Translations under genes and position numbers: made by a program
Notes under the pieces: generated by a model
Database searches by the model: none
Told to the model about the DNA's origin: nothing
The model's input: only the letters and a program-made list of their open reading frames with translations
NCBI GenBank assembly: GCA_002507175.1
Contig: DAZE01000005.1
Coordinates: 20,980-84,979 of the forward strand
Direction of reading: 5' to 3'
Length of the DNA stretch: 64,000 nt
DNA from: Euryarchaeota archaeon UBA558
Lineage (GTDB): Archaea > Thermoplasmatota > Poseidoniia > Poseidoniales > Thalassarchaeaceae
In this document: in pieces, positions 1 to 64,000 of the stretch
How the letters are laid out: the number at the start of each line of letters is the position of its first letter
Position numbering within the stretch: position 1 is the first letter of the stretch

Positions 1-1
1 T

Positions 2-1237
2 GTGAACGTCAACCAAAGGCATGAGGTAGAGTTAGAATTCACTTCCACCTCGCAAAACGGCCGCACGGACCAAATAGTTAGGTTTCCTTTCGTAGTGACA
101 AACCACGGGAACGTAGAAGACACAATCAAGCTTCAAGTGTGTGACCCCGGTGATCAAACTGGTTGTAATGCACCTGAATGGAGTGCGTCCTACTCAGATT
201 CAAGCGGAAATGGAATCAACCAAGTCAGTCTGGAACCAGGCCAATCAAGAAACCTATACCTGGATGTCAACGTGGAAGGCGAGGAGAATGCCGACTCAGC
301 AAGGATATTGGCTAGGGCGGCGGTGTTCGGAGCCGATGCTGACGCCAAGGAAACCGTGACAGTGACGGTCTCGAATTACAATTATTCGTTCGAAATATCA
401 CCATTGGAACCGGGCATAATGCCTGATCAAATAGATCTGACACTTCCACCAGGAGGTGAAACAACAGTTTCTTTCTATGTCGACAACACAGGAGACTACC
501 CTGCTGGCGACAATCTTAAGGTTGAAATCACAGGTCTTGAGGCACTCGTAATCAGAACGGTCAGTATCCAAGGAAACGCCATAACAGCACCAGTTCCAGT
601 GGGTGCAGGGGAGAGAATACAAATTGATGTGAGGCTTGAGGTGATCCAAGGATCGGGCAATGGCTTGAATGGCCTTATGCAAATTAATACTTTTTCGACG
701 TTGAATCCAAACGAAGTTTCTGCCTTGGACATAGCAGTAGAGATCAGAACAATCCATGACCTACGAATAACAATGGAAGAGGCGACTAAGCAAACTACAA
801 CATATCCCGACAAGGGCGAGTACACCTTTTTCGTGACAAATCACGGCAACGTTGTGGAGGACGTCGTCGTTATTCCTACTGAGTCCCTGAGGGGGTGGTC
901 TGTTGACATCCTGCCAGACAATTTTGATTTGGAACCAGGGCAGACCATGGAAATAAGGGTAAACACTCTCCCACCAGCAGATCTCATTTCTGACGATGAA
1001 TATCGGTTTACCATCGTTGTGCAACCGAAGGGCCTACCAGCCGCAGGGCAGCCACTCGATTTAGTCACGGTGACTAACCTTCCTGCCGGCTTTCTGTCCC
1101 TGTCGGACACAGCAGAGCAGATTCTGATCATATCTCTCATCGGAATTGGGGTTCTGACGATTACAGTCCTAACTTTCAGATCGAGACGAGAAAACCGGCG
1201 AATATTAGAGGCGCTGGGCGATGAGGGCAAGCTCTGA
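2..1237 (+). CDS. Cell-surface protein, N-terminally truncated by the window edge; CARDB-like repeats and a C-terminal TM anchor
   Basis: The ORF runs to the window start. The motif F(P/F)xVTNHGNVxD occurs twice (FVVTNHGNVEDTIKLQV, FFVTNHGNVVEDVVVIP), which is typical of CARDB/DUF11-type adhesin domains. The C-terminus has one hydrophobic helix (ILIISLIGIGVLTITVLTF) followed by basic residues. This reads as a membrane-anchored extracellular protein. Confidence 0.5.
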   Translation: MNVNQRHEVELEFTSTSQNGRTDQIVRFPFVVTNHGNVEDTIKLQVCDPGDQTGCNAPEWSASYSDSSGNGINQVSLEPGQSRNLYLDVNVEGEENADSARILARAAVFGADADAKETVTVTVSNYNYSFEISPLEPGIMPDQIDLTLPPGGETTVSFYVDNTGDYPAGDNLKVEITGLEALVIRTVSIQGNAITAPVPVGAGERIQIDVRLEVIQGSGNGLNGLMQINTFSTLNPNEVSALDIAVEIRTIHDLRITMEEATKQTTTYPDKGEYTFFVTNHGNVVEDVVVIPTESLRGWSVDILPDNFDLEPGQTMEIRVNTLPPADLISDDEYRFTIVVQPKGLPAAGQPLDLVTVTNLPAGFLSLSDTAEQILIISLIGIGVLTITVLTFRSRRENRRILEALGDEGKL

Positions 1238-1305
1238 TCGAGCAGATCTTTTAGATGGGTTTATGGAGCATTTTCTGGTGGGAAGTCTCGTAGTCCCCTC
1301 GGGGG

Positions 1306-1767
1306 TTGGTGGTGGTGCTCATGGATACAGTCACGGAGGCGTATCTTGCATTCGCCATAATGACTCTCGTAGGCATCGGTTTTCCCGTTGGAGCATTTAT
1401 TGCCTCCTACTTCCTTAGACCGATCGAGGACCCCAATGACAGGACCAAGGTCCGATCCATACTTCTATCTGGATACGACAGGGATCATACCCTTTATCCT
1501 CGGGCTGCCACAACCTACGAGTGCGGTGCAGAGCCTCTAGGAGAAGCACATATCAACTTCCACTTCCAGTATTATTGGTACGCCATTATATTCCTCGTCT
1601 TTGACATCGCATTCATGTTCCTAGCATTCGGTGGCATTGTGGCCATAGATTCAACTCTAGATCAGTCCGAGGTCATCTCGGCATTGGTGACTATGTCAAT
1701 TTTCATGCTCCTAATGAGCCTGGGTGTTTGGCATGTATTCAGGAAAAGAGGAAGAATCTACATTTGA
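1306..1767 (+). CDS. nuoA: NADH-quinone oxidoreductase subunit A
   Basis: About 130-150 aa with 3 TM helices. It has the YECG motif (TTYECGAEP) and an FDIAF-type segment, and it is the first gene of the nuo operon. The start is ambiguous (ATG at 1306 or 1321). Confidence 0.8.
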   Translation: MVVVLMDTVTEAYLAFAIMTLVGIGFPVGAFIASYFLRPIEDPNDRTKVRSILLSGYDRDHTLYPRAATTYECGAEPLGEAHINFHFQYYWYAIIFLVFDIAFMFLAFGGIVAIDSTLDQSEVISALVTMSIFMLLMSLGVWHVFRKRGRIYI

Positions 1768-1776
1768 GGTGGTCCC

Positions 1777-2373
1777 ATGGCAGATGACAATCAGAACTTT
1801 ACAGTGTTCAACAGCAGAATCCTTGTCGATACTGTAGGTCACGTGACCGATGAAGCCCTGAAAGCCTCGAGAATAAAAGATGTGATTGGCGTGTTGGCCG
1901 GGAGACTCTTTAATTGGGGCCAGAGGAAATCTTTGTTCCCACTCCACCTTGGAATAAAGTGCTGCGCTCTAGAAATGGCCGCAGCCGGTGCCAGCCGATT
2001 TGATGCGGAACGATTTGGAGTGTTTTTCAGATCGAGCCCTCGCCAATGCGACGTCTTGTTGGTTAACGGTCCTGTGAGCAAAAAATTCGCCGACCCCCTC
2101 GTTCGATTGTGGGAGCAAATGCCTGAACCTAAATGGTGCATCGCAATGGGGGAATGTGCCATCTCAGGAGGTCCTTATTTCCAGTCGTACAACATTTTGG
2201 AAGGCGTAGACACCGTGATACCGGTTGATGTTTACATCCCCGGCTGCCCCCCCAGGCCAGAAGCTCTGATAGATGGGTTCGCCAAACTCAGACAGAAGAT
2301 AATTCGGATTGGTGCTGTTCCAAGCGAGGACAGATCAGAGGTCGAAGTACCCCTGATACTAGGCGATGACTGA
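1777..2373 (+). CDS. nuoB: NADH-quinone oxidoreductase subunit B (20 kDa, N2 Fe-S)
   Basis: CCALEM and GCPPRPEA cysteine motifs are present (KCCALEMAAAGASRFD...ECAISGGPY...IPGCPPRPEAL). It follows nuoA. Confidence 0.9.
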   Translation: MADDNQNFTVFNSRILVDTVGHVTDEALKASRIKDVIGVLAGRLFNWGQRKSLFPLHLGIKCCALEMAAAGASRFDAERFGVFFRSSPRQCDVLLVNGPVSKKFADPLVRLWEQMPEPKWCIAMGECAISGGPYFQSYNILEGVDTVIPVDVYIPGCPPRPEALIDGFAKLRQKIIRIGAVPSEDRSEVEVPLILGDD

Positions 2374-2382
2374 TTTAGGTGG

Positions 2383-3051
2383 TTGCAGATGGGAAAAAGA
2401 GTCAGCGCCGAGGCACAGAAGGAAGCCGTTTCGAAGCTTCTGGAAGACGTGTCGTCCATAGAAGGGGTTGAGGGCGAAGTTCTGACCAGGACAAATGGCA
2501 CCCAAGACCGAAACATCGCCCACATCACATGCCAACCATCAGCATGGAGGGATCTCGCTGAGACAATGAAATACGACCATCTCGTTGACCACTGCTCTAT
2601 GATCACAGGAATTCACTGGCCCGACTCAACAGAATGTAACTGGGAACTTATCTATCATTTCCTCAGAACTGGGGTTTTGGATCCTAAGTCCACGGAAAAT
2701 GGATCCTCGATCATTCCTAATATCACTGATACCAAAAAACTCGGTGGAAACACTGTCCCCATAGAGATCCAGGTCAACGTTGCTATCCCCGAGACGAGAA
2801 CACCATCAATTGCTTCGGTACAGGACATCTGGATTGGAGCAGACTGGAATGAGAAAGAAACATGGGATTTGGTAGGGATTGATTTCGAGGGCCACGAAGG
2901 TATGAGACGAGTATTGAATCCGCATGAAACCCCCCCAGGTTATCACCCCCTACAGAAACAACACAAGCTTCGATACCACGGATTCGAGGAAATGTACGAT
3001 GATGCCCAGGGATTCCTGAGGAAAGCTCCTGATTCCGGACGAGTGAAGTGA
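2383..3051 (+). CDS. nuoC: NADH-quinone oxidoreductase subunit C (30 kDa)
   Basis: Its position between nuoB and nuoD, its size (222 aa) and a NuoC-like central region support the call. It is a separate ORF from nuoD (unfused), with an RBS-like ggtgg upstream. Confidence 0.7.
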   Translation: MQMGKRVSAEAQKEAVSKLLEDVSSIEGVEGEVLTRTNGTQDRNIAHITCQPSAWRDLAETMKYDHLVDHCSMITGIHWPDSTECNWELIYHFLRTGVLDPKSTENGSSIIPNITDTKKLGGNTVPIEIQVNVAIPETRTPSIASVQDIWIGADWNEKETWDLVGIDFEGHEGMRRVLNPHETPPGYHPLQKQHKLRYHGFEEMYDDAQGFLRKAPDSGRVK

Positions 3052-3061
3052 GGGCGTAAAC

Positions 3062-4198
3062 ATGGCAGAAATGTGGATTTCAATGGGACCACAACACCCA
3101 ATGACCCATGGTCTTTGGACCTTGAAGGTCAAGGTCGACGGTGAGACAGTTGTCGATACCGAGCCCGACCTAGGATACATCCACAGAGGCGTCGAAAAAA
3201 TCTGTGAATCTCGCGATTTCACACAGATAACGACCTATTGCGACAGACTGTGCTATGCCAGCGCAAACACTTGGTCGCATGCCTACATCTACGCCGCGGA
3301 GGACCTCCTCGAGGTTGAGGTGCCAGAGAGGGCAGAGTACATCAGACTGATAGCAGTCGAGCTTCAGAGAATAGCAAGTCATCTGATGTGGTTGGGGGCA
3401 TATGGCCCGGACATTGGGAATCTATCGATCATGGTATGGTGTCTGAGAGAACGCGAGATGATGATGGATCTCCTGCAAGAACTTGGAGGCTCGAGAATGC
3501 ATTACAACTTCCCCAGAATTGGTGGTGTGAAGAGGGACTTGCCATATGGATTTGCACAGCGAGCCAGAGCAAAGTTGGACTTATTCAAGCAGAGAATACA
3601 AGAATATGAGTCACTCTTTGATGAGAGCACAGTATTCCTCGTTAGGACACAAGGAGTTGGATATACAAAGGCAGAAGAAATGGTTAATCACGGAGTCACT
3701 GGCCCCAATGTCCGGGCAGCAGGGGTCGATTACGACGTCAGATGGGCTCACCCATATTCGGTATATTCCGAGCTTGATTGGGCTCCAGCCGTTGAGAGGT
3801 CCTCCGTCAAAGGCGCGGATTGTTACGATCGATACAGAGTGAGGGTCACCGAGATGGTCGAGTCTGCCAACATGGTGCTTGAAGCACTTGAAAGAATGCC
3901 CGGCGGTGCCGAGACTCACTACGAGCCAGGGGATCCAGCCATCATCGCCAAAGCGCCATCGAGGGCACCCGAGGGAACATTCGGCTCCCACCATTTTGAG
4001 GACAGCAGGGGGGAATCAATGTTCCACATTGTTGGAGGGGGAGAAGGACGCGGCAAGAATCCATACCGGGTGTCCATCCGGTCTCCAATGTTCATAACCA
4101 TCCCCTACGCGTCAAAATGCATGATCGGCTACAAGGTTGCCGACATACCAGCAATTATGGGCTCATTCGATCCTTGCATTGGGGAAACGGACAGGTGA
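3062..4198 (+). CDS. nuoD: NADH-quinone oxidoreductase subunit D (49 kDa)
   Basis: The N-terminus reads MWISMGPQHPMTHGLWTL, the C-terminus reads RSPMFITIPY...MIGYKVADIPAIMGSFDPCIGETDR, and the protein is 378 aa. Together these are a classic NuoD/NiFe-hydrogenase large-subunit-like fold signature. Confidence 0.9.
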   Translation: MAEMWISMGPQHPMTHGLWTLKVKVDGETVVDTEPDLGYIHRGVEKICESRDFTQITTYCDRLCYASANTWSHAYIYAAEDLLEVEVPERAEYIRLIAVELQRIASHLMWLGAYGPDIGNLSIMVWCLREREMMMDLLQELGGSRMHYNFPRIGGVKRDLPYGFAQRARAKLDLFKQRIQEYESLFDESTVFLVRTQGVGYTKAEEMVNHGVTGPNVRAAGVDYDVRWAHPYSVYSELDWAPAVERSSVKGADCYDRYRVRVTEMVESANMVLEALERMPGGAETHYEPGDPAIIAKAPSRAPEGTFGSHHFEDSRGESMFHIVGGGEGRGKNPYRVSIRSPMFITIPYASKCMIGYKVADIPAIMGSFDPCIGETDR

Positions 4199-4207
4199 GG
4201 TGACAAC

Positions 4208-5731
4208 ATGGCAAGCAGCGATTGGCTAGACATCAGAGGCTGGATGGATTCCATCATTGGATGGAGCTTGGACAAGACCCATCAAATCCTACCATCATCC
4301 GACATAGGTCTCGGACCCCTTGGGACGATCAACATCCAAGAAGGGTTCTCCTCTATACAGAGCGCTCTGCACATATTCATCTTCACCTCGGTGATGTGCA
4401 CGGTAGTGTTCGCAACCATGATGATAACCCTAATTGTGGTTCCCTACATAGAAAGAAAATTCATTGGTAGATTGATGGACAGGTTTGGCAACACGATGAG
4501 TGCACGAAGCCTATGGGTCGGGGAGGGAGGAGTGACCGCAGGTGAATGGTGGTCGGGCCTCCCACTTGGATTGGGGGCGCCAATTGGGGCAATAAACAAG
4601 GCACTGAACAAGAATTTTGGAAACGATCATCATACAAATTCCGTCACTAGGGTAGGTGACAGGGGCTACCACGGGATCTGGTTCATGCTGCCAGGGTTCG
4701 TGGCAGCTGTCGCTGACTTCGTGAAATTCAACACAAAGGCACACATCGTCCCGGAAAAGGCCGATCGTCTCGTATTCGAGGTAGCGCCCGTCATCATAAT
4801 CTCGACCACCGTTATGGTCTACGCCTTCGTACCATTCGGACCACACATATGGGCAGCGAATCCCGATCTATCATTGATATTCATGATGGCAATTTTCGGA
4901 GTAGCCCCACTCGGCGTTTTCTTCGCAGGCTGGGCCTCTAACAACAAATACACGTTAATTGGAGGTATGAGGTCTGCTGCCCAACTCACAGCATATGAAA
5001 TTCCGTTGTTGGTAACCGTGCTGGGCATAGCCGTTCTGAGCGGTTCTTTCAACATCATCGAAATAGTCGACTTCCAGATTCAATCCTCCGACACATGGAA
5101 TCTGTTCTTGATGCCACTTGGAGCCGTCTTGTTCATAGTGACAATGATTGCTGAGGTGGAGAGAATACCTTTTGACATGCCAGAGGCCGAAGCCGAACTC
5201 GTAGAGGGATGGTGGACAGAATATGGTGGGATTCGATGGGGTCTGATGTTCGCAGTAGAAATGATGCGTGCCTATGCCGCATGCATCCTATTCGCCCTGT
5301 TTTTCCTAGGAGGATGGGAACTACCTTTCCAGGACACACTTGTGGCACTCCCATTAGTCGGAGCCGTCTTTTCAGCACTAGCAGCGGTCACACCTGGCAT
5401 TGCCATACTTTTGATCAAAGCTTATGTCATGTTTGCACTCTTCGTCTGGGTTAGGGCCTCACTCCACAGGATCCGCACTGACCAGATCCTCGAGTTCGGT
5501 TGGAGATACCTCCTCCCCCTCTCTATAATCAACCTAGGACTGGCCATGGTGATGAGAGTGGCCCTATGGGACGGGTCATGGCCAATCTGGCTAGCCCCCT
5601 TGATGACCACCGGGAGCATACTAGTATTCGTACTTCTGGCGATAGACGAGGACAAGGAGGCTCTGAAGAACTCCAACAGGATTTACCATACACAGACCCT
5701 CGAGAAAGCATACCCAGGAAGGAGGGACTAG
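4208..5731 (+). CDS. nuoH: NADH-quinone oxidoreductase subunit H, with N-terminal extension and loop insertion
   Basis: A YIERKFIGRLMDRFG motif aligns to the conserved ERKxxGxMQxRxGP, and EVERIPFDMPEAEAELVEGW is the conserved NuoH loop. At 507 aa against the usual 320-350, it carries about 60 extra N-terminal residues and an insertion of roughly 60 aa after the ERK motif. Confidence 0.85.
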   Translation: MASSDWLDIRGWMDSIIGWSLDKTHQILPSSDIGLGPLGTINIQEGFSSIQSALHIFIFTSVMCTVVFATMMITLIVVPYIERKFIGRLMDRFGNTMSARSLWVGEGGVTAGEWWSGLPLGLGAPIGAINKALNKNFGNDHHTNSVTRVGDRGYHGIWFMLPGFVAAVADFVKFNTKAHIVPEKADRLVFEVAPVIIISTTVMVYAFVPFGPHIWAANPDLSLIFMMAIFGVAPLGVFFAGWASNNKYTLIGGMRSAAQLTAYEIPLLVTVLGIAVLSGSFNIIEIVDFQIQSSDTWNLFLMPLGAVLFIVTMIAEVERIPFDMPEAEAELVEGWWTEYGGIRWGLMFAVEMMRAYAACILFALFFLGGWELPFQDTLVALPLVGAVFSALAAVTPGIAILLIKAYVMFALFVWVRASLHRIRTDQILEFGWRYLLPLSIINLGLAMVMRVALWDGSWPIWLAPLMTTGSILVFVLLAIDEDKEALKNSNRIYHTQTLEKAYPGRRD

Positions 5732-5733
5732 AA

Positions 5734-6738
5734 ATGGAACATTACGACTTCAGGAGCGGCCACCCCCACGCCCAACCTAACTTCAGGAACCTCGTTATCA
5801 GGCCAATGTGGATAACAATGAAGACCGCTCTAAGGACTATTCCGTTGATTGGGCGATTGCCCATGCTTCACAACGACTACCACAACAAGAGAGTTAGCAT
5901 GACTGACGGATTCACAGAGCAAAGGATAGGGTCTGATCACGTTTCCACGAAATGGACGGATTCAGGAGCATATGCGGCGGACAGGGAGGCCAGCGAGGTC
6001 ATGCCATTCGTCGAGAGGCCCGTGACTGTGATGTATCCATATGAGAGGCTTGAGGACCTGGAACCATGGCTTTTCGTGCCAGGGGAATACAACGGGAGAA
6101 TTGGAATTATTTGGGAGACCTGCACAGCATGCAAGGCATGCGTCCGAGCCTGTCCAAACGACTGCCTCCACATGACCTCCGAGACTAGGGTCAACGTGCT
6201 GGATACCACCACTGAGGGTGACGAATGGCATGGCTATGGAGGTGAGATCGAGGTCGGGGGCCTTGCAGCCCTACCAAAGGAGGACCCAACAGAAGCAGAG
6301 ACGTTCGATCTAGTTCACGCTCACTCAGCACCTCCACAGGAATATGATTTTGGCGAGATCATCGACCTATCCGGCTCAACAGCGACAGTGAAGTGGAATG
6401 ATGGGAGTGGGATCGGAGACGTACTAGTCACCGATCTAAAACCAGCAGAGCAGGACATTGTCTCGGGTCGCATAGACATTGGGCGATGCATGTTTTGCGG
6501 CCTCTGCGCCGAGGCATGCCCATTCGAGTCCTTCTTCATGACGAACGAATATGACGGGATGTCCGGCTACACACGTCAGGATCTCTGGTTTGACGCTGAC
6601 AGAACTCGCGTCCTACCATCTGTCCACAAAGAGAGAGTTGACATGGAGCTCGAAAAGAGGGCAAGGAAAGAGAAAACCAAGAGAGAAAAGAAGGCAGCAA
6701 AGGCCAAACAAGCCGCAGAGACATCTCAGGGAGCATGA
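5734..6738 (+). CDS. nuoI: NADH-quinone oxidoreductase subunit I (2x[4Fe-4S] ferredoxin-like), unusually long
   Basis: Two CxxCxxCxxxCP motifs are present (CTACKACVRACPNDC and CMFCGLCAEACP). The start is placed at ATG 5734, preceded by ggaaggaggga and 2 nt after the nuoH stop; the six-frame ORF from 5500 is an upstream read-through. At 334 aa it is about twice the typical length. There is a large insertion between the two clusters and a Lys-rich C-terminal tail (EKRARKEKTKREKKAAKAKQAA). Confidence 0.85.
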   Translation: MEHYDFRSGHPHAQPNFRNLVIRPMWITMKTALRTIPLIGRLPMLHNDYHNKRVSMTDGFTEQRIGSDHVSTKWTDSGAYAADREASEVMPFVERPVTVMYPYERLEDLEPWLFVPGEYNGRIGIIWETCTACKACVRACPNDCLHMTSETRVNVLDTTTEGDEWHGYGGEIEVGGLAALPKEDPTEAETFDLVHAHSAPPQEYDFGEIIDLSGSTATVKWNDGSGIGDVLVTDLKPAEQDIVSGRIDIGRCMFCGLCAEACPFESFFMTNEYDGMSGYTRQDLWFDADRTRVLPSVHKERVDMELEKRARKEKTKREKKAAKAKQAAETSQGA

Positions 6739-6742
6739 TTTC

Positions 6743-7006
6743 ATGGTCAACCCCGAGGAGGCCGCGTTCCTTGTGTTCGCAGCAATCGCCATCGGCGGAG
6801 CAATAGGCTGTGTCTATGCCAGAAGAGTGGCTCATTCCCTCCTCTCACTCATGATGACCTTCCTAGCAGTTGCTGGGGTGTTTATTCTTGCAGAAGCCGA
6901 AATGCTCGCTGCGGTACAGATACTCGTTTACCTTGGCTCAGTTATGCTGGTAGTCCAGTTCGGAGTCATGCTCACTCGCCGCCAAATCCAGGAGGGGGAC
7001 ATTTAA
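6743..7006 (+). CDS. nuoJ: NADH-quinone oxidoreductase subunit J, N-terminal part (split nuoJ1)
   Basis: An ATG at 6743 sits just after the nuoI stop (6736-6738). The 87-aa product has 2-3 TM helices (FLVFAAIAIGGAIGCVYA..., FLAVAGVFILAEAEMLAAVQILVYLGSVMLVV) typical of the NuoJ N-terminus. The long six-frame ORF from 6551 is a read-through of the nuoI 3' region. Confidence 0.6.
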   Translation: MVNPEEAAFLVFAAIAIGGAIGCVYARRVAHSLLSLMMTFLAVAGVFILAEAEMLAAVQILVYLGSVMLVVQFGVMLTRRQIQEGDI

Positions 7007-7353
7007 TGAGGGCATTAGGAATCCTAGCAAGACTCGGGGTTTTCGTTCTCGTGCTTGTTCTACTGACGGAGACCATGGAGTTTTCTGGATGGACTGACAC
7101 ACCAGAGCCCCCAACCTCGTCGTCCTTCGCGATTGCAATGCTCGATGAATGGAATATGATGACCTTGGTACTAGGATTGTTACTTAGCATGGCGATGATC
7201 GGGGCTTCCTATCTGGTCAGAGACGAACGTCTGGCTAATCTGACATGGGATCTTGGCCAGGATGTAGAGACCCCGGTAATTGGGATGCCCCGTGCTGCCA
7301 CGAGAACCTCCAATAAAAATCAAATTTCGATCACAGGGGATGAAGAAGAATGA
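7006..7353 (+). CDS. nuoJ: NADH-quinone oxidoreductase subunit J, C-terminal part (split nuoJ2)
   Basis: It starts at a TAATG overlap with the J1 stop and encodes 115 aa with 2 TM helices. It sits between J1 and nuoK, and a split nuoJ1/J2 is known in euryarchaeal nuo operons. The call is inferred from position and topology. Confidence 0.5.
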   Translation: MRALGILARLGVFVLVLVLLTETMEFSGWTDTPEPPTSSSFAIAMLDEWNMMTLVLGLLLSMAMIGASYLVRDERLANLTWDLGQDVETPVIGMPRAATRTSNKNQISITGDEEE

Positions 7354-7652
7354 TCGACCCATCGTGGGTATCTGGTTTAGCAGCCATACTCTTCGGCATC
7401 GGCCTTATTGGGACATTCTCTAGGAAAAATGGGATAGTCGTCCTAATGTGCATTGAATTGATGTTGAACGCTGCCAATCTGAATTTCGTGGCAGGCGCCC
7501 TGAACACCGGTGGAGTCGAGGGTTGGGTGTATACCGCGGTTGCAATTGCAATAGCAGCCGCCGAAGTCGCCATAGGCCTCGCGATCCTCTTATCACTCTA
7601 CAGCACCCAAGAGACAATATCTCTGGACGAGGCTGTAATGCTAAAGAACTGA
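7350..7652 (+). CDS. nuoK: NADH-quinone oxidoreductase subunit K
   Basis: It is 100 aa with 3 TM helices and the NuoK-typical MCIELMLNAANLNF segment. It has an ATGA overlap with the preceding gene. Confidence 0.85.
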   Translation: MIDPSWVSGLAAILFGIGLIGTFSRKNGIVVLMCIELMLNAANLNFVAGALNTGGVEGWVYTAVAIAIAAAEVAIGLAILLSLYSTQETISLDEAVMLKN

Positions 7653-7661
7653 GGTAAAGCG

Positions 7662-9965
7662 ATGAACGAGCAAAAGAACCAGGAATGGAACCTGCTTGTT
7701 CCACTGGCCCCAGCCATCGCCCTCGTACCCGTGTTGGTGGTCATGGGCGTCGAGCCGATCGATCTTGGATTCGCCGCAATCGCTGCACCCCTAGCTATGT
7801 TTCCCGTAGTATTGCTCATAGGCCAGATATGGAATGGGAACGAAAAATGGGTCAGTCGATTCAAGGAGGGAGGAATTCTTGCTCTATCAGCGCTGTCAGT
7901 ATCCCTGATAGCCGGCCTGTGGATGGTTTTGGATTTCTTGGGCGCTGGTGAAAAGAAAGTGCATGGCGACCCCCTAACATGGCTTGACTTCGATGTCCTA
8001 CGTTATGACGGAACACAGTGGAACATTGATGCAGGGTTCACAAACATCTCATTTGGTATTTGGCTCGACCCAATCAGCGCAATGCTGCTCTTCGTTGCAA
8101 CATTTCTGTGCTTCCTGATATGCTGGTTTGCGATTGGCTACATGACCACTGATGACATCAACTCAAACAGGAACCATCGCTTCTTCGCCGAATTCATCCT
8201 ATTCAGCATGGGGATGTTTGGAATGGTGTTGGCTGACAGCTTCCTTTGGTTGTTTATTTTCTGGGAGATCATGGGACTGTGCTCCTATTTGCTAATTGGA
8301 TTCTACTACTGGAAGGAAAGCGCTGCAGCCGCTGCCAAGAAGGCATTCATGACAACAAGGGTGGGGGATGTTTTCCTCATGGTAGGTCTCTTGATGTTGT
8401 ATGACATATACGGATCACTCGACTTCGCAGTTGTTTTTGACAATCCCTCCACTGGGGTGGGGGAGGCCCCGGTCAAAGCGTCGGAGCTCCAACCAGCCCT
8501 GCTCATGCTTTTCATCGGGTGCGTCGGGAAATCAGCTCAATTCCCCCTCCATGTCTGGTTGCCAGATGCTATGGAGGGCCCGACCCCTGTCTCTGCATTG
8601 ATTCATGCTGCAACGATGGTCAATGCTGGACTTTACCTTGTGGCTAGAATGGTTCCCTTCGTCGACGTTGATTACTATGGCGTGATGGGTATGGAGGATC
8701 TAGGAATCATAATCGCATGGGTTGGCGGAATCACCGCATTCATGGCGGCTTCGATTGCCTTCGTACAGAATGACATCAAGAAGGTCCTTGCATATTCCAC
8801 CATGAGCCAACTGGCCTATATTTTCCTAGGTCTCGGCTCCGCATTGTACCTAATGTCAACTGGACACAGGTACGAGGGACTTTTCGTGTTGGGTGGGGCC
8901 CTCTTCCATCTTTTCAATCACGCAATGGCCAAGGGTATGCTGTTCATGGCAAGTGGCTCAGTGATCCATGAAATGCACCATGCTCACCATGAACTCCATC
9001 ACCACGACGGACACGGCCAACACGATGACCACGATGAACACTTTGACGCTCAGGACATGAGAAACATGGGAGGGCTAGCCTCCAAGATGCCAGTGACCTC
9101 AATCGCCATGATGCTAGGAAGCATGTCGATTATTGGTATACCCCTAATTGGAGGCTTTTGGTCCAAGGAAGCAATAATCGCTGAGACATGGTTAGGTGCT
9201 CTAGAGTATGAGCCACTTCTTCTTGGTCCCGCTATTCTCGCGGTTCTGACCGCCGGCATGACTGGATTTTACATGTCCAGGATGTGGATGATGACGTTTG
9301 CTGGTGAACCTAAACACAATGCAGCATCGCACGTCCATGAGGAGACGCTTTGGATAAAGACGCCACTGATCACTCTCTCCATCGTCACTGCTACAACGGG
9401 GGCCCTACTAGCATTCTTCCATATCGGGGAATTCCTCAGCAGCAAAGACTACTCAATGGGCCTTGATGACCTTGACGTCACAAAAGCCCTTCAGATTGCC
9501 TTCCTCCCAGAGAAGCGGACCTTAATGGCCGTTGGTTATGTGACGATAGCCCTCTCCACATTCGTCGGCCCAATTATTGCCATGAAAGTTCACGGTGGTA
9601 GCCTCAAAGAAGGCCAAGAAGCCAATGTGGCGGTATCATGGCTCGTCAGCCTATCTGCGGCCTTCAAGACCATTGATGTGTCTGGAATGGCGAACAGCAG
9701 CCTTTCAGATTCACTTCGAAAGCGCCTTCATTTCGATGACCTATATGACTGGGGAATTTCAAAAACGATCGCTCCAATGGCAAAATTTTCTGCATGGTTC
9801 GACGCTAACGTAATTGACGGGATTGTGAAGCTCGTCGAAAGAACCAGTATACAGGGGTCCCATTGGATCAGGACATACACGACAGGCAGCACAAGGGACT
9901 ACATCCTCATGGCCGCAGTCGGAGCCCTCTCGATTTTCATACTAATTATGGGGGTGACCATTTGA
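7662..9965 (+). CDS. nuoL: NADH-quinone oxidoreductase subunit L (antiporter-like), with a His-rich insertion
   Basis: A polytopic protein with the NuoL/Mrp-antiporter core (WLPDAMEGPTPVSALIHAATMV). At 767 aa it exceeds the usual 600-650. It contains an HEMHHAHHELHHHDGHGQHDDHDEH segment. Confidence 0.9.
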   Translation: MNEQKNQEWNLLVPLAPAIALVPVLVVMGVEPIDLGFAAIAAPLAMFPVVLLIGQIWNGNEKWVSRFKEGGILALSALSVSLIAGLWMVLDFLGAGEKKVHGDPLTWLDFDVLRYDGTQWNIDAGFTNISFGIWLDPISAMLLFVATFLCFLICWFAIGYMTTDDINSNRNHRFFAEFILFSMGMFGMVLADSFLWLFIFWEIMGLCSYLLIGFYYWKESAAAAAKKAFMTTRVGDVFLMVGLLMLYDIYGSLDFAVVFDNPSTGVGEAPVKASELQPALLMLFIGCVGKSAQFPLHVWLPDAMEGPTPVSALIHAATMVNAGLYLVARMVPFVDVDYYGVMGMEDLGIIIAWVGGITAFMAASIAFVQNDIKKVLAYSTMSQLAYIFLGLGSALYLMSTGHRYEGLFVLGGALFHLFNHAMAKGMLFMASGSVIHEMHHAHHELHHHDGHGQHDDHDEHFDAQDMRNMGGLASKMPVTSIAMMLGSMSIIGIPLIGGFWSKEAIIAETWLGALEYEPLLLGPAILAVLTAGMTGFYMSRMWMMTFAGEPKHNAASHVHEETLWIKTPLITLSIVTATTGALLAFFHIGEFLSSKDYSMGLDDLDVTKALQIAFLPEKRTLMAVGYVTIALSTFVGPIIAMKVHGGSLKEGQEANVAVSWLVSLSAAFKTIDVSGMANSSLSDSLRKRLHFDDLYDWGISKTIAPMAKFSAWFDANVIDGIVKLVERTSIQGSHWIRTYTTGSTRDYILMAAVGALSIFILIMGVTI

Positions 9966-11581
9966 GTTTCACCGGACCCCTCAGCATAATCACCCTCGTA
10001 CCACTCCTCTCCGGATTGATACTACTTGTCCTCCCGAATGTCCTCCCCAGTGATATCTCGATGAGGATGAAAGCTTCCGTCAGGAACGTAGCGATTGGCC
10101 TCTCATCGGCCATATTCCTTCTCACGACGTTAATTTTCGTCGGGACCATTGGACAGATAGATTGGCTGTCAATTGGCATGGGGGACTACGTCCTTGAGAC
10201 TGAGGACCCAGTCTGGCTGATCGAGTCGATCGGTGTCACCTGGCACCTCGGGACTGATGCGTTGTCCTTCCCGATGATTTGGCTCACCACGCTTCTGATT
10301 CCAATTTCCATGTTAGTTCAATGGGATGCCGAGGATGGTCACAGTTTCCATTCACTCCTGTTGATCATGGAGGGAGCCCTCATCGGAGTTTTCGTCTCTC
10401 TCGACCTCTTTGTTTTCTACATCTTCTGGGAACTCACGTTGGTCCCGATGTTTTTCCTGATTATGATCTGGGGTGGAGAGGACAGAAAATACGCATCGAT
10501 GAAGTTCTTCATCTACACATTCACGGCAAGCGTCTTGATGCTTGTAGGAATTCTAGTGATGTACTTCAACACAGTTGCAGATCCAAACTACGCAGGGACG
10601 CTAACTGGCCATCACTTCAACTTAGTATTGATGACCGAACAATCAAGGGTTGACGGACTGATAAACAGTGAGGGCCTCAGACACTTTGTCTGGCTCCTAC
10701 TGCTTATCGGCTTTGCGACAAAGATGCCCAGCGTACCAGTCCACACTTGGCTACCCGATGCTCACGTCCAAGCCCCTACCGCGGGCTCCATGCTTCTAGC
10801 CGGGGTCATGCTGAAGATGGGTGCATATGGGTTCCTGAGGATCGCAGTTGCTATGTTCCCAGAATCCACACTCACATTCGTTCCTCTCCTAGTCTTCCTA
10901 GGTATGGCGAGTCTGGTTTACGGAGCGGTAGTGTGTCTCGGGCAAACGAATCTAAAGAGGATGGTCGCGTATTCATCTGTTTCCCACATGGGCCTGATCT
11001 TCCTCGGGATTGCCACAATGCAGCCCCTCGGGTTTGCAGGCGCGCTGTTCATGATGTTCGCCCATGGTATCATCAGCCCTCTGCTGTTCGCTGTCGCTGG
11101 CTCGTTCAAACACCACTACCACACACTCGAGATCGGGTCAATGAGGGGGATTGCCCACCATTCCCCCTTCCTGGCAGGACACATGATGCTTGGTTGGATG
11201 GGTAGCCTCGGACTACCCTTGTTGGCGGGTTTCGTCGCTGAGGTAGCGATTATGATCGCCTTCTGGATGACGTTTGGTTGGTGGGTCCTCCTACCGGCAC
11301 TAACCCTGATCTTCACTGCCCTGTATTACCTTACTTCGATGCAGAAGATGATTTTTGAGTCCGATGATCCGCACATAGGAAAACTCCCAGACACCATGCA
11401 TGACGAAGAACCAAGGGACGTCACGTGGCATGAGAATGCCGGTATGTTTGTCCTCGGCGTTTTGACGATCCTATTCGGTATACTTCCGTTCATATTCTGG
11501 GACATGATGTCCGTTTGGAGCACTGAATTCATTCAGACTTACCTAGTACATGCAATGAACATGCTGGAGGCCTCTCCATGA
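9962..11581 (+). CDS. nuoM: NADH-quinone oxidoreductase subunit M
   Basis: The NuoM/antiporter core is present (WLPDAHVQAPTAGSMLLAGVMLKMGAYG). The probable start is TTG 9962, overlapping the nuoL stop in a TTGA arrangement. The first in-frame ATG lies far downstream and would delete TM1. Start choice is an inference. Confidence 0.8.
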   Translation: MSFTGPLSIITLVPLLSGLILLVLPNVLPSDISMRMKASVRNVAIGLSSAIFLLTTLIFVGTIGQIDWLSIGMGDYVLETEDPVWLIESIGVTWHLGTDALSFPMIWLTTLLIPISMLVQWDAEDGHSFHSLLLIMEGALIGVFVSLDLFVFYIFWELTLVPMFFLIMIWGGEDRKYASMKFFIYTFTASVLMLVGILVMYFNTVADPNYAGTLTGHHFNLVLMTEQSRVDGLINSEGLRHFVWLLLLIGFATKMPSVPVHTWLPDAHVQAPTAGSMLLAGVMLKMGAYGFLRIAVAMFPESTLTFVPLLVFLGMASLVYGAVVCLGQTNLKRMVAYSSVSHMGLIFLGIATMQPLGFAGALFMMFAHGIISPLLFAVAGSFKHHYHTLEIGSMRGIAHHSPFLAGHMMLGWMGSLGLPLLAGFVAEVAIMIAFWMTFGWWVLLPALTLIFTALYYLTSMQKMIFESDDPHIGKLPDTMHDEEPRDVTWHENAGMFVLGVLTILFGILPFIFWDMMSVWSTEFIQTYLVHAMNMLEASP

Positions 11582-13245
11582 TACTATCCTCGTCCGAAGC
11601 CGCAGCCATGGCTCCAGAGATGGCGATAATGGCCGGAATACTATTTGCCATCCTTGTGCCAAACCTCGGAGACGCAAAGGCGAGGATCCCACTGACGAGC
11701 TTCAAGTTTCCAATTCTGTGGGGCGGGACTCGATTCGAGATTACCTCCGACCCCAGAGCCCCAGGAATAATCTCAACAGTATCCCTTGCTGTTGCTTGCA
11801 TCCTGTCATTATACGCCATTGAGTCATCGGACGGTAAGACAATATCCGGAGTGATGGAAATCACAGGTTTCGGCAGATTCATGTCTATGGTTTTCACAGC
11901 CGCTCTGGCAATAACAGCAGCGGCGTCGATTTACAGGATACCCTCTACAAAGATCACTGTTGATGACGCCAAGGATGCCGATGAGAGAACCACACTCAGC
12001 CTGATGGACAACAGAAGGCAAGTCGATTTACATATCCTCCTGATGATGGTAGCGCTGGGAATGAGCCTAATGGCTCTGTCAACCAATCTATTTTTCCTAA
12101 TTGTATGTCTGGAGTTGGCATCTATGGCATCATACGTTCTCGTTGGCTTCCACAAGGAGAGCAGAATCGGTGGTGAGGCGGGTGTCAAGTACTTCATCGT
12201 CGGATCAATCGCCTCTGCGACTGGAATTTACGGCATGTCGCTATTGTACCTCTGGGCTGGCAGTTTGGACTTCGCCGGCCTTTCGGCAAGTTGGGCGGCG
12301 ATGGACACACTCGACCCACTCGCGGGAATTGGCGTCGGCCTCATGCTGGTGGCATTCGGCTTCAAAGTCAGCGCCGCACCCTTCCACCTCGCAGCACCTG
12401 ATGCCTATTCTGGTACCAATGCACCAATCGCAGGCATGCTCGCAACGGCCTCGAAAGCCATGGGGTTCGTCGCCATGATGCGAGTCCTTGTTGGGTTCGC
12501 AGCCCCCAATGAAGCGGTGACAGCATGGGCACCCGCACTGGGCGTCCTCGCCATCATAACGATGACTTGGGGCAATCTCGCCGCTTTGTCCTCTGAAAAT
12601 CCAAAGCGCATGTTAGCCTACTCCAGTGTGGCACATGCAGGTTACATGTTGGCAGCATTGGCCGCGCTCGGCTCCGGACTTGCTGATTCCAATACCCAAG
12701 ATCTGCTTCAAATGGCCATAGTCTTCCACTTATCGGTCTTGGTCCTCTTCAAGATGGGGGCGTTCCTCGTACTCACACTACTGGAGATAGAAGGCACAGG
12801 AAAATCGATATCAGACATGAATGGATTAGCTCGTAGGGACCCCATCGTTGCAAGTTCGATGTTCGTATTCATGCTGTCACTGGCTGGAATCCCTCCCCTT
12901 TCTGGCTTCCTTTCCAAGTTCCTAATGATCAATGGGTTGGTTACCACCACAACTGACACTGGTGCTGCCACAGCCGCCAACGCCATGAGCTGGCTGCAAT
13001 CAGTTGATCCATACTTCCTGTTGGCACTCGCGATAGTCCTGAACAGCGCCCTATCCCTGTTTTACTACCTGAGAATCGGCCTATTGATGTTCTTCGAAGA
13101 ACCAGTCACGGATTCTCCACTGCCAAAAGCACCACTGCTCAGAGTGGCCATTCTCGTCTCCATGGTTTTGACGGTGCTGTTCGGACTCGGCCCAGCAAGT
13201 GAATGGCTCTTGTCCCTCGTAGAGACAGCCATCTCAACATTCTAG
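11578..13245 (+). CDS. nuoN: NADH-quinone oxidoreductase subunit N
   Basis: It has an ATGA overlap with nuoM and is a polytopic antiporter-like subunit (KVSAAPFHLAAPDAYSGTNAPIAGM, YSSVAHAGYM). It is the last gene of the operon. Confidence 0.85.
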   Translation: MILSSSEAAAMAPEMAIMAGILFAILVPNLGDAKARIPLTSFKFPILWGGTRFEITSDPRAPGIISTVSLAVACILSLYAIESSDGKTISGVMEITGFGRFMSMVFTAALAITAAASIYRIPSTKITVDDAKDADERTTLSLMDNRRQVDLHILLMMVALGMSLMALSTNLFFLIVCLELASMASYVLVGFHKESRIGGEAGVKYFIVGSIASATGIYGMSLLYLWAGSLDFAGLSASWAAMDTLDPLAGIGVGLMLVAFGFKVSAAPFHLAAPDAYSGTNAPIAGMLATASKAMGFVAMMRVLVGFAAPNEAVTAWAPALGVLAIITMTWGNLAALSSENPKRMLAYSSVAHAGYMLAALAALGSGLADSNTQDLLQMAIVFHLSVLVLFKMGAFLVLTLLEIEGTGKSISDMNGLARRDPIVASSMFVFMLSLAGIPPLSGFLSKFLMINGLVTTTTDTGAATAANAMSWLQSVDPYFLLALAIVLNSALSLFYYLRIGLLMFFEEPVTDSPLPKAPLLRVAILVSMVLTVLFGLGPASEWLLSLVETAISTF

Positions 13246-13293
13246 CATCGACAGTGGTGGTAGGTTCACATAGGAAACCCCCGACGACAATGC

Positions 13294-13845
13294 ATGGCAC
13301 GTCGCGCAGAAAGGGTCGACTCCGAACTCCTTGCACGATTGGAGTCAGGTGGGAGCGACAAGATCAGGGTTCCCTTACCAAACAGGAAGATCAACGAGAT
13401 GTTTGCGATAGCTGACCAGATTCTTGGTGGGCGGAGGGTGACGGCCGTCTGCGAGGATGGAGAATCAAGACTTGCCCGAATTCCTGGGAAGATGCGACGC
13501 CGACAATGGGTGCGAGAAGGTGATTTGATAGTCGTTCAACCCTGGGATTTCCAAGACTCGAAGGCAGATGTCAGAAGTAGATACACAAAGACGCAGTCAA
13601 TCTACCTCTCACGGAAAGGAGTGCTGCCGGAGATAGTCGATCTCTTCGGATACTCAGACGATGACATAACAGCCATGGATGAGGGCGACATGGAATATGA
13701 CGACCAACCCACAGAGGAAAGGACGAAGTCCGAGGAACCGTTGGAAACCGATCAGGACAATGAGCTAGACCAAATTACAGAGGAAGCCACAGATACCATG
13801 GTCACCAGAAGAGATGAGGACGACATAGATTCATTCTTCGGTTGA
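13294..13845 (+). CDS. eif1a: Translation initiation factor 1A (aIF1A/eIF1A family) with a long acidic C-terminal tail
   Basis: The OB-fold core aligns to eIF1A: NEMFAIADQILGGRRVTAVCEDGESRLARIPGKMRRRQWVREGDLIVVQPWDFQDSKADVRSRY, where GKMRRR..W..GD and KADV are the family signatures. Archaeal aIF1A is normally about 95-115 aa. This ORF is 183 aa and ends in a D/E-rich tail (…DDDITAMDEGDMEYDD…RRDEDDIDSFFG). Confidence 0.8.
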   Translation: MARRAERVDSELLARLESGGSDKIRVPLPNRKINEMFAIADQILGGRRVTAVCEDGESRLARIPGKMRRRQWVREGDLIVVQPWDFQDSKADVRSRYTKTQSIYLSRKGVLPEIVDLFGYSDDDITAMDEGDMEYDDQPTEERTKSEEPLETDQDNELDQITEEATDTMVTRRDEDDIDSFFG

Positions 13846-13852
13846 GTTTTCC

Positions 13853-14710
13853 ATGGCCATCGACATCATCAGCATCCTAATCCCTGCAGTCTTTGCCGGG
13901 CTTGTAGCAATCATATCTACCGTCTTTGTGGAACGTGGTGGTGGTGCTATCGGGGGAATCATAACCCTGCCGACCACAATCGTCCCTGCCAGCCTAGGTA
14001 TTTGGTCGGAGGTCGGATCAGAGGAGTCTTTCTCCGCAGCCATGTCAATAGTGCCGGTTGGCATGCTCCTGAATCTGCTCTTTTTGGGGATATGGAGAAA
14101 CTCTCCCATGTGGTTTGGTGGCCTGTTGAAGGGAAACTCCCTACTCACCGCCGTCTCCGTGTTATCAGTGGCCCTGTGGGCCATCTTCGCCGGCATTTCC
14201 GCGTCCATAGTGGAAATGACATCAAATTCAATCGATCCTCTAATGATTGCGATAACGACAACATCGGCTTCCATTGTTTTGGGATTTGTGGCAGTGAAGT
14301 CGAACCCCACAGCACCAGCCGGAAAGAATGCAGTTGGCTGGGGCGTCTTGTTGGTCAGGGGCACAGCTGCTGGCTTAGCGATTGGGGCCTCAGTATGGAT
14401 TGCATCGATGGGTTTGCCATTCATTTCTGGAATAATCTCTGTCTTCCCAGCCATATTTCTAACCACCATGGTTTCGCTTTGGCTGTCCCAGGGACCTGAA
14501 GTCCCCATCGGAGCTGCTGGACCCATGATGTTGGGATCAGCCTCGGTATCCATCTATGCCATCCTCACCATTTTCCTGTTCCCTGTGATGAGCCCTTGGA
14601 TGGGGGCGATAATTTCATGGTTCATTGTCATAGGTACTTTTACAGCCCCAGTTGGTTATTGGACATGGCGAACTCTTGATGGAGGAGAAGTGCAGGTGAG
14701 TAATGGATGA
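13853..14710 (+). CDS. Polytopic membrane protein of unknown function
   Basis: It is 285 aa with about 8 predicted TM helices rich in Gly/Ala/Ile. It starts 8 nt after aIF1A and overlaps the RIO kinase start in an ATGA arrangement, so it is probably co-transcribed. Confidence 0.5.
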   Translation: MAIDIISILIPAVFAGLVAIISTVFVERGGGAIGGIITLPTTIVPASLGIWSEVGSEESFSAAMSIVPVGMLLNLLFLGIWRNSPMWFGGLLKGNSLLTAVSVLSVALWAIFAGISASIVEMTSNSIDPLMIAITTTSASIVLGFVAVKSNPTAPAGKNAVGWGVLLVRGTAAGLAIGASVWIASMGLPFISGIISVFPAIFLTTMVSLWLSQGPEVPIGAAGPMMLGSASVSIYAILTIFLFPVMSPWMGAIISWFIVIGTFTAPVGYWTWRTLDGGEVQVSNG

Positions 14711-15594
14711 GGAAGCCAGAGGACGAAGAGTGGGAGGACAAGCCCGGCTACGGGGATGATTCAGTACCTACACAGCATTGGATGGAGGAACCGAGATACA
14801 AGCAACTATTCAATGAAATAGAGGACAAGATATCCGGCGTCCTGGGGAAAGGCGAATTTGAGTGGTCTGATAGAAGGGTCTTCGATAGCGTCTTTGATCA
14901 AAGCACACTCCTAGCACTCCACAAATTGATGGAGGGAGGGGAGATCGATACCCTCGACTTTCCGATAGCAAGAGGAAAAGAGGCACATGTATTCCATGCT
15001 ACGAGTTCAACTGGGCCGGTGGCCGTGAAGATATTCCATACTACTAACGCCGTCTTCAAATCGCTCTCCAAATACATAGACGGAGACCCAAGATTCGGCG
15101 GGTTGAAAAGGCGACATAGGGAAATTGTCAACGTATGGGTGAGAAAAGAAGTTAGGAACCTTCGACGTTGCAGAAGACATGGAATTCCTGCTCCTATGCC
15201 TAGAGCCAATTACAAGAACGTCCTCGTAATGGACCTAATCGGAAGCCTGAACGAACCATCGCCTAGACTCAGAGATGTCACAGTTCCAAATGTAGAGAAA
15301 GTGTTCAACGAATTGATAAAAATGATATCTGTCATGTGGCAAAGAGCCACGATGGTCCACTCTGATTTCAGCGAATACAACATACTCTGGCATGAGGATG
15401 AACCATGGATTATCGACGTTGGACAGGCCGTCGTCGAACAACACCCTTCAGCTAGGGAGTTCCTAGTTCGGGACGTAACAAGAATTGTTGAGTGGGCAAA
15501 TCGTAGTGGCATCAAGGTCGATGTCGCGGAGGCGTTGCTGAGAGTTATCGACGATCCAGCTCCAGAATTAGAACCTCTGCCTGGATTGGATTGA
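14707..15594 (+). CDS. rio1: RIO-type serine/threonine protein kinase (Rio1-like)
   Basis: RIO signatures are present: ARGKEAHVFHA (GKEAxVY-type ATP-binding loop), VAVKIFHTT, and the catalytic/metal-binding region MVHSDFSEYNILWHEDEPWIIDVGQAV (hGDLSEYNIL…IDxxQ). Confidence 0.85.
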   Translation: MRKPEDEEWEDKPGYGDDSVPTQHWMEEPRYKQLFNEIEDKISGVLGKGEFEWSDRRVFDSVFDQSTLLALHKLMEGGEIDTLDFPIARGKEAHVFHATSSTGPVAVKIFHTTNAVFKSLSKYIDGDPRFGGLKRRHREIVNVWVRKEVRNLRRCRRHGIPAPMPRANYKNVLVMDLIGSLNEPSPRLRDVTVPNVEKVFNELIKMISVMWQRATMVHSDFSEYNILWHEDEPWIIDVGQAVVEQHPSAREFLVRDVTRIVEWANRSGIKVDVAEALLRVIDDPAPELEPLPGLD

Positions 15595-15619
15595 ATAAGG
15601 ACGTTTAGGAGAAAGGGAC

Positions 15620-16333
15620 ATGGAATCACTCACTAGGATACCCAAGGAACGCATTGCAGTTCTCATCGGAAAGGGGGGCGAAACAAGGAAATCAATAGAA
15701 GAGGCCTCTGGAGTAAAACTCCACATTGATTCCACCACGGGTGAGGTTTCGGTGGACTGGCCGACCGACGTCGACCCGGTTTTGAGACTGAAACTTCCGG
15801 ACATAATCCGCGCCATAGGCAGGGGCCTTGCTCCCAACCGGGCCCTTCGGTTGATCGGAGATGATGCTTTCCTGCGCATCTACGACATAAGGGAATGGGT
15901 CGGGAGGAAAGGGAACCACACCCGCCGTATGCGCAGTAGGCTCATTGGCAGGGACGGGAGGATTAGATCTCTGATCGAGAGTTTTACTGGCACGGAGATC
16001 GCAATTCATGGATCCACAGTGGTAGTCATTGGGGATGAATTGGGCTTAATGACAGCCTGCACCGCCATCGAGGGTCTCTTGGATGGCGCTGAGCACAGCA
16101 CCGTGATCAGGGGCATGGAAAGGGACGTACGCAGAAGGAGGATCGAAGATAGGAGCCTGGATAGCTATCAAGTCAAAGATGCCACGACAAACACTGCTAC
16201 AGAGTTCGAGGATCTGGTGCCAAGATTGGCTGAAATTAGAAACAGAAGGAAAAACATCGACACCCAAGAACTCACCGAAGATATCGGGACAACGGAAGCA
16301 GATCATGATACGGGTGCGCACTCCGAGGAATGA
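15620..16333 (+). CDS. KH-domain RNA-binding protein (archaeal Dim2/Pno1-like)
   Basis: It has two KH GXXG motifs (IGKGGETRKSIEEASGV and IGRDGRIRSLIESFTG) and an acidic C-terminal tail. It lies immediately downstream of RIO1. Confidence 0.75.
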   Translation: MESLTRIPKERIAVLIGKGGETRKSIEEASGVKLHIDSTTGEVSVDWPTDVDPVLRLKLPDIIRAIGRGLAPNRALRLIGDDAFLRIYDIREWVGRKGNHTRRMRSRLIGRDGRIRSLIESFTGTEIAIHGSTVVVIGDELGLMTACTAIEGLLDGAEHSTVIRGMERDVRRRRIEDRSLDSYQVKDATTNTATEFEDLVPRLAEIRNRRKNIDTQELTEDIGTTEADHDTGAHSEE

Positions 16334-16358
16334 CGGATTATGACTGCCTAAACGGAGG

Positions 16359-17924
16359 TTGATACGACCCCCCGCCTCTTCAGAGTCGATGCCGGTCAAC
16401 GTTGTATGGTTCAAGCGTGACCTCAGGATCAGGGACCATGCGCCCCTGTCCGAAGCCGCAAAGGGAAGCGATCCACTGATCCTTTTGTATCTCATAGAAC
16501 CCGAGAGATTGGCTCAGCCCGATACCGATCCAACGCATATCGAGTGGGAGTTAGATTGTGCAACTGAACTGGATAAAAATTTGAAGGCTATGGGAGGATC
16601 CTTGCATGTCGTATACTCCAATGTAATTGATTGCCTTTCAAAAATTAACTCCGAATACCGAATAAACAAAATATTCTCCCATCAAGAAACTGGAATATCT
16701 TGGTCCTATGAACGAGATCGTAGGGTCAAGGAGTGGTGCAACAAAGAAGGTGTGTCCTGGGAGGAGTTCCCCACAAATGGCGTCGTTCGGGGGTTGATGG
16801 ACAGGGACCACTGGAAGGGGTTCAGGGACAAGAGAATGTCGAACCCCCCAATTCCCCCGCCCGTTTCAATAAGATCGATACCCGCAACAGACAGCAAGCC
16901 TACGGTTGATTCTATGGGTTTGACTCCCAGAAAGTTAACTCAACGCCCGAACCCCGGAGAGAATGCAGCAATCGAAACCCTAGACTCGTTTCTGAATTTG
17001 AGAGGCGAACAATACAGATGGCGAATGTCCTCACCTGCGGAGGCGAGCTACCACTGCTCAAGGCTATCACCATATTTCAGCACTGGTTGTCTCTCAATCA
17101 GAAGTGCCCTCTGGAAGACCAACCAAAGAAAAGCCGCGTTGAAAGACTCGAAGATCAGCAACAAAAGCAAATCATCGTGGGCCAAGAGCTTGAGCTCATT
17201 TCAGAGTAGATTGGCGTGGCACTGTCATTTCATCCAGAAACTCGAACAAGAACCCACATTGGACCTCATCGCAATGAACGTAGATTTAGACTCGCGCATG
17301 GAAAGGGAATATGACGAGACTACCTTCCGTGCATGGGCATCAGGCAATACCGGCTGGCCGTTCTTTGATGCCTGCATGAGACAACTGATTTCCACTGGTT
17401 GGATCAACTTCAGGATGAGAGCGATGATTATGTCTGTATCATCATACACCCTCTGGCTGCCTTGGAGGGATTCCGGCTTACACTTGGCGAGGCTTTTCCT
17501 GGACTACGAGCCTGGCATACACTGGTCCCAAGTCGGCATGCAATCCGGAACAACCGGAATCAACTCAATCCGAGCCTACTCTGTCCATAAACAGGGATTG
17601 GATCACGATCCCTACGGCGATTTCATAAAATCCTGGATACCTTCGTTGAAAAACGTCCCAACTGAATTCATTCATGAGCCATGGAAGATGCCAGTTAGTA
17701 TCCAAAACGAGAGTGGGTGTGTAATAGGAAGAGATTACCCGTTGCCGGTGCTGGATGAGTCAAAATCAAGAAGAGAGGGTGTCAAGAGGGCTTACTCAGC
17801 GAGAAGGAGTGCAAAGTCTAGAGAAACGAGCAAGAAGGTATACGAAAAACATGGAAGTAGGAAGAATAGACGCAGAAGGAAGCCCATAAGGACAGACGAT
17901 CCGCTACAGACGAAGTTATTCTGA
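16359..17924 (+). CDS. phr: Deoxyribodipyrimidine photolyase / cryptochrome family protein (Cry-DASH-like)
   Basis: The N-terminal alpha/beta domain reads VVWFKRDLRIRDHAPL. The FAD-binding domain shows TGWPFFDACMRQLISTGWINFRMRAMIMS, LDYEPGIHWSQVGMQSG and LSPYFSTGCLSIR. A C-terminal extension of about 50 aa is Arg/Lys-rich. Confidence 0.85.
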   Translation: MIRPPASSESMPVNVVWFKRDLRIRDHAPLSEAAKGSDPLILLYLIEPERLAQPDTDPTHIEWELDCATELDKNLKAMGGSLHVVYSNVIDCLSKINSEYRINKIFSHQETGISWSYERDRRVKEWCNKEGVSWEEFPTNGVVRGLMDRDHWKGFRDKRMSNPPIPPPVSIRSIPATDSKPTVDSMGLTPRKLTQRPNPGENAAIETLDSFLNLRGEQYRWRMSSPAEASYHCSRLSPYFSTGCLSIRSALWKTNQRKAALKDSKISNKSKSSWAKSLSSFQSRLAWHCHFIQKLEQEPTLDLIAMNVDLDSRMEREYDETTFRAWASGNTGWPFFDACMRQLISTGWINFRMRAMIMSVSSYTLWLPWRDSGLHLARLFLDYEPGIHWSQVGMQSGTTGINSIRAYSVHKQGLDHDPYGDFIKSWIPSLKNVPTEFIHEPWKMPVSIQNESGCVIGRDYPLPVLDESKSRREGVKRAYSARRSAKSRETSKKVYEKHGSRKNRRRRKPIRTDDPLQTKLF

Positions 17925-17965
17925 ATATCCGATCAACTCAATACACCCCTCCGACTCCAAGGGCT

Positions 17966-19252
17966 ATGAATCCCTTTGAGTCCCTGTATGAATACGAGAA
18001 ATGGGCCATCCGGATCTTGATTATCACGTTGCTATTGTTCGGCTTCGGAATTACAACGCACTCCACTGGATTTGAAAACCCAATCTCGGAGTTGGTGTTC
18101 ACTTATTTCCTCGACTCGATATTGAACGAGTCGACTGGGGACAGCGGATATAATTACGTCAATACCGCTGGTTACGGCCTCGGACTTGCACTATTCGTGG
18201 TATCTCTGGCAGGGCTTCTTAGGATTGCTGGGATAGACGGGTCCGATGCAATGCTCGTTGCCCTCATTCCATGGGTATTGTGGGCCCCTTTTGGAGAGGT
18301 AATTGAGGATGCTGGCTTGTTTGGAAGCACAATGGCTCCATGGTTCGTAAGCCCAGGGATCCACTTCCAGACCGCAGCATGGGTCGTCCTATCTGGATTC
18401 TTGGGCCACCGTGTTTCTGTGGGTCGTTATGGTGGAACCGTAGATGCGGGCCCATCCACACGCCATATATCAGCTATGTTAATCGCCGCTCAGGCCTTAA
18501 TTTACTGCACAAGCACCCTCGAGAACTCATCAAATGGACTCACCAACACTCTCGATCGAGAGGTAATGGTTATCATATCCATCTTCGGGATTTCATCACC
18601 ATATTGGCTAGCGGGATCACATGCAGATAGATTCGATGACACACAGAGGGTCGTCTACACTTCTGGAGTTGGCGGCTCTATCGTATTATTCTCTATATTA
18701 GCCGCCTACGCCGTTGAAGGGGTCAATGGCAATCTGACCATATGGCCGATAATTATCGTCTTTGGCGTTCCATATCTGATCTGTATGGGAATTTTTTCCT
18801 ATGGGAAAGAAGATGCTAGAAGGTCTTTGGAACTAGGTTTCGTACCAGGAGTCTTACCTCCCGGAATGACGGAAAGCGACTACCTAACTCTGGATACTCC
18901 ACAGAAGAAAGAAGTTGAGTCTTTGTGGAAGCGGGGAGTCCTCGCCAGCCCTGCGGTCTTACTCCCAGTTGGCGGCCAAATTGGGGATGGAATCGCGACA
19001 TGGATAGGAATCGACTACTTTGGATACACGGAGAAGCACGTGATTAGCGCGATGGTCACGGGAGTATTGGATACTTCAATCACTTTCACCATCCTCAAAA
19101 TTGGAATTGCTGGTGTAATTTGTTGGTTTTATTCGCAAGCCGTCTTCGAACACCGGCAGCAACATCTCAGAATACTAATCGCCCTCTGTTTGATGGTAGT
19201 TGGCCTCGCGCCTGCCTTGAGGAACGTGTTCAGGCTCACACTGGGCGTATGA
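17966..19252 (+). CDS. Polytopic membrane protein of unknown function
   Basis: It is 428 aa with 9-10 predicted TM helices. No recognisable catalytic motif was found. Confidence 0.45.
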   Translation: MNPFESLYEYEKWAIRILIITLLLFGFGITTHSTGFENPISELVFTYFLDSILNESTGDSGYNYVNTAGYGLGLALFVVSLAGLLRIAGIDGSDAMLVALIPWVLWAPFGEVIEDAGLFGSTMAPWFVSPGIHFQTAAWVVLSGFLGHRVSVGRYGGTVDAGPSTRHISAMLIAAQALIYCTSTLENSSNGLTNTLDREVMVIISIFGISSPYWLAGSHADRFDDTQRVVYTSGVGGSIVLFSILAAYAVEGVNGNLTIWPIIIVFGVPYLICMGIFSYGKEDARRSLELGFVPGVLPPGMTESDYLTLDTPQKKEVESLWKRGVLASPAVLLPVGGQIGDGIATWIGIDYFGYTEKHVISAMVTGVLDTSITFTILKIGIAGVICWFYSQAVFEHRQQHLRILIALCLMVVGLAPALRNVFRLTLGV

Positions 19253-19294
19253 TCCCATTCAAACATTCAAACGATACCTCTCACTCGATCTGAC

Positions 19295-20554
19295 ATGTAC
19301 CATTACCCCGATGAGGATTTGCCGTTTGATACTCAGATGCTGGACCGTCTCGCAGAGGTTTCGATCCGAGTTGGATTGAATCTACAAAAGGGTCAAAATC
19401 TGATAATCACCGCTCCGGTAGAATCCCTCCCGCTAGTTAGGAGGCTCTCTGCAGAGGCATACAAAAGCGGTGCTGGGGTAGTATCCACATTACTCTCAGA
19501 CGACCTCTTGTCACTGACTAGGTATGAGCATGCATCTGATGAGAGCTTGGATTCCGCACCGTCTTGGATGTTCAATGGAATGGCTGAAGCTTTCGACAAC
19601 AATACAGCGAGGCTGGCCGTCTCAGCAGCAAACCCATTATTATTGAATGGTCAGGATCCAGTTCGCGTCGCAAGAGCCGGGAAATCGATGTCTTTAGCTT
19701 CAAAACCCGCGATGGAAAGAATCACAAATTTCGTGACAAACTGGAACATAATTTCTTACCCAGGTTCCGCATGGGCAAAGCAAGTCTTCCCCGACCTTGA
19801 AGAAAGAGACGCCATCGCTTCCTTGGCACAAGCTATTTTTTCGATCTCAAGAGTGGATAATCCGGATCCGATCGCAGCATGGGAGAAGCATCAACAGACC
19901 CTCACAAGTAGCCAAAAATGGCTCAATGAGAAGAATTTCTCTGCTTTGAGGTATAGCGGCCCCGGGACGGATCTGACGATAGGTTTGGCAGAGGGACACG
20001 AATGGAAGGGAGGTGCTAGCACTTCCAAAAACGGAATAACATGCACACCCAACATCCCTACTGAGGAAGTATTCACCACTCCGCATTCCCATAGAGTCGA
20101 TGGCTGCGTCAGGGCTACGAAGCCATTGGTCTATCGTGGAACCTTGATTGACGGCATCGAGGTTGAGTTCGAGAAGGGAAAAATCACAAAAGCAAGGGCT
20201 GACAAAGGCGAGGAGGTCTTCCTCAATCTTCTGGACACAGATGAGGGTGCTCGACGCTTGGGGGAGGTCGCCCTCGTCCCGCATTCATCTCCAATAAGCG
20301 AATCAGGATTGCTATTCTACAATACACTCTATGATGAAAACGCAAGTTGCCATATCGCACTTGGGCAGTGCTACTCCAAGTGTTTCAGGGACCACATAGG
20401 GAACAGTCCTGAAAGCGTGAAAGAGGCTGGTGGCAATACATCGAACATACACGTAGATTGGATGATTGGCTCAGGTAAAATGGACATCGACGGAGTCTCC
20501 CAGGATGGGACGATCACACCCGTGATGCGAAACGGTGAGTGGGCGTATAATTGA
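19295..20554 (+). CDS. Aminopeptidase, M29 (AmpS/PepS, thermophilic metalloprotease) family
   Basis: It is 419 aa. The N-terminal region LNLQKGQNLIITAPVESLPLVRRL and the C-terminal metal-ligand region EVALVPHSSPISESGLLFYNTLYDENASCHIALG...HVDWMIG are characteristic of M29 aminopeptidases. Confidence 0.65.
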   Translation: MYHYPDEDLPFDTQMLDRLAEVSIRVGLNLQKGQNLIITAPVESLPLVRRLSAEAYKSGAGVVSTLLSDDLLSLTRYEHASDESLDSAPSWMFNGMAEAFDNNTARLAVSAANPLLLNGQDPVRVARAGKSMSLASKPAMERITNFVTNWNIISYPGSAWAKQVFPDLEERDAIASLAQAIFSISRVDNPDPIAAWEKHQQTLTSSQKWLNEKNFSALRYSGPGTDLTIGLAEGHEWKGGASTSKNGITCTPNIPTEEVFTTPHSHRVDGCVRATKPLVYRGTLIDGIEVEFEKGKITKARADKGEEVFLNLLDTDEGARRLGEVALVPHSSPISESGLLFYNTLYDENASCHIALGQCYSKCFRDHIGNSPESVKEAGGNTSNIHVDWMIGSGKMDIDGVSQDGTITPVMRNGEWAYN

Positions 20555-20555
20555 G

Positions 20556-20789
20556 TTAGACCCCGCCCATCGATTCCGCGATCATATCACTCATATTTTC
20601 ATGCTCGTGGTAAGCCCGGTGCCCTGCTATGAAACCTCCAGCATCTCGCTTAGTCCCAATAAATTCCTCTGTACAGAGGGGGCAAAAGACCCTAACTATC
20701 TCAGCCTCGATATAGGTCCCATCCTGCCTCTTTATGGTTATGCATGTCCCGATATCATCCTCCGTGAAGCCATCTTTCTCGTCTGACAT
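20556..20789 (-). CDS. Small hypothetical protein (77 aa) with Cys/His cluster
   Basis: The ORF lies in the 340-nt gap between convergent and divergent neighbours. It is acidic and contains CPLC…HRAYHEH. A same-region plus-strand ORF (20535-20786) is judged less likely. There is no homology-based support. Confidence 0.3.
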   Translation of the reverse strand: MSDEKDGFTEDDIGTCITIKRQDGTYIEAEIVRVFCPLCTEEFIGTKRDAGGFIAGHRAYHEHENMSDMIAESMGGV

Positions 20790-20893
20790 GACTGCCGCTG
20801 TTATCGAAGAGACGTAATCCTTCGGGCTCTCTAACGATTAAGAAATTCATTAAGTCGTGGGATTGAAGTCTGGGGCCCTCTAGGGTAGGCCAT

Positions 20894-22504
20894 ATGGTCA
20901 GGCTTCCGACACGCGTGAACAAGACTGATAAGTCTTGGAGAAATCGCCATAAATTCAACTCCGAACTAATCAGTGAACTTAGGGACAGGATAAACACCGC
21001 GAGGAAAGGAGGAAACGAACGCTCTGTCAAAGTCCACAGGTCCCGTGATAAGTTGTTGGCGAGGGAAAGAATAGATGAAATCTGCGATCCAGGATCACCA
21101 TTCTTGGAACTCTCAACGCTCGCAGGGAATGGGATGTACGATGGTAAGGCTCAATCCGCAGGGATTGTGACTGGTATAGGGTTAGTCAACGGACGCGAAT
21201 GTATGTTTGTGGCAAATGACGCCACTGTAAAAGGCGGATCCTACTACCCAATGACTGTAAAAAAGCACATCAGAGCCCAGGAAGTTGCAGAGGCCAACAA
21301 CCTTCCATGTATCTACTTGGTTGATTCAGGGGGAGCCTTCCTTCCCATGCAGGACGAGGTTTTTCCAGACAAGGAACACTTCGGACGAATATTCAGGAAT
21401 CAAGCCATTCTCTCAAGCAAGGGCATCCCCCAAATATCCGCTGTCTTGGGATCCTGCACAGCCGGTGGAGCATACATACCCGCAATGAGCGACGAATCGA
21501 TCATTGTGAAAGGAAATGGAACTATTTTCCTTGCCGGGCCCCCGCTTGTCAAAGCGGCAACGGGGGAAGAGGTGTCATCTGAGGAACTGGGTGGAGCAGA
21601 TCTTCACACCAGGGAATCAGGTGTGGCAGATCACTATGCAGAAAATGAATTAGAGGCACTGGGAATGGTGCGTGAGATCGTGAGCCATCTCAATGTGGAC
21701 CCAAAACAAAGGTTAGATTTCAAGACAGTCTCCCCCCCAGTGCATGATCCAGAGGATCTTCTAGGGATCATCCCAGAAGATAACCGTACGCCCTTCGACG
21801 TTCGTGAGGTCATAGCGAGGATCTTGGATGGTTCGGATTTTCATGAGTTTAAACCAAGATATGGAAACACGCTAGTATGTGGTTTCGGCCACCTCCATGG
21901 GTATCCCGTGGGTGTCATCGCGAACAATGGGATCCTATTCTCGGAATCATCACTGAAAGGGGCTCATTTCGTAGAACTCTGTGGCCAACGCGGGACTCCC
22001 CTCATCTTCCTCCAGAATATCTCTGGATTTATGGTTGGAAGGGACGCTGAAGCAGGCGGGATCGCGAAGGATGGGGCTAAACTAGTCACAGCAGTATCCT
22101 GCGTCCCAGTCCCAAAGTTCACAGTAATCATTGGAGGAAGTCATGGAGCTGGAAATTATGGCATGTGCGGGCGGGCCTATGACCCGAGATTCCTATTCAT
22201 GTGGCCAAATTCCAGAATTTCTGTGATGGGAGGTCCTCAGGCCGCAGATGTGCTGACAACCGTGAAACAAGACCAAAGGCATCGCAATGGATCCAGCCCG
22301 ATGGATCAAGAAGAAGTGGACTCCTTTCGAGCGCCAATCCTACAGAAGTACGAGGAAGAAGGAAGCCCATATTACTCAACAGCACGATTGTGGGATGATG
22401 GGGTTATTGACCCTAGAGACACAAGAGACATACTAGGTCTATGCATATCGGCGAGCTTGAACTCACCATTTCCAGATCAAAGGTACGGAGTATTTAGGAT
22501 GTGA
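20894..22504 (+). CDS. Methylcrotonyl-CoA carboxylase beta (carboxyltransferase) subunit-type acyl-CoA carboxylase
   Basis: The full length aligns closely to MCCC2-type carboxyltransferases: [89 protein letters not shown], and a C-terminal …YGVFRM. Confidence 0.9.
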
Positions 22505-22508
22505 TGAT

Positions 22509-23327
22509 ATGAATGAACCCAGAACAAATCTCTGCGAACTATCATTGAATGGCCCCCAAGCAACGATTATGTTGAAACGAGTTGAGGCATACAACGCGCT
22601 GAACATTGAATTAATCTCCGAGATCACTACACTTCTTGATTGGACTTCTGACCACTCTCAAACAAAAGGCGGCTTTCTTCGAGTACTGCATCTCTGTGCG
22701 GAAGGGAGACATTTCTGCGCAGGGGCTGATGTTAACATGATGAGGGATGCAGGATCAAAGTCGGAGGAGGAAAACAGGAGAGATTCAGAGCGGCTTGACG
22801 GCTTGTTCCATCGTCTTTGGTCACATCCCTGCTTCACTATCGGTCGGGTACAAGGCGTCGCTCTGGGTGGAGGCGCTGGCCTAGTTGCCTGCCTTGATCA
22901 TGTCATTGCGGAGCCGAACACTAAGATCGCCCTATCAGAGGTAAAATTAGGTATCCTCCCGGCTGTGATTGGACCGTACGTCTATAGAAGGCTAGGAAGC
23001 GCTAATTTCCGTAGACTTTCGATGCTGGCCGGCAAGATAGACTCGAAGGAGGCCCTCAGGGTGGGATTCATCGATCAATTGGTTCACTCCGAATCTTCGT
23101 TAGCAACGGCCTCAGTTGAAGTCGCCGAGGAGATTCTGACATCCGCGCCGACCGCAGTTTCGAGAGTGAAGGACCTCACCGCTCGACTTGACAATTGGGA
23201 TGGAACTGATGAGGCGCTGAGGAGTTGGACCTTGGACTTGACGAGCGAAATGAGGGGGTCTGTAGAAGGCCAAGAGGGACTGTCAGCGTTTCTAGAAAAA
23301 AGGGATCCGAACTGGAAAAACCACTGA
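22509..23327 (+). CDS. Enoyl-CoA hydratase/isomerase (crotonase) family; probable methylglutaconyl-CoA hydratase
   Basis: It has a crotonase fold with the oxyanion-hole motif FCAGADVNMM and a GGGAGLV segment. It is 272 aa and sits between the MCC beta gene and the biotin-carboxylase gene. The substrate is inferred from context. Confidence 0.75.
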   Translation: MNEPRTNLCELSLNGPQATIMLKRVEAYNALNIELISEITTLLDWTSDHSQTKGGFLRVLHLCAEGRHFCAGADVNMMRDAGSKSEEENRRDSERLDGLFHRLWSHPCFTIGRVQGVALGGGAGLVACLDHVIAEPNTKIALSEVKLGILPAVIGPYVYRRLGSANFRRLSMLAGKIDSKEALRVGFIDQLVHSESSLATASVEVAEEILTSAPTAVSRVKDLTARLDNWDGTDEALRSWTLDLTSEMRGSVEGQEGLSAFLEKRDPNWKNH

Positions 23328-23346
23328 AAATCGTAGAGGTTTATCC

Positions 23347-24198
23347 ATGACAGGAACTCCAACAGCCATAGTTCTGGGAATCGCCCAGGATGGCGGAGTG
23401 CCACATGCAGGCTGCTTCTGCAGCACCTGTACTTCATTTCACGCTGAATCCAAGCAGCTCTTTCCCACGTCGATACTTATCAGGGATGAAAATGAACTGC
23501 ACATCATAGACGTTTCAAGGCAATTAGATGCCCAATCCAGATCTTTCGGGTTCAACCCAAGAGACATAACCGACATATGGATCACACACGGACATCTTGG
23601 GCATATAGACGGCCTCGGCCTGTTTGGGAAAGAGGTGATGGGCCTCAGAGGGGTCAGACTCCATGCAAGCAAGTCAATGATGAATTTGATTCGTTCAACA
23701 CCGCGGTTGCAGGATCTATTGGAAACAGGAGTATTCATCGAATCCATATTTGAGTCAAATATCGAAATTAGAACACATGGGGGACTTACCTTCCTCCCGC
23801 TCCCTGTCCCACATCGAGATGAATTATCCGACACTCATGCGTTCGTCGTCAGGGGTCCCAGACGATCACTGCTACACCTTCCAGATCACGATCAATGGGA
23901 ACTTACACTCAAGAATCACGGTCATAACTCGATCATGGGCTGGTTGTCGGATTTGAGAGTGGACGTTGCGCTCTTGGACGGCACCTTTTGGAATGAGGAG
24001 GAGTTGCCATCACAGGCCCTTGTCCCGCATCCAACCATGGAGGAATCCGTGCGGAGACTGGGACTTAGGAATGCCAACTCCCCTGATATCCGATTTATCC
24101 ACATCAACCATTCAAACCCCATCCTAATGGACGAAGAACTCCGGCAGAACATGCATGGATGGGCATTAGCAGAACAAGGCGAGGCTTTCATCCTCTAA
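23347..24198 (+). CDS. MBL-fold metallo-hydrolase, PqqB-like
   Basis: The N-terminus LGIAQDGGVPHAGCFCSTC resembles the PqqB start (LGSAAGGGFPQWNCNCxxC). A metallo-beta-lactamase His motif ITHGHLGHIDGL is present. It is embedded in the carboxylase cluster. Confidence 0.6.
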   Translation: MTGTPTAIVLGIAQDGGVPHAGCFCSTCTSFHAESKQLFPTSILIRDENELHIIDVSRQLDAQSRSFGFNPRDITDIWITHGHLGHIDGLGLFGKEVMGLRGVRLHASKSMMNLIRSTPRLQDLLETGVFIESIFESNIEIRTHGGLTFLPLPVPHRDELSDTHAFVVRGPRRSLLHLPDHDQWELTLKNHGHNSIMGWLSDLRVDVALLDGTFWNEEELPSQALVPHPTMEESVRRLGLRNANSPDIRFIHINHSNPILMDEELRQNMHGWALAEQGEAFIL

Positions 24199-24249
24199 CA
24201 CGGGTGAGCGAAGGAACCATTGAAGGAACCATCAGGGTGCGGTTATCAC

Positions 24250-25800
24250 ATGCGACCTACTGCGTGGATGACAAACTCTCCCAAACCCTATGAGTCCGTG
24301 CTCGTCGCAAATCGTGGTGAAATAGCGGTTCGAATATTGAAAGCAGTGCGAGAATGCGGGTTGAGGGGCATAGCAATACACAATGACCTAGATCGGGATG
24401 GAATGCATTTGGAGTATGCTGACAGTGTCGACCACCTAAGGGGCGAAGACCTAAGTTCGACCTACCTTTCTCCAGAGGCAATCATCAACTCGGCTAGGAG
24501 AACTGGTGCAGATGCGATACATCCTGGCTACGGTTTCCTCTCCGAAAGGGCAGACTTCGCCAAGTCAGTATTGGAATCAGGCTTGGTTTGGATCGGCCCT
24601 CCTCCCGAGGCAATCAGGTTGATGGGGGACAAAATAAGAGCCCGAGAATCAATGATAAAAGCGCAGGTCCCGGTAATTCCCGGAAGGTCAATCAGCATTT
24701 CAGATGGTGAGGATCCACTGCCTCAACTAGCAGCGGCTGCGGCGGAGGTCGGATACCCACTTCTTCTCAAAGCCAGCGCAGGTGGGGGTGGGAAAGGTAT
24801 GAGGGTAGTAAATGAGCCAAAACTGCTCAGAACCGAGTATCAGGCCGCTTCTAGGGAGGCGACCGCAGCATTTGGGAATGGTACGGTATATGTCGAGAGT
24901 CTTTTACGTGGCGCGAGGCACATAGAGATCCAGATTTTCGCAGATAGCCACGGTAATGTAATTCACTTGAACGAAAGGGACTGCTCACTACAAAGGCGAC
25001 ACCAGAAGGTGATTGAAGAAGCACCATCTCCGGCTGTTGATCCAGAGCTAAGGGAGAAGATGGGCGATGCAGCAATTCAAGCCGCCCGTGCTGTAAATTA
25101 CGAGGGTGCTGGAACAGTGGAGTTTCTACTCAGTTCCCAGAAAGAATTCTACTTCCTGGAGATGAACACCAGACTGCAGGTAGAGCACCCAGTCACTGAG
25201 CTTGTAACCGGCTTGGACCTCGTTCACATGCAGTTGATGACTGCAGCTGGAATCGAGTTGCAACTCAGTCAGGACGAGGTATCCTTGAGTGGCCATGCTA
25301 TGGAGGCCAGGATATATGCTGAGGATCCCTCCACGGGATTCTTGCCGTCAATTGGTCCAATAGCCAGATTTGACACGCCAGTTGGACCTGGGGTCAGGGT
25401 AGATTCTGGTATTAGGAAAGGTGATGAGGTCACAACATCATTCGATCCCATGCTGGCAAAGATAATCGTTCATGCCCCAGACAGGAATTCTGCCATCCAG
25501 AGACTCGATCACGCACTCTCAGAGACAATACTTCATGGAGTCAAGTCAAACATAGAATTCTGCAGAGAGATACTCAACACGGAGACCTTTAGGGGACCAG
25601 GCGTCACAACTGACTACCTGGAAGGCAGACCCTCAACTCAATCTCAAAACAAGACACCTCCTGGCCTAATCGAGATTATTGCGACTGCTGCCGAGAAATT
25701 CGGGTTGAATAAGTCAACAGGAACTCCTCTCGGCAATCAAGACAAGCACTCAGGACACGAACATGATCCATTCACCACCCTCGCCAAGAGGTTCCCATGA
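24250..25800 (+). CDS. Biotin carboxylase subunit (acyl-CoA carboxylase alpha, BC domain only)
   Basis: The BC N-terminus VLVANRGEIAVRILKA is present, along with the ATP-grasp glycine-rich loop (LLKASAGGGGKGMRVV) and EMNTRLQVEHPVTE. It has no biotinyl domain. The start is ambiguous (TTG 24220, ATG 24250 or ATG 24268). Confidence 0.9.
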   Translation: MRPTAWMTNSPKPYESVLVANRGEIAVRILKAVRECGLRGIAIHNDLDRDGMHLEYADSVDHLRGEDLSSTYLSPEAIINSARRTGADAIHPGYGFLSERADFAKSVLESGLVWIGPPPEAIRLMGDKIRARESMIKAQVPVIPGRSISISDGEDPLPQLAAAAAEVGYPLLLKASAGGGGKGMRVVNEPKLLRTEYQAASREATAAFGNGTVYVESLLRGARHIEIQIFADSHGNVIHLNERDCSLQRRHQKVIEEAPSPAVDPELREKMGDAAIQAARAVNYEGAGTVEFLLSSQKEFYFLEMNTRLQVEHPVTELVTGLDLVHMQLMTAAGIELQLSQDEVSLSGHAMEARIYAEDPSTGFLPSIGPIARFDTPVGPGVRVDSGIRKGDEVTTSFDPMLAKIIVHAPDRNSAIQRLDHALSETILHGVKSNIEFCREILNTETFRGPGVTTDYLEGRPSTQSQNKTPPGLIEIIATAAEKFGLNKSTGTPLGNQDKHSGHEHDPFTTLAKRFP

Positions 25801-25809
25801 GGCATTTTA

Positions 25810-26307
25810 ATGAAGTGGAAATCAGATAACAGCGACAAAGTCTGGTCAGTCAGGCTATTGATAGAGGGGGAGCAAGCCTCAGTTGCGCATCTGAAGTGTG
25901 GTGATGAGACCATACAATCAGACGTCACCATAACTTTTGACAAACAATCGGGCAGCATATATGTCAATGATGATGGGAAAAAGCTCAATCCAAAGATTAC
26001 GAAAGTCGGAGATTCATGGTGGGTTACTGTTTCCAGCCAAACTTTCGTTGTGACGGAAGCTCTGCATAACTCCAAGTCTACAACCGAGGATCAGGGAGGG
26101 TTGACGGCACCAATGCCTGGGATCGTTAGGCAAGTGAATGTCGATACTGGACAGAAAGTACGGAAGGGCCAACCTTTGATGGTATTGGAGGCAATGAAGA
26201 TGGAGCATCAGATAATAGCCCCTCAAGCAGGGAAGATCGAAGCAATCCATTACAATGAAGGCGACAGAGTCGAAATGGGATCTGTTCTGATATCAATCTT
26301 TGAATGA
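25810..26307 (+). CDS. Biotin carboxyl carrier protein (BT-like N-domain + biotinyl domain)
   Basis: The C-terminal biotinyl-lipoyl domain carries the EAMKMEHQIIAP biotinylation motif. About 90 N-terminal residues precede it, consistent with the BT linker domain that is fused in MCC/PCC alpha chains. Here it is encoded separately from the BC gene. Confidence 0.85.
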   Translation: MKWKSDNSDKVWSVRLLIEGEQASVAHLKCGDETIQSDVTITFDKQSGSIYVNDDGKKLNPKITKVGDSWWVTVSSQTFVVTEALHNSKSTTEDQGGLTAPMPGIVRQVNVDTGQKVRKGQPLMVLEAMKMEHQIIAPQAGKIEAIHYNEGDRVEMGSVLISIFE

Positions 26308-26309
26308 AA

Positions 26310-26834
26310 TCACAGACCCAAGGACCTCGCCAACTCATCAGATCGCGTATCGGGCAGCTCACACTCCCAGATCACCAGAACCCTCCAGCCCAGTCTTTGC
26401 AACTCCTCATTTTTCGTGGTGTCTCTAACATAATTTTTGTTGAATTTTTCCTTCCAATAGTCTTGGTTACTTTTCGGCAAAGGCAGGTCGCATTTTGGGC
26501 ATCGATGCCAAAAACAACCATGGACGAAAATGGCCAGTCTCCTACCGGGGTACGAAACATCAGGTCTACAGACGTACCTCCCTTCTTCATCATCTATCCT
26601 CCAATGAAGCCTGTATCCTGGGAAACCCGCTTCTCTGAGTGCTGCTCTTACGCGGATTTCGGGCGCAGTGTCCTTGCTTTTGTTACCCTGCATTACCTTT
26701 CGCACGGCAGGGGTTGATGCTGGAGGCGTCCGGTAGACCATCACACTCACCAAACAGAGGTATTCATCAGGATAGCGAAAGGCTGGTGACTCATACAACT
26801 TCACCTCATTCTGCCTCATTCTTCTCAACTTCAA
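26310..26834 (-). CDS. vsr: Very-short-patch-repair (Vsr) T:G mismatch endonuclease
   Basis: A Vsr signature runs through SKDTAPEIRVRAALREAGFPGYRLHWR…PGRRLAIFVHGCFWHRCPKC…KSNQDYWKEKFNKNYVRDTTKNEELQRLGWRVLVIWECEL (FVHGCFWHxH…C…WxxKxxxNxxRD…GWxVLxxWEC). The likely true start is the internal ATG at 26741, giving 143 aa and avoiding overlap with the upstream transporter gene. Confidence 0.8.
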   Translation of the reverse strand: MKLRRMRQNEVKLYESPAFRYPDEYLCLVSVMVYRTPPASTPAVRKVMQGNKSKDTAPEIRVRAALREAGFPGYRLHWRIDDEEGRYVCRPDVSYPGRRLAIFVHGCFWHRCPKCDLPLPKSNQDYWKEKFNKNYVRDTTKNEELQRLGWRVLVIWECELPDTRSDELARSLGL

Positions 26835-28965
26835 AACTCATGAGCATCACCCTTAATTCGTACCTAACCTCTTCACCATCGTCACTGTGTGGGCATTGAC
26901 CGTTCCCACCACTGTTAGCATCGACTCTCAGGGATAGAGCGTAGTCACCGTCTTGTTCCCCCGACGAACTCAGATTCTCTCGAATCTCCCCCTCGGAAAG
27001 CCCTGATATATTCCAGGCTTGGGTTCCATTGCCCAGATCATCACCAAATGATACGCCCGTTACTGTGACTAACCATGAGAAACCAGACCAAAACTCCTCG
27101 CTCACAATTCCTATGCCAGTCATCTCATCTCCCTGTACCGATGAAAAGTAGCCATTATGCTCCAATTCTCCGATGGTTGAGTCCATCGCGTCATTGCCAG
27201 GGTTGACTGCACATGCTGCTTGTTCTTGGAATGAATTTGGATCAGCCTCCTCGTTTGTCTCATCATAGGTCCAAACCATTTGTACTTCTGCGACCTGGAA
27301 ACCGTCTTCTCGATCGATCTGAGTGAGCAGGTAGTCAAAATCAATCGTCTCCCCATCTCCAATGTATTCCTCATCTTCGACGAGTACCACATTCTCGAAT
27401 TGAAGGGTTGCAGTATAATTTCCAACATCCCCCATGGCCCCACTATCGCTGGATCGGCTGAGGAAATAGCCAACCTCGGCAGCCGACATCGGGGCAAGAA
27501 TTATCATTGCAGATATTCCGATAACACGGCCACTTGGCATCGCATATCGACCTAGGGGGGAGGAATCAGGTGTCCTTATGCGAGCCATGACGAAATGAGC
27601 GGTAAAGGCAGCGCCCATCCCAGGAACGGATTCAAAAATATCATTGTTCAGTCCGACAAGCCTCCAAACAATAACAGCCACCAATGCTGAAACCATCATC
27701 ACGATTGAGTGGAAGGTGTCAGGCTCATACCCCATCCATCGAATGGTAAGCATTGGGATGAATATCCCTCCAAGGCCATAAACCGCTAGAACCACCAGTG
27801 CGAACACCGAATCTCCACCGGGAATGTATTGGCCGGCAACTGAAATTGTAGTTGCTAGTAAGGCCACAAGTAATGTGACTACTTTTGTCATCGCATGATT
27901 TTGGCTCCATTTCGGAATTATGTCATCAGTGATGGCCGCAGTGCAAGCCAATACCTGGCTGTCCGCAGTAGACATCGTCGCCGCAAAAATGGATGCCAAA
28001 ATCAAGCCAACCCAAAAAGGCCCCAGGGTCTCCATGGCCATCATCGGCAAGCCTAACTCCGGATCAAAATCAGATGATGTGAAGGTCACCCGACTTGCAA
28101 GCCCGATTATGAGCATGAGTAGAATAAATGGGGTCTGCCAGACGAAAAACCAAATCATGGCCTGCTTCCTATCTCTATCGGTCCCGAGCGTCATTACCCT
28201 GGAGACAACCTGTGGTTGGCCGGCCACTCCAAGTCCCCCTAGGAAGAACGCGAAAACCCATAGCGTCACTCCAAGTTTCAAGTCCGGTGGAAACATATCA
28301 GTTAGGTTATCATTCTGAGAATTCAGTCCATCGTGGAGCCCATTGAAGCCACCGACCTCACCCATTGCAACCCAACAGAGTAGGACAGACCCCACAATCA
28401 TGACACAGGATTGGGCTGCATCAGTCCAAATCGATGCCCGAATTCCTCCCGCATAACAATAAGCAACAACCAGAACAAATCCAATCAAGATGCCAACTAG
28501 CTCCGGCCATCCCATCATCGCAAATAGCGCCTTTCCTCCGGATGTTAGTTGAGCCGCGGCGTAAACTGACAGAAATAGAACAGACAGTGCGGCCGCCAGC
28601 TTAGCCTCAGGAGCCCCACTTACGCGAGATACGAGGGATGAAAGCGATCGGACACCCCTCTCATTTGCTTGCTCTTGGATAAATTTGTACAACCATATCC
28701 ATGCCACGATCTGTCCAATTGTGGATGCCAGACCTATCCAAATGACAGAATAGCCAATGGTATATGTGAATCCAATAAACCCGATGAACATGTATCCACT
28801 GTTCCAGGTACTAACAGCTGACAATGCCGCCAAACCTGGATGCATTCCACGCCCCGCAACTAGGTAATCATCCGTGGTGTTCTCCTTGACTCGAATTGAG
28901 GAAAGGCCCACGGCTGCGAAGAAACCCATGAACAGGAGGAATGAGAGGATCAGGATGATCTCCAT
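26806..28965 (-). CDS. Sodium:solute symporter (SSS) family transporter fused to a ~240-aa acidic C-terminal domain
   Basis: The N-terminal ~480 aa form a 13-TM SSS/PutP-like core (DYLVAGRGMHPGLAALSAVSTWNSGYMFIG…). The C-terminal ~240 aa are soluble, strongly acidic and of unknown function (…DEEYIGDGETIDFDYLL…GDYALSLRVDANSGGNGQCPHSDDGEE…). Confidence 0.75.
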   Translation of the reverse strand: MEIILILSFLLFMGFFAAVGLSSIRVKENTTDDYLVAGRGMHPGLAALSAVSTWNSGYMFIGFIGFTYTIGYSVIWIGLASTIGQIVAWIWLYKFIQEQANERGVRSLSSLVSRVSGAPEAKLAAALSVLFLSVYAAAQLTSGGKALFAMMGWPELVGILIGFVLVVAYCYAGGIRASIWTDAAQSCVMIVGSVLLCWVAMGEVGGFNGLHDGLNSQNDNLTDMFPPDLKLGVTLWVFAFFLGGLGVAGQPQVVSRVMTLGTDRDRKQAMIWFFVWQTPFILLMLIIGLASRVTFTSSDFDPELGLPMMAMETLGPFWVGLILASIFAATMSTADSQVLACTAAITDDIIPKWSQNHAMTKVVTLLVALLATTISVAGQYIPGGDSVFALVVLAVYGLGGIFIPMLTIRWMGYEPDTFHSIVMMVSALVAVIVWRLVGLNNDIFESVPGMGAAFTAHFVMARIRTPDSSPLGRYAMPSGRVIGISAMIILAPMSAAEVGYFLSRSSDSGAMGDVGNYTATLQFENVVLVEDEEYIGDGETIDFDYLLTQIDREDGFQVAEVQMVWTYDETNEEADPNSFQEQAACAVNPGNDAMDSTIGELEHNGYFSSVQGDEMTGIGIVSEEFWSGFSWLVTVTGVSFGDDLGNGTQAWNISGLSEGEIRENLSSSGEQDGDYALSLRVDANSGGNGQCPHSDDGEEVRYELRVMLMSFEVEKNEAE

Positions 28966-29044
28966 CGACCTGTCAGGGGAGCCACCCCATGATCAATACC
29001 TTGCATCCGACATGACTTTGAGTAGCGGCTGACCGCTGAAAATC

Positions 29045-29281
29045 GTGCCTCTTCTTTCTTGGAGTCGGATATCTGCCTCGCCGTGGTTTAGGGGGGTATT
29101 GATCTACTCAGTGTTCAGGGCGATTTACGGCGCGTTAATCCTGTTGATTACGCTTGTGCTTGCAACGAGCGATGATGCCCCATGGTGGACCAGCATAATT
29201 TTCCTATTGATTTCCATGGTGGTAAGTAGAATCATTTTCAGGCGGATCAACTTATGGTTTCAGAACAGATCAAAAAAGTAA
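29045..29281 (+). CDS. Small hypothetical membrane protein (78 aa, 2 TM)
   Basis: The ORF lies in the intergenic gap between the transporter start and the serS end. It has two hydrophobic helices and a basic C-terminus. There is no further support. Confidence 0.3.
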   Translation: MPLLSWSRISASPWFRGVLIYSVFRAIYGALILLITLVLATSDDAPWWTSIIFLLISMVVSRIIFRRINLWFQNRSKK

Positions 29282-29320
29282 GGGTGATGTAGATTGAAAA
29301 TGGATATCGAAGGTCAAATG

Positions 29321-30601
29321 CTATTCATTCGGAAGCAAGGTCTTTTTCCCGCGCATCGCTGGTACTAGAACATCCGGTACGATCACACTCCCATCGTCAG
29401 TCTGATACTGTTCCATGATAGCAACAAGCGCCCGACTGGTTGCAACAGCAGTGGAGTTTAGTGTATGAACGGCCTCATTACCACCACTCTTCCTATACCT
29501 CATTTTGAGTCTATTTGCTTGATAATCGGTACAGTTTGAACAGGAGACTACTTCTTTGAATTCCCCTGCACCAGGCAACCACGCCTCCAAGTCATATTTT
29601 CGTGATGCAACAGTACCCATGTCCCCTGTGCAAATATCGACAATGCGATAGTGGAGGCCCAAACTGTCCCATAGGTCCTTCGCGTTATTCAACAATTCAG
29701 TATGAAAGCCCCACGATTCTTCCGGCTTGCAGATGATTACCTGTTCAACTTTGGTAAACTGATGAACCCTCCAAATTCCTCTGTCAGACATTCCGTGGGC
29801 CCCGACCTCTCTACGAAAGCATGGACTCACTCCCACCAACTTGATTGGCAAATTGTTTTGTTCAATCACCTCATCCATCATCATTGCAGTAAGAGGATGT
29901 TCACTCGTAGCTATGAGATAATATCCATCGGGTTCCACCCCATACATCACATTCTCGAAGTCAGATAGGTCTGTGACACCTTCGTATGCCTTCCTATTCA
30001 TCATCAGAGGTGGTTGTACCAGGGTATATCCTCTGTCGATGAGGAAGTCTGCAGAGTACTGTTGAAGAGCCATCTCAAGCCTAGCGAGATCCCCCATCAG
30101 AAAATACTGTCTTGACCCAGTAATTTTACCTGCTCTGGAGAGGTCAACCCACCCGTTCTTTTCTATGATTTCATTATGGGTCTTTGGTTTGAAATCAAAA
30201 CTTGGAAGTTCGCCATGTCTGCTGATCTCAACGTTTTTTTGATCATTCTCTCCTGTTGGCACGTCCTCATGTAGTAGATTGGGTATCTGCATCCTTATTG
30301 AGTCCCTTTTGAAAATCAACTGTTCTGCTTCCTCCTCGAGGTCTTCAATTTTGGAACCCAAATTGCTTACCTTACCAAGTATTGCATCGACCTCTTCTTC
30401 ATCCCCTTTCTTCTTAGCCTCAGAAATCAATCTCGCGGCTGAGTTGCGGGACTTTCTGAGTTGATCTACCTCGAATCTAACCTCCCTCCACCTACCATCT
30501 AAGAGAAGAACTTCATCAATGATGGAGCCGTTGATACCTCGTTTGAAAAAATCAGCCCTGATTCTATCAGGATCATCTCGGAATAACTGTATGTCCAGCA
30601 T
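29321..30601 (-). CDS. serS: Seryl-tRNA synthetase
   Basis: It has an N-terminal coiled-coil arm (MLDIQLFRDDPD…) and the class II aaRS core (TSEHPL motif YLIATSEHPLTAMM, FRRE, GTVASRKYDLEAWLPG). It is 426 aa. Confidence 0.9.
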   Translation of the reverse strand: MLDIQLFRDDPDRIRADFFKRGINGSIIDEVLLLDGRWREVRFEVDQLRKSRNSAARLISEAKKKGDEEEVDAILGKVSNLGSKIEDLEEEAEQLIFKRDSIRMQIPNLLHEDVPTGENDQKNVEISRHGELPSFDFKPKTHNEIIEKNGWVDLSRAGKITGSRQYFLMGDLARLEMALQQYSADFLIDRGYTLVQPPLMMNRKAYEGVTDLSDFENVMYGVEPDGYYLIATSEHPLTAMMMDEVIEQNNLPIKLVGVSPCFRREVGAHGMSDRGIWRVHQFTKVEQVIICKPEESWGFHTELLNNAKDLWDSLGLHYRIVDICTGDMGTVASRKYDLEAWLPGAGEFKEVVSCSNCTDYQANRLKMRYRKSGGNEAVHTLNSTAVATSRALVAIMEQYQTDDGSVIVPDVLVPAMRGKKTLLPNE

Positions 30602-30656
30602 TGGTCCCGACGTTGGGTGATAACCGGCTTTCTTGAGGGATTCGGCGATTGCCGAG

Positions 30657-31736
30657 TTAGAACAACGATATATCCTGCCAAAGCGCCGTTGGGCCCACGA
30701 ATATTATTCCTGAAATTATGTACCCCATGATCGCTCCTCCGTTTAGAAGTGGGAGACCTGGTTGGGCTTCTCCTTTGGCGACGAATGACATCAATTTTGC
30801 GTAACCTACCAAGCCACCCAGAAGGGTCCCTATCGCGACCAAGAGCTGACCGAGATACATAGTGCCGAATGGGTTGAAGACCTCTCCTCCCACTTCTGGC
30901 ATGTAGGTCAGGCTCGAAATTACAAGCATCCCGGGGAATATGACATCTCCTAATCCCATAAAAAGTGCGTCTCGACCCTTCCCACCACTATCTTCGCTAT
31001 CTGGGCTTGGGGGAAATCCTGATCCATCGGGTTGATCCTGACCTTCTGCCCCCTCCTTGGTCTTCATGTCTCCCTTTTGCCCAATGAAGCTGTAGCTTGC
31101 GTCCTTTGGTGCGACCAAGACAACTGGAAGTTTCAAATCAATCATGGTGTCGGCAAGCTCAAGCATGTGCTTAGATCGATGCACTGCCCAATAGTCGTAA
31201 ATTGCAGCTGCAATCATGAATACACAAATCAGTACTGGGACGAAACTAATCCCTAGCATCACAATAACGCCCGAGCCTACTACCATTCCAACACCGTTCA
31301 CGACCCACCATTCGGGATATTTGTACAGTGCGACTATGGATAATAGGGAAACGACTGGTGAGGCATAGAAGGCGAAACGCCATGGTTCTTGATCTTCCAA
31401 GCCGGAAAGCCCTCCAATCAAGGCGAATATTGGTACTGTGGCGTATAGCATTGAGACCCATAATGCAAAGAGGATGAAGTATTTTATTGCTGCCTGCAGA
31501 CCTTTTCTTGCGAGCCATATCACGAGTGCTGTGAATAGGAGGATCATCATCAGTTCAAATATGATATTTTTAGCCTCCGTTGACCCTTCTTCCCCGAAGG
31601 CCTTGGCTTCCTCGAAATTCCAAGCAGGTTGGATAAATATTCCAATACAAATGGTTGTTACAAACATTCCTGCCATTCCGATCATCGAAGTCCAGGCCAT
31701 TCCTCCCATTTTTCCGTCTGCCATGGTGGCCCCCAT
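30657..31736 (-). CDS. Presenilin/signal-peptide-peptidase-like intramembrane aspartyl protease (A22 family)
   Basis: A polytopic membrane protein with the YD motif (AAAIYDYWAV), GxGD (MGLGDVIFPGMLV) and a PAL-like QPGLPLL near the C-terminus. These are arranged as in archaeal presenilin homologues. Confidence 0.6.
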   Translation of the reverse strand: MGATMADGKMGGMAWTSMIGMAGMFVTTICIGIFIQPAWNFEEAKAFGEEGSTEAKNIIFELMMILLFTALVIWLARKGLQAAIKYFILFALWVSMLYATVPIFALIGGLSGLEDQEPWRFAFYASPVVSLLSIVALYKYPEWWVVNGVGMVVGSGVIVMLGISFVPVLICVFMIAAAIYDYWAVHRSKHMLELADTMIDLKLPVVLVAPKDASYSFIGQKGDMKTKEGAEGQDQPDGSGFPPSPDSEDSGGKGRDALFMGLGDVIFPGMLVISSLTYMPEVGGEVFNPFGTMYLGQLLVAIGTLLGGLVGYAKLMSFVAKGEAQPGLPLLNGGAIMGYIISGIIFVGPTALWQDISLF

Positions 31737-31755
31737 AGTCTAGGATCATATCAGG

Positions 31756-33012
31756 GTGACCCGTCGTCGATACATGGCAGAGTGGTCTCACAATGAACTT
31801 CGTGACTGGCTAGCTCCTACCCCTGGCAAGAAGCGGATGCGACTGGGCCTCGAAAATGTCAAGGATATTTTGGGTCGATTATCAAACCCTGAGTCCTCGT
31901 TCCCTTCAATACACGTAGCGGGTACGAACGGAAAGGGGTCACTTTGTGCACATCTTTCGGCAAGAGGTGCAGCAAATGGCGTTCTGATGGGAATGTTCAG
32001 CTCTCCTCATCTAGTATCTGTTGAGGAGAGAGTGAGGATCGATGGGAGGCCAATTAGCTCAGATGAATTCGACCTAGCCCTTTCTGAGGTAAGGCTAGCA
32101 TCAGAGAAGGAGCCCGAGATCGAGGTCACATATTTTGAGAAAACGATGCTCGTAGCCATGCTCGCATTTCGAAGAGCCAAGATAGGTAGGGCAGTCATAG
32201 AAACAGGGTTGGGAGGAAGGCTGGATGCGACGAGATGCGTTCATGCAGACCTATGCGCCATAACAACCATCTCTGAAGACCACATGGAGATTCTTGGCCC
32301 TACGCTGATGCACATTTTGAGGGAAAAGGCGGGGATTCATCGTAAGGGCGCGCCCTTGGTGATGCTCAATCCAGAACACTCCGATCTTGTGGATGAGGCA
32401 CGAAGGATCATCGGCGGCGATCTGATAATGCATAGTCCTGAGAATCTAGACTCTCCTTGGGTAATCAGCAGGTCCATGGCAGTCGCGATAGGGGAAATGC
32501 TGGGCTGGGAGATTGATCATGAGGATCCTCTGTGGCCAGGTAGGGACTCTAACACATATCGACATGGAAATAACGAGATATTCCTCAGCGCTGCCCACAA
32601 CTACGAAAGTATACTTTCGGAGATGACTAGGCTCAAGGAACCCAACACTCTCATCATCGGATTGACAAAGAAACAAGATCTTCACAGGGTACTGGCTCCG
32701 GTCAAAGCTGCAATTGAACGCAAAATGATTGAGCGTGTTCTGATCCTAGAACCAAAACATGGCAGGCTCCCTCCTGAAAATCAACAAGATGTCATAGAAG
32801 CACTGGGAACGGGGGCTATGGTATCTGTGCCTATCGATATGAAAGAGGCAATTGAATTAGCAAGCAGTATCTCCAGAGATAAGGCGACTAGGATAATGGT
32901 AATGGGAAGCATACACCTGGTTGGAGATTGTATTGAAATCATACACACAGGGAATGGGGATCTTGACCCAATCCTCCAGATACATGCCAGTCACCATTCA
33001 CCATGCTTCTAA
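31756..33012 (+). CDS. folC: Folylpolyglutamate synthase / dihydrofolate synthase (Mur-ligase family)
   Basis: The P-loop reads IHVAGTNGKGS. It has the Mur-ligase central and C-terminal domains and is 418 aa. Confidence 0.8.
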   Translation: MTRRRYMAEWSHNELRDWLAPTPGKKRMRLGLENVKDILGRLSNPESSFPSIHVAGTNGKGSLCAHLSARGAANGVLMGMFSSPHLVSVEERVRIDGRPISSDEFDLALSEVRLASEKEPEIEVTYFEKTMLVAMLAFRRAKIGRAVIETGLGGRLDATRCVHADLCAITTISEDHMEILGPTLMHILREKAGIHRKGAPLVMLNPEHSDLVDEARRIIGGDLIMHSPENLDSPWVISRSMAVAIGEMLGWEIDHEDPLWPGRDSNTYRHGNNEIFLSAAHNYESILSEMTRLKEPNTLIIGLTKKQDLHRVLAPVKAAIERKMIERVLILEPKHGRLPPENQQDVIEALGTGAMVSVPIDMKEAIELASSISRDKATRIMVMGSIHLVGDCIEIIHTGNGDLDPILQIHASHHSPCF

Positions 33013-33036
33013 AAGGAGATTATACACGGTGACAAC

Positions 33037-33474
33037 ATGAGCGCTAAGTGGGACATACGATTCTTGAAACTTGCAACTCATATATCGGAGTGGAGCAAAG
33101 ACCCATCGACGAAGGTTGGGTGCGTGGTTGTCGGTCCAGATCGAGAAATTAGGTCAACGGGTTTCAATGGATTCCCCCGAGGTATACAAGATTCGGATGA
33201 GAGACTTACAAACAGGGATCTGAAGTATCCCTTGATATGTCACGCGGAGGAGAATGCGATAATGCACGCAGCAAGGATCGGTCTTGCTTTGAAGGGATGT
33301 ACGGCATATGTGACATGGCCCCCGTGCACTAGATGTGCGCGCAGCCTCATCCAAGCTGGAGTATCAGAGATAGTAATCCCATCAGGTCTCGAGATACCAG
33401 ACCGATGGAGGGATGATTTTGAGATGTCTATGGGGCTACTAAGAGAAGCAGAGGTCACGATCCGATCGGCTTAA
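33037..33474 (+). CDS. dCMP deaminase (cytidine/deoxycytidylate deaminase family)
   Basis: The zinc-binding motifs HAEENAI and PCTRCARSL (HAE…PCxxCA) are present. It is 145 aa. Confidence 0.8.
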   Translation: MSAKWDIRFLKLATHISEWSKDPSTKVGCVVVGPDREIRSTGFNGFPRGIQDSDERLTNRDLKYPLICHAEENAIMHAARIGLALKGCTAYVTWPPCTRCARSLIQAGVSEIVIPSGLEIPDRWRDDFEMSMGLLREAEVTIRSA

Positions 33475-33478
33475 GTTG

Positions 33479-34036
33479 CTAAATCTCTGGAAAAAGCTCT
33501 CCTAAATGCCTTTCCAAGGCAGCTAGGTCGCCGTTGTTTTCAACCGTGTGGTCCGCCAAGGCGGATGTCGCGATCAAAGATTGGCCCGTTGCATCTTTAG
33601 ACACGAGCTCCAATCTCTCAACCTCCAAAAAAGCCTCTTTGGTAACTGGGTCTCCAGATCTTGCCCTCGTCTGCGCCCTGAGCCACCGGGTTTCAGGATC
33701 AGCAGTCACCTCCAATAGAACGAAATCATTTCTTTTCCTCAGGGCGTAAACTTCGTCCGGCGTCCTTATGGAGTCAATCACTGCATTCTCGCCCTCAAAA
33801 GCCTCCAACAGCATTTCCGCTAATATCCCAGGCCCATGCCTTTTTCTTAATTCCCTCCCACCGTTTATCAGATTCTCCCTAGTGGGCTGAATATCGTTCT
33901 CTGATAACCAAGATCTAATCGAATCTGAGCATGATCCTGTAAGGAACCCACGTGTTTGGAACCATTCCAAAACAGTTGTTTTCCCTGCTGCGTTTCGCCC
34001 CGTAAGCCCCACAAGCATAATTCGTGGAGAGCCCAC
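33479..34036 (-). CDS. P-loop nucleotide/nucleoside kinase (dephospho-CoA kinase / adenylate-kinase-like fold)
   Basis: The Walker A motif LVGLTGRNAAGKTTV resembles CoaE GLTGGIGSGKST. An Arg-rich LID-like segment is present (RWLRAQTRARSGDP). It is 185 aa. The substrate is not assignable from sequence. Confidence 0.5.
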   Translation of the reverse strand: MGSPRIMLVGLTGRNAAGKTTVLEWFQTRGFLTGSCSDSIRSWLSENDIQPTRENLINGGRELRKRHGPGILAEMLLEAFEGENAVIDSIRTPDEVYALRKRNDFVLLEVTADPETRWLRAQTRARSGDPVTKEAFLEVERLELVSKDATGQSLIATSALADHTVENNGDLAALERHLGELFPEI

Positions 34037-34054
34037 AACTCAATAGCGGTTTTG

Positions 34055-37000
34055 TCAAGACCAATACCGCCTAGTCCTGGCATATTCGATTTCGGAATTG
34101 TGGATCGACCTCAGTAACCCAGTCCTAGAATCTGTCCGGAATCCTCTCAGTATCCTAGTAGCAGTCTCCTCCCCGATTCCTCTTCCCATCAGACAAAGGA
34201 TTGCTTCAAATCCATGGTTATTGAGCAATTCAGCATTCTTCTGCATCCTCGCCCTATCCTTGGGTTCTCTACTTTTCACCCATCCCAGCATCATTTCCTC
34301 CATCCTCTCTGGCCCGCAACATCTCATGCTCCCTCCACAAATTGGACAATCTCCAACACCCAGTTCAAGCCTATTCACCCGACTTCTTTGCACATTGTGG
34401 CAATTCAAGCAGACCAGAATACAGCGTTCTGACAACAATCTTGTTTCCAATCTCTCTCGCAACTCTTTATCCCCCCAAGCAGGGAGAAGCATGTCTCGTT
34501 CAGACCTCGGCGATTGTCCGAGCGGCCCTGGGGGAGTTATGATGATCTCGACGGAACCAAGTTGTAATTCCGACATGAGTTCCATGGCTCCCGTAATGTC
34601 CATTCTTTCATGGAATAACTTTGACAAAGTCTCCTCAACTACCGCCGTCCCTTGATAGCGCTTCAGCATCCCTGAAATGTTTACTTTTCTTGGGTCAACG
34701 TCCTTTCTCAGTATGCCGAATCTTCGAGCAACCTGCACAAATCTGGCTCTGATGGCCCTTCCGTTTGGTATGGTCATCCTCAATATTGCTTCCAAGGCAA
34801 GTGGCGAGGTTTCACGTAGCCACTTCTCTATGTCGGATGCTTTCACGCCGGGAATTCTGAATGATATCCTATAGGGGTCAACAACAGCGACCCCCATGCT
34901 CCCACCAAGGCCTGATCCCATAGCTTGGATGAAATGGGCTAGAGTCTCATTTATTCTTGATCCACGACAGCAGTTCAATATGATGGCATGTTCTCTGAGT
35001 TCAATCGTCAAAGTCTTGTCATCTGGGACATGGCCGGTGGAATCAAAGTGGTCAACTACGGTCTGGATATACAACGAGGCTGCTTCCTCAGAGAGTGGAT
35101 AGTCATCAAACGAGATTTCATCTTCACTCTCTCTGGTTGCGTTCACAAGGTCCAGAACCCTCCTTCGCATCTGTCCAACTTCAATGGCAACCTCAGAAGG
35201 GACTGGCGGCAACTCCCCTGACCAAACAGGAGCGCTCCCTACTTGAGAAACTGGTGCTACCACTAACTCATTCTGCTCAGGATCAGCATCCACAATCTGC
35301 CAAGTCCTTCCTGCCATTACGAATGTCCTGGGTCTGCCCTCAGCATCCTCGCTGCCATCTGAGTTCAAGGATAGTACGAATGACTCATCAACCGTTCCTA
35401 GGACTCGTCTGCTGACCAGATCACGAATCTTGAACAAAGACTCGTCTGGAATCATCGAATAATGGTCCCCCCTCGTAGACATTAGCTTGCCAGCGCCTTG
35501 AAACCAACCATCAGACAAAACCTCGGGTAGGCTCCTCACCATTTTCAACCTCATCTTTTCCAGTTCCGAGTCAGAATAATCGCCGGGGATTGGACGAGAA
35601 TCAGGGAAGTCAGCGTCATCAATGAGGCTAGAGAACTCATCCCAAAGCATCGTGCTCCAAGCAATGATGTCCGAGTTAGGGGGGTCATCTATTAGCCTAA
35701 GTAGCCAACGATCATCAAGCACCCTAAGAGTCGCCATGGTATCTTCGAATGACCAATCTCTGAACACTGATGCAGATGAAAGTATGCCATGGGCAGTCTG
35801 GAGAGGTACAACCTTTCTCTCCATTGCCATTTGAAGCAGTTGATTTGCCGCAACGATTGTCGGGTTGAGACGCCACTCGATGTTAGGTAATTCCTTGGCG
35901 AGAGCCTTTCTTGCAATCACAGCTGACTCGGCGATATCATCATGCTCCCATACGAGTATCTGACCTCGTCCAGTTCCCCCCAATTTGTGTTCGGACCTTC
36001 CGATCCGTTGGAGCAGGCTGTCTACACTTCTAGGAGATTGAATCTGATGCACCGCCTTGATTGATCCGACGTCTATTCCAAGCTCTAGACTAGATGTGCA
36101 GATCATGGCATCCAACTTACCATCTTTCAGTGCATTTTCCATTTGCTCTCTGGTTTCAGCCGCAAGACTTCCATGATGTACCCCGATTCTTACCTCTGGG
36201 GAGATCTGAACCATGCGCTGAGCTACTGTCTCGGCATTTGACCTCGAATTCACGAAGACCAAGGCTGGAGAAGATGTGTTGATGAGACTCGTTAGCCTCC
36301 TCAGTGAGGATATGGCTCTAGGGGAGACATTCCAAGCTACTGACAGCGCTTCATCCTCGGGAGTTGCGGGCTCCACGTGAACTGAAACCTCGGTTGACCT
36401 TGGTGATGGACCTTCCACCACCACTGCGTCTTTCGAAAACCATCTTGCAACCTCATTTGCGTTTCCTACCGTAGCTGATAGCCCTACAACCTGGACTTCT
36501 CTTCCAGCAAGTGCGCGTATTCTTTGGATCCCCACTAACAATTGTGAGCCACGCTCTGAACTTGCGAGGTCATGAACTTCGTCAATGACGATCGTTCGAA
36601 CCTTCGCTAGGTGTTTTCTCAACCTAGAACCTAAAAGCATGATCTGGAGGGTTTCAGGCGTGGTAATCAGAATGTCAGGCGGGGTCTTCGATTGTCTTGC
36701 CCGCTCTTTTTTTGTAGTATCTCCGTGACGTAGTGATACCGTGAGGCCAAGGGGTTCCAGAAATGGTCCAAGCCTCTTATCCATGTCCCTGTTCAGGGCC
36801 CTGAGAGGTGTGACATATAGGACGGAAAGTGCCCGCCAGTCCCCTGAAAGTACGTTTGAGGCTATTGGGATTATTGCAGCCTCGGTCTTCCCGCTTCCAG
36901 TCGGCGCGACCAACAAGGCATCCTTTCCCAAAAGCAGGGGTTTCAACGACGCCTCCTGAATAGGGGTGGGAGTCCAACTTAGATTGTCTAGTAGTAGAGA

Positions 37001-37093
37001 TACCTCAGGGACCAGCCCCTCGTTAGGTCGCACGGACCATGGGGAGACTAGGGCATGCAAAAAGACATGTTCCACAGGACCAACCACCCGCAA
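34055..37093 (-). CDS. lhr: Lhr-type large ATP-dependent helicase (superfamily 2, DEAD/DEAH box) with a C-terminal Cys4 zinc ribbon
   Basis: Motif I reads LLVAPTGSGKTEAA and motif II reads VIDEVHDL, with RecA2 motifs LSAT and QRIGRSEH. At 1012 aa it has the long Lhr-core-like C-terminal region, including CLNCHNVQRSRVNRLELGVGDCPICGG. Confidence 0.85.
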   Translation of the reverse strand: MRVVGPVEHVFLHALVSPWSVRPNEGLVPEVSLLLDNLSWTPTPIQEASLKPLLLGKDALLVAPTGSGKTEAAIIPIASNVLSGDWRALSVLYVTPLRALNRDMDKRLGPFLEPLGLTVSLRHGDTTKKERARQSKTPPDILITTPETLQIMLLGSRLRKHLAKVRTIVIDEVHDLASSERGSQLLVGIQRIRALAGREVQVVGLSATVGNANEVARWFSKDAVVVEGPSPRSTEVSVHVEPATPEDEALSVAWNVSPRAISSLRRLTSLINTSSPALVFVNSRSNAETVAQRMVQISPEVRIGVHHGSLAAETREQMENALKDGKLDAMICTSSLELGIDVGSIKAVHQIQSPRSVDSLLQRIGRSEHKLGGTGRGQILVWEHDDIAESAVIARKALAKELPNIEWRLNPTIVAANQLLQMAMERKVVPLQTAHGILSSASVFRDWSFEDTMATLRVLDDRWLLRLIDDPPNSDIIAWSTMLWDEFSSLIDDADFPDSRPIPGDYSDSELEKMRLKMVRSLPEVLSDGWFQGAGKLMSTRGDHYSMIPDESLFKIRDLVSRRVLGTVDESFVLSLNSDGSEDAEGRPRTFVMAGRTWQIVDADPEQNELVVAPVSQVGSAPVWSGELPPVPSEVAIEVGQMRRRVLDLVNATRESEDEISFDDYPLSEEAASLYIQTVVDHFDSTGHVPDDKTLTIELREHAIILNCCRGSRINETLAHFIQAMGSGLGGSMGVAVVDPYRISFRIPGVKASDIEKWLRETSPLALEAILRMTIPNGRAIRARFVQVARRFGILRKDVDPRKVNISGMLKRYQGTAVVEETLSKLFHERMDITGAMELMSELQLGSVEIIITPPGPLGQSPRSERDMLLPAWGDKELRERLETRLLSERCILVCLNCHNVQRSRVNRLELGVGDCPICGGSMRCCGPERMEEMMLGWVKSREPKDRARMQKNAELLNNHGFEAILCLMGRGIGEETATRILRGFRTDSRTGLLRSIHNSEIEYARTRRYWS

Positions 37094-37118
37094 GTGACTA
37101 ATTCAGATCGCTCCTCCG

Positions 37119-37877
37119 GTGAACGTGGCCCGATCTGGATCCAGCAGGGTTCTCAGGAAATGGTGGGCAGATAATCCAGATTTACATTACCCAATGACTG
37201 CCTATGCATCGATCATATCTGTCGGATCTACCATGTGGGGCCTCCTCTTCATAATGCTAGGTGGTGCGACTGACCCTCAGGCATCGTCATTGGTCCCGAT
37301 CAGTTGGGCCTGCCTCATTCTTGGCGGAGTAGGGTGCTTTTTCCTTCTCCCTGAGTTCTTTCTCTACATTTCACTTCGGTCGACATTTGAGCAAATATGC
37401 TCACAGGATAACAGGACGGAGATCATTAGAAGAAGGAAAGAATTGGAAGATGCAGCAGAATCACTGGGTAGCTCCTACAAGTCTCGTGTTCTCGGAATTT
37501 ATCAACAAATGGAAATCAAGCCTAATCGTAGATGGAGGGTGGCCCCATCCACGGCAACTTCACAAACAAAATGGTGGTCAAATACCAACTCAAAGCTATC
37601 GCGCGTTCTCCCCAAACTAAAACCGCTCAAGAAACAGTCTACTCATAAATCGATAATCGCAGTGACCACAATTTCAATTTCAATGCTGATCCTTGAGGCG
37701 AGCATTGGTGGCATGGATGGATCGACAACTTCCATCAATGACCTCATTCTTGGAAGTAGTGAGTCAAAATACCCTCCTCCATACCTAGATCCAATCTCTG
37801 GAATATTGTTGACATTCCTGACCATATTACTATGGCTAACATCACCCGCCCCATCAGAAAAAGAGGGATTTGATTGA
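37119..37877 (+). CDS. Hypothetical membrane protein
   Basis: It is 252 aa with 2-3 N-terminal TM helices, a basic middle region and a C-terminal TM. It overlaps the signal peptidase gene by 8 nt, so it is probably co-transcribed. Confidence 0.4.
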   Translation: MNVARSGSSRVLRKWWADNPDLHYPMTAYASIISVGSTMWGLLFIMLGGATDPQASSLVPISWACLILGGVGCFFLLPEFFLYISLRSTFEQICSQDNRTEIIRRRKELEDAAESLGSSYKSRVLGIYQQMEIKPNRRWRVAPSTATSQTKWWSNTNSKLSRVLPKLKPLKKQSTHKSIIAVTTISISMLILEASIGGMDGSTTSINDLILGSSESKYPPPYLDPISGILLTFLTILLWLTSPAPSEKEGFD

Positions 37878-38730
37878 GATGAAATCAACCATGCTCAGAG
37901 AGGTGGCAATCTCTATCGGGATGGTGATAGCTATCCTTTCTGGCCTGTGGGCTTACACTGGCTCATGGCCCCCGCTTGTAGTTGTCGAGAGCAACTCCAT
38001 GATCCACTCAGAACAAGGACAGGTTGGATCGATAGATGCTGGAGATTTGGTATTAGTAAAATCCCCTGGAAGGACCGATCAAATCGTCACGTATGTGGAA
38101 TCAATGCAAGAAGGCAATCAGTACTCTGGCCACCAGAGTCATGGCATGCCAGGTGACGTCATAATCTACCAAAAGAACGGCGGTACCGATACCCCTGTGA
38201 TACACAGGGCAATTCTCAAAGCAGTGAGGAATGAAACTGGCGGTTGGGATGTCCCTGGAACTGATATCAGGGCAGTTGAGGAGATCTCCTTGATCATCGA
38301 CTATCCTTGTTATCCGCACGGTGGCAGCTTGAGGATTGACAGGTGGGTTCCCGCCCACGAGGGTTACCTTACAACCGGAGACAATGAAAAATCAAATGGT
38401 TGCAGGTTGGACCAATTAAGGGCCACTGATAGAAATGCATCGGATCAATATATTCGAAGTCAGGGCCTTAAGGATCAGGACGGGAACCCTGTCTTGGCAG
38501 TGAAAGATGAGTGGGTAATAGGCGTCGCATCCACGGAGATTCCTTGGCTCGGATCGATAAAACTGCTTACAACTGGTGCATGGCCAGCTGTTCCCAACCA
38601 ATCATGGACTAAACTCAGCATGGTGATCGGGGTAATCCTAGTAGCGCCCGTGATCGTTGATGCTATCCGAGGAAGATCAAAAGAATCTGGGAAGCAGTAT
38701 GGGGACAAGCACCAGGGCGAGGACGAATAG
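37870..38730 (+). CDS. Signal peptidase I (S26/Sec11-type, archaeal)
   Basis: An N-terminal TM is followed by the catalytic Ser box (VVVESNSMIH) and GDLVLVKSP (SPase box B-like). There is a C-terminal TM. Confidence 0.65.
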   Translation: MIEMKSTMLREVAISIGMVIAILSGLWAYTGSWPPLVVVESNSMIHSEQGQVGSIDAGDLVLVKSPGRTDQIVTYVESMQEGNQYSGHQSHGMPGDVIIYQKNGGTDTPVIHRAILKAVRNETGGWDVPGTDIRAVEEISLIIDYPCYPHGGSLRIDRWVPAHEGYLTTGDNEKSNGCRLDQLRATDRNASDQYIRSQGLKDQDGNPVLAVKDEWVIGVASTEIPWLGSIKLLTTGAWPAVPNQSWTKLSMVIGVILVAPVIVDAIRGRSKESGKQYGDKHQGEDE

Positions 38731-40245
38731 CGAACTATAACCGCTTATCTGATCTGCTATCCTCTCGATTTTCAGGGGGTTTGACTTGGGCAATACGGTC
38801 TTGGCAATGATGTGTCCAGCATTCCGGACCATGTGCCCCCCATCAAACGGTATCAACGGAATTAGGTTAGCCACCCCCAGAAGAAAACTAATCCACATTA
38901 TCCAGAACAAAAAATCAAACAGGCCCAAGATGACGTCTATTCCTAGCAGGGATGGAAGGATGCCGGTACCTGCCCCTAGGAAGGCCCTCTCTTCTAACAC
39001 CATCGTCTGACCCTGATTTTGGATTGGCACACCACTAAAGAGGAGGGGCGAAATTGCCGTTTGGACGAAGCGCTCACCAAAACTCAAATCCTCTGATATT
39101 GGAAGGCCATAGGCTCTAGCAGCAGAGTCTGCAGATCTTATGCCACTGACACCGAGAAACGCATCCCCTTCCTCTATCCCAGCTGCATCCACGTTGGATT
39201 CACATTGAGGATCTCCATCACACAATTGATAGTAGTATCTTTTCTTGTCAGTCAGTGTCACATCAACCTCTCTAAATACGACGTCGCCATGTATGGGATT
39301 CGAACTGACGAGCATGGTAACCAAATCCCCCGAATCGTGTTGGTTTAGGATTCCAGTTAGGTCGTCACCAGTCGCGATGGCAACTCCATCAATCTCAGAA
39401 ATCAACTCATACGGAAGAAGGCCGGCTTCATCCGCCCCTGAACCCTCAATTATCCCAACTGCGTACACGCCTTCTTGTTTCGCAGTTAATCCAGAGGAAA
39501 CCACTGCTAGAAGTATGACGACAAAATAAGTCATGACAATATTGACAGACGGCCCTGCCGCAAACATCCTCAACCGATCCCGTTGTGGAGCAATCCTCAT
39601 CTCTTCTTGGTCTGGCTCATAAAATGCCCCGACTGGAATGATCCCTGCCATCAGTATCCCAAAAGATCGAATCCTCATCCCATGAGCTCGTGCCATTAGG
39701 CCATGTCCATACTCGTGAACCACAACAGCTACGATCAGTGCAAGAATAGGCCAGAAAATTGGTACAAAGCTAGTCACCCCTGGGATGAACAAAATATCCG
39801 TCGCAGGTAGAACTTCTTGCTGGGCCGGCTCGATGGCTGTGCTTATTGCGCTTGCAGCTATTCCAAAAATTAAGAAGAGCATGACAGCAAAGCAAAGCCA
39901 AATTGAGGCCTCCCCAAAAATCCTCCAAAAACGTCTGGGACGTGCTATGAAATCGGCTGTTTTTTTTCCCTTGTTAGTCCTAATCATCAATATGATGCCT
40001 AGGATTCTCGTACAATTCCACCTTTCTAGATATCCGTTTCTATCTAGGAACAGAATTGAAATGTACCATAAAATAAGGAAGGCCCCAAGCGGAAGACTGA
40101 GCAAACCATTCACAGTCAGGAGCACAAGTCCTGCGATCATTAGGATCTGATTCAAGCCCAATGAGCCGTCATCCATAGTACGACCGATATGGCGGCCTGC
40201 TTCAAATGTCACTATTCCGAGAACACTAAGACCACCCCCCACCAC
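38677..40245 (-). CDS. Site-2 protease (M50 family zinc metalloprotease) with PDZ domain
   Basis: HEYGHGLMARAHG (HExxH in a TM helix) and the downstream LDGG-type motif (IPLIPFDGGHMV) are present. An internal PDZ-like region reads GIIEGSGADEAGL. It is 522 aa. Its 3' end overlaps the convergent signal peptidase gene by about 54 nt. Confidence 0.85.
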   Translation of the reverse strand: MVGGGLSVLGIVTFEAGRHIGRTMDDGSLGLNQILMIAGLVLLTVNGLLSLPLGAFLILWYISILFLDRNGYLERWNCTRILGIILMIRTNKGKKTADFIARPRRFWRIFGEASIWLCFAVMLFLIFGIAASAISTAIEPAQQEVLPATDILFIPGVTSFVPIFWPILALIVAVVVHEYGHGLMARAHGMRIRSFGILMAGIIPVGAFYEPDQEEMRIAPQRDRLRMFAAGPSVNIVMTYFVVILLAVVSSGLTAKQEGVYAVGIIEGSGADEAGLLPYELISEIDGVAIATGDDLTGILNQHDSGDLVTMLVSSNPIHGDVVFREVDVTLTDKKRYYYQLCDGDPQCESNVDAAGIEEGDAFLGVSGIRSADSAARAYGLPISEDLSFGERFVQTAISPLLFSGVPIQNQGQTMVLEERAFLGAGTGILPSLLGIDVILGLFDFLFWIMWISFLLGVANLIPLIPFDGGHMVRNAGHIIAKTVLPKSNPLKIERIADQISGYSSLFVLALVLVPILLPRFF

Positions 40246-40254
40246 AGGGGTGCA

Positions 40255-40419
40255 ATGGCATCGGACGTAAGCAGGGAAAGCCGGGCTGTTATCAGGGTGA
40301 AAAAAGAGTATGAGGCCATTGAAGCCCGTCTCGACCGTATTGATTTGGAGATATCAAAGCGTGAGATTGATGATATCCGAATTATATTGGACCGGATTGA
40401 TCGGGAACTCACGAAATAG
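40255..40419 (+). CDS. Small hypothetical coiled-coil protein (54 aa)
   Basis: The ATG at 40255 is divergent from the S2P start at 40245. The product is a heptad-like, charged peptide (EYEAIEARLDRIDLEISKREIDDIRIILDRIDRELTK). There is no other support, and it overlaps antisense ORFs. Confidence 0.25.
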   Translation: MASDVSRESRAVIRVKKEYEAIEARLDRIDLEISKREIDDIRIILDRIDRELTK

Positions 40420-40990
40420 TTGTGACAGATCCTCTCGAACCGTCTGACCTGCAAATCATGGCGATAAATCTGTGCAGTGGCATACCACTTTCCCAATCCA
40501 GGTGGGGGGCCCCATTCCTCGTGAGTGGTAAATTCGGAACCCTATTGGCGATTAATCGCATCTTTCCACTCAATCCGTCGACTGGAACGGATAGGATCCG
40601 CCAGCTATCCCCCCTAACTCCTTTCAGTCTGAATGCATACAGGGGTAATAGGCCGCAACGTTCGCCTGTTTCCTTGAAGGCTTCATACTGGGTCATTGTC
40701 CTTCCTGATAAGTAGATTTTACTTGTTTTTGATGATTTGACCTCTATTGGGAAGCAAACGTCCCCTCTCAAAACAAGAAGATCACCCGTGCCCTCTGATC
40801 CGCTACCGGGAGCTCTTACAACTAGAAAAGGTCGCTCACAAACTTGCATTGCCCGAGCCCTTTCTACCTCGTTACAGGACCTTGTTATCGCCAATACTCC
40901 TTTCCTTTCCCCAGCGAGGACGGATCTTAATTCACGCTCGTAGGGGCCGCTCATGACAACATAGCCTATCGGGTAGGCTAATGACGACAC
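40409..40990 (-). CDS. hjc: Holliday junction resolvase Hjc-type (archaeal) with C-terminal extension
   Basis: A PD-(D/E)xK nuclease core matches Hjc: ERELRSVLAGERKGVLAITRS…GSGSEGTGDLLVLRGDVCFPIEVKSSK. At 193 aa it exceeds the typical ~140, with an extra ~50-aa C-terminal region. Confidence 0.7.
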   Translation of the reverse strand: MSSLAYPIGYVVMSGPYERELRSVLAGERKGVLAITRSCNEVERARAMQVCERPFLVVRAPGSGSEGTGDLLVLRGDVCFPIEVKSSKTSKIYLSGRTMTQYEAFKETGERCGLLPLYAFRLKGVRGDSWRILSVPVDGLSGKMRLIANRVPNLPLTRNGAPHLDWESGMPLHRFIAMICRSDGSRGSVTTIS

Positions 40991-41062
40991 CGGTGCGATT
41001 CACTAGAAACTAGCGATTAGCATTCAAAACAACCATCACGAAGGCCCAAACAGCAGTAAGAC

Positions 41063-41851
41063 TTGAACACCGGCTGCCACCAATGTTCTACAATGGACAT
41101 AGCTGGAGTCAAGACTCATGACTACCAACTCGCATACAGATTGATTCAAGCATTACGTGCCACAGGCATCAGGCCAGTTCAACTGAGTCCCGACGATCCA
41201 GTCCCAGCCTCGATGCCAATTTGGTTCGGAACACCCTCAGAGGTGGAATCTATGCGGGATCCACGGGGTGTTGGATGCACTATTGAGAATCTCGATGCGG
41301 CCATAACAGCCGCAATATTGGGGACATCCAAATCAATAAATCACATAATATTTGGAGTAGATCCTGGACCCAGGCCAGGGCTAGCATGGATATCAAGAAG
41401 CCAGTTATTGGGGTCCATGCAACTTGAATCAGTCGATGAGACTGTCAACATGATTGATTCTATCCTCTCTGATCTGAGGCCAATTAGCTACATCATTAGA
41501 ATAGGCGATGGATCTAAAACAATCTCCTGTAGACTCGTCAACGTCTGTCTGGCCAGAGGACATATTGTAGAGGTTGTAGACGAGAGGCGTACATCAATGG
41601 GATCACGCCACAGCCACGCCGCATCTGCAGCTAGAATAGCACAGAAAAAAGGAAAGCAGGTGGTAAACAAAATACAATTGGATCCTTCTAAGGGCGAAAT
41701 AAAGGAAATTCAAAGAAGGTCTAGGTCTACATCGGGAGGGAGGGTTACCATCCCAAAGTCTCTCGCAAAGGCAGTTGCAGTCGGTCGAATGGATATTCAC
41801 GAAGCAGTGCAGAGACACGGGAACCTAGGAGAGTTCAAGCACGTGAGTTAA
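41063..41851 (+). CDS. Hypothetical protein with an RNase H-like (RuvC/YqgF-type) motif and a C-terminal AbrB/SpoVT-like motif
   Basis: A central IIFGVDPGPRPGLAWI resembles the hh(G/L)(I/V)DPG…G(h)A first beta-strand/Asp motif of RuvC/YqgF-family RNase H-fold nucleases. The basic C-terminus carries GGRVTIPKSLAKAVAV, resembling the RVxIPKE swapped-hairpin (AbrB/MazE) DNA-binding motif. Both assignments rest on motifs only. Confidence 0.4.
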   Translation: MNTGCHQCSTMDIAGVKTHDYQLAYRLIQALRATGIRPVQLSPDDPVPASMPIWFGTPSEVESMRDPRGVGCTIENLDAAITAAILGTSKSINHIIFGVDPGPRPGLAWISRSQLLGSMQLESVDETVNMIDSILSDLRPISYIIRIGDGSKTISCRLVNVCLARGHIVEVVDERRTSMGSRHSHAASAARIAQKKGKQVVNKIQLDPSKGEIKEIQRRSRSTSGGRVTIPKSLAKAVAVGRMDIHEAVQRHGNLGEFKHVS

Positions 41852-42489
41852 TCGATCAATCCTCTTCGATACTCTCTCGTCCGGTCCACGCCAGGAAACC
41901 TGTCTTCCGATTCCCTGTAAACAGTTTTCATATTGTTCACAAAATTCGTTTCCTGAGTAATTATCTTCACTTTCTCCACACCGGGGTCGACCCCAGAGTC
42001 CATCCAAGCGAGAACAATTTCCATTGTCATCCTGGCACCTTCGCGATGTGGGTATGCGAAGATGTCCATACTCAGTGGGGGCAATACAATTGTTCCCCTG
42101 TTCTCTATCTCCCCGATTCTGTCGAAGAGAGAGGCATATGCAGCCTTCAACAACTCCCTTCTGTCATTGTCTTGGGTGGGTCGTCGACAATCAGGTCCAA
42201 CTACGTGAATTAAGCTGCTGTGAGGTAGTGAGAATGGAGGAGTAATTACCGCCTCGCCGACACCACAAGGGGGGAGATTCTCTTTCCGCCTCTCAACGGC
42301 TATTCCATGGGTGTGTTTCCTTAGTTCTGGGCCCGCAGCCTGATGGACGACCTCATCTACACCTTCCCTCCCTGCAAGCCGATTGTTCGCAGGAGTGACG
42401 AGAATATCCCCCTCTTCTTTTGTAAGGTCCCCGTACATGAATCGAACCTGGCCAAATTGGCATTCTCTCACGATGATAGTCTCGGCCAC
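41848..42489 (-). CDS. Macro-domain protein (ADP-ribose binding / O-acetyl-ADP-ribose deacetylase-like)
   Basis: The macro-domain signature is present: DILVTPANNRLAGREGVDEVVHQAAGPEL (NxxLxxGGGVxxAIxxAAG) plus downstream AVITPPF/HVVGP segments. It is 213 aa. Confidence 0.75.
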   Translation of the reverse strand: MAETIIVRECQFGQVRFMYGDLTKEEGDILVTPANNRLAGREGVDEVVHQAAGPELRKHTHGIAVERRKENLPPCGVGEAVITPPFSLPHSSLIHVVGPDCRRPTQDNDRRELLKAAYASLFDRIGEIENRGTIVLPPLSMDIFAYPHREGARMTMEIVLAWMDSGVDPGVEKVKIITQETNFVNNMKTVYRESEDRFPGVDRTREYRRGLID

Positions 42490-42580
42490 AACCGTTCGGA
42501 CAAGCCCCGACGTATATCCTCATCGACTGAATGAGCCCTTTTACGAAGCCTTCATGACTCTGAACGTCGCATCACCCATC

Positions 42581-42814
42581 ATGGCGGCGGGCTTTGTGCT
42601 GATCAATGTAGAACCGGGATCCGAAATCAGGATTCAACAAGAGGCTGAGAAATTTGATTTTGTATCGGAGGCCAATGTCCTGTTCGGGGATCATGATTTG
42701 ATAGTAAAAGTTGAAGCTGGCTCTGTAGGAGACATCGCTAGGTTAGTAGTTGAGAAACTTAGGTCAATCGATGGGGTCACCACCACCAAAACACTTGCTT
42801 GTGCAGAACTGTGA
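42581..42814 (+). CDS. Stand-alone Lrp/AsnC C-terminal (RAM) ligand-binding domain protein
   Basis: It is 77 aa from ATG 42581: MAAGFVLINVEPGSEIRIQQEAEKFDFVSEANVLFGDHDLIVKVEAGSVGDIARLVVEKLRSIDGVTTTKTLA. This matches the RAM-domain consensus (hhhVkvepg…yLvtGeyDhhhkVeA.s.e.l…h.ekIr.ipGV..T.T). The longer six-frame ORF from 42383 would overlap the macro-domain gene start and is rejected. Confidence 0.6.
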   Translation: MAAGFVLINVEPGSEIRIQQEAEKFDFVSEANVLFGDHDLIVKVEAGSVGDIARLVVEKLRSIDGVTTTKTLACAEL

Positions 42815-42886
42815 GGGATATTTTCCTCTCAGAAAACTCGTTTTAGACCAACTCAGCGCCGCAGTCTATCGAAATCGGGGAAACGG

Positions 42887-42896
42887 ATATATATAG
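42887..42896 (+). promoter_or_regulatory. TATA-box-like element (ATATATATAG) with purine-rich BRE-like upstream sequence, upstream of MC1
   Basis: The sequence reads ggggaaacggATATATATAGaac, lying 35-44 nt upstream of ATG 42931. An SD ggaggt sits at 42917-42922. The geometry fits an archaeal promoter with a short leader. Confidence 0.5.
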
Positions 42897-42930
42897 AACA
42901 GTATTGTAGGGGACTCGGAGGTATTGTACT

Positions 42931-43197
42931 ATGAGTGATAAAAAGTACTTCGTTTTGCTAAATAGCGATGGAACAGATTCGGACCACGTGTTCGTTTCGA
43001 AGCAACCAAGGGGTGCCGCCTTGAAGGCAGCAACCCGCGGTCACACCAGCATTGAGCTGAGGGAGAGGGGGACCAACAGAGTCCACTGTTTCACAGGCTC
43101 AGTCACAATGGTGGACAGACCAGCTTCTGGACCTGCATGGCTTCCTGCGAAGATAAAGAAGGCCAACGTCAAGAAGTCGGGTATAAAGCGCCTCTAA
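42931..43197 (+). CDS. Chromosomal protein MC1 (archaeal non-histone chromatin protein)
   Basis: The 88-aa basic protein MSDKKYFVLLNSDGTDSDHVFVSKQPRGAALKAATRGHTSIELRERGTNRVHCFTGSVTMVDRPASGPAWLPAKIKKANVKKSGIKRL aligns along its length to the MC1 family (FVL…GVFTGKQPRQAALKAANRG…LRERGTKKVHIF…WMP.KI.K..VKK). An SD ggaggt lies at 42917-42922 and a TATA-like ATATATATAG lies upstream. Confidence 0.8.
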   Translation: MSDKKYFVLLNSDGTDSDHVFVSKQPRGAALKAATRGHTSIELRERGTNRVHCFTGSVTMVDRPASGPAWLPAKIKKANVKKSGIKRL

Positions 43198-43234
43198 GCG
43201 TAAACCCACTACTTAATGTCTGATACACGCAACA

Positions 43235-43272
43235 CCTCCGAGGGCGTTTATCGCTCTCGGAGGGAACAAAAA
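43235..43272. terminator. 12-bp hairpin (one G·U) followed by an A6/T6 run, between convergent MC1 and sdhB
   Basis: CCTCCGAGGGCG-TTTAT-CGCTCTCGGAGG spans 43235-43263 and is followed by gaacAAAAAAcc. On the minus strand this places a T6 tract right after the sdhB stop (43278), which is archaeal oligo-T terminator-like. Confidence 0.4.
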
Positions 43273-43277
43273 ACCGA

Positions 43278-44069
43278 CTATTTCCTGAGCCCAATCTTCT
43301 TTGCGATCATTGCAATAGGGTCATAGTATTCCGTGACCACTCTTTCTTTTAGTGGTATGACCGCATTATCAGTGATGTTGATGCCTGCTGGGCATACATC
43401 GGTGCAGCACCTAGTTATGTTGCAGTATCCGATCCCGAAGTCTTCTTTGATTTGGGGTATGCGACTCTCAGTGTCGAGTGGGTGCATTTCCAGCCCTGCG
43501 AGTCTGACAAAGAACCTAGGACCAGCAAACTCGTCGAATTTCTCATGTTCACGAAGAACGTGACAGGTATTCACACATAACATGCATTCGATGCATTGTC
43601 TGAATTCTTGAATCCTGTCTGCCTCGTCCTGGTTGAATTCCCAATCAAGCTTGTCAGGACCGCTTACTGGCACCATTTTCTTATTCATCTCGTAAGCCCA
43701 ACTCGTGTCAGTTACCAGATCTCTTATCAGTGGAAAACCTTGCATGGGTCTTATCGTAACTGGCTCCTCATCTGGGGTTTCTTCAATTATGTCTGACATC
43801 CTAGTCATACACATTAACCTGGACTTACCATTTACTTCCGCCGAGCATGATCCACACTTTCCCGCTTTGCAGTTCCAGCGACAGGCAAGATCAGGGGCGT
43901 GTTCAGCCTGAATTTTGTGAATAACGTCAAGGACGACCATGCCCTCATCGTATTCGACAGTGTAGTCCTCCATACTCCCTACGGAGGATTCTGTTCTGGG
44001 ATGTGTAGCGTACGGCCTTTCGCCGGTATGGCTTCTGAATACTCGAAAAGTGACTTCCTTGTCCATCAA
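43278..44069 (-). CDS. sdhB: Succinate dehydrogenase / fumarate reductase iron-sulfur subunit
   Basis: 2Fe-2S ligands are present (CRWNCKAGKCGSCSAEVNGKSRLMC). The 4Fe-4S/3Fe-4S motifs CIECMLCVNTCHV and CxxxxxCTDVCP are also present. Confidence 0.9.
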   Translation of the reverse strand: MMDKEVTFRVFRSHTGERPYATHPRTESSVGSMEDYTVEYDEGMVVLDVIHKIQAEHAPDLACRWNCKAGKCGSCSAEVNGKSRLMCMTRMSDIIEETPDEEPVTIRPMQGFPLIRDLVTDTSWAYEMNKKMVPVSGPDKLDWEFNQDEADRIQEFRQCIECMLCVNTCHVLREHEKFDEFAGPRFFVRLAGLEMHPLDTESRIPQIKEDFGIGYCNITRCCTDVCPAGINITDNAVIPLKERVVTEYYDPIAMIAKKIGLRK

Positions 44070-45895
44070 TGTCCACCTTCTAGATCATCTGCATCCAAGA
44101 GTTCGATCAGATCCTCTGGGATGGGAGGATAGCTTCTGTGTTCTATTTGCATTTCTCCTTGTTCGTTCCTGGAAATGACGCTGTTCAGGCTCCCCCATTT
44201 CTCATGATCCGGTACGGGATAGTCTTCTCTTGTGTGGCCTCCTCGACTTTCCTCGCGCTCCAATGCTGCGAGAGCGCACATCTTACTGACGTCTATCATC
44301 GCCTCCAATTCAAGTGCTTGATGCCATCCAGGATTGTAGATCACTCCCCCTCCGGGTGAGGAGTTCGCCGATCTTGCTCTCAAGGCCTCTAGATCATTCA
44401 ATGCCTCTTCCAAAGACTCTTGGTTTCTGATTATGCCCACCTTCTCCTGCATCATATCCCTCAAATCGTTGACGATGACGGCAGGATTCTCCCCTCCGCT
44501 GCGAGACAATGGGGCCATCATCTTCGCTATCGCGGAATCAACGTCTTCAGCAGCAATCTCCGTCCATGAATCGATTGTCGTAGCGGACTTAGCCGCATGG
44601 AGGCCTGCGCGCCTCCCAAAGGTTACTAGATCGGAGAGTGAATTCCCACCCAGTCTGTTGGCACCATGGAGTCCAGTCGCTGCTTCGCCTGCAGCAAAAA
44701 GTCCCTTCACAGTCGACTCCTGGGTTTCAGGGTCGACCTTTACCCCACCCATGACGTAGTGAGCCGTGGGGCCCACCTCCATTGGTTGTTTGGTTATGTC
44801 GACTCCTGCGAGCTCTTTGAATTGGTGGTACATGCCGGGGAGCTTCCTCTTAATCTGGTCTGGAGGTCTCCATGAAATATCTAGATAGGCGCCACCATGT
44901 TCACTGGCTCTACCTGCAGCCTTCTCGCTGTTAATGGCCTTGGCAACTACATCCCTGGTTAGCAGTTCGGGGGGCCTTCTTTTGGTTGCTTGTTGATCAG
45001 ATATGACCTCTTGGACCCATGCCAGTGCCTCTTCCTCGGTATCTGCAAACTCCTCTTCATACATCTCTGGGACGTAGTTGAACATGAACCTCTTACCTTC
45101 TGAATTCTGGAGCATACCTCCCTCTCCCCTGACACCCTCGGTGACTAGAATTCCCTTTACACTAGGGGGCCAAATCATTCCGGTGGGGTGGAATTGAACG
45201 AACTCCATGTCACCCATCTCCGCCCCGGCCCAGTAGGCGAGTGCATGCCCGTCGCCTGTATATTCCCATGATCCAGAACAGACAGACCAACATCGAGTGA
45301 TTCCCCCTGTGGCAAGAACGATCGATTTTGCCTTGAACAGATGGACCCTCCCCCTCTGTCTGTCATATGCCAAGCATCCAATTACCCTATCACCCTCTTT
45401 GAATAGCTCGCACACTGTAAATTCCATGAAAACATCCATGCCCATGTGGACACCTTTCTCCTGCAAGGTACGGATGATCTCCAGGCCCGTAGCGTCTCCG
45501 ATGTGGGCCAGCCTGGGGTACGTGTGACCACCGAAGTTCCTCTGATTTATCCTGCCCTTCTTGGTCCTGTCAAACACAGCACCCCACGTCTCTAGCTCTC
45601 TGATTCGATCTGGAGCTTCCTTCGCATGGATCTGGGCCATTCGCCAATCATTGAGGTACTTCCCACCCTTCATAGTATCTCTAAAGTGGGTTTTCCATGA
45701 GTCTCGAGCATCCTTGTTGCCGAGGGCCGCTGCTGCCCCTCCCTCGGCCATCACGGTGTGGGCTTTACCAAGCATCGACTTGCAGATCAATGCAACGCTC
45801 ACGCCCATGGAACTGGCCTCTATTGCTGCTCTGAGGCCAGCCCCCCCAGCCCCAATTACGATGACATCGTGCTCATGAGTATCATATTCCTTCAT
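44066..45895 (-). CDS. sdhA: Succinate dehydrogenase / fumarate reductase flavoprotein subunit
   Basis: It has the FAD Rossmann motif VIVIGAGGAGLRAA, the covalent-FAD His region, and catalytic segments (HYVMGG, RLGGNSL). It is 609 aa and overlaps sdhB in an ATGA arrangement. Confidence 0.9.
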   Translation of the reverse strand: MKEYDTHEHDVIVIGAGGAGLRAAIEASSMGVSVALICKSMLGKAHTVMAEGGAAAALGNKDARDSWKTHFRDTMKGGKYLNDWRMAQIHAKEAPDRIRELETWGAVFDRTKKGRINQRNFGGHTYPRLAHIGDATGLEIIRTLQEKGVHMGMDVFMEFTVCELFKEGDRVIGCLAYDRQRGRVHLFKAKSIVLATGGITRCWSVCSGSWEYTGDGHALAYWAGAEMGDMEFVQFHPTGMIWPPSVKGILVTEGVRGEGGMLQNSEGKRFMFNYVPEMYEEEFADTEEEALAWVQEVISDQQATKRRPPELLTRDVVAKAINSEKAAGRASEHGGAYLDISWRPPDQIKRKLPGMYHQFKELAGVDITKQPMEVGPTAHYVMGGVKVDPETQESTVKGLFAAGEAATGLHGANRLGGNSLSDLVTFGRRAGLHAAKSATTIDSWTEIAAEDVDSAIAKMMAPLSRSGGENPAVIVNDLRDMMQEKVGIIRNQESLEEALNDLEALRARSANSSPGGGVIYNPGWHQALELEAMIDVSKMCALAALEREESRGGHTREDYPVPDHEKWGSLNSVISRNEQGEMQIEHRSYPPIPEDLIELLDADDLEGGH

Positions 45896-45899
45896 CTTG

Positions 45900-46748
45900 T
45901 CACCCCAATATGAATCTCGGGTCGCTGATTAGGCCCTCAGCGACTGCCATCACAAACAAGTCGCCAAGGAAAACCATGGCTAGAGACGTCCAAAACCATA
46001 GATTGTGATGAACGTTATGACGACTAGAGAACCTGAAAATCCTCCCGGCGATTGATGAAGCCCCTCCCCTCCATTGTTTCAGGGAGCCCCCCACGAGGTG
46101 TCTAAATGCATGACATGAAATGACATACATCGTAAGCAAGAAAGATTCGATCGCAAGGACAAAGGTCCCGACAGAAAGCCCCCAAGATCCGCTGAATTGC
46201 ATTGTGTGGACGACGTCATAGTACTTCATCGACAGTATAATGATGGCAAGATACAGCATGTACCGATGAAGATTGTTGAAAATGAAAATGCCCCTCTCGC
46301 CGGAGTAGCCGAGAGTATGGTTGATGTCGGGTTTAGAGACCATACACGCTGAGGGGTTTTGGAAGAAGGATCGGTGGTACACCTTCCGCATGTAGTAGCA
46401 AGTACCTCTGAAACCGAAGGGAATCCATAGGATCAGCATTGCTGAGTTCATCCATCCTGGGTGGTTGGTCACATGAAAAATGTGGAGCACGTCAGGTGAG
46501 AAGATTGGGGAGGTCACCCGATGGTCCTCGTAGTGTATGCTACCATCCAAGACCGCTACACGGATGAGTGTGTAAAGTAAGGCAAAACCGAGGGCGGCAG
46601 CCATGATCAATGGTTGATTCCACCAATCGTCAATCCTCTGAGTTTTTCCGAAACCCTTCACCAATGGTAGACGCTGGTAGCCCCTCATAGCCTCCACCCC
46701 GAACCGCTCAATCGTGGGCACCGCATAAGGCTGACCTTTTTCCGACAC
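45900..46748 (-). CDS. Probable succinate dehydrogenase membrane anchor / cytochrome b subunit (5-TM, His-rich)
   Basis: It lies 4 nt upstream of sdhA on the same strand. The product is 282 aa with about 5 TM helices and multiple conserved-looking His residues in helices, which are possible heme ligands. Assignment rests on operon position and topology. Confidence 0.5.
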   Translation of the reverse strand: MSEKGQPYAVPTIERFGVEAMRGYQRLPLVKGFGKTQRIDDWWNQPLIMAAALGFALLYTLIRVAVLDGSIHYEDHRVTSPIFSPDVLHIFHVTNHPGWMNSAMLILWIPFGFRGTCYYMRKVYHRSFFQNPSACMVSKPDINHTLGYSGERGIFIFNNLHRYMLYLAIIILSMKYYDVVHTMQFSGSWGLSVGTFVLAIESFLLTMYVISCHAFRHLVGGSLKQWRGGASSIAGRIFRFSSRHNVHHNLWFWTSLAMVFLGDLFVMAVAEGLISDPRFILG

Positions 46749-46793
46749 ACCTGACCAAGAAAATTTTAATCCAATATTGAGTGAATAAAACCA

Positions 46794-46901
46794 ATGTCCG
46801 ACGATGTGACATCATCGATCTGTTTGGAGTGCGGATTCATGCCGGGGGCGTTTCTTCCCGGACTGCCATGCCCCGTATGTGGTGAGTTGATGTTTCCATG
46901 A
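46794..46901 (+). CDS. Unannotated 35-aa zinc-ribbon mini-protein
   Basis: The product is MSDDVTSSICLECGFMPGAFLPGLPCPVCGELMFP, with CxxC…CxxC. An AT-rich TATA-like aaaattttaat (46761-46770) lies 24-33 nt upstream, consistent with a leaderless start. The ORF is below the 60-aa cutoff of the ORF track. Confidence 0.4.
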   Translation: MSDDVTSSICLECGFMPGAFLPGLPCPVCGELMFP

Positions 46902-46902
46902 G

Positions 46903-47460
46903 TCACCATGGGTACTTCCAAACCCAAAGTATGCCATCATTCACAATTACCTGAACACCGAGCATCAATCCGCCGATGAAGGGAAGGATGCCTGTCCCTT
47001 CAACTCCACTTTGCCATGCTACCCAACCCATCATGATCAGCAGGACATTTCCACAAACTACCAGCCACAAGTTCCCGATCACGAGCCATTGAGTCAGGGC
47101 GGTGTTAGTTTCTATGTGGATCCTAGTTAACTCGAGCCAAAGCATCGACGGAATTAGAATGAGCAGCATCGCAATGAGTAGCCTTGCATGCCCCCCTGTG
47201 TCGACTTTTCCACTCCATGGCCACCCGATTCCTTCCACAACTGAATATTCCCAAGAGAACAAAAGATGCCACCATGCGATCAAAAAGCCTGCGGCAGCTA
47301 CGAACATGCAGGTCACGTTCAATGGCCTCCAAGATTCTGGGATGCCACCCCAGAGAGACATAGGATCCTCCATCCTTCGCAATCCAATCACGTATGATGC
47401 CAGTACCATTGGTCCAAGTATGAAAACAACCGTGCGGACTAACTCTCTTGAGACTTCCAT
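46903..47460 (-). CDS. Hypothetical membrane protein (185 aa, ~5 TM, Trp-rich)
   Basis: Hydrophobic helices are present throughout. There is no recognisable motif. Confidence 0.4.
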   Translation of the reverse strand: MEVSRELVRTVVFILGPMVLASYVIGLRRMEDPMSLWGGIPESWRPLNVTCMFVAAAGFLIAWWHLLFSWEYSVVEGIGWPWSGKVDTGGHARLLIAMLLILIPSMLWLELTRIHIETNTALTQWLVIGNLWLVVCGNVLLIMMGWVAWQSGVEGTGILPFIGGLMLGVQVIVNDGILWVWKYPW

Positions 47461-47589
47461 GACTACAGCCAGTTAGATCAGGTGCTTGAATGTGAGTATC
47501 AAAGCGCATCGTTGGATGTCCAATATCTCGCAAAAACACCATATCGTCGCCCTTGCTGGAGACTATCACCCTCGCATGGCGGGGAGAAG

Positions 47590-47664
47590 AGGCGCACGTG
47601 ATCTAGCGGTTATGATACGAGGTTCCCAACCTCGTTACCCGGGTTCAAGTCCCGGCGTGCGCAC
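47590..47664 (+). tRNA. tRNA-Gly (anticodon CCC), CCA encoded
   Basis: The 7-bp acceptor stem GCGCACG/CGTGCGC and the anticodon arm CGAGG-TTCCCAA-CCTCG (anticodon CCC) are present. The T arm is CCGGG-TTCAAGT-CCCGG with TTCAAGT matching the T-loop consensus. The discriminator is A and the 3' end is CCA (47662-47664). The D stem has one mismatch. Confidence 0.85.
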
Positions 47665-47675
47665 CAACTCGTCAC

Positions 47676-50600
47676 TCAATTATCCTGTTTGGATCTGATT
47701 CCTATTGCTGCGGTTAGCAATGCGATCATAGCCATGTAGAGTCCAAAACCGGGCAAAAGGCCACCATCCTCAGGCTTATCCACACATCCCGTTTGAGATG
47801 TCAACGGTTGATGCTGACCGGCTGGACAGGGGGTCTGTTCCACTGATCCCGACTCAGACGAGAAGAAGTTAGTGGAGGTGAATGTGCAAGAGCTTTGGCC
47901 TTCTAGTGATTGATAGGTGCCTGGCGGGCATGGGATCTGTTCTGTGGCAGCGAGGTTGTCCACGAAATTTCCTCGATCCGCGAGCAAACACTCGGAGGAG
48001 CCGATGTTTGGTTGATAGGTCCCCTTTTCACAGGCTGTCTGGCTTAGCTGTGAATTGGAATCGACAAAGTGGCCACTATCTGCCTGAATACAAGATGTCG
48101 AGGCTGAGATAGGTTGGAAAGTCCCCACTCCGCATGCTATGAACTCAGTTGCAGAACTGTCAGGTACATAATGTCCAGCTGGGGAATCACGACAACTCGT
48201 GGACTTCGCCATTGATTGATACGTACCGGGCTCACAAGGGATTTGGTTTACAGACCCTATCTCATTTGTGTAGTGGCCTGGTTCGACGTCTTCACAGTTA
48301 GTCTGTCCGCTCAAGGGTTGGTAGGTCGTCAGAGGGCATGGGATCTGGTTTTGTGAACCCTCACCAACTACATAGTGACCGGCGTCCCCCAAAAAGCACT
48401 CAATTGATCCTGGATTTGGCTGGAATGTTCCTGATGCACAGATCACATAGTCAATCGAGCCCTCGTTTGGTACGTAGGAGCCAGGGATTGCAGAGAGGCA
48501 TGTTTCAGCACCACTATTTGGTTGGTATGAGCCAGGACTGCATGCAATGGCTTCGGTGGATCCAACACCGGATGTGTAGTACCCGGGTTGTGTGACCTCG
48601 CAATCTATCGAACCCTCGAGGGGTTGGTACCTTCCTGACAAGCAGGGTTGGAAGGACGTGGATCCTGCAGTTGATACGTAGTATCCAGCAGGAGCAAGAA
48701 TGCAACTCGTGCCAGCTGAGTTTGGTTGATAGGAACCTGGTTGACAGGTTTCGGGATGGGTCGATGCATCGACCGAAGTGTACTGTCCAGGAGATGTCGA
48801 TGAGCACGAAATAGAGCCCTCAATGGAGCTATATTGTCCCGGTGGACAGGGGGTCTGTTCCGTGGCTGAAGTACTGTCAACATAGTATCCAGGGCTTGCC
48901 CTTAAGCAAGCGGTTGCTCCATGTGTTGGAGAGTATCTACCGACTGTGCATGGAGATTGGAAGGTCTTCCCTGGGGTCTCCACCATGTGACCAAGATCAG
49001 CAAGGATGCAAGTCGAGGCTCCTGAGTTGGGTTGGTAGGAGCCAGCGGGACATATGGTCTGCGATAATGCGCCCTCATCAGGAACATGGTAGCCTGGATT
49101 TGAGTCTATGCAGGACGCTTGCCCCCCGTCGGGTTGGTAGGTCCCACTCTCACAGATGACGAGGATCCCTGGTTGACCCCCTTCCGCATAGTGACCTGGC
49201 GGGGATTCTTCGCAGGAGTTAGGACCATCTTGATACCATCCGGTGGGACAGCCTACGGGCCACAGGTCGAATGGGGAATCAAGCCCGTCATTATCCGAAT
49301 CGAGGTCACCCAGCAAAATCTTCGCCGTTCCTGGAGGATGCATGATTTCCGGGACCCGAGTCCCCCACCAGGTCTGATGGGAGGTCTGGTTAACATTGTT
49401 CCATGCATATGCGCCCCAGCAGTGGATCTCGTTTGAGGAATCCAAGCCACAAGCGTTCGCAGCACCCATCACTACTGCAATATAATTTCCACCCGTGTAG
49501 ACCTGATGGGGCGCCGAGCGATCCTCACAATCTATGTTGTATCCGCCGCCAGACCCTCCCATGTAGTTGCATATCACTGAGTTCGAACCATTGTAGTCTC
49601 CAGTGTTGCCGCCCCAATTGTCACCCCAGCAATAGGCCCCGGTTTGGTCGTACATCGCACACGCTTGTGCGGTTGTGGCGGATATGCTCGTCATGCTCTC
49701 TCCTGATGGGCCTTGGATCAGAGTTGGAACCACGGCATAGGGTTGGTTGCTATTGTTGCCTATCCCTTGTTGGCTCTCAGTGTTGGCACCCCAGCAAACA
49801 CCCTCTCCTGAACCGGTCATCGCGCACGAAAACACCCATCCATTGGCAGCCTGAACGAAAGATAGGTTCGCCACATCTTGGATCGTGATTTCGGTGTTTG
49901 ACATTTCCAGCTTTCTGGGACTGCTTGTAATCCACCAGTAGCCGCAACCAGGGGCTTCGGTTATAGGATCAGGATCAACAATATCCCCGCCAGTGACCCT
50001 GCAATTCATGTCAGATCCCCAGCAATACATCCCACCATCGGTGCCCGTAGCACATGTGTGTTCGCCTCCCACGCTTACGGAGGTCACCGAGACCCCCCCT
50101 GGCATGGCGATCAATTCAGGAGTCCTTATGCCAGATGCGCTGTCGTCGCATGGGTTCACGTATGTAACAATCGATCCATCCCAATCAAAGCAGATCTGCC
50201 CGTTCCCAACCTGCCCCCTGTCGTTGTTCCCCCAACAATAGAGGTCCCCATCGGTGCTGATCACGCAGGAATGAGAACTCGGCCCCTGTGAAAGTGATTT
50301 AGCAACGACTCCCTGGGGCAAGAGGACCAGTGACGGGACAAGTTGGTTGCCCCCTATCTGCCCGTTACCGATCTGCCCACGCTCGTTGCTGCCCCAGCAG
50401 TAGACGGCTCCTTGTGACGTCAGGCCGCATGCGTGGTCTAGGTGTGCTGAGACCTCTACAATGCCCATTCCGTCAAGTGCATCCACGTAGGTCATGTTGT
50501 GGTAGACCATTTCGCCTTCGACTCCAATTCCAGTTTGACCGAAGTCTGTCCTTCCCCAGCATAGCACGCTGGAGTTCTCAGTGATAGCGCAGGCGAACTG

Positions 50601-50810
50601 CCTCCCGATCGAAAGCGTATCAAGGGTGTCGATATGGCCCAGTACTTGGCCTGGTGAATTGCTGGAAATGGACCTCAGACTAATCTCATCCGAAGGAAAC
50701 TCGATTTCTGTTTGTGATCCTGATTCAACCAACAGAGAATGTGTTGAAAATAATACCATCATTGTTGCAAGAAGTATGCCTGTCCACGGACCCTTCGCCA
50801 TGAGGGGCAT
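47676..50810 (-). CDS. Large secreted cell-surface protein: signal peptide, RCC1-like beta-propeller repeats, ~14 tandem Cys-rich repeats, PGF-CTERM anchor
   Basis: The N-terminal signal/TM reads MPLMAKGPWTGILLATMMVLFS. Repeated CWG(x)N(x)(R/G)GQ(I/V)GNG blades (CWGSNERGQIGNG, YCWGNNDRGQVGNG, VCWGANTESQQGIG) indicate RCC1/BLIP-II-type repeats. These are followed by about 14 tandem ~33-aa units of consensus C.PG.YQPNSG...C..A..G.Y(V)…, which are ephrin-receptor-like / GCC2_GCC3-like Cys repeats. The C-terminus …LPGFGLYMAMIALLTAAIGIRSKQDN is a PGF-CTERM archaeosortase sorting signal (PGF, then TM, then basic residues). Confidence 0.8.
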   Translation of the reverse strand: MPLMAKGPWTGILLATMMVLFSTHSLLVESGSQTEIEFPSDEISLRSISSNSPGQVLGHIDTLDTLSIGRQFACAITENSSVLCWGRTDFGQTGIGVEGEMVYHNMTYVDALDGMGIVEVSAHLDHACGLTSQGAVYCWGSNERGQIGNGQIGGNQLVPSLVLLPQGVVAKSLSQGPSSHSCVISTDGDLYCWGNNDRGQVGNGQICFDWDGSIVTYVNPCDDSASGIRTPELIAMPGGVSVTSVSVGGEHTCATGTDGGMYCWGSDMNCRVTGGDIVDPDPITEAPGCGYWWITSSPRKLEMSNTEITIQDVANLSFVQAANGWVFSCAMTGSGEGVCWGANTESQQGIGNNSNQPYAVVPTLIQGPSGESMTSISATTAQACAMYDQTGAYCWGDNWGGNTGDYNGSNSVICNYMGGSGGGYNIDCEDRSAPHQVYTGGNYIAVVMGAANACGLDSSNEIHCWGAYAWNNVNQTSHQTWWGTRVPEIMHPPGTAKILLGDLDSDNDGLDSPFDLWPVGCPTGWYQDGPNSCEESPPGHYAEGGQPGILVICESGTYQPDGGQASCIDSNPGYHVPDEGALSQTICPAGSYQPNSGASTCILADLGHMVETPGKTFQSPCTVGRYSPTHGATACLRASPGYYVDSTSATEQTPCPPGQYSSIEGSISCSSTSPGQYTSVDASTHPETCQPGSYQPNSAGTSCILAPAGYYVSTAGSTSFQPCLSGRYQPLEGSIDCEVTQPGYYTSGVGSTEAIACSPGSYQPNSGAETCLSAIPGSYVPNEGSIDYVICASGTFQPNPGSIECFLGDAGHYVVGEGSQNQIPCPLTTYQPLSGQTNCEDVEPGHYTNEIGSVNQIPCEPGTYQSMAKSTSCRDSPAGHYVPDSSATEFIACGVGTFQPISASTSCIQADSGHFVDSNSQLSQTACEKGTYQPNIGSSECLLADRGNFVDNLAATEQIPCPPGTYQSLEGQSSCTFTSTNFFSSESGSVEQTPCPAGQHQPLTSQTGCVDKPEDGGLLPGFGLYMAMIALLTAAIGIRSKQDN

Positions 50811-50871
50811 AGTGGCCGGGGGAAAATAGAAGTTTTCACTAAATCCACGACGGCATTGCCCTCTGGACCAA

Positions 50872-52524
50872 TCAAGCCAAGGACTCGTAGTTCACTTCGG
50901 CTTCTTCTATGTGGATCTCATCAACGTCCATCTGGGCAAGCTGCAGCTTACCCGATAGCTCATCGTTCACCGCATGCCAGTAGGAGTAGGACTCGATTAC
51001 CCAGATCCCAGACTCACGTGTGCCGTTTCCTGACCCCTTGACTCCACCGAACGGTAGATGCGCCTCTGCTCCAGTTGTGGAGTTGTTAATCCCCGTCATC
51101 CCCGCCTTTATTCCAGTTTTGAACCTGTAGGCCTCCAGCCTGTCGTTAGTGTAGATAGCACTGGACAACCCATATGGCGAGGCATTCGCCAAGTGTAGGG
51201 CATGATCGAAATCTCTGGCTTTGACAATGGTGATAGCAGGGCCGAAAATTTCCTCGTGGAAGCAATCCATGTCTTCGGTCACGCCCGTATAGACATGAGG
51301 CCACATGTACACACCTTCCTCGGCATCCGCTACGAAACCGACTGGCGCCGAGTCTTTGGTGATCCGACCGTCTCCGTAGATGAGATCAGCACCACTGGTC
51401 TCGCACACCTCAAGGCTTTGAAGGAACTCCTCGGCGTATTTTGATGAGAGCATTGGGCCGTAGAGAACGTCATCGTACCTCATCGAATCACCAATCTTGG
51501 TATTCTTGACTTTCTCCATGAACAACCCCATAAAGTCGTCATAGATGTTCTCATGGATGATCAGGTTTCCTAGGCTGGTACATCTTTGTCCAGCCGTTCC
51601 GAATCCAGCCCAGTAGGCACCCTCGACTGCATTTTCAAGGTTCGCTGATGGCATGACTACCAAGGGATTTTTTCCACCAAGTTCCAAGGAGCAGGAGACT
51701 AGATTCCGTCCGCAAATCTCCCCAATCATCTTCCCAACTGCTGTGGACCCCGTGAATGATATTTTGTTCACGAGACCCTCGTCAACTGCATCCACGAGGT
51801 ATTGGCCTGCCCCACTTCCTTTCCCATGAACGAGATTTATCACCCCGTCAGGAAGTCCAGCCTCATGCATGATCCTTGCCAGCGCAAAGGACAAGAGTGG
51901 AGAATCCTGCGGGGATTTCCAGACGCAGGTGTTGCCGCACATGATTGCAGGAATCATCTTCCAGAATGGGACGGCTGATGGGAAGTTGCATGAGTTGATG
52001 ATACCACAGACTCCTAAAGGCCTTCTGTAAGTGAATAGCTCTTTGTCCGGAAGCTCACTGTTAACCGTCTGGCCGTAGAGCCTTCTTCCCTCAGATTGGA
52101 AGAAGAGACAGGTGTCTATGGCTTCTTGAATTTCACCCGCACTCTCTTTCAAGGTCTTCCCTATTTCCCTTGTTTCTAGCCTAACCAAGGCATCTTTTCT
52201 GTCCATAAGCAACCGGCCCATGTTTCCGATGATTTGCCCCCTGGTAGGTGCAGGTGTTCCCGCCCAGGAGGAGAAGGCTGATTTTGCGGCCTTCAATGCA
52301 TCATGAACATCCACTTTGGTTGATAGGGGGAATTCACCCAAGATATCTGACAACAACGCAGGATTACTGGAAGTGAATGTTGCACCGTCTGAGGCAGCTT
52401 CTAATTTTCCATTGATTATGTTGTACCCACGAATCATCGGCAAGCCGTTGGGGTTGTCGTTTTGCATGAACTCAAAATCTGCTGCTAGGACGTGTGTCAT
52501 GACCCTCGCAGTCACACCCTTCAA
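50872..52524 (-). CDS. Aldehyde dehydrogenase, ALDH7-like (alpha-aminoadipic/piperideine-6-carboxylate semialdehyde dehydrogenase-like)
   Basis: The catalytic Glu box is LELGGKNP and the Cys box is GTAGQRCTS, with SFTGSTAVGKMIG. Several segments align to the ALDH7 family in particular (GIINSCNFPSAVPFWKMIPAIMCGNTCVWK, GLSSAIYTND). The substrate is inferred. Confidence 0.75.
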   Translation of the reverse strand: MKGVTARVMTHVLAADFEFMQNDNPNGLPMIRGYNIINGKLEAASDGATFTSSNPALLSDILGEFPLSTKVDVHDALKAAKSAFSSWAGTPAPTRGQIIGNMGRLLMDRKDALVRLETREIGKTLKESAGEIQEAIDTCLFFQSEGRRLYGQTVNSELPDKELFTYRRPLGVCGIINSCNFPSAVPFWKMIPAIMCGNTCVWKSPQDSPLLSFALARIMHEAGLPDGVINLVHGKGSGAGQYLVDAVDEGLVNKISFTGSTAVGKMIGEICGRNLVSCSLELGGKNPLVVMPSANLENAVEGAYWAGFGTAGQRCTSLGNLIIHENIYDDFMGLFMEKVKNTKIGDSMRYDDVLYGPMLSSKYAEEFLQSLEVCETSGADLIYGDGRITKDSAPVGFVADAEEGVYMWPHVYTGVTEDMDCFHEEIFGPAITIVKARDFDHALHLANASPYGLSSAIYTNDRLEAYRFKTGIKAGMTGINNSTTGAEAHLPFGGVKGSGNGTRESGIWVIESYSYWHAVNDELSGKLQLAQMDVDEIHIEEAEVNYESLA

Positions 52525-52639
52525 ATGAATGCTGCTAAAACCGTTCGGTGAAGGTTATCACAAATACTGAGCCAATATCGAACTTAATGTATGGGGGTTT
52601 AAGGGGGGCGCAGTCCTTAGGCGACTCCGAGGAACAACC

Positions 52640-54862
52640 ATGGCAGACGGAGAGGGAGAACTCACGCTTAGGGTCGCTAAGGCCATACCGAGTGACGTCG
52701 GACATGGTAGGGCCAGGGTACCGTTCGATAACGATCTCAATCTCAAGCCAGGTGACGTCATTGAGATCAACGGAGAAAAATCAACGGCCGCGATTGTTTG
52801 GCGGTGTAGGCCCGAGGACGCTAATCTTGGAGTCATTCGAATTGACGGCATCATACGAAAAAATGCATCAGTTTCCCTGGGAGACAGAGTAAACATCCGG
52901 AAGGTTGAGGTCACCGAATGCGAGAAACTGGTTCTTTCACCGGTAATGGCGAAACAACAGAAGGTCAGGTTTGGACCGGGTATCGAGGGTTTTGCAAGAA
53001 GAGGCTTGAACAAGAGGCCTGTCGTATCAGGAGACAGGATTTTTATTCCGGGAATGACGTTGTTTGCAGAAGCCCTGCCCTTCCAGATCGTGAGCACCAA
53101 GCCAAAGGGGATTGTACAGGTCCTACCGTCGACGGAGATCGTCATCAAAGAAGATCCCGTTGATGAGGAAGATGAGAGCATCATACAATCAATATCCTAC
53201 GAGGACATTGGCGGGCTCGGTGACCAACTCCAAAAAGTCCGAGAAATGATTGAACTTCCATTAAAACACCCAATCCTCTTCCGCAGGCTTGGGATCGATC
53301 CGCCCAGGGGTGTTCTCCTTCACGGACCTCCTGGGACCGGAAAGACACTGATAGCCAAGGCCGTTGCTGCTGAGACCCAGGCCCACTTCACCTCAATAAA
53401 CGGGCCAGAGATAATTTCGAAGTATTATGGAGAAAGCGAGAAGCAACTTCGCGAGATTTTTGACGATGCCACCTCCAACGCTCCGGCCATCATCTTCATC
53501 GATGAGCTTGACTCCATCGCACCCAAGAGAGAGGACGTCAGTGGCGAGGTCGAAAGACGAGTTGTCGCCCAGCTCCTCACCTTACTAGATGGAATGCAGG
53601 GCCGGGACAATGTCGTGGTGATCGGCGCAACCAATAGGAGAGACGCCATAGACCCTGCTCTCAGAAGACCCGGACGATTCGATAGGGAACTTGAGATTGG
53701 GGTCCCGGATAAGAACGGACGTTCTGAAATCATCGACATCCACACACGCGGCATGCCGATCAGCGATGATTTCGAGATGGAATGGTTGCTGGAGAACTCC
53801 TATGGTTTCGTTGGGGCGGACATCTCTGCACTTGTCAGAGAATCGGCTATGAAGGCACTCCGAAGGTATCTCCCTGAGATCGATCTGGATCAAGATGAGA
53901 TACCCGCAGAGGTGTTGGAGAAAATGGAAGTTAAGATGGCGGACTTCCGAGAAGCGATCAAGGAAATCGAGCCAAGTGCACTCAGGGAGATTTACGTCGA
54001 AGTCCCAACGGCATCATGGGACGACGTGGGCGGTTTGAGCGAAATCAAGGAGCGCCTGAAAGAGAGCATTGAGTGGCCTTTGAACCAACCGGAGACTTTC
54101 GAACACTTCGGGATCAAACCCCCTCGTGGAATCGTACTCTTCGGGGCTCCCGGCACAGGTAAGACCTTGATCGCAAAGGCAATCGCGAATGAAGCAAAAG
54201 CCAACTTTATCTCGATCAAAGGCCCAGAGATGATCTCGAAATGGGTCGGGGAATCTGAAAGAGCGGTCAGAGAGGTCTTCAAGAAGGCGAAACAGGCTGC
54301 TCCTTCCATCATTTTCCTTGACGAGTTTGAGTCAATAGCGGGGGTTCGTAGGTCGATGACAGGCGAGGGATCGGACGTCATGAACAGGGTTGTCAATCAA
54401 ATCCTATCAAGCATGGACGGGGTGGAGTCGATGGAGGGCGTGATCGTGGTCGCAGCCACAAACAGGCCTGAAATGATTGATCCGGCACTCCTCAGGAGTG
54501 GTAGATTCGAGAGAGTCCTGCACGTCCCTCCCCCAGATAGGCAGTCGAGGTTGGAGATCCTCAAAATACACTCCTCCGAGATGCCATTAGGCCGGTTCAA
54601 GCTCGATGACATCGCTGACGACCTCGAGAACTACACTGGTGCTGACATAGAAGCAATATGCAGAGAGGCGGCCTTGATTGCCATGAGGGCGGGCAAGAAG
54701 ACAGTATCAAAGAGCCATTTCGAAGAAGCTGTCAACAGAGTAAGGCCAACGGTCAACAAGGACATGCTAGAGTACTACTCCAAGATGGAGGAGACACTTG
54801 TCAGTGGCCTGGAGTCTGTCAAGAGGAGCACCAACTCTCTTCAAGGCATTGAGTCAGTGTGA
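52640..54862 (+). CDS. cdc48: Cdc48/VCP-like AAA+ ATPase (N domain + D1 + D2)
   Basis: A double-psi-barrel N domain is present ([17 protein letters not shown]…[18 protein letters not shown]). Two AAA modules each carry a Walker A ([16 protein letters not shown]) and Walker B/SRH. It is 740 aa. Confidence 0.9.
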
Positions 54863-55107
54863 TCGCTATGCCATCGGGTTTCGGCCGTGAAATTCTGAAT
54901 CGTCCGATACTCGATGGCGCAGGTGACACTCTTGGGCATGTATCCGACCTCGTAATGGATACGAGGACCGGTGATGTGGTGACCCTGCTAGTTATGATCA
55001 GCGAGGAACTCGATCCGGCTCTACTCCCCTGGCCAACTGTGGATGGGCTTCTGGAGGTTCCCACTAACGAAGTTGCCGAAGTCTCAAATGCCATACGGTT
55101 GAGATAG
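54859..55107 (+). CDS. PRC-barrel domain protein (small, ~80 aa)
   Basis: Its start (GTG 54859 or ATG 54868) overlaps the cdc48 stop. The sequence [29 protein letters not shown] matches the PRC-barrel pattern (V.d..G..lG.V.dv.hd..tG.v..l.v). Confidence 0.55.
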
Positions 55108-55160
55108 CTAGATCTCACAAAGTCGGACAACCGTCTTATAGCGTTGGATTCGGTTGGCAC

Positions 55161-56831
55161 ATGCTGCTGGGCGGTGGACTGATGATGAATGGGCCGAGGC
55201 GATCTTCCAAGATCTTCAATCGGACGAATAGACAAAGACTCCTACAGTTCTCTTTTTGGTCTGTTTTGACACTCTTAATCGCGTTCATCGCATCGACCTA
55301 CATCGTTGATGGGAAGACACAACAATCCGCATATGGGGACGACTGGGATGATCTTGGCGATTTCAGATCTGAAATTAACTCAATGGGGGTCGAGACAACA
55401 GCCATGGTTTCAAGCCCACTCCTCCTCTCTGAAATCGATAACCCCGAGGAAACTGTGTTTGTTGTGTCCGGGGTGGAACGTGACACGATATCCCTACCTC
55501 GATTTACAGATGACGAATCCATTGTTGAACTGTCTGACTCCGACGGCTACACTGGCTCAGAGATCGAGGCAATCGTGGAGTACGTGCAAGCAGGTGGAAC
55601 ACTCCTCTTGATGGATGACTTCGGGTACTCGTCTGCACTGGCCCAAGAATACAATATTGTCTTCTCGAATCATCAATTGTATGACGGAGAGGCATGGGCC
55701 AGGGAGCTAGATTACAACTACGTCTGGACGAATGTCACCAATGCTCACAATCTTACTCAGACCTCTGGATCGACCTCAGTTTACCACCCGTGTTTAGCAG
55801 ACAGGGATTCGGACCTAATTCTGGACTTGATCGACCCTGACCCAGATTCGCAGAATGTGGGATTCATCCCAACCGATGACTCATTCGGGATGTGCGGGCA
55901 CCGTTGGGACTCCGAACAAAAGACCTATGATTTCTCTGAGAGTTATAACCTCCTGACTAGCAAACCATCTGCATTCGACAAAGAGTCCTCGTTCTCCCCA
56001 GCGGAGAATCGCTATCCGATAATCGTCTCTACGCTGGACTCCTACTTAGACTCAAATGATGATGGGGATTTGACCCCGGCATTTGAGGCAGCCGGGATAC
56101 AAGGGGACGAACAGGGACCATTCGCAGTTTATGCCAGGATCTGCTCTTCCAGACTGTGCGCTGAGCCTTCCTCAGGACAGGTCCACATCGCCTCAGACGG
56201 CTCACTCCTCATCAATGCAATATACTCATCATCGAACATCGATGGATCTAATGTCCCTGACAATGATAACAGGTTATGGGCATTGGACATAATCGCTGAT
56301 GCCCTATTGATTGGGAATAGTTCCTTGAAGCCGAGTGAGAATGCCGTGGTAATTTTCGATGAGAGTCGACATCAACAAACGAACCCACTTTCCGACACAT
56401 ACAATTTAGCATACTACTTCCTTGTGTATTTCACAAATGATTGGATGGCGATGCTCATACTGTTCCTTGCGCTCTTCATGATGTTGGAAGTGGTACTTAT
56501 TCGCAAAGAGGACCCAGAGGACTGGCGGCATGTCTTTAGGATAATTTACTATGGTTTTGGTGATGCAAAGAGGTATGAGTTTTATCAGCACCCAGACAAA
56601 ATAAGACAGGTATTTTTGTCAAAGATAAGGAGCACAAACACGATGACGAGGGAGGAGTTCGACTCGTTGTCATCGGAGGAGCTTCAAATTCTAGTAGACG
56701 ATCAAGTGCTACTTCGATTTATTTATGATAATCGCAAGTACAAAACCCAAGAACTGGTTGCTATCGTAAAGAGAATGCGAGAATGGGGCCCAGACGACAA
56801 TGAGCCAGACGAAGATCTGATGGACATGTGA
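55161..56831 (+). CDS. Membrane-anchored protein, DUF4350-like (N- and C-terminal TM helices flanking a large extracytoplasmic domain)
   Basis: An N-terminal TM (FWSVLTLLIAFIASTYIV) is followed by a ~370-aa acidic ectodomain with YVQAGGTLLLMDDFGY, resembling the DUF4350/GldG-like GG(T/S)L(L/V) segment. A C-terminal TM (WMAMLILFLALFMMLEVVLI) and a cytoplasmic tail follow. Family assignment is tentative. Confidence 0.45.
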   Translation: MLLGGGLMMNGPRRSSKIFNRTNRQRLLQFSFWSVLTLLIAFIASTYIVDGKTQQSAYGDDWDDLGDFRSEINSMGVETTAMVSSPLLLSEIDNPEETVFVVSGVERDTISLPRFTDDESIVELSDSDGYTGSEIEAIVEYVQAGGTLLLMDDFGYSSALAQEYNIVFSNHQLYDGEAWARELDYNYVWTNVTNAHNLTQTSGSTSVYHPCLADRDSDLILDLIDPDPDSQNVGFIPTDDSFGMCGHRWDSEQKTYDFSESYNLLTSKPSAFDKESSFSPAENRYPIIVSTLDSYLDSNDDGDLTPAFEAAGIQGDEQGPFAVYARICSSRLCAEPSSGQVHIASDGSLLINAIYSSSNIDGSNVPDNDNRLWALDIIADALLIGNSSLKPSENAVVIFDESRHQQTNPLSDTYNLAYYFLVYFTNDWMAMLILFLALFMMLEVVLIRKEDPEDWRHVFRIIYYGFGDAKRYEFYQHPDKIRQVFLSKIRSTNTMTREEFDSLSSEELQILVDDQVLLRFIYDNRKYKTQELVAIVKRMREWGPDDNEPDEDLMDM

Positions 56832-58090
56832 TAGCGATGTGGACAAGAAAGGCAACGATGATGCTCGTCGGGGGGGTATCACTCATTCTAGTGGGGATGA
56901 TGGTGAGCCATTTCCATCTGATGATTCTGGGCATGCTCATGGTATCTTTGCTGGTAATGGCCAGTTGGATAAGCGGATATCCAAAACTGGTCGTTGAGAG
57001 GGAATTGTCTGAAGAAAACGTGTACAAAGGAGACGACATAACTGTGACACTCACGATCAGCAACCAATCAAGACGAAGAACACAAACCTTGGATATCTAT
57101 GACAATGTGCCTCATGAAATGAAGATCAGAAGGGGAATAAACATGATCAGAGCTAACCTTGGACCAGGACAATCAACCGTGTTGAGATATACTGTTAGGT
57201 GTCCATTGCGAGGCCACTTTTCCATAGGCCCCACTTCCTTGAGATACAGGGACGTATTTGGGCTGTTTACCGATGAGGGCGTAGCAGACAAGAGGAGCGA
57301 CGTGATCGTATTCCCCCAGGTCAGGGACATCGAGGATGCGTTACTTCGATCAAATGTCCCCAAGATGTATACTGGAGCCACTACCTTGAGGACACCAGGT
57401 CAGGGAACCGAATTTTACTCACTTAGGGAGTATATGCCAGGTGACTCATTTAGGTCGATTAATTGGAAGGCCTTCGCGAGAACAGGGGACCTTATGGTTA
57501 ACGAGAAAGTCCGCGACGCAGTCACTGACGTCCACATTCTCTTCGACACAAGGGACATTTCTAGGATCGGTACAGTGCTCAAGAATCCACTGGAGATGGG
57601 GGCCGTGGCTACTGCATCCGTATCCAACCATTTCATCAGAAGGCGAGATGCAGTCTCACTGACAACTTATGGTCGGAGGATGGACCATCTTCCTGCAGAG
57701 GCAGGGGATAAGCAACAATACAAGATCCTGAGCCTACTTGCTGGGGTATCTGCAGGAGGAACAATGCCCCTCCAGGCAGTGACCAATGCGCTAATACCTA
57801 GGATGAATCGAGGCTCACCAGTTTTCGTTGTTAGTAGCCTTGAGGGAGACGGGACCACATTGCCTGCGATAAGGGCCTTGTCCAGTCACGGACATACTGT
57901 TTATGTCCTCTCTCCCAATTCAATTGATTTGGAGCGACTTGTGAGTAGAATTCCAAGGATGGCGTATGAGGTGTTAAAGATGGAGCGGCAAAATAGGCTG
58001 ATGTCGTTGAACGGCTACGGCGCTAACGTGATTGATTGGGTTCCGGACATTGACCTCGCACAAGCTCTATTGCAAGTCAAAAAGGGATAG
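56828..58090 (+). CDS. DUF58-domain protein (vWA-like, MoxR-associated family) with N-terminal TM helices
   Basis: The classic DUF58 motif YSLREYMPGDSFRSINWKAFARTGDLMVNEKVRD (REYxxGDxxRxIDWKxxARxxxLxVxE) is present after two N-terminal TM helices and a downstream vWA-like region. It has an ATGA overlap with the preceding gene. Confidence 0.8.
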   Translation: MIAMWTRKATMMLVGGVSLILVGMMVSHFHLMILGMLMVSLLVMASWISGYPKLVVERELSEENVYKGDDITVTLTISNQSRRRTQTLDIYDNVPHEMKIRRGINMIRANLGPGQSTVLRYTVRCPLRGHFSIGPTSLRYRDVFGLFTDEGVADKRSDVIVFPQVRDIEDALLRSNVPKMYTGATTLRTPGQGTEFYSLREYMPGDSFRSINWKAFARTGDLMVNEKVRDAVTDVHILFDTRDISRIGTVLKNPLEMGAVATASVSNHFIRRRDAVSLTTYGRRMDHLPAEAGDKQQYKILSLLAGVSAGGTMPLQAVTNALIPRMNRGSPVFVVSSLEGDGTTLPAIRALSSHGHTVYVLSPNSIDLERLVSRIPRMAYEVLKMERQNRLMSLNGYGANVIDWVPDIDLAQALLQVKKG

Positions 58091-59332
58091 GTGAGTGAAT
58101 TGAGTTCCGAGGGAGTTGAAACTGGTAAATCTCTGAGATTACGATCCGTCAGGACCCGCTGGCAGATCTTGGCCTTACAACTCGTGGCGACTGCGTCACT
58201 GGCCGCTCTTGTGTTGACCATGACTTCGAAATATGGGGAATGCGATCAGGACTTCATTCAAGAAGCAGATGGCGAGAATTATTGGTGCCCAGCATTTGAG
58301 CATACTCGCGGGATTGTCTATGTAGAGGACTCTTTCCAACGGGAATCAATCTTGCCGGACATCATTACGGGCGCCGACCAAGTAGGCAACTCATCATTTT
58401 TGTACCCCACAATTTTTTGTCTGTTCCTAACCGGCGCCCGTGCTTACACGTCCACTCGGGGGGCAAAATTCCGTCGAAGATTAAGAGTTGGAATTTATAC
58501 CATGGCTCTACTTTTCGGTTTGGGCCCCTTCCTCTTCGAATGGATATCTGGAATGGTCACTTACAGGCAAGCATACATCCCATTCGGCCAGAATCTGGAC
58601 ATATTCAACCATGCTGACAGGCTCTCGGTTCCAATGCAGTTGATTTCAGAGATCATTGTAATGGGAGTGGTCTTCGTTCCAGTTTTATTTGGTCTGATTG
58701 GAATATGGAACCTCTCAATGAGGTCAATAGTGGCGACCATGAGTTACGTTGTCATGTTCATCATGTTCCACGCCCTATTGACATTCGAGGCTGTACTTGA
58801 TTCAGTTCAGGGTATAGGGCTGAAGCCACTCCCTGCGCAGATCGGAGAATCTAGCATGTTCGGTGGATTGGTTTCACCACTCGCGTTTGAGCTGATTACG
58901 ATCTCAGTGGTCCTTTTTTTGTTCTACGAATCCTCTCACATGTGCATACGCCTGTTTGAGTACGTAGCTATGTTGCCAGAGAGCGCCCGGACTGACAGCG
59001 AACACATCAGGATGTTTCAAACCGTACTGAACACTCATCTCTTCCAACTCTTTGGTGTTATCTCCTTAGCGACTCTCCTGACTGCAATAGCATTGGATTT
59101 CGATGATATTCTGATAACCGTAATTTCTGAGTTTCAACCAAATCAGTGGAGTCAGCAGGTCAAAGACTCGCTGGAGTTGCAAATGACCTATGGTAAGGTA
59201 ATTTCAGCAGGTCTATTCCTCCTCTTCGTGAGCATGGCCCGATATCTTGTTCCATGGCAATTGGTCCTGGGTTGGTTTGAGTCACTATTCAGAGGAGGCT
59301 CGAAAAAGCCCGCTTCTGATTCTGAAAGGTGA
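58091..59332 (+). CDS. Polytopic membrane protein of unknown function (last gene of the Cdc48-led cluster)
   Basis: It starts (GTG) 1 nt after the DUF58 stop and is 413 aa with about 8 TM helices. No catalytic motif was recognised. Confidence 0.45.
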   Translation: MSELSSEGVETGKSLRLRSVRTRWQILALQLVATASLAALVLTMTSKYGECDQDFIQEADGENYWCPAFEHTRGIVYVEDSFQRESILPDIITGADQVGNSSFLYPTIFCLFLTGARAYTSTRGAKFRRRLRVGIYTMALLFGLGPFLFEWISGMVTYRQAYIPFGQNLDIFNHADRLSVPMQLISEIIVMGVVFVPVLFGLIGIWNLSMRSIVATMSYVVMFIMFHALLTFEAVLDSVQGIGLKPLPAQIGESSMFGGLVSPLAFELITISVVLFLFYESSHMCIRLFEYVAMLPESARTDSEHIRMFQTVLNTHLFQLFGVISLATLLTAIALDFDDILITVISEFQPNQWSQQVKDSLELQMTYGKVISAGLFLLFVSMARYLVPWQLVLGWFESLFRGGSKKPASDSER

Positions 59333-59334
59333 AA

Positions 59335-59640
59335 TTACCTTATTTTGAGTATACGCTCGACGACCCGGACGGTGATCTCCGAAGCAAACAAGGAAATCAA
59401 AATGAATGCTGGATAGACAAATAGTGACGAATTACCGAAGTCTGGTAGAATCACTCCTCTAACGTGAGAGGCCAATGAGATCGCCCCAATGATGCAGGCG
59501 GAAAGTACAGCCCTTTCCAACCAAGGAGTGGACCTTCTTCCACTAGGGAGACTGGAATTTGGAAGGGGCGGTGTTGAGTTCATAACAATGCGAGATGTGT
59601 CTGATGGAAGAACCCTCCTCCTTCCATTGCGTTCAAACAT
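59335..59640 (-). CDS. Small hypothetical membrane protein (101 aa, 2 TM)
   Basis: It is convergent with the cluster above and has two hydrophobic helices. There is no other support. Confidence 0.3.
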   Translation of the reverse strand: MFERNGRRRVLPSDTSRIVMNSTPPLPNSSLPSGRRSTPWLERAVLSACIIGAISLASHVRGVILPDFGNSSLFVYPAFILISLFASEITVRVVERILKIR

Positions 59641-59660
59641 AATTACCTTCGCGGACGCTC

Positions 59661-60656
59661 ATGTGCGGGCTGCAAATAGAACCCTGTAGCCGTTGTGAAA
59701 ACCCCAGCGTAGTGCATCAGCCTTACAGTGGTCAGAGGCTATGTGCTAGGCACCTCAGGGCCTCCATAAGAAAGAGGGTCTCCAAGGATCTTAGGAACCA
59801 GCTATCACTTCCCAAGGATGCCAGAGGGGCCGATGGGAGCCCTTTTCGCATTCTTGCTGCAGTGAGCGGGGGGAAGGATTCAGCGATAATGCTGCATATG
59901 TTGTGTGACATACTGGGAAAACGGCGAGACATCGAGATTGTCGCCGGAGTTGTAGATGAAGGGATAGACGGATACAGATCCCCTTCGATAGACTGTGTCG
60001 AGAAATTGTGTTCTATGATGAATGTGGAGTTAGTAAGAATAGGATATGAGGATATTGGGTACCAACGGATGGATGAGGTTGTAAAGATCATGCCAGCCAT
60101 CGCGGAGAAAAACCCCGATGCAAAGGGTATGATGCCATGCTCATTCTGCGGGGTTTTCAGAAGGCAAAGCCTGAACACTCTCGCTGAAAAGACAAATGCG
60201 AGGGCAATGGCCTTGGGACATAATTTAGATGATATGGCACAGTCAATTTTGATGAATATGCAAAAGGGAGAGGTTGAGAGGTCGGTGAGGCTTGCTCCTC
60301 ATACCGAAACTCCAATTGATGGGCTACCGCCTAGAATAGTGCCCCTCAGATGGATTCCTGAGCAGGAAATCCACGCACTCGCGATGGTCATGGAGCTACC
60401 GTTTTTCCACGGAGAGTGCCCTCATGCTGCTGGAGCCCAACGACAAACAAGCAGAAACATAATCGCAGCGCTTGAGACAAACACACCGGGTGCTAGACAT
60501 GGACTGTTACACAGTTTAGAGAATATTCGAGAGGTCTATTCACTGAATGGAGGAGGAAACTTGGATGTGAAATCCTGCTCGGTCTGTGGTGGGGTCACAA
60601 GCAGGGAGGTTTGTCAGTCCTGTACGATGAAATCATGGTTGAATGAACAGATTTGA
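59661..60656 (+). CDS. ttuA: tRNA 2-thiolation protein, TtuA/NcsA/Ncs6 family (PP-loop ATPase with N- and C-terminal zinc fingers)
   Basis: The PP-loop reads ILAAVSGGKDSAIML. The N-terminal zinc finger is CGLQIEPCSRC…C and the C-terminal one is CSVCGG…CQSC, with central Fe-S ligating Cys (CSFCG…). Confidence 0.8.
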   Translation: MCGLQIEPCSRCENPSVVHQPYSGQRLCARHLRASIRKRVSKDLRNQLSLPKDARGADGSPFRILAAVSGGKDSAIMLHMLCDILGKRRDIEIVAGVVDEGIDGYRSPSIDCVEKLCSMMNVELVRIGYEDIGYQRMDEVVKIMPAIAEKNPDAKGMMPCSFCGVFRRQSLNTLAEKTNARAMALGHNLDDMAQSILMNMQKGEVERSVRLAPHTETPIDGLPPRIVPLRWIPEQEIHALAMVMELPFFHGECPHAAGAQRQTSRNIIAALETNTPGARHGLLHSLENIREVYSLNGGGNLDVKSCSVCGGVTSREVCQSCTMKSWLNEQI

Positions 60657-60707
60657 TTCTATCTTTCGCCTTTTCATTTAAATACCGCCCCTTCAAAAGG
60701 TGGAAAT

Positions 60708-61034
60708 ATGCAACGAGAAGATTTGGAAAGTATGACTGTGGCTAATCTGAAGGTTTTACTCTCGGAACTATCCCTACCCGTCTCAGGTAAGAAAGCCGAA
60801 CTCATAGATAGAATTCTCCAGAACCAAAGTCCTGATACTATTGAGGTGGAACCTTCGTCTGAGAAGGAAATCGACGACGGGAACCAAGATCCTACTCGCG
60901 AGGATATCGAAACAGTAGTCTCAAAAATGGTGGAAGGTCGAATCGTTAATGAAGAATCAGAGATAACTCTCCAAACAATAGTCTTGATTGGCGTCGTAAT
61001 CCTTGCCTTGGGGTTGGTTGTCTTTTCTCTCTGA
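60708..61034 (+). CDS. SAP-domain protein with C-terminal TM anchor
   Basis: The N-terminus LESMTVANLKVLLSELSLPVSGKKAELIDRIL fits the SAP helix-extended-helix motif (L..LkV.eLR.eL..RGL...G.KaeLieRL). An acidic linker follows, then a C-terminal hydrophobic helix (TIVLIGVVILALGLVVFSL). Confidence 0.55.
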   Translation: MQREDLESMTVANLKVLLSELSLPVSGKKAELIDRILQNQSPDTIEVEPSSEKEIDDGNQDPTREDIETVVSKMVEGRIVNEESEITLQTIVLIGVVILALGLVVFSL

Positions 61035-61048
61035 GATCCTCTAGTCGC

Positions 61049-62131
61049 TCATATTGTTTTGAGATCTCTGTTTCCATCGCCTCCGGGCCCAACCCACGGG
61101 TCTGGTTTGTTCCCAAGAATTTCATCTATGGTCTCCATATGCTCCTCAGTAAGCCTCTTTGCGACGTCAATGCATCCTAGATTCTCTTTCAGTTGATCCT
61201 CATTCGTGGCCCCTAATAGAATGGTTGAGACGTTCTTGTTTTTCATACACCATGCCAATGCGAGCTGAGCCATACTACAATTCAACTCATCTTCCGCTAA
61301 AGATGCCAACTTCCTGAGGACCTCTATCTCGCCCCTCTCCTCCCTTTCTCGTAATTCGTCCTTTAACCAACTGTAGATCTCAACAGTCGCCCTAGACCCT
61401 TCAGGTATACCTTCATTGTATTTGCCCGTGAGGAAACCCGAACGTAGTGGCGACCAAATGGTGGTCCCCAAGGAATAGGGGGGATTAAACAACGGGAAAT
61501 ATTCTTTTTCGAAACGTTCCCTATGCAGCATGTTGTATTGCGGTTGCTCGAATGATGGCGGCTCTAGCCCCTCGGTCCTAGCAATCCAGAAGGCCTCAGT
61601 GATCTGTTGAGCAGACCATTCACTCGTCCCCCATGATGTAGAAGCCCCGGATCTAACGATGTCCGTCATGGCCCTGACAACAGTCGACGTAGGGGTGTGA
61701 GGGTCAGGCCTATGGCAAAATACCATGTCCACGTAATCCAAGCCTAGACGCTCTAGTGATGAATCAATCCCCTCCATAATGTGCTTCCTCGACAATCCTC
61801 GTTCGTTAACCCCGCTCCCTCCCCAGAAGATTTTGGTGGTAATCACCAGATCCGAGCGCCTCCAAACTTCCGGGTCTTCTTCAATCAATTCTGAAAGTGC
61901 GATTCCGAAGATTCTCTCGGCTTCCCCTGGGGGTGTACCATAGGCCTCGGCGTGATCGAAGCAGTTCACTCCTGCCTCACGGGCAATTTTCAGCAATTGC
62001 TTCGCTTTTTCGATTCCGGCTTTTCCCGAAAGATCTTGTTTTACACCATAAGTCGCCCAAAATCCATATGAGAGCACTGAAACCTGCAACCCTGTAGTTC
62101 CCATCATTCGATAATACATATTGTCCGCCAT
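61049..62131 (-). CDS. Aldo/keto reductase (Kv-beta / AKR6-like)
   Basis: It has AKR fold motifs (GLQVSVLSYGFW, DHAEAYG, …KIFWGG…). It is 360 aa. Confidence 0.85.
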   Translation of the reverse strand: MADNMYYRMMGTTGLQVSVLSYGFWATYGVKQDLSGKAGIEKAKQLLKIAREAGVNCFDHAEAYGTPPGEAERIFGIALSELIEEDPEVWRRSDLVITTKIFWGGSGVNERGLSRKHIMEGIDSSLERLGLDYVDMVFCHRPDPHTPTSTVVRAMTDIVRSGASTSWGTSEWSAQQITEAFWIARTEGLEPPSFEQPQYNMLHRERFEKEYFPLFNPPYSLGTTIWSPLRSGFLTGKYNEGIPEGSRATVEIYSWLKDELREREERGEIEVLRKLASLAEDELNCSMAQLALAWCMKNKNVSTILLGATNEDQLKENLGCIDVAKRLTEEHMETIDEILGNKPDPWVGPGGDGNRDLKTI

Positions 62132-62232
62132 GTATGGTGCTGGTCAAGTGCCGTACTCAAGATTTATGACTATGATGACCTAATATTCCCCCTCGAAAGT
62201 ATCACAAGGCATATGGGCGGACTGCACCCGTA

Positions 62233-63177
62233 GTGATTGCGGGATACAACATGGACCTCATTACAATGGATGACCTAACCAATGATGAATCGCTATCACT
62301 TTTGGAGGACGCCAAGAGGTTGATGCCCGTAGCCAATGGGTCAGCGTATCTACCTCTTCTGGAGGGAAGGGTGCTAGGGAATTTGTTTTTTGAAAATTCA
62401 ACGAGAACAAGGCTCTCTTTTGAAACCGCCATGAAGAGACTCGGAGGCGAAGTACTCAATTTGAGTGACGTCGGCTCATCGGTCAAGAAGGGGGAGACTC
62501 TCTACGACACTATGCAGATGATAGATGGATATGCTGACATAGCGGTAATTCGACATCCCAGACAAGGAGCTGCACAATATGCTGCAGACGCAGTCGAAAT
62601 ACCTATTCTGAATGCTGGGGATGGCGCAGGTAATCATCCCACCCAGACCTTACTCGATTTATTCACAATTAAACAAGGGCATGGAAATATCCAAGACCTT
62701 CGAGTGGTTTTAGTTGGCGATCTTAGGTATGGGAGGACGGTACATAGTCTGAGTCACGCCTTAAGCCGGTTTGGTGCATCATTGACCTTCGTTTCCCCCG
62801 AGAGCCTAATGATGCCGGAAGAAATTGTTAGGGATCTAAAATCAAACGGATGTGATGTAACCGAAACTTCCGATCTACTATCCGTCCTGGGATCCTCAGA
62901 TGTCGTTTACATGACCCGAATACAAAGGGAAAGATTCCCGGACGAGGCGGAGTATGAGAAAGTAGCCGGAATATACACAATAAAATCCGATGACCTAGCC
63001 CACGCCCCCTCTAACATGATGATTATGCATCCACTGCCTAGAGTTAGTGAGATTCACCCTAGTATTGACTCTACTAGTCATGCTTGGTACTTTAGACAGG
63101 CATTCAATGGCGTTCCTACTCGAATGGCTCTTCTGTGCCGAAGTCTCGGAGTTCAAGTTCCGGAGGTGATTAATTGA
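62233..63177 (+). CDS. pyrB: Aspartate carbamoyltransferase catalytic subunit
   Basis: The STRTR motif (FENSTRTRLSFETA) and HPLP (MIMHPLPRV) are present. It is 314 aa. Confidence 0.9.
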   Translation: MIAGYNMDLITMDDLTNDESLSLLEDAKRLMPVANGSAYLPLLEGRVLGNLFFENSTRTRLSFETAMKRLGGEVLNLSDVGSSVKKGETLYDTMQMIDGYADIAVIRHPRQGAAQYAADAVEIPILNAGDGAGNHPTQTLLDLFTIKQGHGNIQDLRVVLVGDLRYGRTVHSLSHALSRFGASLTFVSPESLMMPEEIVRDLKSNGCDVTETSDLLSVLGSSDVVYMTRIQRERFPDEAEYEKVAGIYTIKSDDLAHAPSNMMIMHPLPRVSEIHPSIDSTSHAWYFRQAFNGVPTRMALLCRSLGVQVPEVIN

Positions 63178-63641
63178 GCGAAATGAGGAGAGTTTCAGCG
63201 ATATGCAATGGAACAGTGATCGACCATATACCATCTGGAAGGGCCGTACAAGTAATGCGAATGTTGCACATAGACGGATCTCAATCCAATCCAATCTCTC
63301 TCGTCATGAATGTACCAAGTGGTAAAGTTGGTAGGAAGGATGTGTTGAAAATCGAGGATAGGGAACTGAGTCAAGAAGAATTGGATAGGTTGGCCTTAGT
63401 CGCCCCTTCTGCCTCAATCGCAATCATAAGGAATTATGGTGTTGCTGAAAAGAGGAAAATCGAACTCGGGGACGAACTAATCGACATAGCAAGGTGTTCG
63501 TTCTTCAATTGCATAACTCAGAGTACCAATGAGCCGCTACCACACAAACTAAGGGTTATTTCATCGGAACCTTTGGAGATTAGATGTGCATATTGCGGGA
63601 TGTCCCAATCCGTCGATCAAATTGTTGAATCGTTGGTTTAG
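63174..63641 (+). CDS. pyrI: Aspartate carbamoyltransferase regulatory subunit
   Basis: It has an ATGA overlap with pyrB. The PyrI N-domain reads VSAICNGTVIDHIP, and the C-terminal Zn-binding region has CSFFNC…CAYCG. Confidence 0.9.
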   Translation: MSEMRRVSAICNGTVIDHIPSGRAVQVMRMLHIDGSQSNPISLVMNVPSGKVGRKDVLKIEDRELSQEELDRLALVAPSASIAIIRNYGVAEKRKIELGDELIDIARCSFFNCITQSTNEPLPHKLRVISSEPLEIRCAYCGMSQSVDQIVESLV

Positions 63642-63660
63642 AGCCAGTTTCGGCAGTAAC

Positions 63661-64000
63661 TCACAATCTGTCCAGAATAGATTTGAAAACCTCGGATTTG
63701 GTTCCAACCGAGCGGGCCTCCAGCCTCTTCAAAATTAATTCCGGTGTTGATCTCGCTGGAATACCTATCCTTGGAACTCTATCCACAACCAATTCCAGTT
63801 CCTCATCCAGTCCCTTTGCCTCTATACCGTCAACTCTGGCCTTGAATTCCATTTTCTTGCATATCGAAGATCCGATATGCGTAACCATCAAGATAGCATT
63901 GACGGAATTTTTCGCTGCCACATCCAGCAGACCTGCAAGAATGCCAGCCGCAGCCTCTGGTTCCGTGATTGCCTCCAACTCGTCTGCTAGTACGAATTTT
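63661..64000 (-). CDS. Partial ORF (C-terminal part; continues beyond window end), possible degenerate ABC/P-loop ATPase-like C-terminus
   Basis: The reading frame is open to position 64000 (…KFVLADELEAITEPEAAAGILAGLLDVAAKNSVNAILMVTHIGSS…). The segment VLADE…AILMVTH resembles a Walker B–D-loop–H-loop arrangement. The similarity is weak. Confidence 0.3.
   Translation of the reverse strand, partial: KFVLADELEAITEPEAAAGILAGLLDVAAKNSVNAILMVTHIGSSICKKMEFKARVDGIEAKGLDEELELVVDRVPRIGIPARSTPELILKRLEARSVGTKSEVFKSILDRL

Follow-up and report, generated by a model that had tools for sequence, protein, structure and literature searches.

What does the protein encoded head-to-head with an Hjc-like gene in a marine archaeal genome do, and does it work with the recombination genes beside which it lies? 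The question arose from a 64,000-nt stretch of DNA of the Poseidoniales member Euryarchaeota archaeon UBA558 (the window), in which a sequence-only reading had proposed an orphan protein that pairs a RuvC/YqgF-type motif with an AbrB/SpoVT-like motif, possibly a second junction nuclease co-regulated with Hjc.

The gene and its neighbours in the window

The gene and its surroundings comprise the following features.

41093..41851, plus strand: family gene, 252 aa plus stop (ORF listing; start favoured by homolog N-termini)
40409..40954, minus strand: putative Hjc-like PD-(D/E)XK resolvase gene, head-to-head with the family gene (PF01870, E = 1.4e-11)
40955..41092, no strand: divergent intergenic region between the Hjc-like gene and the family gene (DNA alignment with close relatives)
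41848..42489, minus strand: convergent macro-domain gene (PF01661, E = 4.7e-21)

The open reading frame spans 41063..41851 on the plus strand and encodes 262 aa when extended to TTG 41063 (ORF listing); residue numbers throughout follow this version. The frame is real and carries both stretches that had drawn attention, IIFGVDPGPRPGLAWI, with GVDPGPRPG at nt 41354-41380, and GGRVTIPKSLAKAVAV, with RVTIPK at nt 41741-41758. Its start, however, was probably placed too far upstream: close homologs begin with MDIAGV, MDKAGV or MEAAGV, which makes ATG 41093, with a product of 252 aa, the most likely true start rather than TTG 41063. The gene has a normal G+C content, no flanking repeats were found around it, and no paralog was detected within the window.

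The divergent neighbour reached the PF01870 cut-off (44.6 bits against 21.1), which bears out the reported head-to-head position with an Hjc-family gene, but scored 35.6 bits against a cut-off of 70 with the NCBIfam Hjc equivalog NF040854. For this reason we call it Hjc-like; it is longer than canonical Hjc. Its start is probably ATG 40954, because the ortholog in a relative (locus L016) is called at 181 aa, and the gene may extend to GTG 40990. With starts at ATG 40954 and ATG 41093, the intergenic region measures about 138 nt (40955-41092), in line with gaps of 136-137 nt in relatives; the divergent arrangement reported earlier thus stands, but its length of 70 nt does not. DNA alignment with close relatives revealed two conserved intergenic blocks, at about 40963-40994 and about 41056-41076, both ending in ACACCGG, and the first holds the inverted repeat TAGCCTA-TCGGG-TAGGCTA. 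We considered the CACCGG repeat as a Poseidoniales-wide motif and rejected it, as it is confined to close relatives of the window. Neither an Rfam match nor a terminator was found at the locus. At the 3' end, the macro-domain gene that had been noted there is convergent, its stop codon overlapping that of the family gene by 4 nt (41848-41851), and the same convergent arrangement occurs in four relatives' loci (L001, L005, L016 and L017).

A large and unnamed archaeal family

The protein is no orphan. It is a member of a large, unnamed archaeal family of three-domain proteins of about 250 aa, with 157 homologs matched in the first search, 694 representatives at 50% identity in a profile search (E ≤ 1e-3), and, for a query from Haloferax, 1843 clusters at E ≤ 1e-10. 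The family spreads over Poseidoniales, other Thermoplasmatota, Methanomassiliicoccales, Methanocellales and Halobacteria including Haloferax. Neither Pfam nor NCBIfam has a model for it. Sequence searches with the window protein against Pfam, NCBIfam and the PDB gave no useful match, an NCBIfam search of 40 members returned nothing coherent, no Pfam domains were found in the N-terminal extensions of longer homologs, and a PADLOC search produced no match to defence systems.

An RNase H-like core with conserved carboxylates

The central part of the protein holds the features listed below.

41336..41650, plus strand: RNase H-like (RuvC/YqgF-type) core, residues 92-196 (AlphaFold topology, Foldseek, sub-threshold Pfam)
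41354..41380, plus strand: GVDPGPRPG motif at the end of strand b1, with invariant D100 as the predicted first catalytic carboxylate
41576..41596, plus strand: VDERRTS motif at the end of strand b5, with invariant E174, matching the YqgF motif DER-x-T-T/S
41615..41617, plus strand: H185, N-terminal in helix a3 and predicted as the last of the catalytic residues

The AlphaFold model (pLDDT 83, pTM 0.63; residues 94-194 mostly at pLDDT 82-94) shows a mixed five-stranded sheet in the RNase H-like order b1-b2-b3-a1-b4-a2-b5-a3, with b1 at residues 94-100, b2 at 106-111, b3 at 114-120, a1 at 124-138, b4 at 142-148, a2 at 152-164, b5 at 169-172 and a3 at 185-194. Foldseek against the PDB matched the RuvC-like domain of IS621 (E = 1.8e-4), Thermus thermophilus RuvC (4ep5; E = 5.5e-4, target TM 0.46) and RuvX (7ess; E = 1.4e-3, target TM 0.48), each with a probability of 1.00, as well as RuvC-like resolvases of phages. 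At the sequence level, five of eight members gave a sub-threshold match to phrog_1770, annotated as 'Holliday junction resolvase', and in a PDB profile search with the family alignment the RuvC-I motif of IscB aligned weakly with GVDPGPRPG (E about 0.7-1.5).

Conservation across the family supports the same fold. In an alignment of 151 sequences, D100 is present in all 151, E174 in every sequence with a residue at that column, and D173 is usually present. The motifs exceed what chance would give, because G98, D100, G102, G106, E174 and T177 show no or almost no variation in this set. Position 125 is mostly D or E, though not strictly acidic, and position 185 is D in 99, H in 41 and N in 7 sequences (D or H in 140 of 147), with H in Poseidoniales and some Thermoplasmata and D in most of the family. 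Conserved carboxylates are therefore found on b1, on a1, after b5 and on the C-terminal helix. Read on the model and the alignment, D100, D/E125, (D173)-E174 and D/H185 are placed where an RNase H fold holds its metal ligands, and the family is apparently catalytically competent, as predicted from these residues. Together with the topology, the Foldseek matches and the sub-threshold Pfam matches of relatives, the invariant acidic residues uphold the RuvC/YqgF-type core that the sequence-only reading had suspected from its first motif.

Flanking modules

The core is flanked by two further modules.

41099..41320, plus strand: small N-terminal alpha/beta domain, residues 13-86 (AlphaFold; conservation)
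41684..41839, plus strand: basic C-terminal three-helix module, residues 208-259 (AlphaFold, charge, conservation)

The N-terminal domain follows a beta-alpha-beta-beta-alpha-beta-alpha order, reached pLDDT 92 when modelled alone with AlphaFold, and conserves T18, D20, P48 and E60. Searched alone with Foldseek, it returned only generic Rossmann-like, pre-ATP-grasp, receiver and BRCT matches, the best at E = 0.016, and none that was specific.

The C-terminus is basic, as had been noted, with a net charge of +7 over its last third (residues 197-262). It contains an invariant S220-R221 within 'IQRxSR' and conserved A235, V238 and G241. The second motif fared less well. RVTIPK (41741-41758) had been taken for an AbrB/MazE-type swapped hairpin; in the AlphaFold model it forms a loop and the start of a helix inside the C-terminal module, residues 224-231 being loop followed by helices with no beta-hairpin, and its residues vary in haloarchaeal members. 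An AbrB-type domain is a hairpin-rich fold of about 45 residues, whereas residues 208-259 are modelled as three helices. A weak match to MazE_antitoxin (PF04014) appeared in one of 40 members (E = 0.075), and hhalign against E. coli MazE gave a probability of 0.3%, with the alignment elsewhere in the protein and nothing at RVTIPK.

Conserved gene context across archaea

Loci of the family in archaeal genomes were gathered with a hand-made degenerate DNA pattern. In 28 of 29 Poseidoniales loci, the gene immediately upstream, divergent and no more than 400 nt away, is hjc-like; outside this order, such a gene adjoins the family gene in one of 83 loci. Conservation of the pair therefore holds within Poseidoniales and is almost absent elsewhere. 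In Halobacteria, the divergent neighbour within 400 nt is radB (23 of the 32 loci with enough upstream flank), identified by a RadB match to PDB 2cvf (E = 3e-34), and radB is also head-to-head with the family gene in Methanocella (locus L046). The 'unknown' genes that had seemed to cluster upstream of the family gene in Halobacteria proved to be an alternative-frame artefact over radB and were dropped.

A second recurring neighbour is cdc48, which is not adjacent in Poseidoniales. In other Thermoplasmatota, 10 of 34 loci have it as the next gene downstream, in the same orientation; in Halobacteria, 18 of 29 loci have it on the same strand at a distance of 1.2-3 kb downstream. In lineages other than Poseidoniales, Halobacteria and Methanocella, the family gene is flanked by dnaK-operon genes and cdc48 and not by genes of recombination. 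Gene context is an indirect kind of evidence, and each conserved pairing may represent a single ancestral event kept by synteny.

In Haloferax, the locus reads radB, family gene, larC/DUF111, cdc48. Because this order matches HVO_2383, 2382, 2381 and 2380, the H. volcanii ortholog would be HVO_2382, a locus tag assigned by synteny alone. A supplementary table from 2023 lists HVO_2382 only as "uncharacterized, predicted RNase H-like", and the same paper mentions its synteny with Cdc48 only and gives no function.

Proposed function and alternative explanations

We consider the protein a candidate nuclease, metal-dependent and structure-specific, with a link to recombination and repair, a reading to which we give a probability of about 0.5. 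The RuvC/YqgF-type core would act as a Mg2+/Mn2+-dependent, structure-specific endonuclease, while the N-terminal alpha/beta domain and the basic C-terminal module, in which 'QRxSR' and 'A..V..G' are invariant, would supply substrate and/or partner binding. Judged by its conserved gene context, the protein would act with the homologous-recombination and repair machinery. Likely substrates would be nucleic-acid intermediates that are branched or hybrid, for example D-loops, flaps, junctions or R-loops, and the role need not equal that of a canonical Holliday-junction resolvase. The link to recombination is proposed because a short divergent intergenic region separates the family gene from hjc in Poseidoniales and from radB in Halobacteria and Methanocella, and because cdc48 lies downstream of the family gene in Thermoplasmatota and Halobacteria. 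A recombination-linked DNA-processing factor, as first suggested from the Hjc neighbour, is thus plausible, and the radB pairing gives independent support.

A bolder extension, which we offer tentatively and hold to be doubtful, is that these proteins form a core part of euryarchaeal homologous recombination that has so far escaped notice: a RuvC/YqgF-type nuclease that would process recombination intermediates, D-loops, reversed forks and R-loops among them, together with RadB and/or Hjc, with Cdc48 possibly handing it over or removing it. The lack of a Pfam model and the annotation as 'hypothetical' everywhere would explain why the family was overlooked.

Characterised relatives in the YqgF clade are largely linked to RNA, E. 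coli YqgF through 16S rRNA maturation, alongside Tex and Spt6. The strongest competitor, rather unlikely in our judgement, is an RNA-processing nuclease like bacterial YqgF/RuvX, which would cut rRNA or tRNA precursors or the RNA in RNA:DNA hybrids, the adjacency to hjc and radB reflecting shared regulation or synteny. The closest sequence families are YqgF/RuvX, Tex_YqgF and DUF460, the last placed beside RuvX, Tex and Spt6 (Majorek et al.); the family behaves like a housekeeping one, being single-copy and widely conserved; many of its Thermoplasmatota neighbours are proteostasis genes (dnaJ, cdc48) rather than DNA repair genes; and Haloferax Cdc48a associates with a RecJ3/4-aRNase J RNA/ssDNA nuclease complex (PMC10470531). 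Against this reading, the head-to-head partner of the family gene is hjc in one lineage and radB in another, distant one, and that two different genes of recombination should stand there is unlikely by chance; moreover, genes for rRNA, tRNA or ribosome biogenesis are not recurrent beside it among the loci surveyed.

A non-catalytic nucleic-acid-binding or adaptor protein is improbable. It would suit the variation at position 185 (D/H/N), the not strictly acidic position 125, the basic and strongly conserved C-terminal module, and the same-strand downstream cdc48, a neighbour common to Halobacteria and other Thermoplasmatota (loci survey; Table S2 of PMC10470531). Against this, D100 and E174 never vary among 151 sequences from distant lineages, and position 185 nearly always holds D or H. 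Active RuvC/YqgF enzymes typically show such a residue pattern, which scaffold derivatives normally lose.

The full model of the sequence-only reading, a nuclease with an AbrB/SpoVT swapped-hairpin domain that serves as a second Holliday-junction resolvase co-regulated with Hjc, is very unlikely. Two of its elements hold, the RNase H-like core and the conserved pairing with hjc in Poseidoniales, and the single MazE_antitoxin match speaks for the model, but the C-terminus is modelled as three helices without beta-hairpins, too few residues follow RVTIPK for an AbrB fold, the hhalign comparison with MazE is empty at this motif, and the motif itself is variable in haloarchaeal members. The Hjc and Hef pathways were reportedly found by Lestini et al. 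in 2010 to be jointly essential for viability in H. volcanii. In this species Hjc and Hef are alternative, redundant resolvases (PMC7776575), and redundancy together with joint essentiality argues against the idea that the family supplies a third Holliday-junction resolvase that is fully redundant with them.

An IS110-type (bridge-RNA) recombinase, whether active or domesticated, or some other protein of a mobile element is scarcely credible and was rejected. IS110 recombinases join a RuvC-like DEDD domain to a C-terminal Tnp domain and are mobile, multi-copy elements. IS621 and ISCro4 recombinases hold the top Foldseek ranks (E = 1.8e-4 to 1e-3), but the match is limited to the RuvC-like part, with an rmsd of about 14 Å over 170-190 columns, the Pfam IS110 transposase domains are absent from the window protein and the relatives searched, the protein has about 250 aa against 305-319 residues in the matched IS621/ISCro4 chains, and the gene is single-copy, in a fixed syntenic position, of normal composition and G+C content, and free of terminal or flanking repeats.

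A recombination-linked nuclease would be a candidate for gaps in archaeal homologous recombination, namely the exact role of RadB and the nucleases beyond Hjc and Hef that act on branched intermediates. It is a testable candidate, encoded beside radB in the genetically tractable Haloferax and beside hjc in abundant uncultured marine group II archaea, and defining the family would name several thousand 'hypothetical proteins'.

Relation to known families

DUF460 (PF04312/COG2433), an archaea-only family of predicted RNase H-like proteins, shares with the present family its archaeal distribution and the first-strand motif 'GIDPG', and was grouped beside RuvX, Tex and Spt6 in RNase H-like clade D (Majorek et al. 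2014). It was the commonest Pfam match, below threshold, in 26 of 40 distant members (13-20 bits against a gathering score of 28; best E = 3.2e-5); no member reached the gathering score, the window protein gave no DUF460 match at all, and one of 26 Poseidoniales members matched at E = 0.13. The matches span only positions 7-72, approximately, of the 135 in the profile. Members of the family measure about 250 aa and have N- and C-terminal modules of their own, whereas DUF460 proteins are so long that additional domains were suspected in them (Majorek et al.).

With YqgF/RuvX (PF03652) and the YqgF-like domain of Tex/Spt6 (PF16921), the family has in common the fold and the motifs GxDxGxxxxGxA on b1, DE(R)xT(T/S) after b5 and D..AA..I in the last helix. 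Four of 40 relatives matched RuvX at E of at least 0.014 (16 bits against a gathering score of 29.2), the window protein being without a match. Two of 40 members matched Tex_YqgF below threshold; the score of member P0267 was 26.0 bits (E = 1.3e-5), the cut-off being 27. By hhalign, 'lhDERlST' of E. coli YqgF fell in register with VDERRTS at a probability of only 3%, which is low because the template was a single sequence. RuvX is a bacterial single-domain protein of about 140 aa, whereas the family is archaeal, with 252 aa in the window and two further domains, and in its Poseidoniales members the last D is replaced by H.

RuvC shows no significant sequence match to the family and differs from it in architecture. 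RuvC and phage RuvC-like resolvases nevertheless share with the family an RNase H-like topology in which the acidic residues fall at equivalent places in the secondary structure, and both RuvC and the family are tied by gene context to recombination genes.

Gene borders and spread of the family

The gene was called as an ORF of 262 aa with TTG as first codon. Since close homologs begin with MDIAGV, MDKAGV or MEAAGV, comparison with them places its true start most likely at ATG 41093, which would give a 252-aa product; all residue positions are nevertheless given in the 262-aa numbering. The gene and its elements are as follows.

41063-41851 (+), family ORF
41099-41320 (+), N-terminal alpha/beta domain, residues 13-86 (AlphaFold2)
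41354-41380 (+), GVDPGPRPG motif (translation of the ORF)
41741-41758 (+), RVTIPK motif (translation of the ORF)

The sequence-only reading had quoted both motifs, which are indeed present in the ORF, and had called the protein an orphan, which the searches contradict. A first protein search returned 157 matches, one of them named as a Thalassarchaeaceae MAG and none with a Pfam domain or an informative name. We then built a profile from 26 Poseidoniales sequences and ran it on 1.84 billion 50%-identity representatives. It retrieved 694 proteins at E ≤ 1e-3, of which 392 passed E ≤ 1e-10; almost all have a length of about 250 aa, and those with a named source come from, among others, Thermoplasmata, Methanomassiliicoccales, Altiarchaeales and Hydrothermarchaeales. 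With a Haloferax marisrubri member as the query, 1843 clusters were found at E ≤ 1e-10, none with a Pfam domain; the names among the matches listed were all "hypothetical" or "uncharacterized" save one evidently misassigned JGI name. Scanning one genome per GTDB species for the degenerate DNA pattern G-[IV]-D-P-G-x-R-P-G-h-A gave at least 120 loci. A family member is encoded in 99 of the 120 loci listed (local hmmsearch, E 1e-25 to 1e-92), including 38 from Halobacteria (cultured Haloferax, Halogeometricum, Halococcus, Natrinema, Natronomonas, Halobellus and others) and 23 from Poseidoniales, plus Methanocellales and many Thermoplasmatota.

Two members were unusual. L025, a locus labelled as a "Proteobacteria bacterium" MAG, has the family gene and probably comes from an archaeal contig that was binned wrongly. 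P0202, a member of 278 aa, joins family residues 41-174 to a DnaJ central cysteine-rich domain and probably arose as a chimera during assembly or gene calling, as dnaJ often adjoins the family gene.

Predicted structure and conserved residues

The AlphaFold2 model, run on a 26-sequence alignment (pLDDT 83.3, pTM 0.63), has three parts: the N-terminal domain (pLDDT 92 when modelled alone), a core at residues 94-194 with the order b1-b2-b3-a1-b4-a2-b5-a3, which is an RNase H-like topology, and a C-terminal module of three helices at residues 210-259 with a net charge of +7. The top Foldseek matches in the PDB were the RuvC-like domains of the IS621 and ISCro4 recombinases (E 1.8e-4), followed by Thermus thermophilus RuvC (4ep5, E 5.5e-4, target TM 0.46), RuvX (7ess, E 1.4e-3, target TM 0.48) and, after these, retroviral integrases. 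In the viral library, the matches were phage RuvC-like resolvases and nuclease domains of terminases.

Conservation was tallied over 151 family sequences. D100 is invariant, E174 occurs in every sequence having a residue at its column, and G98, G102, G106, G148, G150, T177, A189 and I192 vary little or not at all. Most sequences carry D or E at position 125; at position 185, 99 have D, 41 have H (all Poseidoniales among these) and 7 have N. These acidic and D/H residues occupy the metal-ligand positions of RuvC/YqgF and are predicted metal ligands. Judged from the model and the alignment, the RNase H-like (RuvC/YqgF) assignment is right, and the original observation largely so: the predicted topology, the RuvC and RuvX matches and the conserved acidic residues D100 and E174 all agree with it.

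For the N-terminal domain, Foldseek returned generic Rossmann-like folds alone (pre-ATP-grasp, receiver, BRCT; best E 0.016), and no specific structural or sequence neighbour was found. T18, D20, P48 and E/D60 are near-invariant in it. Its acidic residues lie where two strands end and might make up a second site for metal or phosphate, or else a surface that binds a partner.

The C-terminal module, in which S220-R221, A235, V238 and G241 are invariant, had been read as an AbrB/SpoVT-type swapped hairpin, and this was rejected. RVTIPK is modelled as a loop leading into a helix, with no beta-hairpin, MazE_antitoxin gave one weak match among 40 members (E 0.075), hhalign against E. coli MazE aligned an unrelated stretch at 0.3% probability, and haloarchaeal positions 226-229 are variable (D/G/T, N/D/G, one untabulated position, T/A/E). 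The module end, G-E-L-S/T-x-E-E-A, bears a weak likeness to SHOCT-like motifs, from which little can be told about function.

Genomic neighbourhood

The divergent upstream gene, at 40409-40990 (-) in its longest form, scored 44.6 bits against Pfam Hjc (PF01870, cut-off 21.1) and 35.6 bits against the NCBIfam Hjc equivalog (cut-off 70). Its start is most likely ATG 40954, because the ortholog in L016, another Poseidoniales locus, is called at 181 aa. With the revised starts the intergenic region would be about 138 nt (136-137 nt in relatives) in place of the proposed 70 nt, and the neighbour is best called Hjc-like. At the 3' end, the macro-domain gene noted earlier is convergent and overlaps the family ORF by 4 nt.

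The intergenic region, 40955-41092, corresponds to L016:3865-4000 and L017:414-550 (a further relative), and two blocks in it are almost identical in nucleotides, though the relatives' proteins are 66-76% identical.

~40963-40994, block 1, inverted repeat TAGCCTA-TCGGG-TAGGCTA, ends ACACCGG
~41056-41076, block 2, ends ACACCGG, ~83 nt from that of block 1

Alternatively, block 1 could encode additional N-terminal residues of Hjc, starting at GTG 40990; all three sequences have this codon in frame. The motif was absent from more distant Poseidoniales.

In 28 of 29 non-redundant Poseidoniales loci the hjc-like gene is the adjacent upstream gene and runs divergently, with 73-200 nt between aligned regions except for one locus at 298 nt; in other Thermoplasmatota it was found once (L122). 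The divergent arrangement is therefore conserved in Poseidoniales and almost absent elsewhere. Several further features of these loci were observed. The Poseidoniales Hjc-like protein is 181-207 aa, longer than canonical Hjc, and reaches 279 aa with a proline/serine-rich tail at L003:3970-4809 (-). The stretch from the M50 protease gene to the hjc 3' end contains a 76-aa ORF with no Pfam match (40189-40419 (+)), which recurs in position in L001 (70 aa), L005/L006 (84 or 70 aa) and L016 (68 aa). After the macro-domain gene, 42383-43197 holds genes for an AsnC/Lrp ligand-binding domain and for the chromatin protein MC1, and L001, L016 and L017 share the syntenic block macro, AsnC, MC1, sdhB, sdhA.

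Among the Halobacteria loci listed, the upstream flank was sufficient for judging radB in 32 of 38; a RadB gene was divergent within 400 nt in 23 and nearby in 27. Its closest single-protein PDB match is Thermococcus RadB (2cvf, E 3e-34, full length). A convergent LarC/DUF111 gene lies downstream in 25 of the loci listed, followed in 18/29 by cdc48 on the same strand as the family gene. The resulting four-gene cluster, radB (divergent), family gene, larC/DUF111 (convergent) and cdc48a, is seen for example at L100:4573-5316 (-), L135 and L042. The apparently conserved "unknown" upstream ORFs in L042, L067, L095, L105, L130 and L132 were discarded as an alternative frame over radB, an artefact that is typical when ORFs are called in six frames on high-GC genomes. 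Methanocella (L046) also has radB divergent from the family gene, and two other archaeal MAGs (L058, L118) carry it 0.9-2 kb upstream. Other Thermoplasmatota have dnaJ upstream on the same strand in 17/45 loci and cdc48 directly downstream in 10/34, the latter adjacency without larC or radB. The hjc pairing is thus specific to Poseidoniales, and the family overall adjoins two different recombination genes and cdc48. The radB pairing, which is independent, makes the link to recombination stronger.

Predicted role

The halobacterial order radB-family-larC/DUF111-cdc48a matches that of HVO_2383 to HVO_2380 in H. volcanii, where HVO_2383 is radB (PMC7776575), HVO_2381 is the DUF111 "Cdc48a-neighbor" and HVO_2380 is Cdc48a (PMC10470531 supplements). 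By synteny we infer that HVO_2382, which served as an "uncharacterized protein of interest" (PMC10470531), is the H. volcanii family member. Hjc and Hef have been described as alternative, redundant resolvases in Haloferax (PMC7776575). No functional study of the family was found in the literature; it appears to be a distinct group of RuvC/YqgF nuclease type without a family model, mentioned once before, in a supplementary table, as uncharacterized.

The family gene is single copy and non-mobile, and its neighbourhood is conserved. We give a probability of about one half to a predicted role in DNA recombination or repair. The protein would cleave structured nucleic acid endonucleolytically with two metal ions, its basic C-terminal helices gripping the substrate; the short divergent intergenic region would co-express it with hjc or radB, and it may be functionally tied to Cdc48. 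By its title, a 2010 study by Lestini and colleagues reportedly found the Hjc and Hef pathways jointly essential for viability, which together with their redundancy argues against a third fully redundant resolvase. That the protein is an RNA nuclease acting in RNA processing instead is a less probable reading, and that it is a non-catalytic adaptor is more doubtful still. An ortholog is present in Haloferax, a genetically tractable model.

Relation to known RNase H-like families

The protein matched no family in Pfam or NCBIfam. Among 40 distant members, 26 matched DUF460 (PF04312, best E 3.2e-5), four RuvX and two Tex_YqgF, all under the gathering scores; P0267, a distant member, reached 26.0 bits against Tex_YqgF (cut-off 27; E 1.3e-5, profile positions 2-95 of 126). 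The "Holliday junction resolvase" profile phrog_1770 was matched sub-threshold by 5/8 members. The family consensus contains VDExxTTxxxxxxDxxAAxxIA, which we take to resemble the C-terminal motif of YqgF, and hhalign, at a probability of only 3% with this single-sequence template, set E. coli YqgF in register with the family at helices a1 and a2, at strand b4 and at the "DER" motif of b5. DUF460, which occurs in archaea only, has been placed in clade D of the RNase H-like superfamily together with RuvX, Tex and Spt6 (Majorek et al. 2014). From these alignments we conclude that the family is a separate member of the RuvC/YqgF clade, belonging to neither DUF460 nor YqgF by Pfam's own criteria but nearest to these two.

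Follow-up and report, generated by a model that had tools for sequence, protein, structure and literature searches.

An RCC1-like propeller on a two-cysteine Ephrin_rec_like stalk: a conserved candidate receptor or adhesin on the surface of Marine Group II archaea

RCC1, the HERC2 RLDs, UVR8 and RPGR carry β-propellers of seven blades with the signature C...CWG..N..GQ.G, and these domains act as protein-binding platforms. The secreted bacterial protein BLIP-II is another RCC1-like seven-bladed propeller. Long arrays of Ephrin_rec_like repeats (PF07699, earlier named GCC2_GCC3), which belong with the TNFR-type cysteine-rich repeats, have been solved in Elapor1 (9vqm) and in the tandem region ('Sushi') of MST1 from the Chlamydomonas mastigoneme (8wa2, 9b4h). 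According to its authors, the MST1 tandem resembles the CRD of ephrin receptors, gains robustness from a disulfide ladder of ~11 Å and makes most of the contact between the subunits of the mastigoneme filament (PMC10602792). A third related system is that of the PGF-CTERM proteins, the substrates of archaeosortase A (ArtA), which in Euryarchaeota include Sec-exported surface proteins and of which the processing in Haloferax is blocked when PGF is changed to PFG (PMC6098224). The protein described here combines elements of the first two systems and shows a C-terminus reminiscent of the third.

The gene is located in a window of 64 kb, the whole stretch of DNA that was analysed, where it forms a single complete open reading frame of 1044 amino acids on the minus strand (47676..50810), as originally predicted, with an ATG start and the stop codon at 47676-47678; all features below are encoded on that same strand. 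An alternative in-frame ATG at codon 4 (50801), chosen by some database calls, would give 1041 amino acids. The host is an archaeon of Marine Group II (MGII; Poseidoniales, Thalassarchaeaceae-like), and the gene is single-copy, with strictly conserved synteny across four species of Poseidoniales (MGIIb-like). A relative of 33% identity, found at the one more distant Poseidoniales locus examined, is not syntenic and may be a paralogue. The dN/dS of the gene is 0.12-0.19, indicating purifying selection and thus a functional gene, compared to 0.01-0.06 for the syntenic housekeeping genes, relative to which it evolves 3-10 times faster; faster evolution is usual in exposed surface proteins. The complete plan of RCC1 domain, DxDxDG loop, repeat array and transmembrane segment recurs in several proteins of Thermoplasmatota and Poseidoniales. 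The family is conserved, uncharacterised and assembled from known parts. Regarding other origins, a genomic island or horizontal transfer by way of the adjacent tRNA-Gly was rejected, as both the gene and this tRNA keep their place strictly in all four species and the GC content is unremarkable. A viral link was also discarded, since viral contigs matched the generic RCC1 propeller only (query residues ~45-520) and left the stalk unmatched.

At the N-terminus, residues 1 to ~30 (50721..50810) have the features of a Sec-type signal peptide or signal anchor, with one lysine followed by a hydrophobic stretch at residues 10-28, modelled by AlphaFold2 (AF2) as a helix at 12-22. On inspection, the N-terminal sequence contains neither a twin-arginine, nor a lipobox cysteine, nor a class-III KG/hydrophobic motif, which rules out Tat, lipobox and class-III (pilin-type) signals, the KG motif being also absent from an orthologue (P0003). 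Export would then occur by the Sec-type signal, with a putative cleavage site. Together with the C-terminal hydrophobic anchor and the domains in between, this hydrophobic N-terminus agrees with the original prediction of an exported archaeal surface protein.

Residues ~61-495 (49326..50630) form a seven-bladed RCC1-like β-propeller, as identified by Pfam, by sequence matches in the PDB and by Foldseek. Three Pfam profiles exceed their gathering cutoffs: PF25390 with 158 bits (cutoff 150), PF13540 with 129 bits over six stretches (cutoff 22) and PF00415 with 69.9 bits (cutoff 21.7). The seven blades are marked by 'CWG' motifs with the cysteine at positions 84, 138, 192, 263, 339, 394 and 464, and in each blade this cysteine belongs to a C-x9-CWG pair; the blade cysteines do not vary among 10 family members, the most distant of which has 32% identity. 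Additional cysteine pairs are found in three loop insertions (207/221, 270/289 and 414/428), and four N-x-S/T sequons are conserved in the propeller (N79, N105, N315 and N474), where N-glycosylation is probable. The PDB sequence matches are HERC2, UVR8 and RCC1, with E-values of about 1e-31 to 1e-20, and the AF2 propeller, although modelled with moderate confidence (pLDDT about 60-80), superposes on UVR8, HERC2 and RCC1 with TMt values of 0.87, 0.83 and 0.74, respectively. The RCC1 assignment made from the sequence was therefore borne out by profiles, blade count and fold.

The head is joined to the stalk by an acidic loop, LDSDNDGLDSPFD, at residues 502-515 (49266..49307), with D504, D506, D508, G509 and D515 as invariant positions. 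The loop is similar to the DxDxDG type that binds calcium and may do so as well, judging by the motif; the Pfam scan of the protein gave no TSP_3 match for it.

The stalk, residues 521-1009 (47784..49250), consists of 15 Ephrin_rec_like double-hairpin units according to Pfam, AF2 and Foldseek, close to the ~14 ephrin-receptor-like cysteine repeats first counted. PF07699 matches it with 128.7 bits over 11 stretches, far above the gathering cutoff of 23.1. Its 30 cysteines form 15 pairs with a strict 14/20 spacing, distributed over a first unit of 32 amino acids and fourteen units at an exact period of 34, the last of which ends early, after its second cysteine. All 50 cysteines of the protein occur in pairs, and the 30 cysteine columns of the stalk are invariant in the same 10 family members (identity down to 32%), consistent with the formation of disulfides. 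The AF2 model of the stalk (pLDDT 90.8) is a periodic array with two β-hairpins per unit, and the best solved Foldseek match of a 501-residue stalk model is MST1 (E 2e-26, TMq 0.66, 18-20% identity), followed by Elapor1 (E 5e-6) and weakly by the CRDs of TNFR and EphA4 (E 0.05-0.2). By sequence, phmmer against the PDB returned a chance cyanovirin match alone (E 0.08).

The repeats had been described as highly regular, which was taken to suggest a recent expansion and possible variation in length between strains. Regularity holds for the unit length and for the consensus, CppGTYQPnsGstsC..a.pGhYV...GSTeQiP, which agrees with the one proposed at first, but not for the sequence itself, because the units share on average 34% of their amino acids and 43% of their nucleotides, and TRF detected no tandem repeats in this region even at a score of 30. 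Such strong divergence, with the cysteines conserved in 10 of 10 members, speaks against a recent expansion, and the repeats are old as read from their sequences. Nor did the expected length variation appear, as the array measures exactly 489 amino acids, with no indels, in every orthologue of 53-98% identity, while relatives at 30-33% identity have 16 units. Inside clusters at 90%, proteins of unequal length are 3, 14, 15 or 22-23 amino acids apart, never a step of 34, and these differences come from start-codon calls. The constant array across orthologues indicates that a fixed spacer length is under selection.

The eukaryote-like flavour attributed to this protein turned out to be a matter of nomenclature. 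Eukaryotic Ephrin_rec_like repeats have a CxxC every 17 amino acids, with 3/14 spacing and four cysteines per 34 residues, as in Branchiostoma and the other eukaryote-type matches, whereas the window protein and its prokaryotic relatives belong to a half-cystine subtype with two cysteines per 34 residues and 14/20 spacing, which is widespread in secreted proteins of bacteria and archaea. The closest relatives of the array are of this kind, with 31-45% identity over the array and 8-12 or more units, and include proteins from Gemmatimonadaceae, an NF038122 metalloprotease from Terriglobales, a PxKF protein from Thermomicrobiales, a CAP-domain protein from Marinicellulosiphila and other RCC1 proteins from Thermoplasmatota. 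Two-cysteine 'ephrin-receptor-like' rods are thus a common extracellular spacer in bacteria and archaea, which should be helpful for annotation.

The preferred reading of this architecture is a stalked-propeller surface receptor or adhesin, which we consider probable, although well short of certain. The protein would be exported by its Sec-type signal, and the hydrophobic segment at its C-terminus would keep it on the cytoplasmic membrane, either as a plain type-I transmembrane anchor or, if processed, by giving way to a lipid. Extracellularly, the 15 two-cysteine double-hairpin units would fold into a rigid rod, stapled by disulfides and fixed in length, with an estimated contour of roughly 30 nm. 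At its far end, past the DxDxDG hinge, would stand the propeller, probably N-glycosylated, as the working part of the molecule. Like the other members of the RCC1-like class it would serve as a binding platform, and it is from this property that the protein is most likely a receptor or adhesin. The rod would keep the binding face at a constant remove from the membrane, either inside the cell envelope or past it, where its putative contacts are particles, other cells or macromolecular substrates. No new mechanism is revealed by the analysis.

Several other explanations bear on parts of this reading or on the whole of it. The caveat that the frame could be a chimera, misassembled inside the repeats, is refuted in practice and has next to no probability. 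It has the presence of internal repeats as its sole support, besides a scaffold gap of 404 N inside the propeller region of the MAG UBA182 (an apparent 320-nt 'insertion' in that genome is this same run of N). However, assemblies made independently (TARA, ENA, NCBI) include at least 20 marine contigs with the identical 1044-residue product and identical neighbours, which with the strict synteny excludes misassembly, full-length orthologues are present in the genomes of four species, and units sharing 43% of their DNA are too little alike to mislead an assembler. A second alternative concerns the mode of anchoring alone and is compatible with the stalked propeller: the C-terminus could be a true PGF-CTERM, from which ArtA removes the transmembrane helix, leaving the protein held by a covalent archaeal lipid. 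The anchor, residues 1010-1044 (47679..47783), delimited by sequence and by sub-threshold PGF-CTERM matches, has the tripartite layout of motif, helix and tail at the extreme C-terminus, comprising LLPGF (PGF at 47745-47753) behind an acidic linker, VDKPEDGG, then a helix at ~1021-1038 with ~17 hydrophobic residues (hydrophobic stretch 1018-1038), and a basic tail of six residues, RSKQDN. This layout favours the PGF-CTERM claim, and TIGR04126 is the sole NCBIfam model that matches; moreover, most orthologues with at least 53% identity retain 'GGLLPGF', although their helix residues differ, and the protein is of the Sec-exported type found among ArtA substrates. The profiles, however, do not carry the claim, as TIGR04126 scores 13.5 bits against a curated cutoff of 24.5 and PF18204 scores 12.2 against 18.8, and in the family, matches are confined to three members out of ten, the lowest E being 0.0033. 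In one sister lineage the motif is PAL or PGL (PAL in 12 of 48 orthologues, PGL in one), 'GGLLP' being the invariant part of the tail, and the blocked processing of the PFG variant in Haloferax is a further point against. Relatives at 30-33% identity lack PGF and end in ordinary transmembrane helices, followed on the cytoplasmic side by roughly 20-40 residues. Other PGF-type tails were found neither in the 64-kb window nor in five related 23-kb loci, a small sample, and a search of protein databases with the tail alone gave no candidates with the same C-terminus on other proteins. No exosortase or archaeosortase domain (including PF09721) was detected by Pfam in 20 scanned open reading frames of the window, and the literature searched gave no link of archaeosortase, exosortase or PGF-CTERM to MGII or Poseidoniales. 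Lipid anchoring therefore appears possible, yet doubtful; the presence of the peptide LLPGFGLYMAMIALLTAAIGIR in the mature protein would be an argument against ArtA cleavage.

The remaining alternatives assign the whole protein another role. As a major S-layer lattice protein, its propellers would tile a canopy and its rods would be the pillars that set the width of a pseudo-periplasm. The protein is large, acidic (100 D+E against 25 K+R), rich in Ser, Thr and Gly, exported, C-terminally anchored and provided with conserved sequons; a strictly fixed stalk would suit a pillar, the gene is single-copy and syntenic in the four species, and the MGII literature has no known S-layer protein. Against these points, Pfam and NCBIfam gave no S-layer family matches, the 33% relative is non-syntenic at the sole more distant locus and may be a paralogue, and characterised euryarchaeal S-layer proteins are built of Ig-like or β-sandwich domains and are not known to consist of propellers on rods. 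In addition, the gene is unmentioned among the top-5% transcripts of Thalassarchaeaceae in one transcriptome paper on MGII, where the terms RCC1, COG5184 and S-layer are absent from the text and from eight supplementary files (Damashek et al., PMC9723583). The lattice role is thus unlikely, and the architecture looks more like that of a stalked receptor or adhesin than that of a lattice former. It is also conceivable that the stalks intertwine as in the mastigoneme, producing dimeric or higher-order fibres, or surface hairs, with several heads, as the superposition covers the whole 501-residue stalk model and the MST1 tandem supplies the main interfaces between its filament subunits. The likeness to MST1 is nevertheless limited to fold and curvature, the 4-Cys repeat type, Ig domains and polyproline helix of MST1 are absent here, and the bacterial enzyme fusions of the same stalk favour a simple spacer role, which makes fibres quite improbable. 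An equally speculative extension, to which we give little credence, takes the indel-free rod of 15 units as a molecular ruler and perhaps an assembly module, with intertwined stalks as disulfide-laddered fibres or pillars defining the MGII envelope and the heads as its outermost contact or canopy layer. If true, these very abundant ocean archaea would have their first known envelope-building protein, and it would correspond, in a prokaryote, to a hair protein of eukaryotic cilia.

MGII archaea are uncultured and, to our knowledge, their cell envelope and their attachment to particles or phytoplankton are uncharacterised, genomic surveys of MGII mentioning in this respect flagella, thrombospondin-like and flotillin genes only. 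The gene described here is conserved and syntenic, it evolves comparatively fast in spite of purifying selection, and its product is clearly surface-exposed. For the Thalassarchaeaceae-like lineage it is therefore a concrete candidate, be it for attachment, for recognition or as a phage receptor.

Compared with the known systems, the window protein shares with RCC1, HERC2, UVR8 and RPGR the seven blades and their signature, at about 20% identity, but its propeller is placed outside the cell on a membrane-anchored stalk, has the loop cysteine pairs of disulfide type and the conserved sequons, and stands apart from the Ran-GEF and UV-sensing contexts of the known proteins. With PGF-CTERM substrates it has in common Sec export, the P-G-F motif, the hydrophobic helix and the short basic tail, while differing from them by the lack of a Thr-rich O-glycosylated linker, besides its profile scores and the PAL/PGL tails of the sister lineage. 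In the models, its stalk has the stacked 17-residue β-hairpin modules of MST1 and Elapor1, predicted to be disulfide-stapled into an elongated, curved rod, but it ends in a membrane anchor where MST1 proceeds to filament assembly. The bacterial proteins with 14/20 arrays carry other heads (endonuclease I, metalloprotease, CAP or cytochrome b5), other numbers of units and other C-termini, and the fusion of the same stalk to so many secreted heads marks it as a generic extracellular spacer module.

The propeller-stalk protein, which carries an RCC1-like head, a Cys-rich stalk and a C-terminal anchor, is encoded at 47676..50810 (-) by the sole ORF listed at exactly these coordinates, with 1044 aa and an ATG start. 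The start codon is ambiguous (50801-50810, -), being the ATG at codon 1 or that at codon 4, which begins many database entries (1041 aa, 'MAKG...'); in the 61-nt spacer that separates the gene from the stop codon of the aldehyde dehydrogenase gene, no strong TATA box is obvious. Regarding the domains, three RCC1-type Pfam models exceed their curated cutoffs (WD40_RLD, 158 vs 150 bits; RCC1_2, 129 vs 22; RCC1, 69.9 vs 21.7), and Ephrin_rec_like matches 11 stretches with 128.7 bits vs 23.1. The protein has 50 cysteines: seven pairs in the propeller, one per blade, spaced by 10 residues and ending in 'CWG'; three additional pairs in loop insertions; and 30 in the stalk (residues 521-1009). The stalk starts with a single 32-aa unit, after which fourteen more repeat with an exact 34-aa period (553, 587, ... 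995), the last ending early, after its second Cys. Thus, the sequence-level description of the original prediction is correct in ORF, propeller repeats and ephrin-receptor-like repeats, and its repeat consensus matches that computed across the stalk, CppGTYQPnsGstsC..a.pGhYV...GSTeQiP.

A recent expansion of the repeats, with length variation between strains, had also been proposed on the strength of their regularity, and the data say the opposite. The units share on average 34% protein identity (maximum 53%) and only 43% DNA identity, adjacent units are no more alike than others, and Tandem Repeats Finder reported nothing in the repeat region at a score of 30. All 30 stalk cysteines are invariant when ten family members, the most distant at 32% identity, are aligned. 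Comparing orthologues of 53-98% identity, the repeat number is constant, the first-to-last stalk Cys distance is exactly 489 residues in every one, the Cys gaps alternate strictly 14/20 and no stalk indel was found, while relatives at 30-33% identity have 16 units vs 15. Length differences inside 90%-identity clusters, which contain hundreds of sequences, amount to 3, 14, 15 or 22-23 residues and result from start-codon choice; a 34-aa step was never seen. The repeats are therefore old and fixed in copy number, and the length of the stalk is strongly constrained.

The possibility of a chimera produced by misassembly is excluded, as the identical product occurs on at least 20 independently assembled contigs (TARA, other ENA studies, NCBI metagenome), always with CDC48, aldehyde dehydrogenase, two small membrane ORFs, SdhA, SdhB and MC1 as neighbours, and as units so diverged at the DNA level, and silent in the tandem-repeat search, would not be collapsed or shuffled by an assembler. 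Scanning one genome per species, full-length orthologues were found in four 'Euryarchaeota archaeon UBA' MAGs (UBA552, 81%; UBA182, 79%; UBA52 and UBA171, 68%) and a more distant relative (33%) in a Poseidoniales MAG; one cluster member is labelled Thalassarchaeaceae. The host is a Marine Group II (MGII) archaeon, probably of subgroup MGIIb. In UBA182, a run of 404 N within the propeller-coding part (L009, ~10480-10885) imitates an insertion in tblastn coordinates and accounts for the extra length.

In four close species, the order orf556, CDC48, Aldedh, propeller-stalk gene, tRNA-Gly(CCC), mem185, mem282, SdhA, SdhB is strictly kept. The tRNA-Gly(CCC) gene (47592-47666, +) converges on the 3' end of the propeller-stalk gene, starting 10 nt past its stop codon, and was rejected as an integration scar because this pairing is retained in 4/4 syntenic species. 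The hydrophobic ORFs mem185 (185 aa, 46903-47460, -) and mem282 (282 aa, 45900-46748, -) are conserved, have no Pfam match and separate the propeller-stalk gene from sdhA/sdhB in each syntenic genome; unusual membrane subunits of succinate dehydrogenase are a possible identity for them. The other ~1000-aa ORF of the window (34055-37093, -) encodes a cytoplasmic Lhr-type DEAD/DEAH helicase (PF00270, PF08494) and is thus no second surface protein.

Relative to UBA552, UBA52 and UBA171, the propeller-stalk gene has a dN/dS of 0.12-0.19 and is therefore functional and under purifying selection, with no sign of gene-wide positive selection. The syntenic CDC48, Aldedh, SdhB and mem282 have values of 0.01-0.06, counting unsaturated dS only, and amino-acid identity is 68-81% vs 85-99% for most neighbours, so that the gene evolves several-fold faster than its surroundings, as is typical of exposed surface proteins. 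All six N-x-S/T sequons lie in the propeller half, four of them (N79, N105, N315 and N474) being conserved to 53% identity, and the stalk has none or one, which suggests a glycosylated head.

The eukaryote-like flavour attributed to this domain combination derives from the Pfam family names. A protein search with the stalk alone retrieved 594 proteins at E up to 1e-5; the named matches come from bacteria or archaea (Gemmatimonadaceae, Terriglobales, Thermomicrobiales, Xanthomonadales, Marinicellulosiphila and Thermoplasmatota), and Branchiostoma is the first eukaryote (E 1.7e-34). In relatives, the array is joined to widely differing secreted heads, among them endonuclease I, NF038122 metalloprotease, CAP, cytochrome b5, PxKF and RCC1 domains, and many Thermoplasmatota and Poseidoniales proteins carry the full plan of RCC1, DxDxDG loop, array and TM. 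Cysteine spacing splits these arrays cleanly into two subtypes: all prokaryotic relatives examined (P0184, P0193, P0214, P0217, P0227, P0185 and P0203) have 14/20 spacing with 2 Cys per 34 aa, whereas the eukaryote-type proteins (P0288 and P0248) have 3/14 spacing, with a CxxC at 17-aa intervals and 4 Cys per 34 aa. Since 3+14+3 = 20, leaving out every second Cys pair of the eukaryotic form gives the prokaryotic spacing. The combination thus follows a 'head on a spacer' design that is ordinary for prokaryotes. RCC1-like propellers are also encoded by 47 viral IMG/VR contigs (L025-L071), several being giant-virus MAGs, at 22-39% identity over the head domain only; none of the 47 carries the Cys-repeat stalk.

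Regarding membrane attachment, the C-terminal helix anchors the protein, which ends in ...VDKPEDGGLLPGFGLYMAMIALLTAAIGIRSKQDN. Processing of a PGF-CTERM tail by archaeosortase A (ArtA) had been predicted, and the PGF motif, hydrophobic stretch and basic tail are indeed present, but both profiles score below cutoff (PF18204, 12.2 vs 18.8 bits; TIGR04126, 13.5 vs 24.5), and only 3/10 family members give PGF-CTERM matches (best E 0.0033). The 48 full-length orthologues compared all keep 'GGLLP', the hydrophobic stretch and a basic tail of 6 residues; the two residues following 'GGLLP' are GF in most, AL in 12 and GL in 1, these variants all coming from one sister lineage. The PAL form fits poorly with a strict ArtA signature, because permuting PGF to PFG in Haloferax abolishes processing (PMC6098224). 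In members at 30-33% identity, the C-terminus is an ordinary TM helix with a cytoplasmic tail of roughly 20-40 residues behind it. No further PGF-type tail was found in the window or five related loci, no exosortase-family domain among 20 window ORFs, and no literature linking archaeosortase with Marine Group II/Poseidoniales. This evidence weakens the ArtA claim, and such processing is possible but less likely than not. Two intramembrane proteases, a presenilin-type signal-peptide peptidase (PF06550; 30657-31736, -) and an M50 site-2 protease with PDZ (38677-40245, -), are encoded 8-17 kb from the propeller-stalk gene; such enzymes could act on signal or anchor helices, and nothing ties either to this gene.

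An AlphaFold2 model of the full-length protein, based on 10 sequences, has a mean pLDDT of 69.6; the propeller scores about 60-80 and the stalk 80-90, and values are low over residues 1-64, in the hinge (501-521) and in the C-terminal tail. As seen by Foldseek against the PDB, the propeller matches UVR8, HERC2 RLDs, RPGR and RCC1 (TMt 0.74-0.87), in agreement with sequence matches (E down to 9e-31). Between propeller and stalk lies an invariant acidic loop, LDSDNDGLDSPFD (49266-49307, -; residues 502-515), whose D-x-D-x-D-G-x4-F-D motif occupies the identical junction in distant homologues, e.g., 'DRDIDGDGILNIFD'. In appearance it is close to calcium loops of the thrombospondin-type-3 or EF-like kind and, by its motif only, is a possible calcium site; Pfam TSP_3 has no match in the protein. 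The loop may have a connection with the 'thrombospondin genes' that have been described in MGII (PMC6461757).

Taken together, the results point to a protein that is exported by a Sec-type signal (hydrophobic stretch, residues 10-28), is anchored by its C-terminal segment and displays the seven-bladed propeller on a rigid, fixed-length spacer, the two being linked by the acidic DxDxDG loop. Because propellers of the RCC1-like type serve as binding platforms, the most economical reading is that of a receptor or adhesin. An S-layer component, with the stalk as pillar and the propeller as canopy, is improbable, and so is self-assembly of the stalks in the manner of mastigonemes. The protein, itself uncharacterised, belongs to a widespread class of modular surface proteins in prokaryotes; its significance comes mainly from the ecological importance of its host and from a stalk whose length is strikingly invariant.

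Modelled by itself, the stalk (residues 516-1016) has a pLDDT of 90.8 and two short β-hairpins per 34-aa unit. Its best Foldseek match is the Cys-rich MST1 tandem (E 2e-26; TMq as high as 0.66 across all 501 residues), followed by Elapor1 (E 5e-6), while TNF-receptor CRDs and the EphA4 ectodomain match weakly (E 0.05-0.2). According to its authors, the MST1 tandem bears a strong similarity to the cysteine-rich domain of the ephrin receptor, its disulfides forming a ladder with ~11 Å spacing that confers robustness (PMC10602792). By this analogy, the stalk would be a rigid, possibly curved rod with a contour length of roughly 30 nm, as 30 hairpins at about 1.1 nm each, the spacing after MST1, would give. 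The stalk therefore resembles, in predicted fold, the Cys-rich tandem of a Chlamydomonas mastigoneme subunit, and the prokaryotic 14/20 form would have half the rungs of the disulfide ladder.

Follow-up and report, generated by a model that had tools for sequence, protein, structure and literature searches.

Neighbouring cdc48-PRC and MoxR-less DUF4350-DUF58 gene units in Poseidoniales, and a probable split MoxR system

As a rule, a MoxR ATPase has a vWA or DUF58 protein as its partner, and the bacterial operons in which such pairs are found, among them the Pseudomonas tgpA operon, mycobacterial moxR1-Rv1480 and the Bacteroides Bat operon, are poorly understood in function. In these operons a DUF58 protein anchored in the membrane at its N-terminus forms part of a set of envelope-associated genes, for which a MoxR AAA+ ATPase usually serves as the motor. 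The bifidobacterial PFNA cluster carries aaa-atp, duf58 and tgm (PMC8430577). For archaea, PRC-barrel genes adjoining cdc48 have been described as a frequent neighbourhood, drawn from arCOG genomes and with no function assigned (Zhao et al., bioRxiv 10.1101/2023.03.28.534520). Here we analyse a locus in which both arrangements meet. It lies in a window, by which we mean the whole stretch of DNA analysed, of 64,000 nucleotides from Euryarchaeota archaeon UBA558, where five co-directional ORFs occupy positions 52640-59332 of the + strand, as a preliminary description of this DNA had claimed (Table 1). The locus resembles the bacterial operons in the features just named, but MoxR adjoins DUF58 in the latter, whereas it is unlinked in the Poseidoniales system of the type found in the window; in addition, the DUF4350 and X proteins encoded here do not generally occur in the bacterial sets.

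Table 1. Features of the five-gene locus, in positions of the window
Feature	Coordinates	Strand	Length	Basis or remark
TATA-like TTTAA inside GGGGGTTTAAGGGG	52598..52602	+		~40 nt 5' of cdc48 ATG
cdc48/VAT, double-ring AAA+ unfoldase	52640..54862	+	740 aa	Pfam, TIGR01243, structure match
Single-domain PRC-barrel protein	54868..55107	+	79 aa	PF05239; alternative GTG start 54859
BRE/TATA-like element ACAACCG-TCTTATA	55127..55140	+		in spacer 55108-55160; conserved across Poseidoniales
DUF4350-family membrane protein	55161..56831	+	556 aa	sub-cutoff Pfam and BLAST homology
DUF58 protein	56837..58090	+	417 aa	PF01882; alternative GTG start 56828
Polytopic membrane protein X	58091..59332	+	413 aa	hydrophobic segments, hhalign to canonical fourth gene

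The preliminary description saw in these genes a translationally coupled five-gene cluster, which is an overstatement, as the spacer between the PRC and DUF4350-like genes is real in all loci and the gap between cdc48 and PRC is variable. The 53-nt gap ahead of the DUF4350-like gene and the 0-nt junction from DUF58 into the last gene are as first described. The reported overlap of the cdc48 stop with the PRC start exists only if the alternative GTG is used; with the ATG, which is the position where the alignment to most relatives starts, PRC begins 5 nt past the stop. The ATGA overlap reported at the start of DUF58 is absent, the actual sequence being ATG-TGA-TAGCG-ATG. DUF58 could start at the GTG, with a GTGA overlap, or at the ATG, with a 5-nt gap, and the latter is likelier because the proteins of relatives begin MWTRK. 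Across loci the cdc48-PRC gap runs from ~-4 to ~70 nt, so that its spacing is not conserved: it is at most ~20 nt in Thalassarchaeum-type (MGIIb-like) loci and mostly ~55-70 nt in Poseidoniaceae-type (MGIIa-like) loci. The spacer from PRC to DUF4350 measures 34-71 nt when projected onto the N-terminus of the window's protein, and up to ~110 nt to the nearest ATG. In all loci, the DUF4350-DUF58 and DUF58-X junctions are overlaps or gaps of at most ~14 nt.

Profile searches bear out the Cdc48, PRC-barrel and DUF58 domain calls of the preliminary description. Cdc48 contains CDC48_N, CDC48_2, two AAA domains and AAA_lid_3, has Walker A motifs at residues 228 and 501, and scores 980.9 bits against TIGR01243 (cutoff 802.65). 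Its best solved relative is VAT of Thermoplasma acidophilum (5g4f, full-length match, E 4e-263), with which it has the N-D1-D2 architecture in common (PDB 5g4f, 5g4g, 5vc7). At 70-99% identity across Poseidoniales, the protein is the highly conserved VAT orthologue and no specialised paralogue. Set against the Thermoplasma VAT, its C-terminus, GIESV, has no penultimate tyrosine, and the same holds across Poseidoniales, where the C-terminus reads G(I/M)E(S/L/A)(V/I/M/A). Under the HbYX rule for docking to the 20S proteasome, this would argue against classical HbYX docking. Upstream of cdc48, a GAGG Shine-Dalgarno-like motif is found at 52629-52632, and a comparison of 16 Poseidoniales loci shows GGGTTTAA(G/C) to be kept in the majority; the conserved TATA-like element there is a putative promoter. 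The PRC protein matches PF05239 (E 3e-9, 37.2 bits, gathering score 21.2) and a solved PRC-barrel chain, 8qzo, marginally only (E 0.4). In each of the 71 loci long enough to show it, its gene comes after cdc48. As in the archaeal neighbourhood of Zhao et al., a small single-domain PRC-barrel gene adjoins a gene for a Cdc48-family ATPase; the adjacency of cdc48 and PRC in archaea is already published and hence not new here, and Poseidoniales add one more, order-wide example of this unexplained pairing.

The three downstream genes encode membrane proteins. The DUF4350 assignment made in the preliminary description falls below the Pfam cutoff (PF14258, E 2e-4, 22 bits, cutoff 30.4), and the signal is likewise faint in relatives, but the protein shows full-length BLAST homology, tail included, to PF14258 proteins of outgroups (E 5e-27). 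Hydropathy places its transmembrane segments at ~30-50 and ~426-450, from which we predict an N-terminal transmembrane segment, an ectodomain of ~375 aa, a second transmembrane segment and a cytoplasmic tail of ~105 aa. The DUF58 protein (63.1 bits against PF01882, gathering score 23.4) has an N-terminal transmembrane hairpin in its hydropathy profile, and its predicted layout continues with an Ig-like sandwich and the DUF58 (vWA-clan) domain. An AF2 model gives the hairpin and a beta sandwich for residues 1-160 with block pLDDT mostly of 75-88; for the C-terminal domain, the model, which was built on a shallow alignment, shows beta and alpha elements in alternation at low confidence (pLDDT <50). 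X, the 8-TM protein of the preliminary description, has ~7-8 hydrophobic segments and matches no Pfam family in a profile search. Its family aligns with the small membrane proteins encoded after DUF58 in canonical MoxR-bearing modules (hhalign probability 97.2%, E 3e-11, residues 196-402), and by this alignment X is a homologue of their fourth gene.

Those canonical modules indicate where the three-gene set came from. The nearest DUF58 homologues of outgroups are 36-39% identical in pairwise comparisons, and in the modules sampled from Thermoplasmata, Thermoplasmatota and marine group III (L081-L094) MoxR lies directly 5' of DUF58 in eight of eight independent contexts, DUF4350 precedes MoxR in all six contexts reaching that far, and Cdc48 is a neighbour in none of the eight. 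A TgpA-type transglutaminase lies upstream in L090, L093 and L094, the loci whose flanks extend far enough and for which Pfam hits are recorded. Since MoxR is inside all of these TgpA-DUF4350-MoxR-DUF58-X modules, it was lost from within the Poseidoniales operon. The window's DUF4350, DUF58 and X proteins are homologous to those of the outgroup modules and of a Thalassarchaeaceae module (L095-L097, L111-L120), and the order, orientation and tight junctions of the three genes are common to all of them. The window differs from these modules in having no MoxR between DUF4350 and DUF58, a larger ectodomain and X (556 versus ~415 aa for the DUF4350 protein, 413 versus ~210-320 aa for X), and a DUF58 of a separate clade, which sits on a long branch apart from the MoxR-linked DUF58s. 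It also has cdc48 and PRC in the upstream position and no TgpA-type transglutaminase (Transglut_core / DUF4129) beside the module, nor is a transglutaminase domain found in any of the window's other large ORFs.

The preliminary description was right that the window holds no MoxR: it contains no AAA_3-type Walker A and no tblastn match at E <0.1 to 11 MoxR queries. In 80 Poseidoniales genomes, the flanks of the window-type DUF58 likewise hold no MoxR over distances of up to 10 kb. MoxR genes at other loci, a case which that description had considered, do occur in the order. One of them, unlinked and 81-99% identical, is present in ~65 metagenome loci of GC 0.36-0.61, always within one conserved housekeeping array, L7Ae-S28e-L24e-NDK-aIF5B-MoxR-ParA, and with no DUF58 or DUF4350 in flanks of up to 10 kb; named relatives that carry it include Ca. 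Thalassarchaeum and Ca. Poseidoniaceae, and hence both families, on contigs of up to 1.97 Mb. The best L7Ae match of the window's genome among these loci is 79%, and the presence of MoxR is established at order level. Some Poseidoniales/Thalassarchaeaceae also have the full canonical DUF4350-MoxR-DUF58-X module. No single contig was found to carry both a MoxR and a window-type module; sample ERZ28548084 has the two module types on separate contigs, 1.5-1.7 Mb in length.

The gene order, whose variation among relatives would in the view of the preliminary description have spoken against its proposal, is kept across Poseidoniales (marine group II). Among 80 species-level genomes, all 69 loci not cut by contig ends have the identical five-gene order (the remaining 11 are cut), and the cdc48-PRC-DUF4350-DUF58-X adjacency is invariant in both families, which is far beyond chance. 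The functionally unrelated flanking genes, ALDH and TtuA, are equally syntenic, so that conserved adjacency here is no specific evidence of function. Between PRC and DUF4350, where the preliminary description had looked to a promoter or terminator, the sole conserved block of the spacer in 15 divergent lineages is the core cAcAAcSGTCTTAAG / GTCTTATA / GTCATAAA / TTCTAAAC. In the window its TATA centre lies ~24 nt 5' of the DUF4350 ATG. Judged from sequence, this BRE/TATA-like element is a putative promoter of DUF4350-DUF58-X and would yield a leaderless mRNA. The short spacer has no obvious terminator in a scan of bacterial type only, and co-transcription by read-through is thus possible.

We consider it probable that the locus comprises two neighbouring units, and not one five-gene machine. 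The first would be a housekeeping pair of cdc48, the VAT orthologue, and a small PRC-barrel gene, recurring in many archaea, in which Cdc48 would serve as the cell's general unfoldase and PRC might be its partner or a cell-division PRC protein of CdpB type. The second would be the three-gene operon DUF4350-DUF58-X, apparently under its own promoter and derived from the Thermoplasmatota TgpA-DUF4350-MoxR-DUF58-X envelope module by loss of the in-operon MoxR and the transglutaminase. Its products may form a membrane complex with the DUF4350 ectodomain outside, the DUF4350 tail and the Ig-like and vWA-type domains of DUF58 on the cytoplasmic side, and X as a polytopic membrane subunit. The likeliest AAA+ partner is the very conserved MoxR of the L7Ae-ParA array, which would act in trans on the DUF58 domain, and Cdc48 would then have no functional link to the module. 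The option already named in the preliminary description, of a housekeeping cdc48 lying by chance ahead of a module without MoxR, is thus favoured by the VAT orthology, the published PRC neighbourhood and the derivation of the module from the canonical one.

Two other readings deserve weighing. DUF4350-DUF58-X might need no AAA+ partner at all, the unlinked MoxR serving other clients (e.g. the canonical module where present) and the cdc48-PRC adjacency being plain synteny. The long separate branch of the window-type DUF58s, the enlarged DUF4350 ectodomain and X, the concurrent absence of TgpA and the existence of DUF4350-DUF58 fusion proteins, in which the two are linked directly with no MoxR gene between them, all point this way. 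We nevertheless hold it unlikely, given the rule that MoxR ATPases have vWA or DUF58 partners: the unlinked MoxR is strongly conserved yet has no DUF58 or DUF4350 gene in flanks of up to 10 kb in ~65 loci, the only order-wide DUF58 seen in Poseidoniales is the window type, and the DUF58 domain is itself strongly constrained, with at least 64% identity across the order (64-100% for the protein).

Alternatively, the role of MoxR on the membrane module could have passed to Cdc48/VAT, possibly aided by the PRC-barrel protein as an adaptor; extraction or quality control of membrane proteins would be examples of such a role. The invariant, co-directional order in all 69 loci and both families, the short spacer (~50-110 nt) and the deletion of MoxR from exactly this operon speak for such a takeover, and we note as counter to the two-unit reading that the adjacency never varies and that the module lacks MoxR in the very lineage where another AAA+ unfoldase adjoins it. 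We judge the takeover quite improbable all the same, as Cdc48 is the highly conserved VAT orthologue and no specialised paralogue, cdc48/PRC-barrel pairs are widespread and are not reported to be linked to a DUF58 module (bioRxiv 10.1101/2023.03.28.534520), and a promoter-like element is conserved between the units while the cdc48-PRC spacing is not. Moreover, Cdc48 neighbours no outgroup module, MoxR is kept order-wide and unrelated flanking genes are just as syntenic. For the undescribed pairing of Cdc48 with a vWA/DUF58 module that the preliminary description proposed, we found nothing specific beyond adjacency. Two signs that the same description had named as telling against it are largely borne out, namely MoxR genes at other loci of Poseidoniales and, judged from sequence, a promoter-like element between PRC and DUF4350. 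That Cdc48/VAT and a PRC-barrel adaptor are wired to the MoxR-less complex as a membrane or envelope quality-control device, replacing MoxR or working beside it, seems to us very improbable; if true, no Cdc48-coupled membrane module would have been described in archaea before it.

Marine group II archaea rank with the most abundant archaea of the surface ocean, and to our knowledge none has been cultured; given this, it is worthwhile to map any envelope system that they conserve. The main gain here is one of clarification, in that the striking link to Cdc48 probably arises from synteny. The module itself is better seen, with the likelihood stated above, as a split MoxR system whose ATPase has been relocated into an array of ribosomal-protein and translation-factor genes, and it would be a clean case in nature in which to ask if MoxR and a DUF58 partner can work together when they are genetically unlinked.

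The gene order ALDH (aldehyde dehydrogenase, minus strand), cdc48, PRC, DUF4350, DUF58 and X, a polytopic membrane protein gene, was found without exception in all 69 untruncated loci among 80 species-level Poseidoniales genomes, the remaining 11 of the 80 loci being cut by contig ends. The window itself is nearly identical to contigs of the MAGs UBA487 and UBA182 (marine group II, Poseidoniales). The Cdc48-led five-gene cluster singled out in the preliminary description is thus real and robustly conserved in its order, but the striking pairing of Cdc48 with the membrane module finds no support in our results. The flanking ALDH and TtuA genes, which have no evident functional tie to the module, are also held in place. 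Since these unrelated genes are equally syntenic, the gene order of the region is generally stable, and taken alone it lends little support to a functional link.

Features of the cluster, its surroundings and compared loci (plain positions, window; L numbers, compared genomic loci)
Feature	Position	Strand	Minimum identity across order	Details
cdc48	52640-54862	+	70%	CDC48_N, CDC48_2, two AAA modules; TIGR01243 981 bits (cutoff 803)
Cdc48 C-terminus	54773-54862			G(I/M)E(S/L/A)(V/I/M/A) order-wide
PRC-barrel	54868-55107	+	27%	79 aa; PF05239, 37 bits
BRE/TATA-like block	55127-55140			~24 nt 5' of ATG
DUF4350-like	55161-56831	+	40%	556 aa; two TM segments flank large ectodomain; charged tail ~105 aa
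DUF58	56837-58090	+	64%	417 aa; PF01882, 63 bits; two-TM hairpin, then Ig-like sandwich
X	58091-59332	+	29%	413 aa; polytopic membrane protein; no Pfam/NCBIfam family
101-aa ORF	59335-59640	-		two hydrophobic segments; between X and TtuA
SAP-domain protein	60708-61034	+		small; N-terminal SAP domain (E 6e-12), C-terminal transmembrane helix
RCC1/Ephrin_rec_like protein	47676-50810	-		1044 aa; RCC1 repeats and ten Ephrin_rec_like repeats
X-TtuA insertion	L054:12626-16098; L048:12734-16246	-		coiled-coil-looking 1044-1061 aa protein and ~110 aa protein
Unlinked MoxR array	L121-L185, L192, L199; e.g. L131:5692-11900			Prs to ParA/MinD-like
Prs-L7Ae-S28e-L24e block, window's clade	L001:17667-21260	-		8-10 kb downstream of DUF58
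CCGTTCA with TATA-like box	L013-L043; e.g. L014:1860-1887			PRC-DUF4350 spacer
Motif ahead of unlinked MoxR	L100:9860-9900			CCGTTCAG, 12 nt upstream of CTTTAG

Across the order, the DUF4350-DUF58 and DUF58-X junctions always overlap or are separated by at most ~14 nt, and PRC and DUF4350 are always spaced, by 34-71 nt when projected on the window's N-terminus and by up to ~110 nt to the nearest ATG. The cdc48-PRC gap is at most ~20 nt in Thalassarchaeum-type (MGIIb-like) loci and mostly 55-70 nt in Poseidoniaceae-type (MGIIa-like) ones. The 53-nt gap ahead of the DUF4350-like gene and the 0-nt DUF58-X junction had been described correctly. An overlap of the cdc48 stop with the PRC start, also proposed, requires GTG at 54859, ATG at 54868 being the likelier start, and the reported ATGA overlap into DUF58 does not exist, the gene starting either at ATG 56837 after a gap of 5 nt, which is more likely, or with a GTGA overlap.

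The sole conserved block of the variable PRC-DUF4350 spacer, shared by all lineages, is cAcAAcSG-TCTTAAG (variants TCTTATA, TCATAAA, TTCTAAA and TATTAAA), which looks like an archaeal BRE and TATA box. Because of its distance from the ATG, the DUF4350 mRNA would be leaderless in the window if the promoter is read correctly; in lineages other than the window's the leader is longer and contains a GGTGG/GGAGG motif. A separate conserved element, GGGTTTAA(G/C), lies upstream of cdc48 together with a GAGG motif. We infer promoter roles for both elements from their conservation; a scan for sigma-70 promoters and intrinsic terminators used bacterial models and is uninformative for archaea. Read-through from cdc48-PRC into the DUF4350 module is possible.

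Many archaeal PRC-barrel genes adjoin Cdc48 ATPase genes, a relatively frequent neighbourhood whose meaning is not given (Zhao et al., 10.1101/2023.03.28.534520), and the window's cdc48-PRC is one more conserved case of this already known pair. The closest solved relative of its Cdc48 is Thermoplasma VAT (5g4f, E 4e-263, full length). The penultimate tyrosine is missing from the Cdc48 C-terminus, so that the classical HbYX proteasome-docking motif appears to be absent.

The ancestry of the downstream genes is best illustrated by their outgroups. A first search for DUF58 homologues brought up so many near-identical sequences of marine group II that no outgroups appeared; when representatives clustered at 50% identity were searched exhaustively, full-length DUF58 relatives at ~27-41% identity and several DUF4350-DUF58 fusion proteins were recovered. 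In 8 out of 8 independent contexts of the nearest relatives MoxR (AAA_3) lies directly upstream of DUF58, and in none of the eight is Cdc48 a neighbour. Where the contig extends, the order is DUF4350, MoxR, DUF58 and a small membrane protein, and a TgpA-type transglutaminase of 1500-1900 aa was recorded upstream in three outgroup modules (L090, L093 and L094). Two oceanic outgroup loci (L091 and L092) are linked to marine group III by NCBI names, and relatives of the outgroup MoxRs carry the NCBI names Thermoplasmata and Thermoplasmatota. Furthermore, a profile comparison showed residues 196-402 of X to be homologous to the canonical small membrane protein (probability 97.2%, E 3e-11), with the common motifs ...ES.ELxxxYG... 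and F.ES....IR..EY, while Pfam and NCBIfam scans of X and of this canonical fourth gene gave no family match. A relationship of X to TgpA_N was considered and dropped as lacking support. The DUF4350-like protein falls below the Pfam threshold (22 bits) and shares homology over its whole length with DUF4350 proteins from related archaea (E 5e-27); in a structure model of DUF58 built from a shallow alignment, the vWA part is poor. Taken together, the outgroup contexts and the homology of X show that the window carries the canonical module stripped of MoxR and TgpA. The window-type DUF58s of both Poseidoniales families group together in a clade of their own on a long stem. In another lineage, DUF4350 and DUF58 are fused into single chains of 695-755 aa (proteins P0174, P0193, P0199 and P0223) with no MoxR gene between them, which is Rosetta-stone evidence for joint action.

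The reported lack of a MoxR gene in the window was borne out, and MoxR is not absent from Poseidoniales. A search with a profile of the outgroup MoxRs recovered abundant marine clusters, which were classed by cluster names and contexts and fall into two situations. One is a complete module of DUF4350 (531 aa), MoxR (351 aa), DUF58 (439 aa) and X (313 aa), whose members bear the names Ca. Poseidoniales and Ca. Thalassarchaeaceae and lie on contigs as long as 2.5 Mb. The other is an unlinked MoxR, with relatives 85-97% identical named Ca. Thalassarchaeum sp., Ca. Poseidoniaceae and Ca. Poseidoniales, which always lies within a Prs-L7Ae-S28e-L24e-NDK-aIF5B-MoxR-ParA-like array (~65 metagenome loci, GC 0.36-0.61) and has no DUF58 or DUF4350 match in flanks of up to 10 kb at these loci. 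MoxR matches at 62% identity or less with a visible neighbour have DUF58 directly downstream. The unlinked MoxR is more conserved than Cdc48. Across its loci aIF5B identity ranges from 33% to 99%, and where it falls to 33-55% MoxR keeps 81-99%, which is uncommonly high for a protein of this family.

The window's clade has a gene for a 669-aa MutS_V/HHH protein behind its Prs-L7Ae-S28e-L24e block, where NDK-aIF5B-MoxR would be expected, so a rearrangement has parted the block from the MoxR array of other Poseidoniales. With this MutS-like gene in that position, the shared block gives no ground for placing a MoxR just past the window. In Thalassarchaeum-type spacers CCGTTCA stands exactly 13 nt 5' of the TATA-like box, a compound pattern almost absent elsewhere in 1.49 Mb. 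That CCGTTCA, common to the module and the unlinked MoxR, may mark the site of a shared regulator was set aside as too weak, as a single 7-mer might recur by chance.

The window-type module is found across the order, as is the unlinked MoxR, and the two therefore almost certainly coexist. Among the contigs examined, none carried both, nor was a MoxR found in the window's own genus; in one sample, window-type and canonical modules lay on different contigs of ~1.5-1.7 Mb. It is rather unlikely, in our judgement, that the module is a remnant that works independently of any ATPase. A true coupling of Cdc48 to the module, for which the invariant order would be the attraction, is more doubtful still, and we regard it as quite improbable. 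We consider it fairly probable that cdc48-PRC and DUF4350-DUF58-X are two separate units, and the sober alternative of the preliminary description, a housekeeping cdc48 that precedes a MoxR-less module, is supported. We propose that cdc48-PRC is an independent housekeeping unit, and that the DUF4350, DUF58 and X proteins form a membrane complex in which a MoxR hexamer encoded in trans would dock on the cytoplasmic DUF58 domain, and perhaps also on the conserved DUF4350 tail. The loss of the transglutaminase suggests that this complex is no longer coupled to protein cross-linking.

Several other genes surround the cluster. Poseidoniaceae-type loci and one Thalassarchaeaceae-type subgroup carry a ~4-kb insertion between X and TtuA, whose genes had no match in Pfam or NCBIfam scans. 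The 101-aa ORF, likewise matching no known family in these scans, is kept at 30-77% identity in the loci nearest the window and a small number of further MGIIb-like loci, and hence probably encodes a real small membrane protein. The RCC1/Ephrin_rec_like protein has a eukaryote-like repeat architecture that is unusual in an archaeon, and its gene, upstream of ALDH, is conserved only in the window's close relatives.

In summary, what is new here would be a split, TgpA-less variant of the known MoxR-partner module, together with a further conserved cdc48/PRC-barrel pair.
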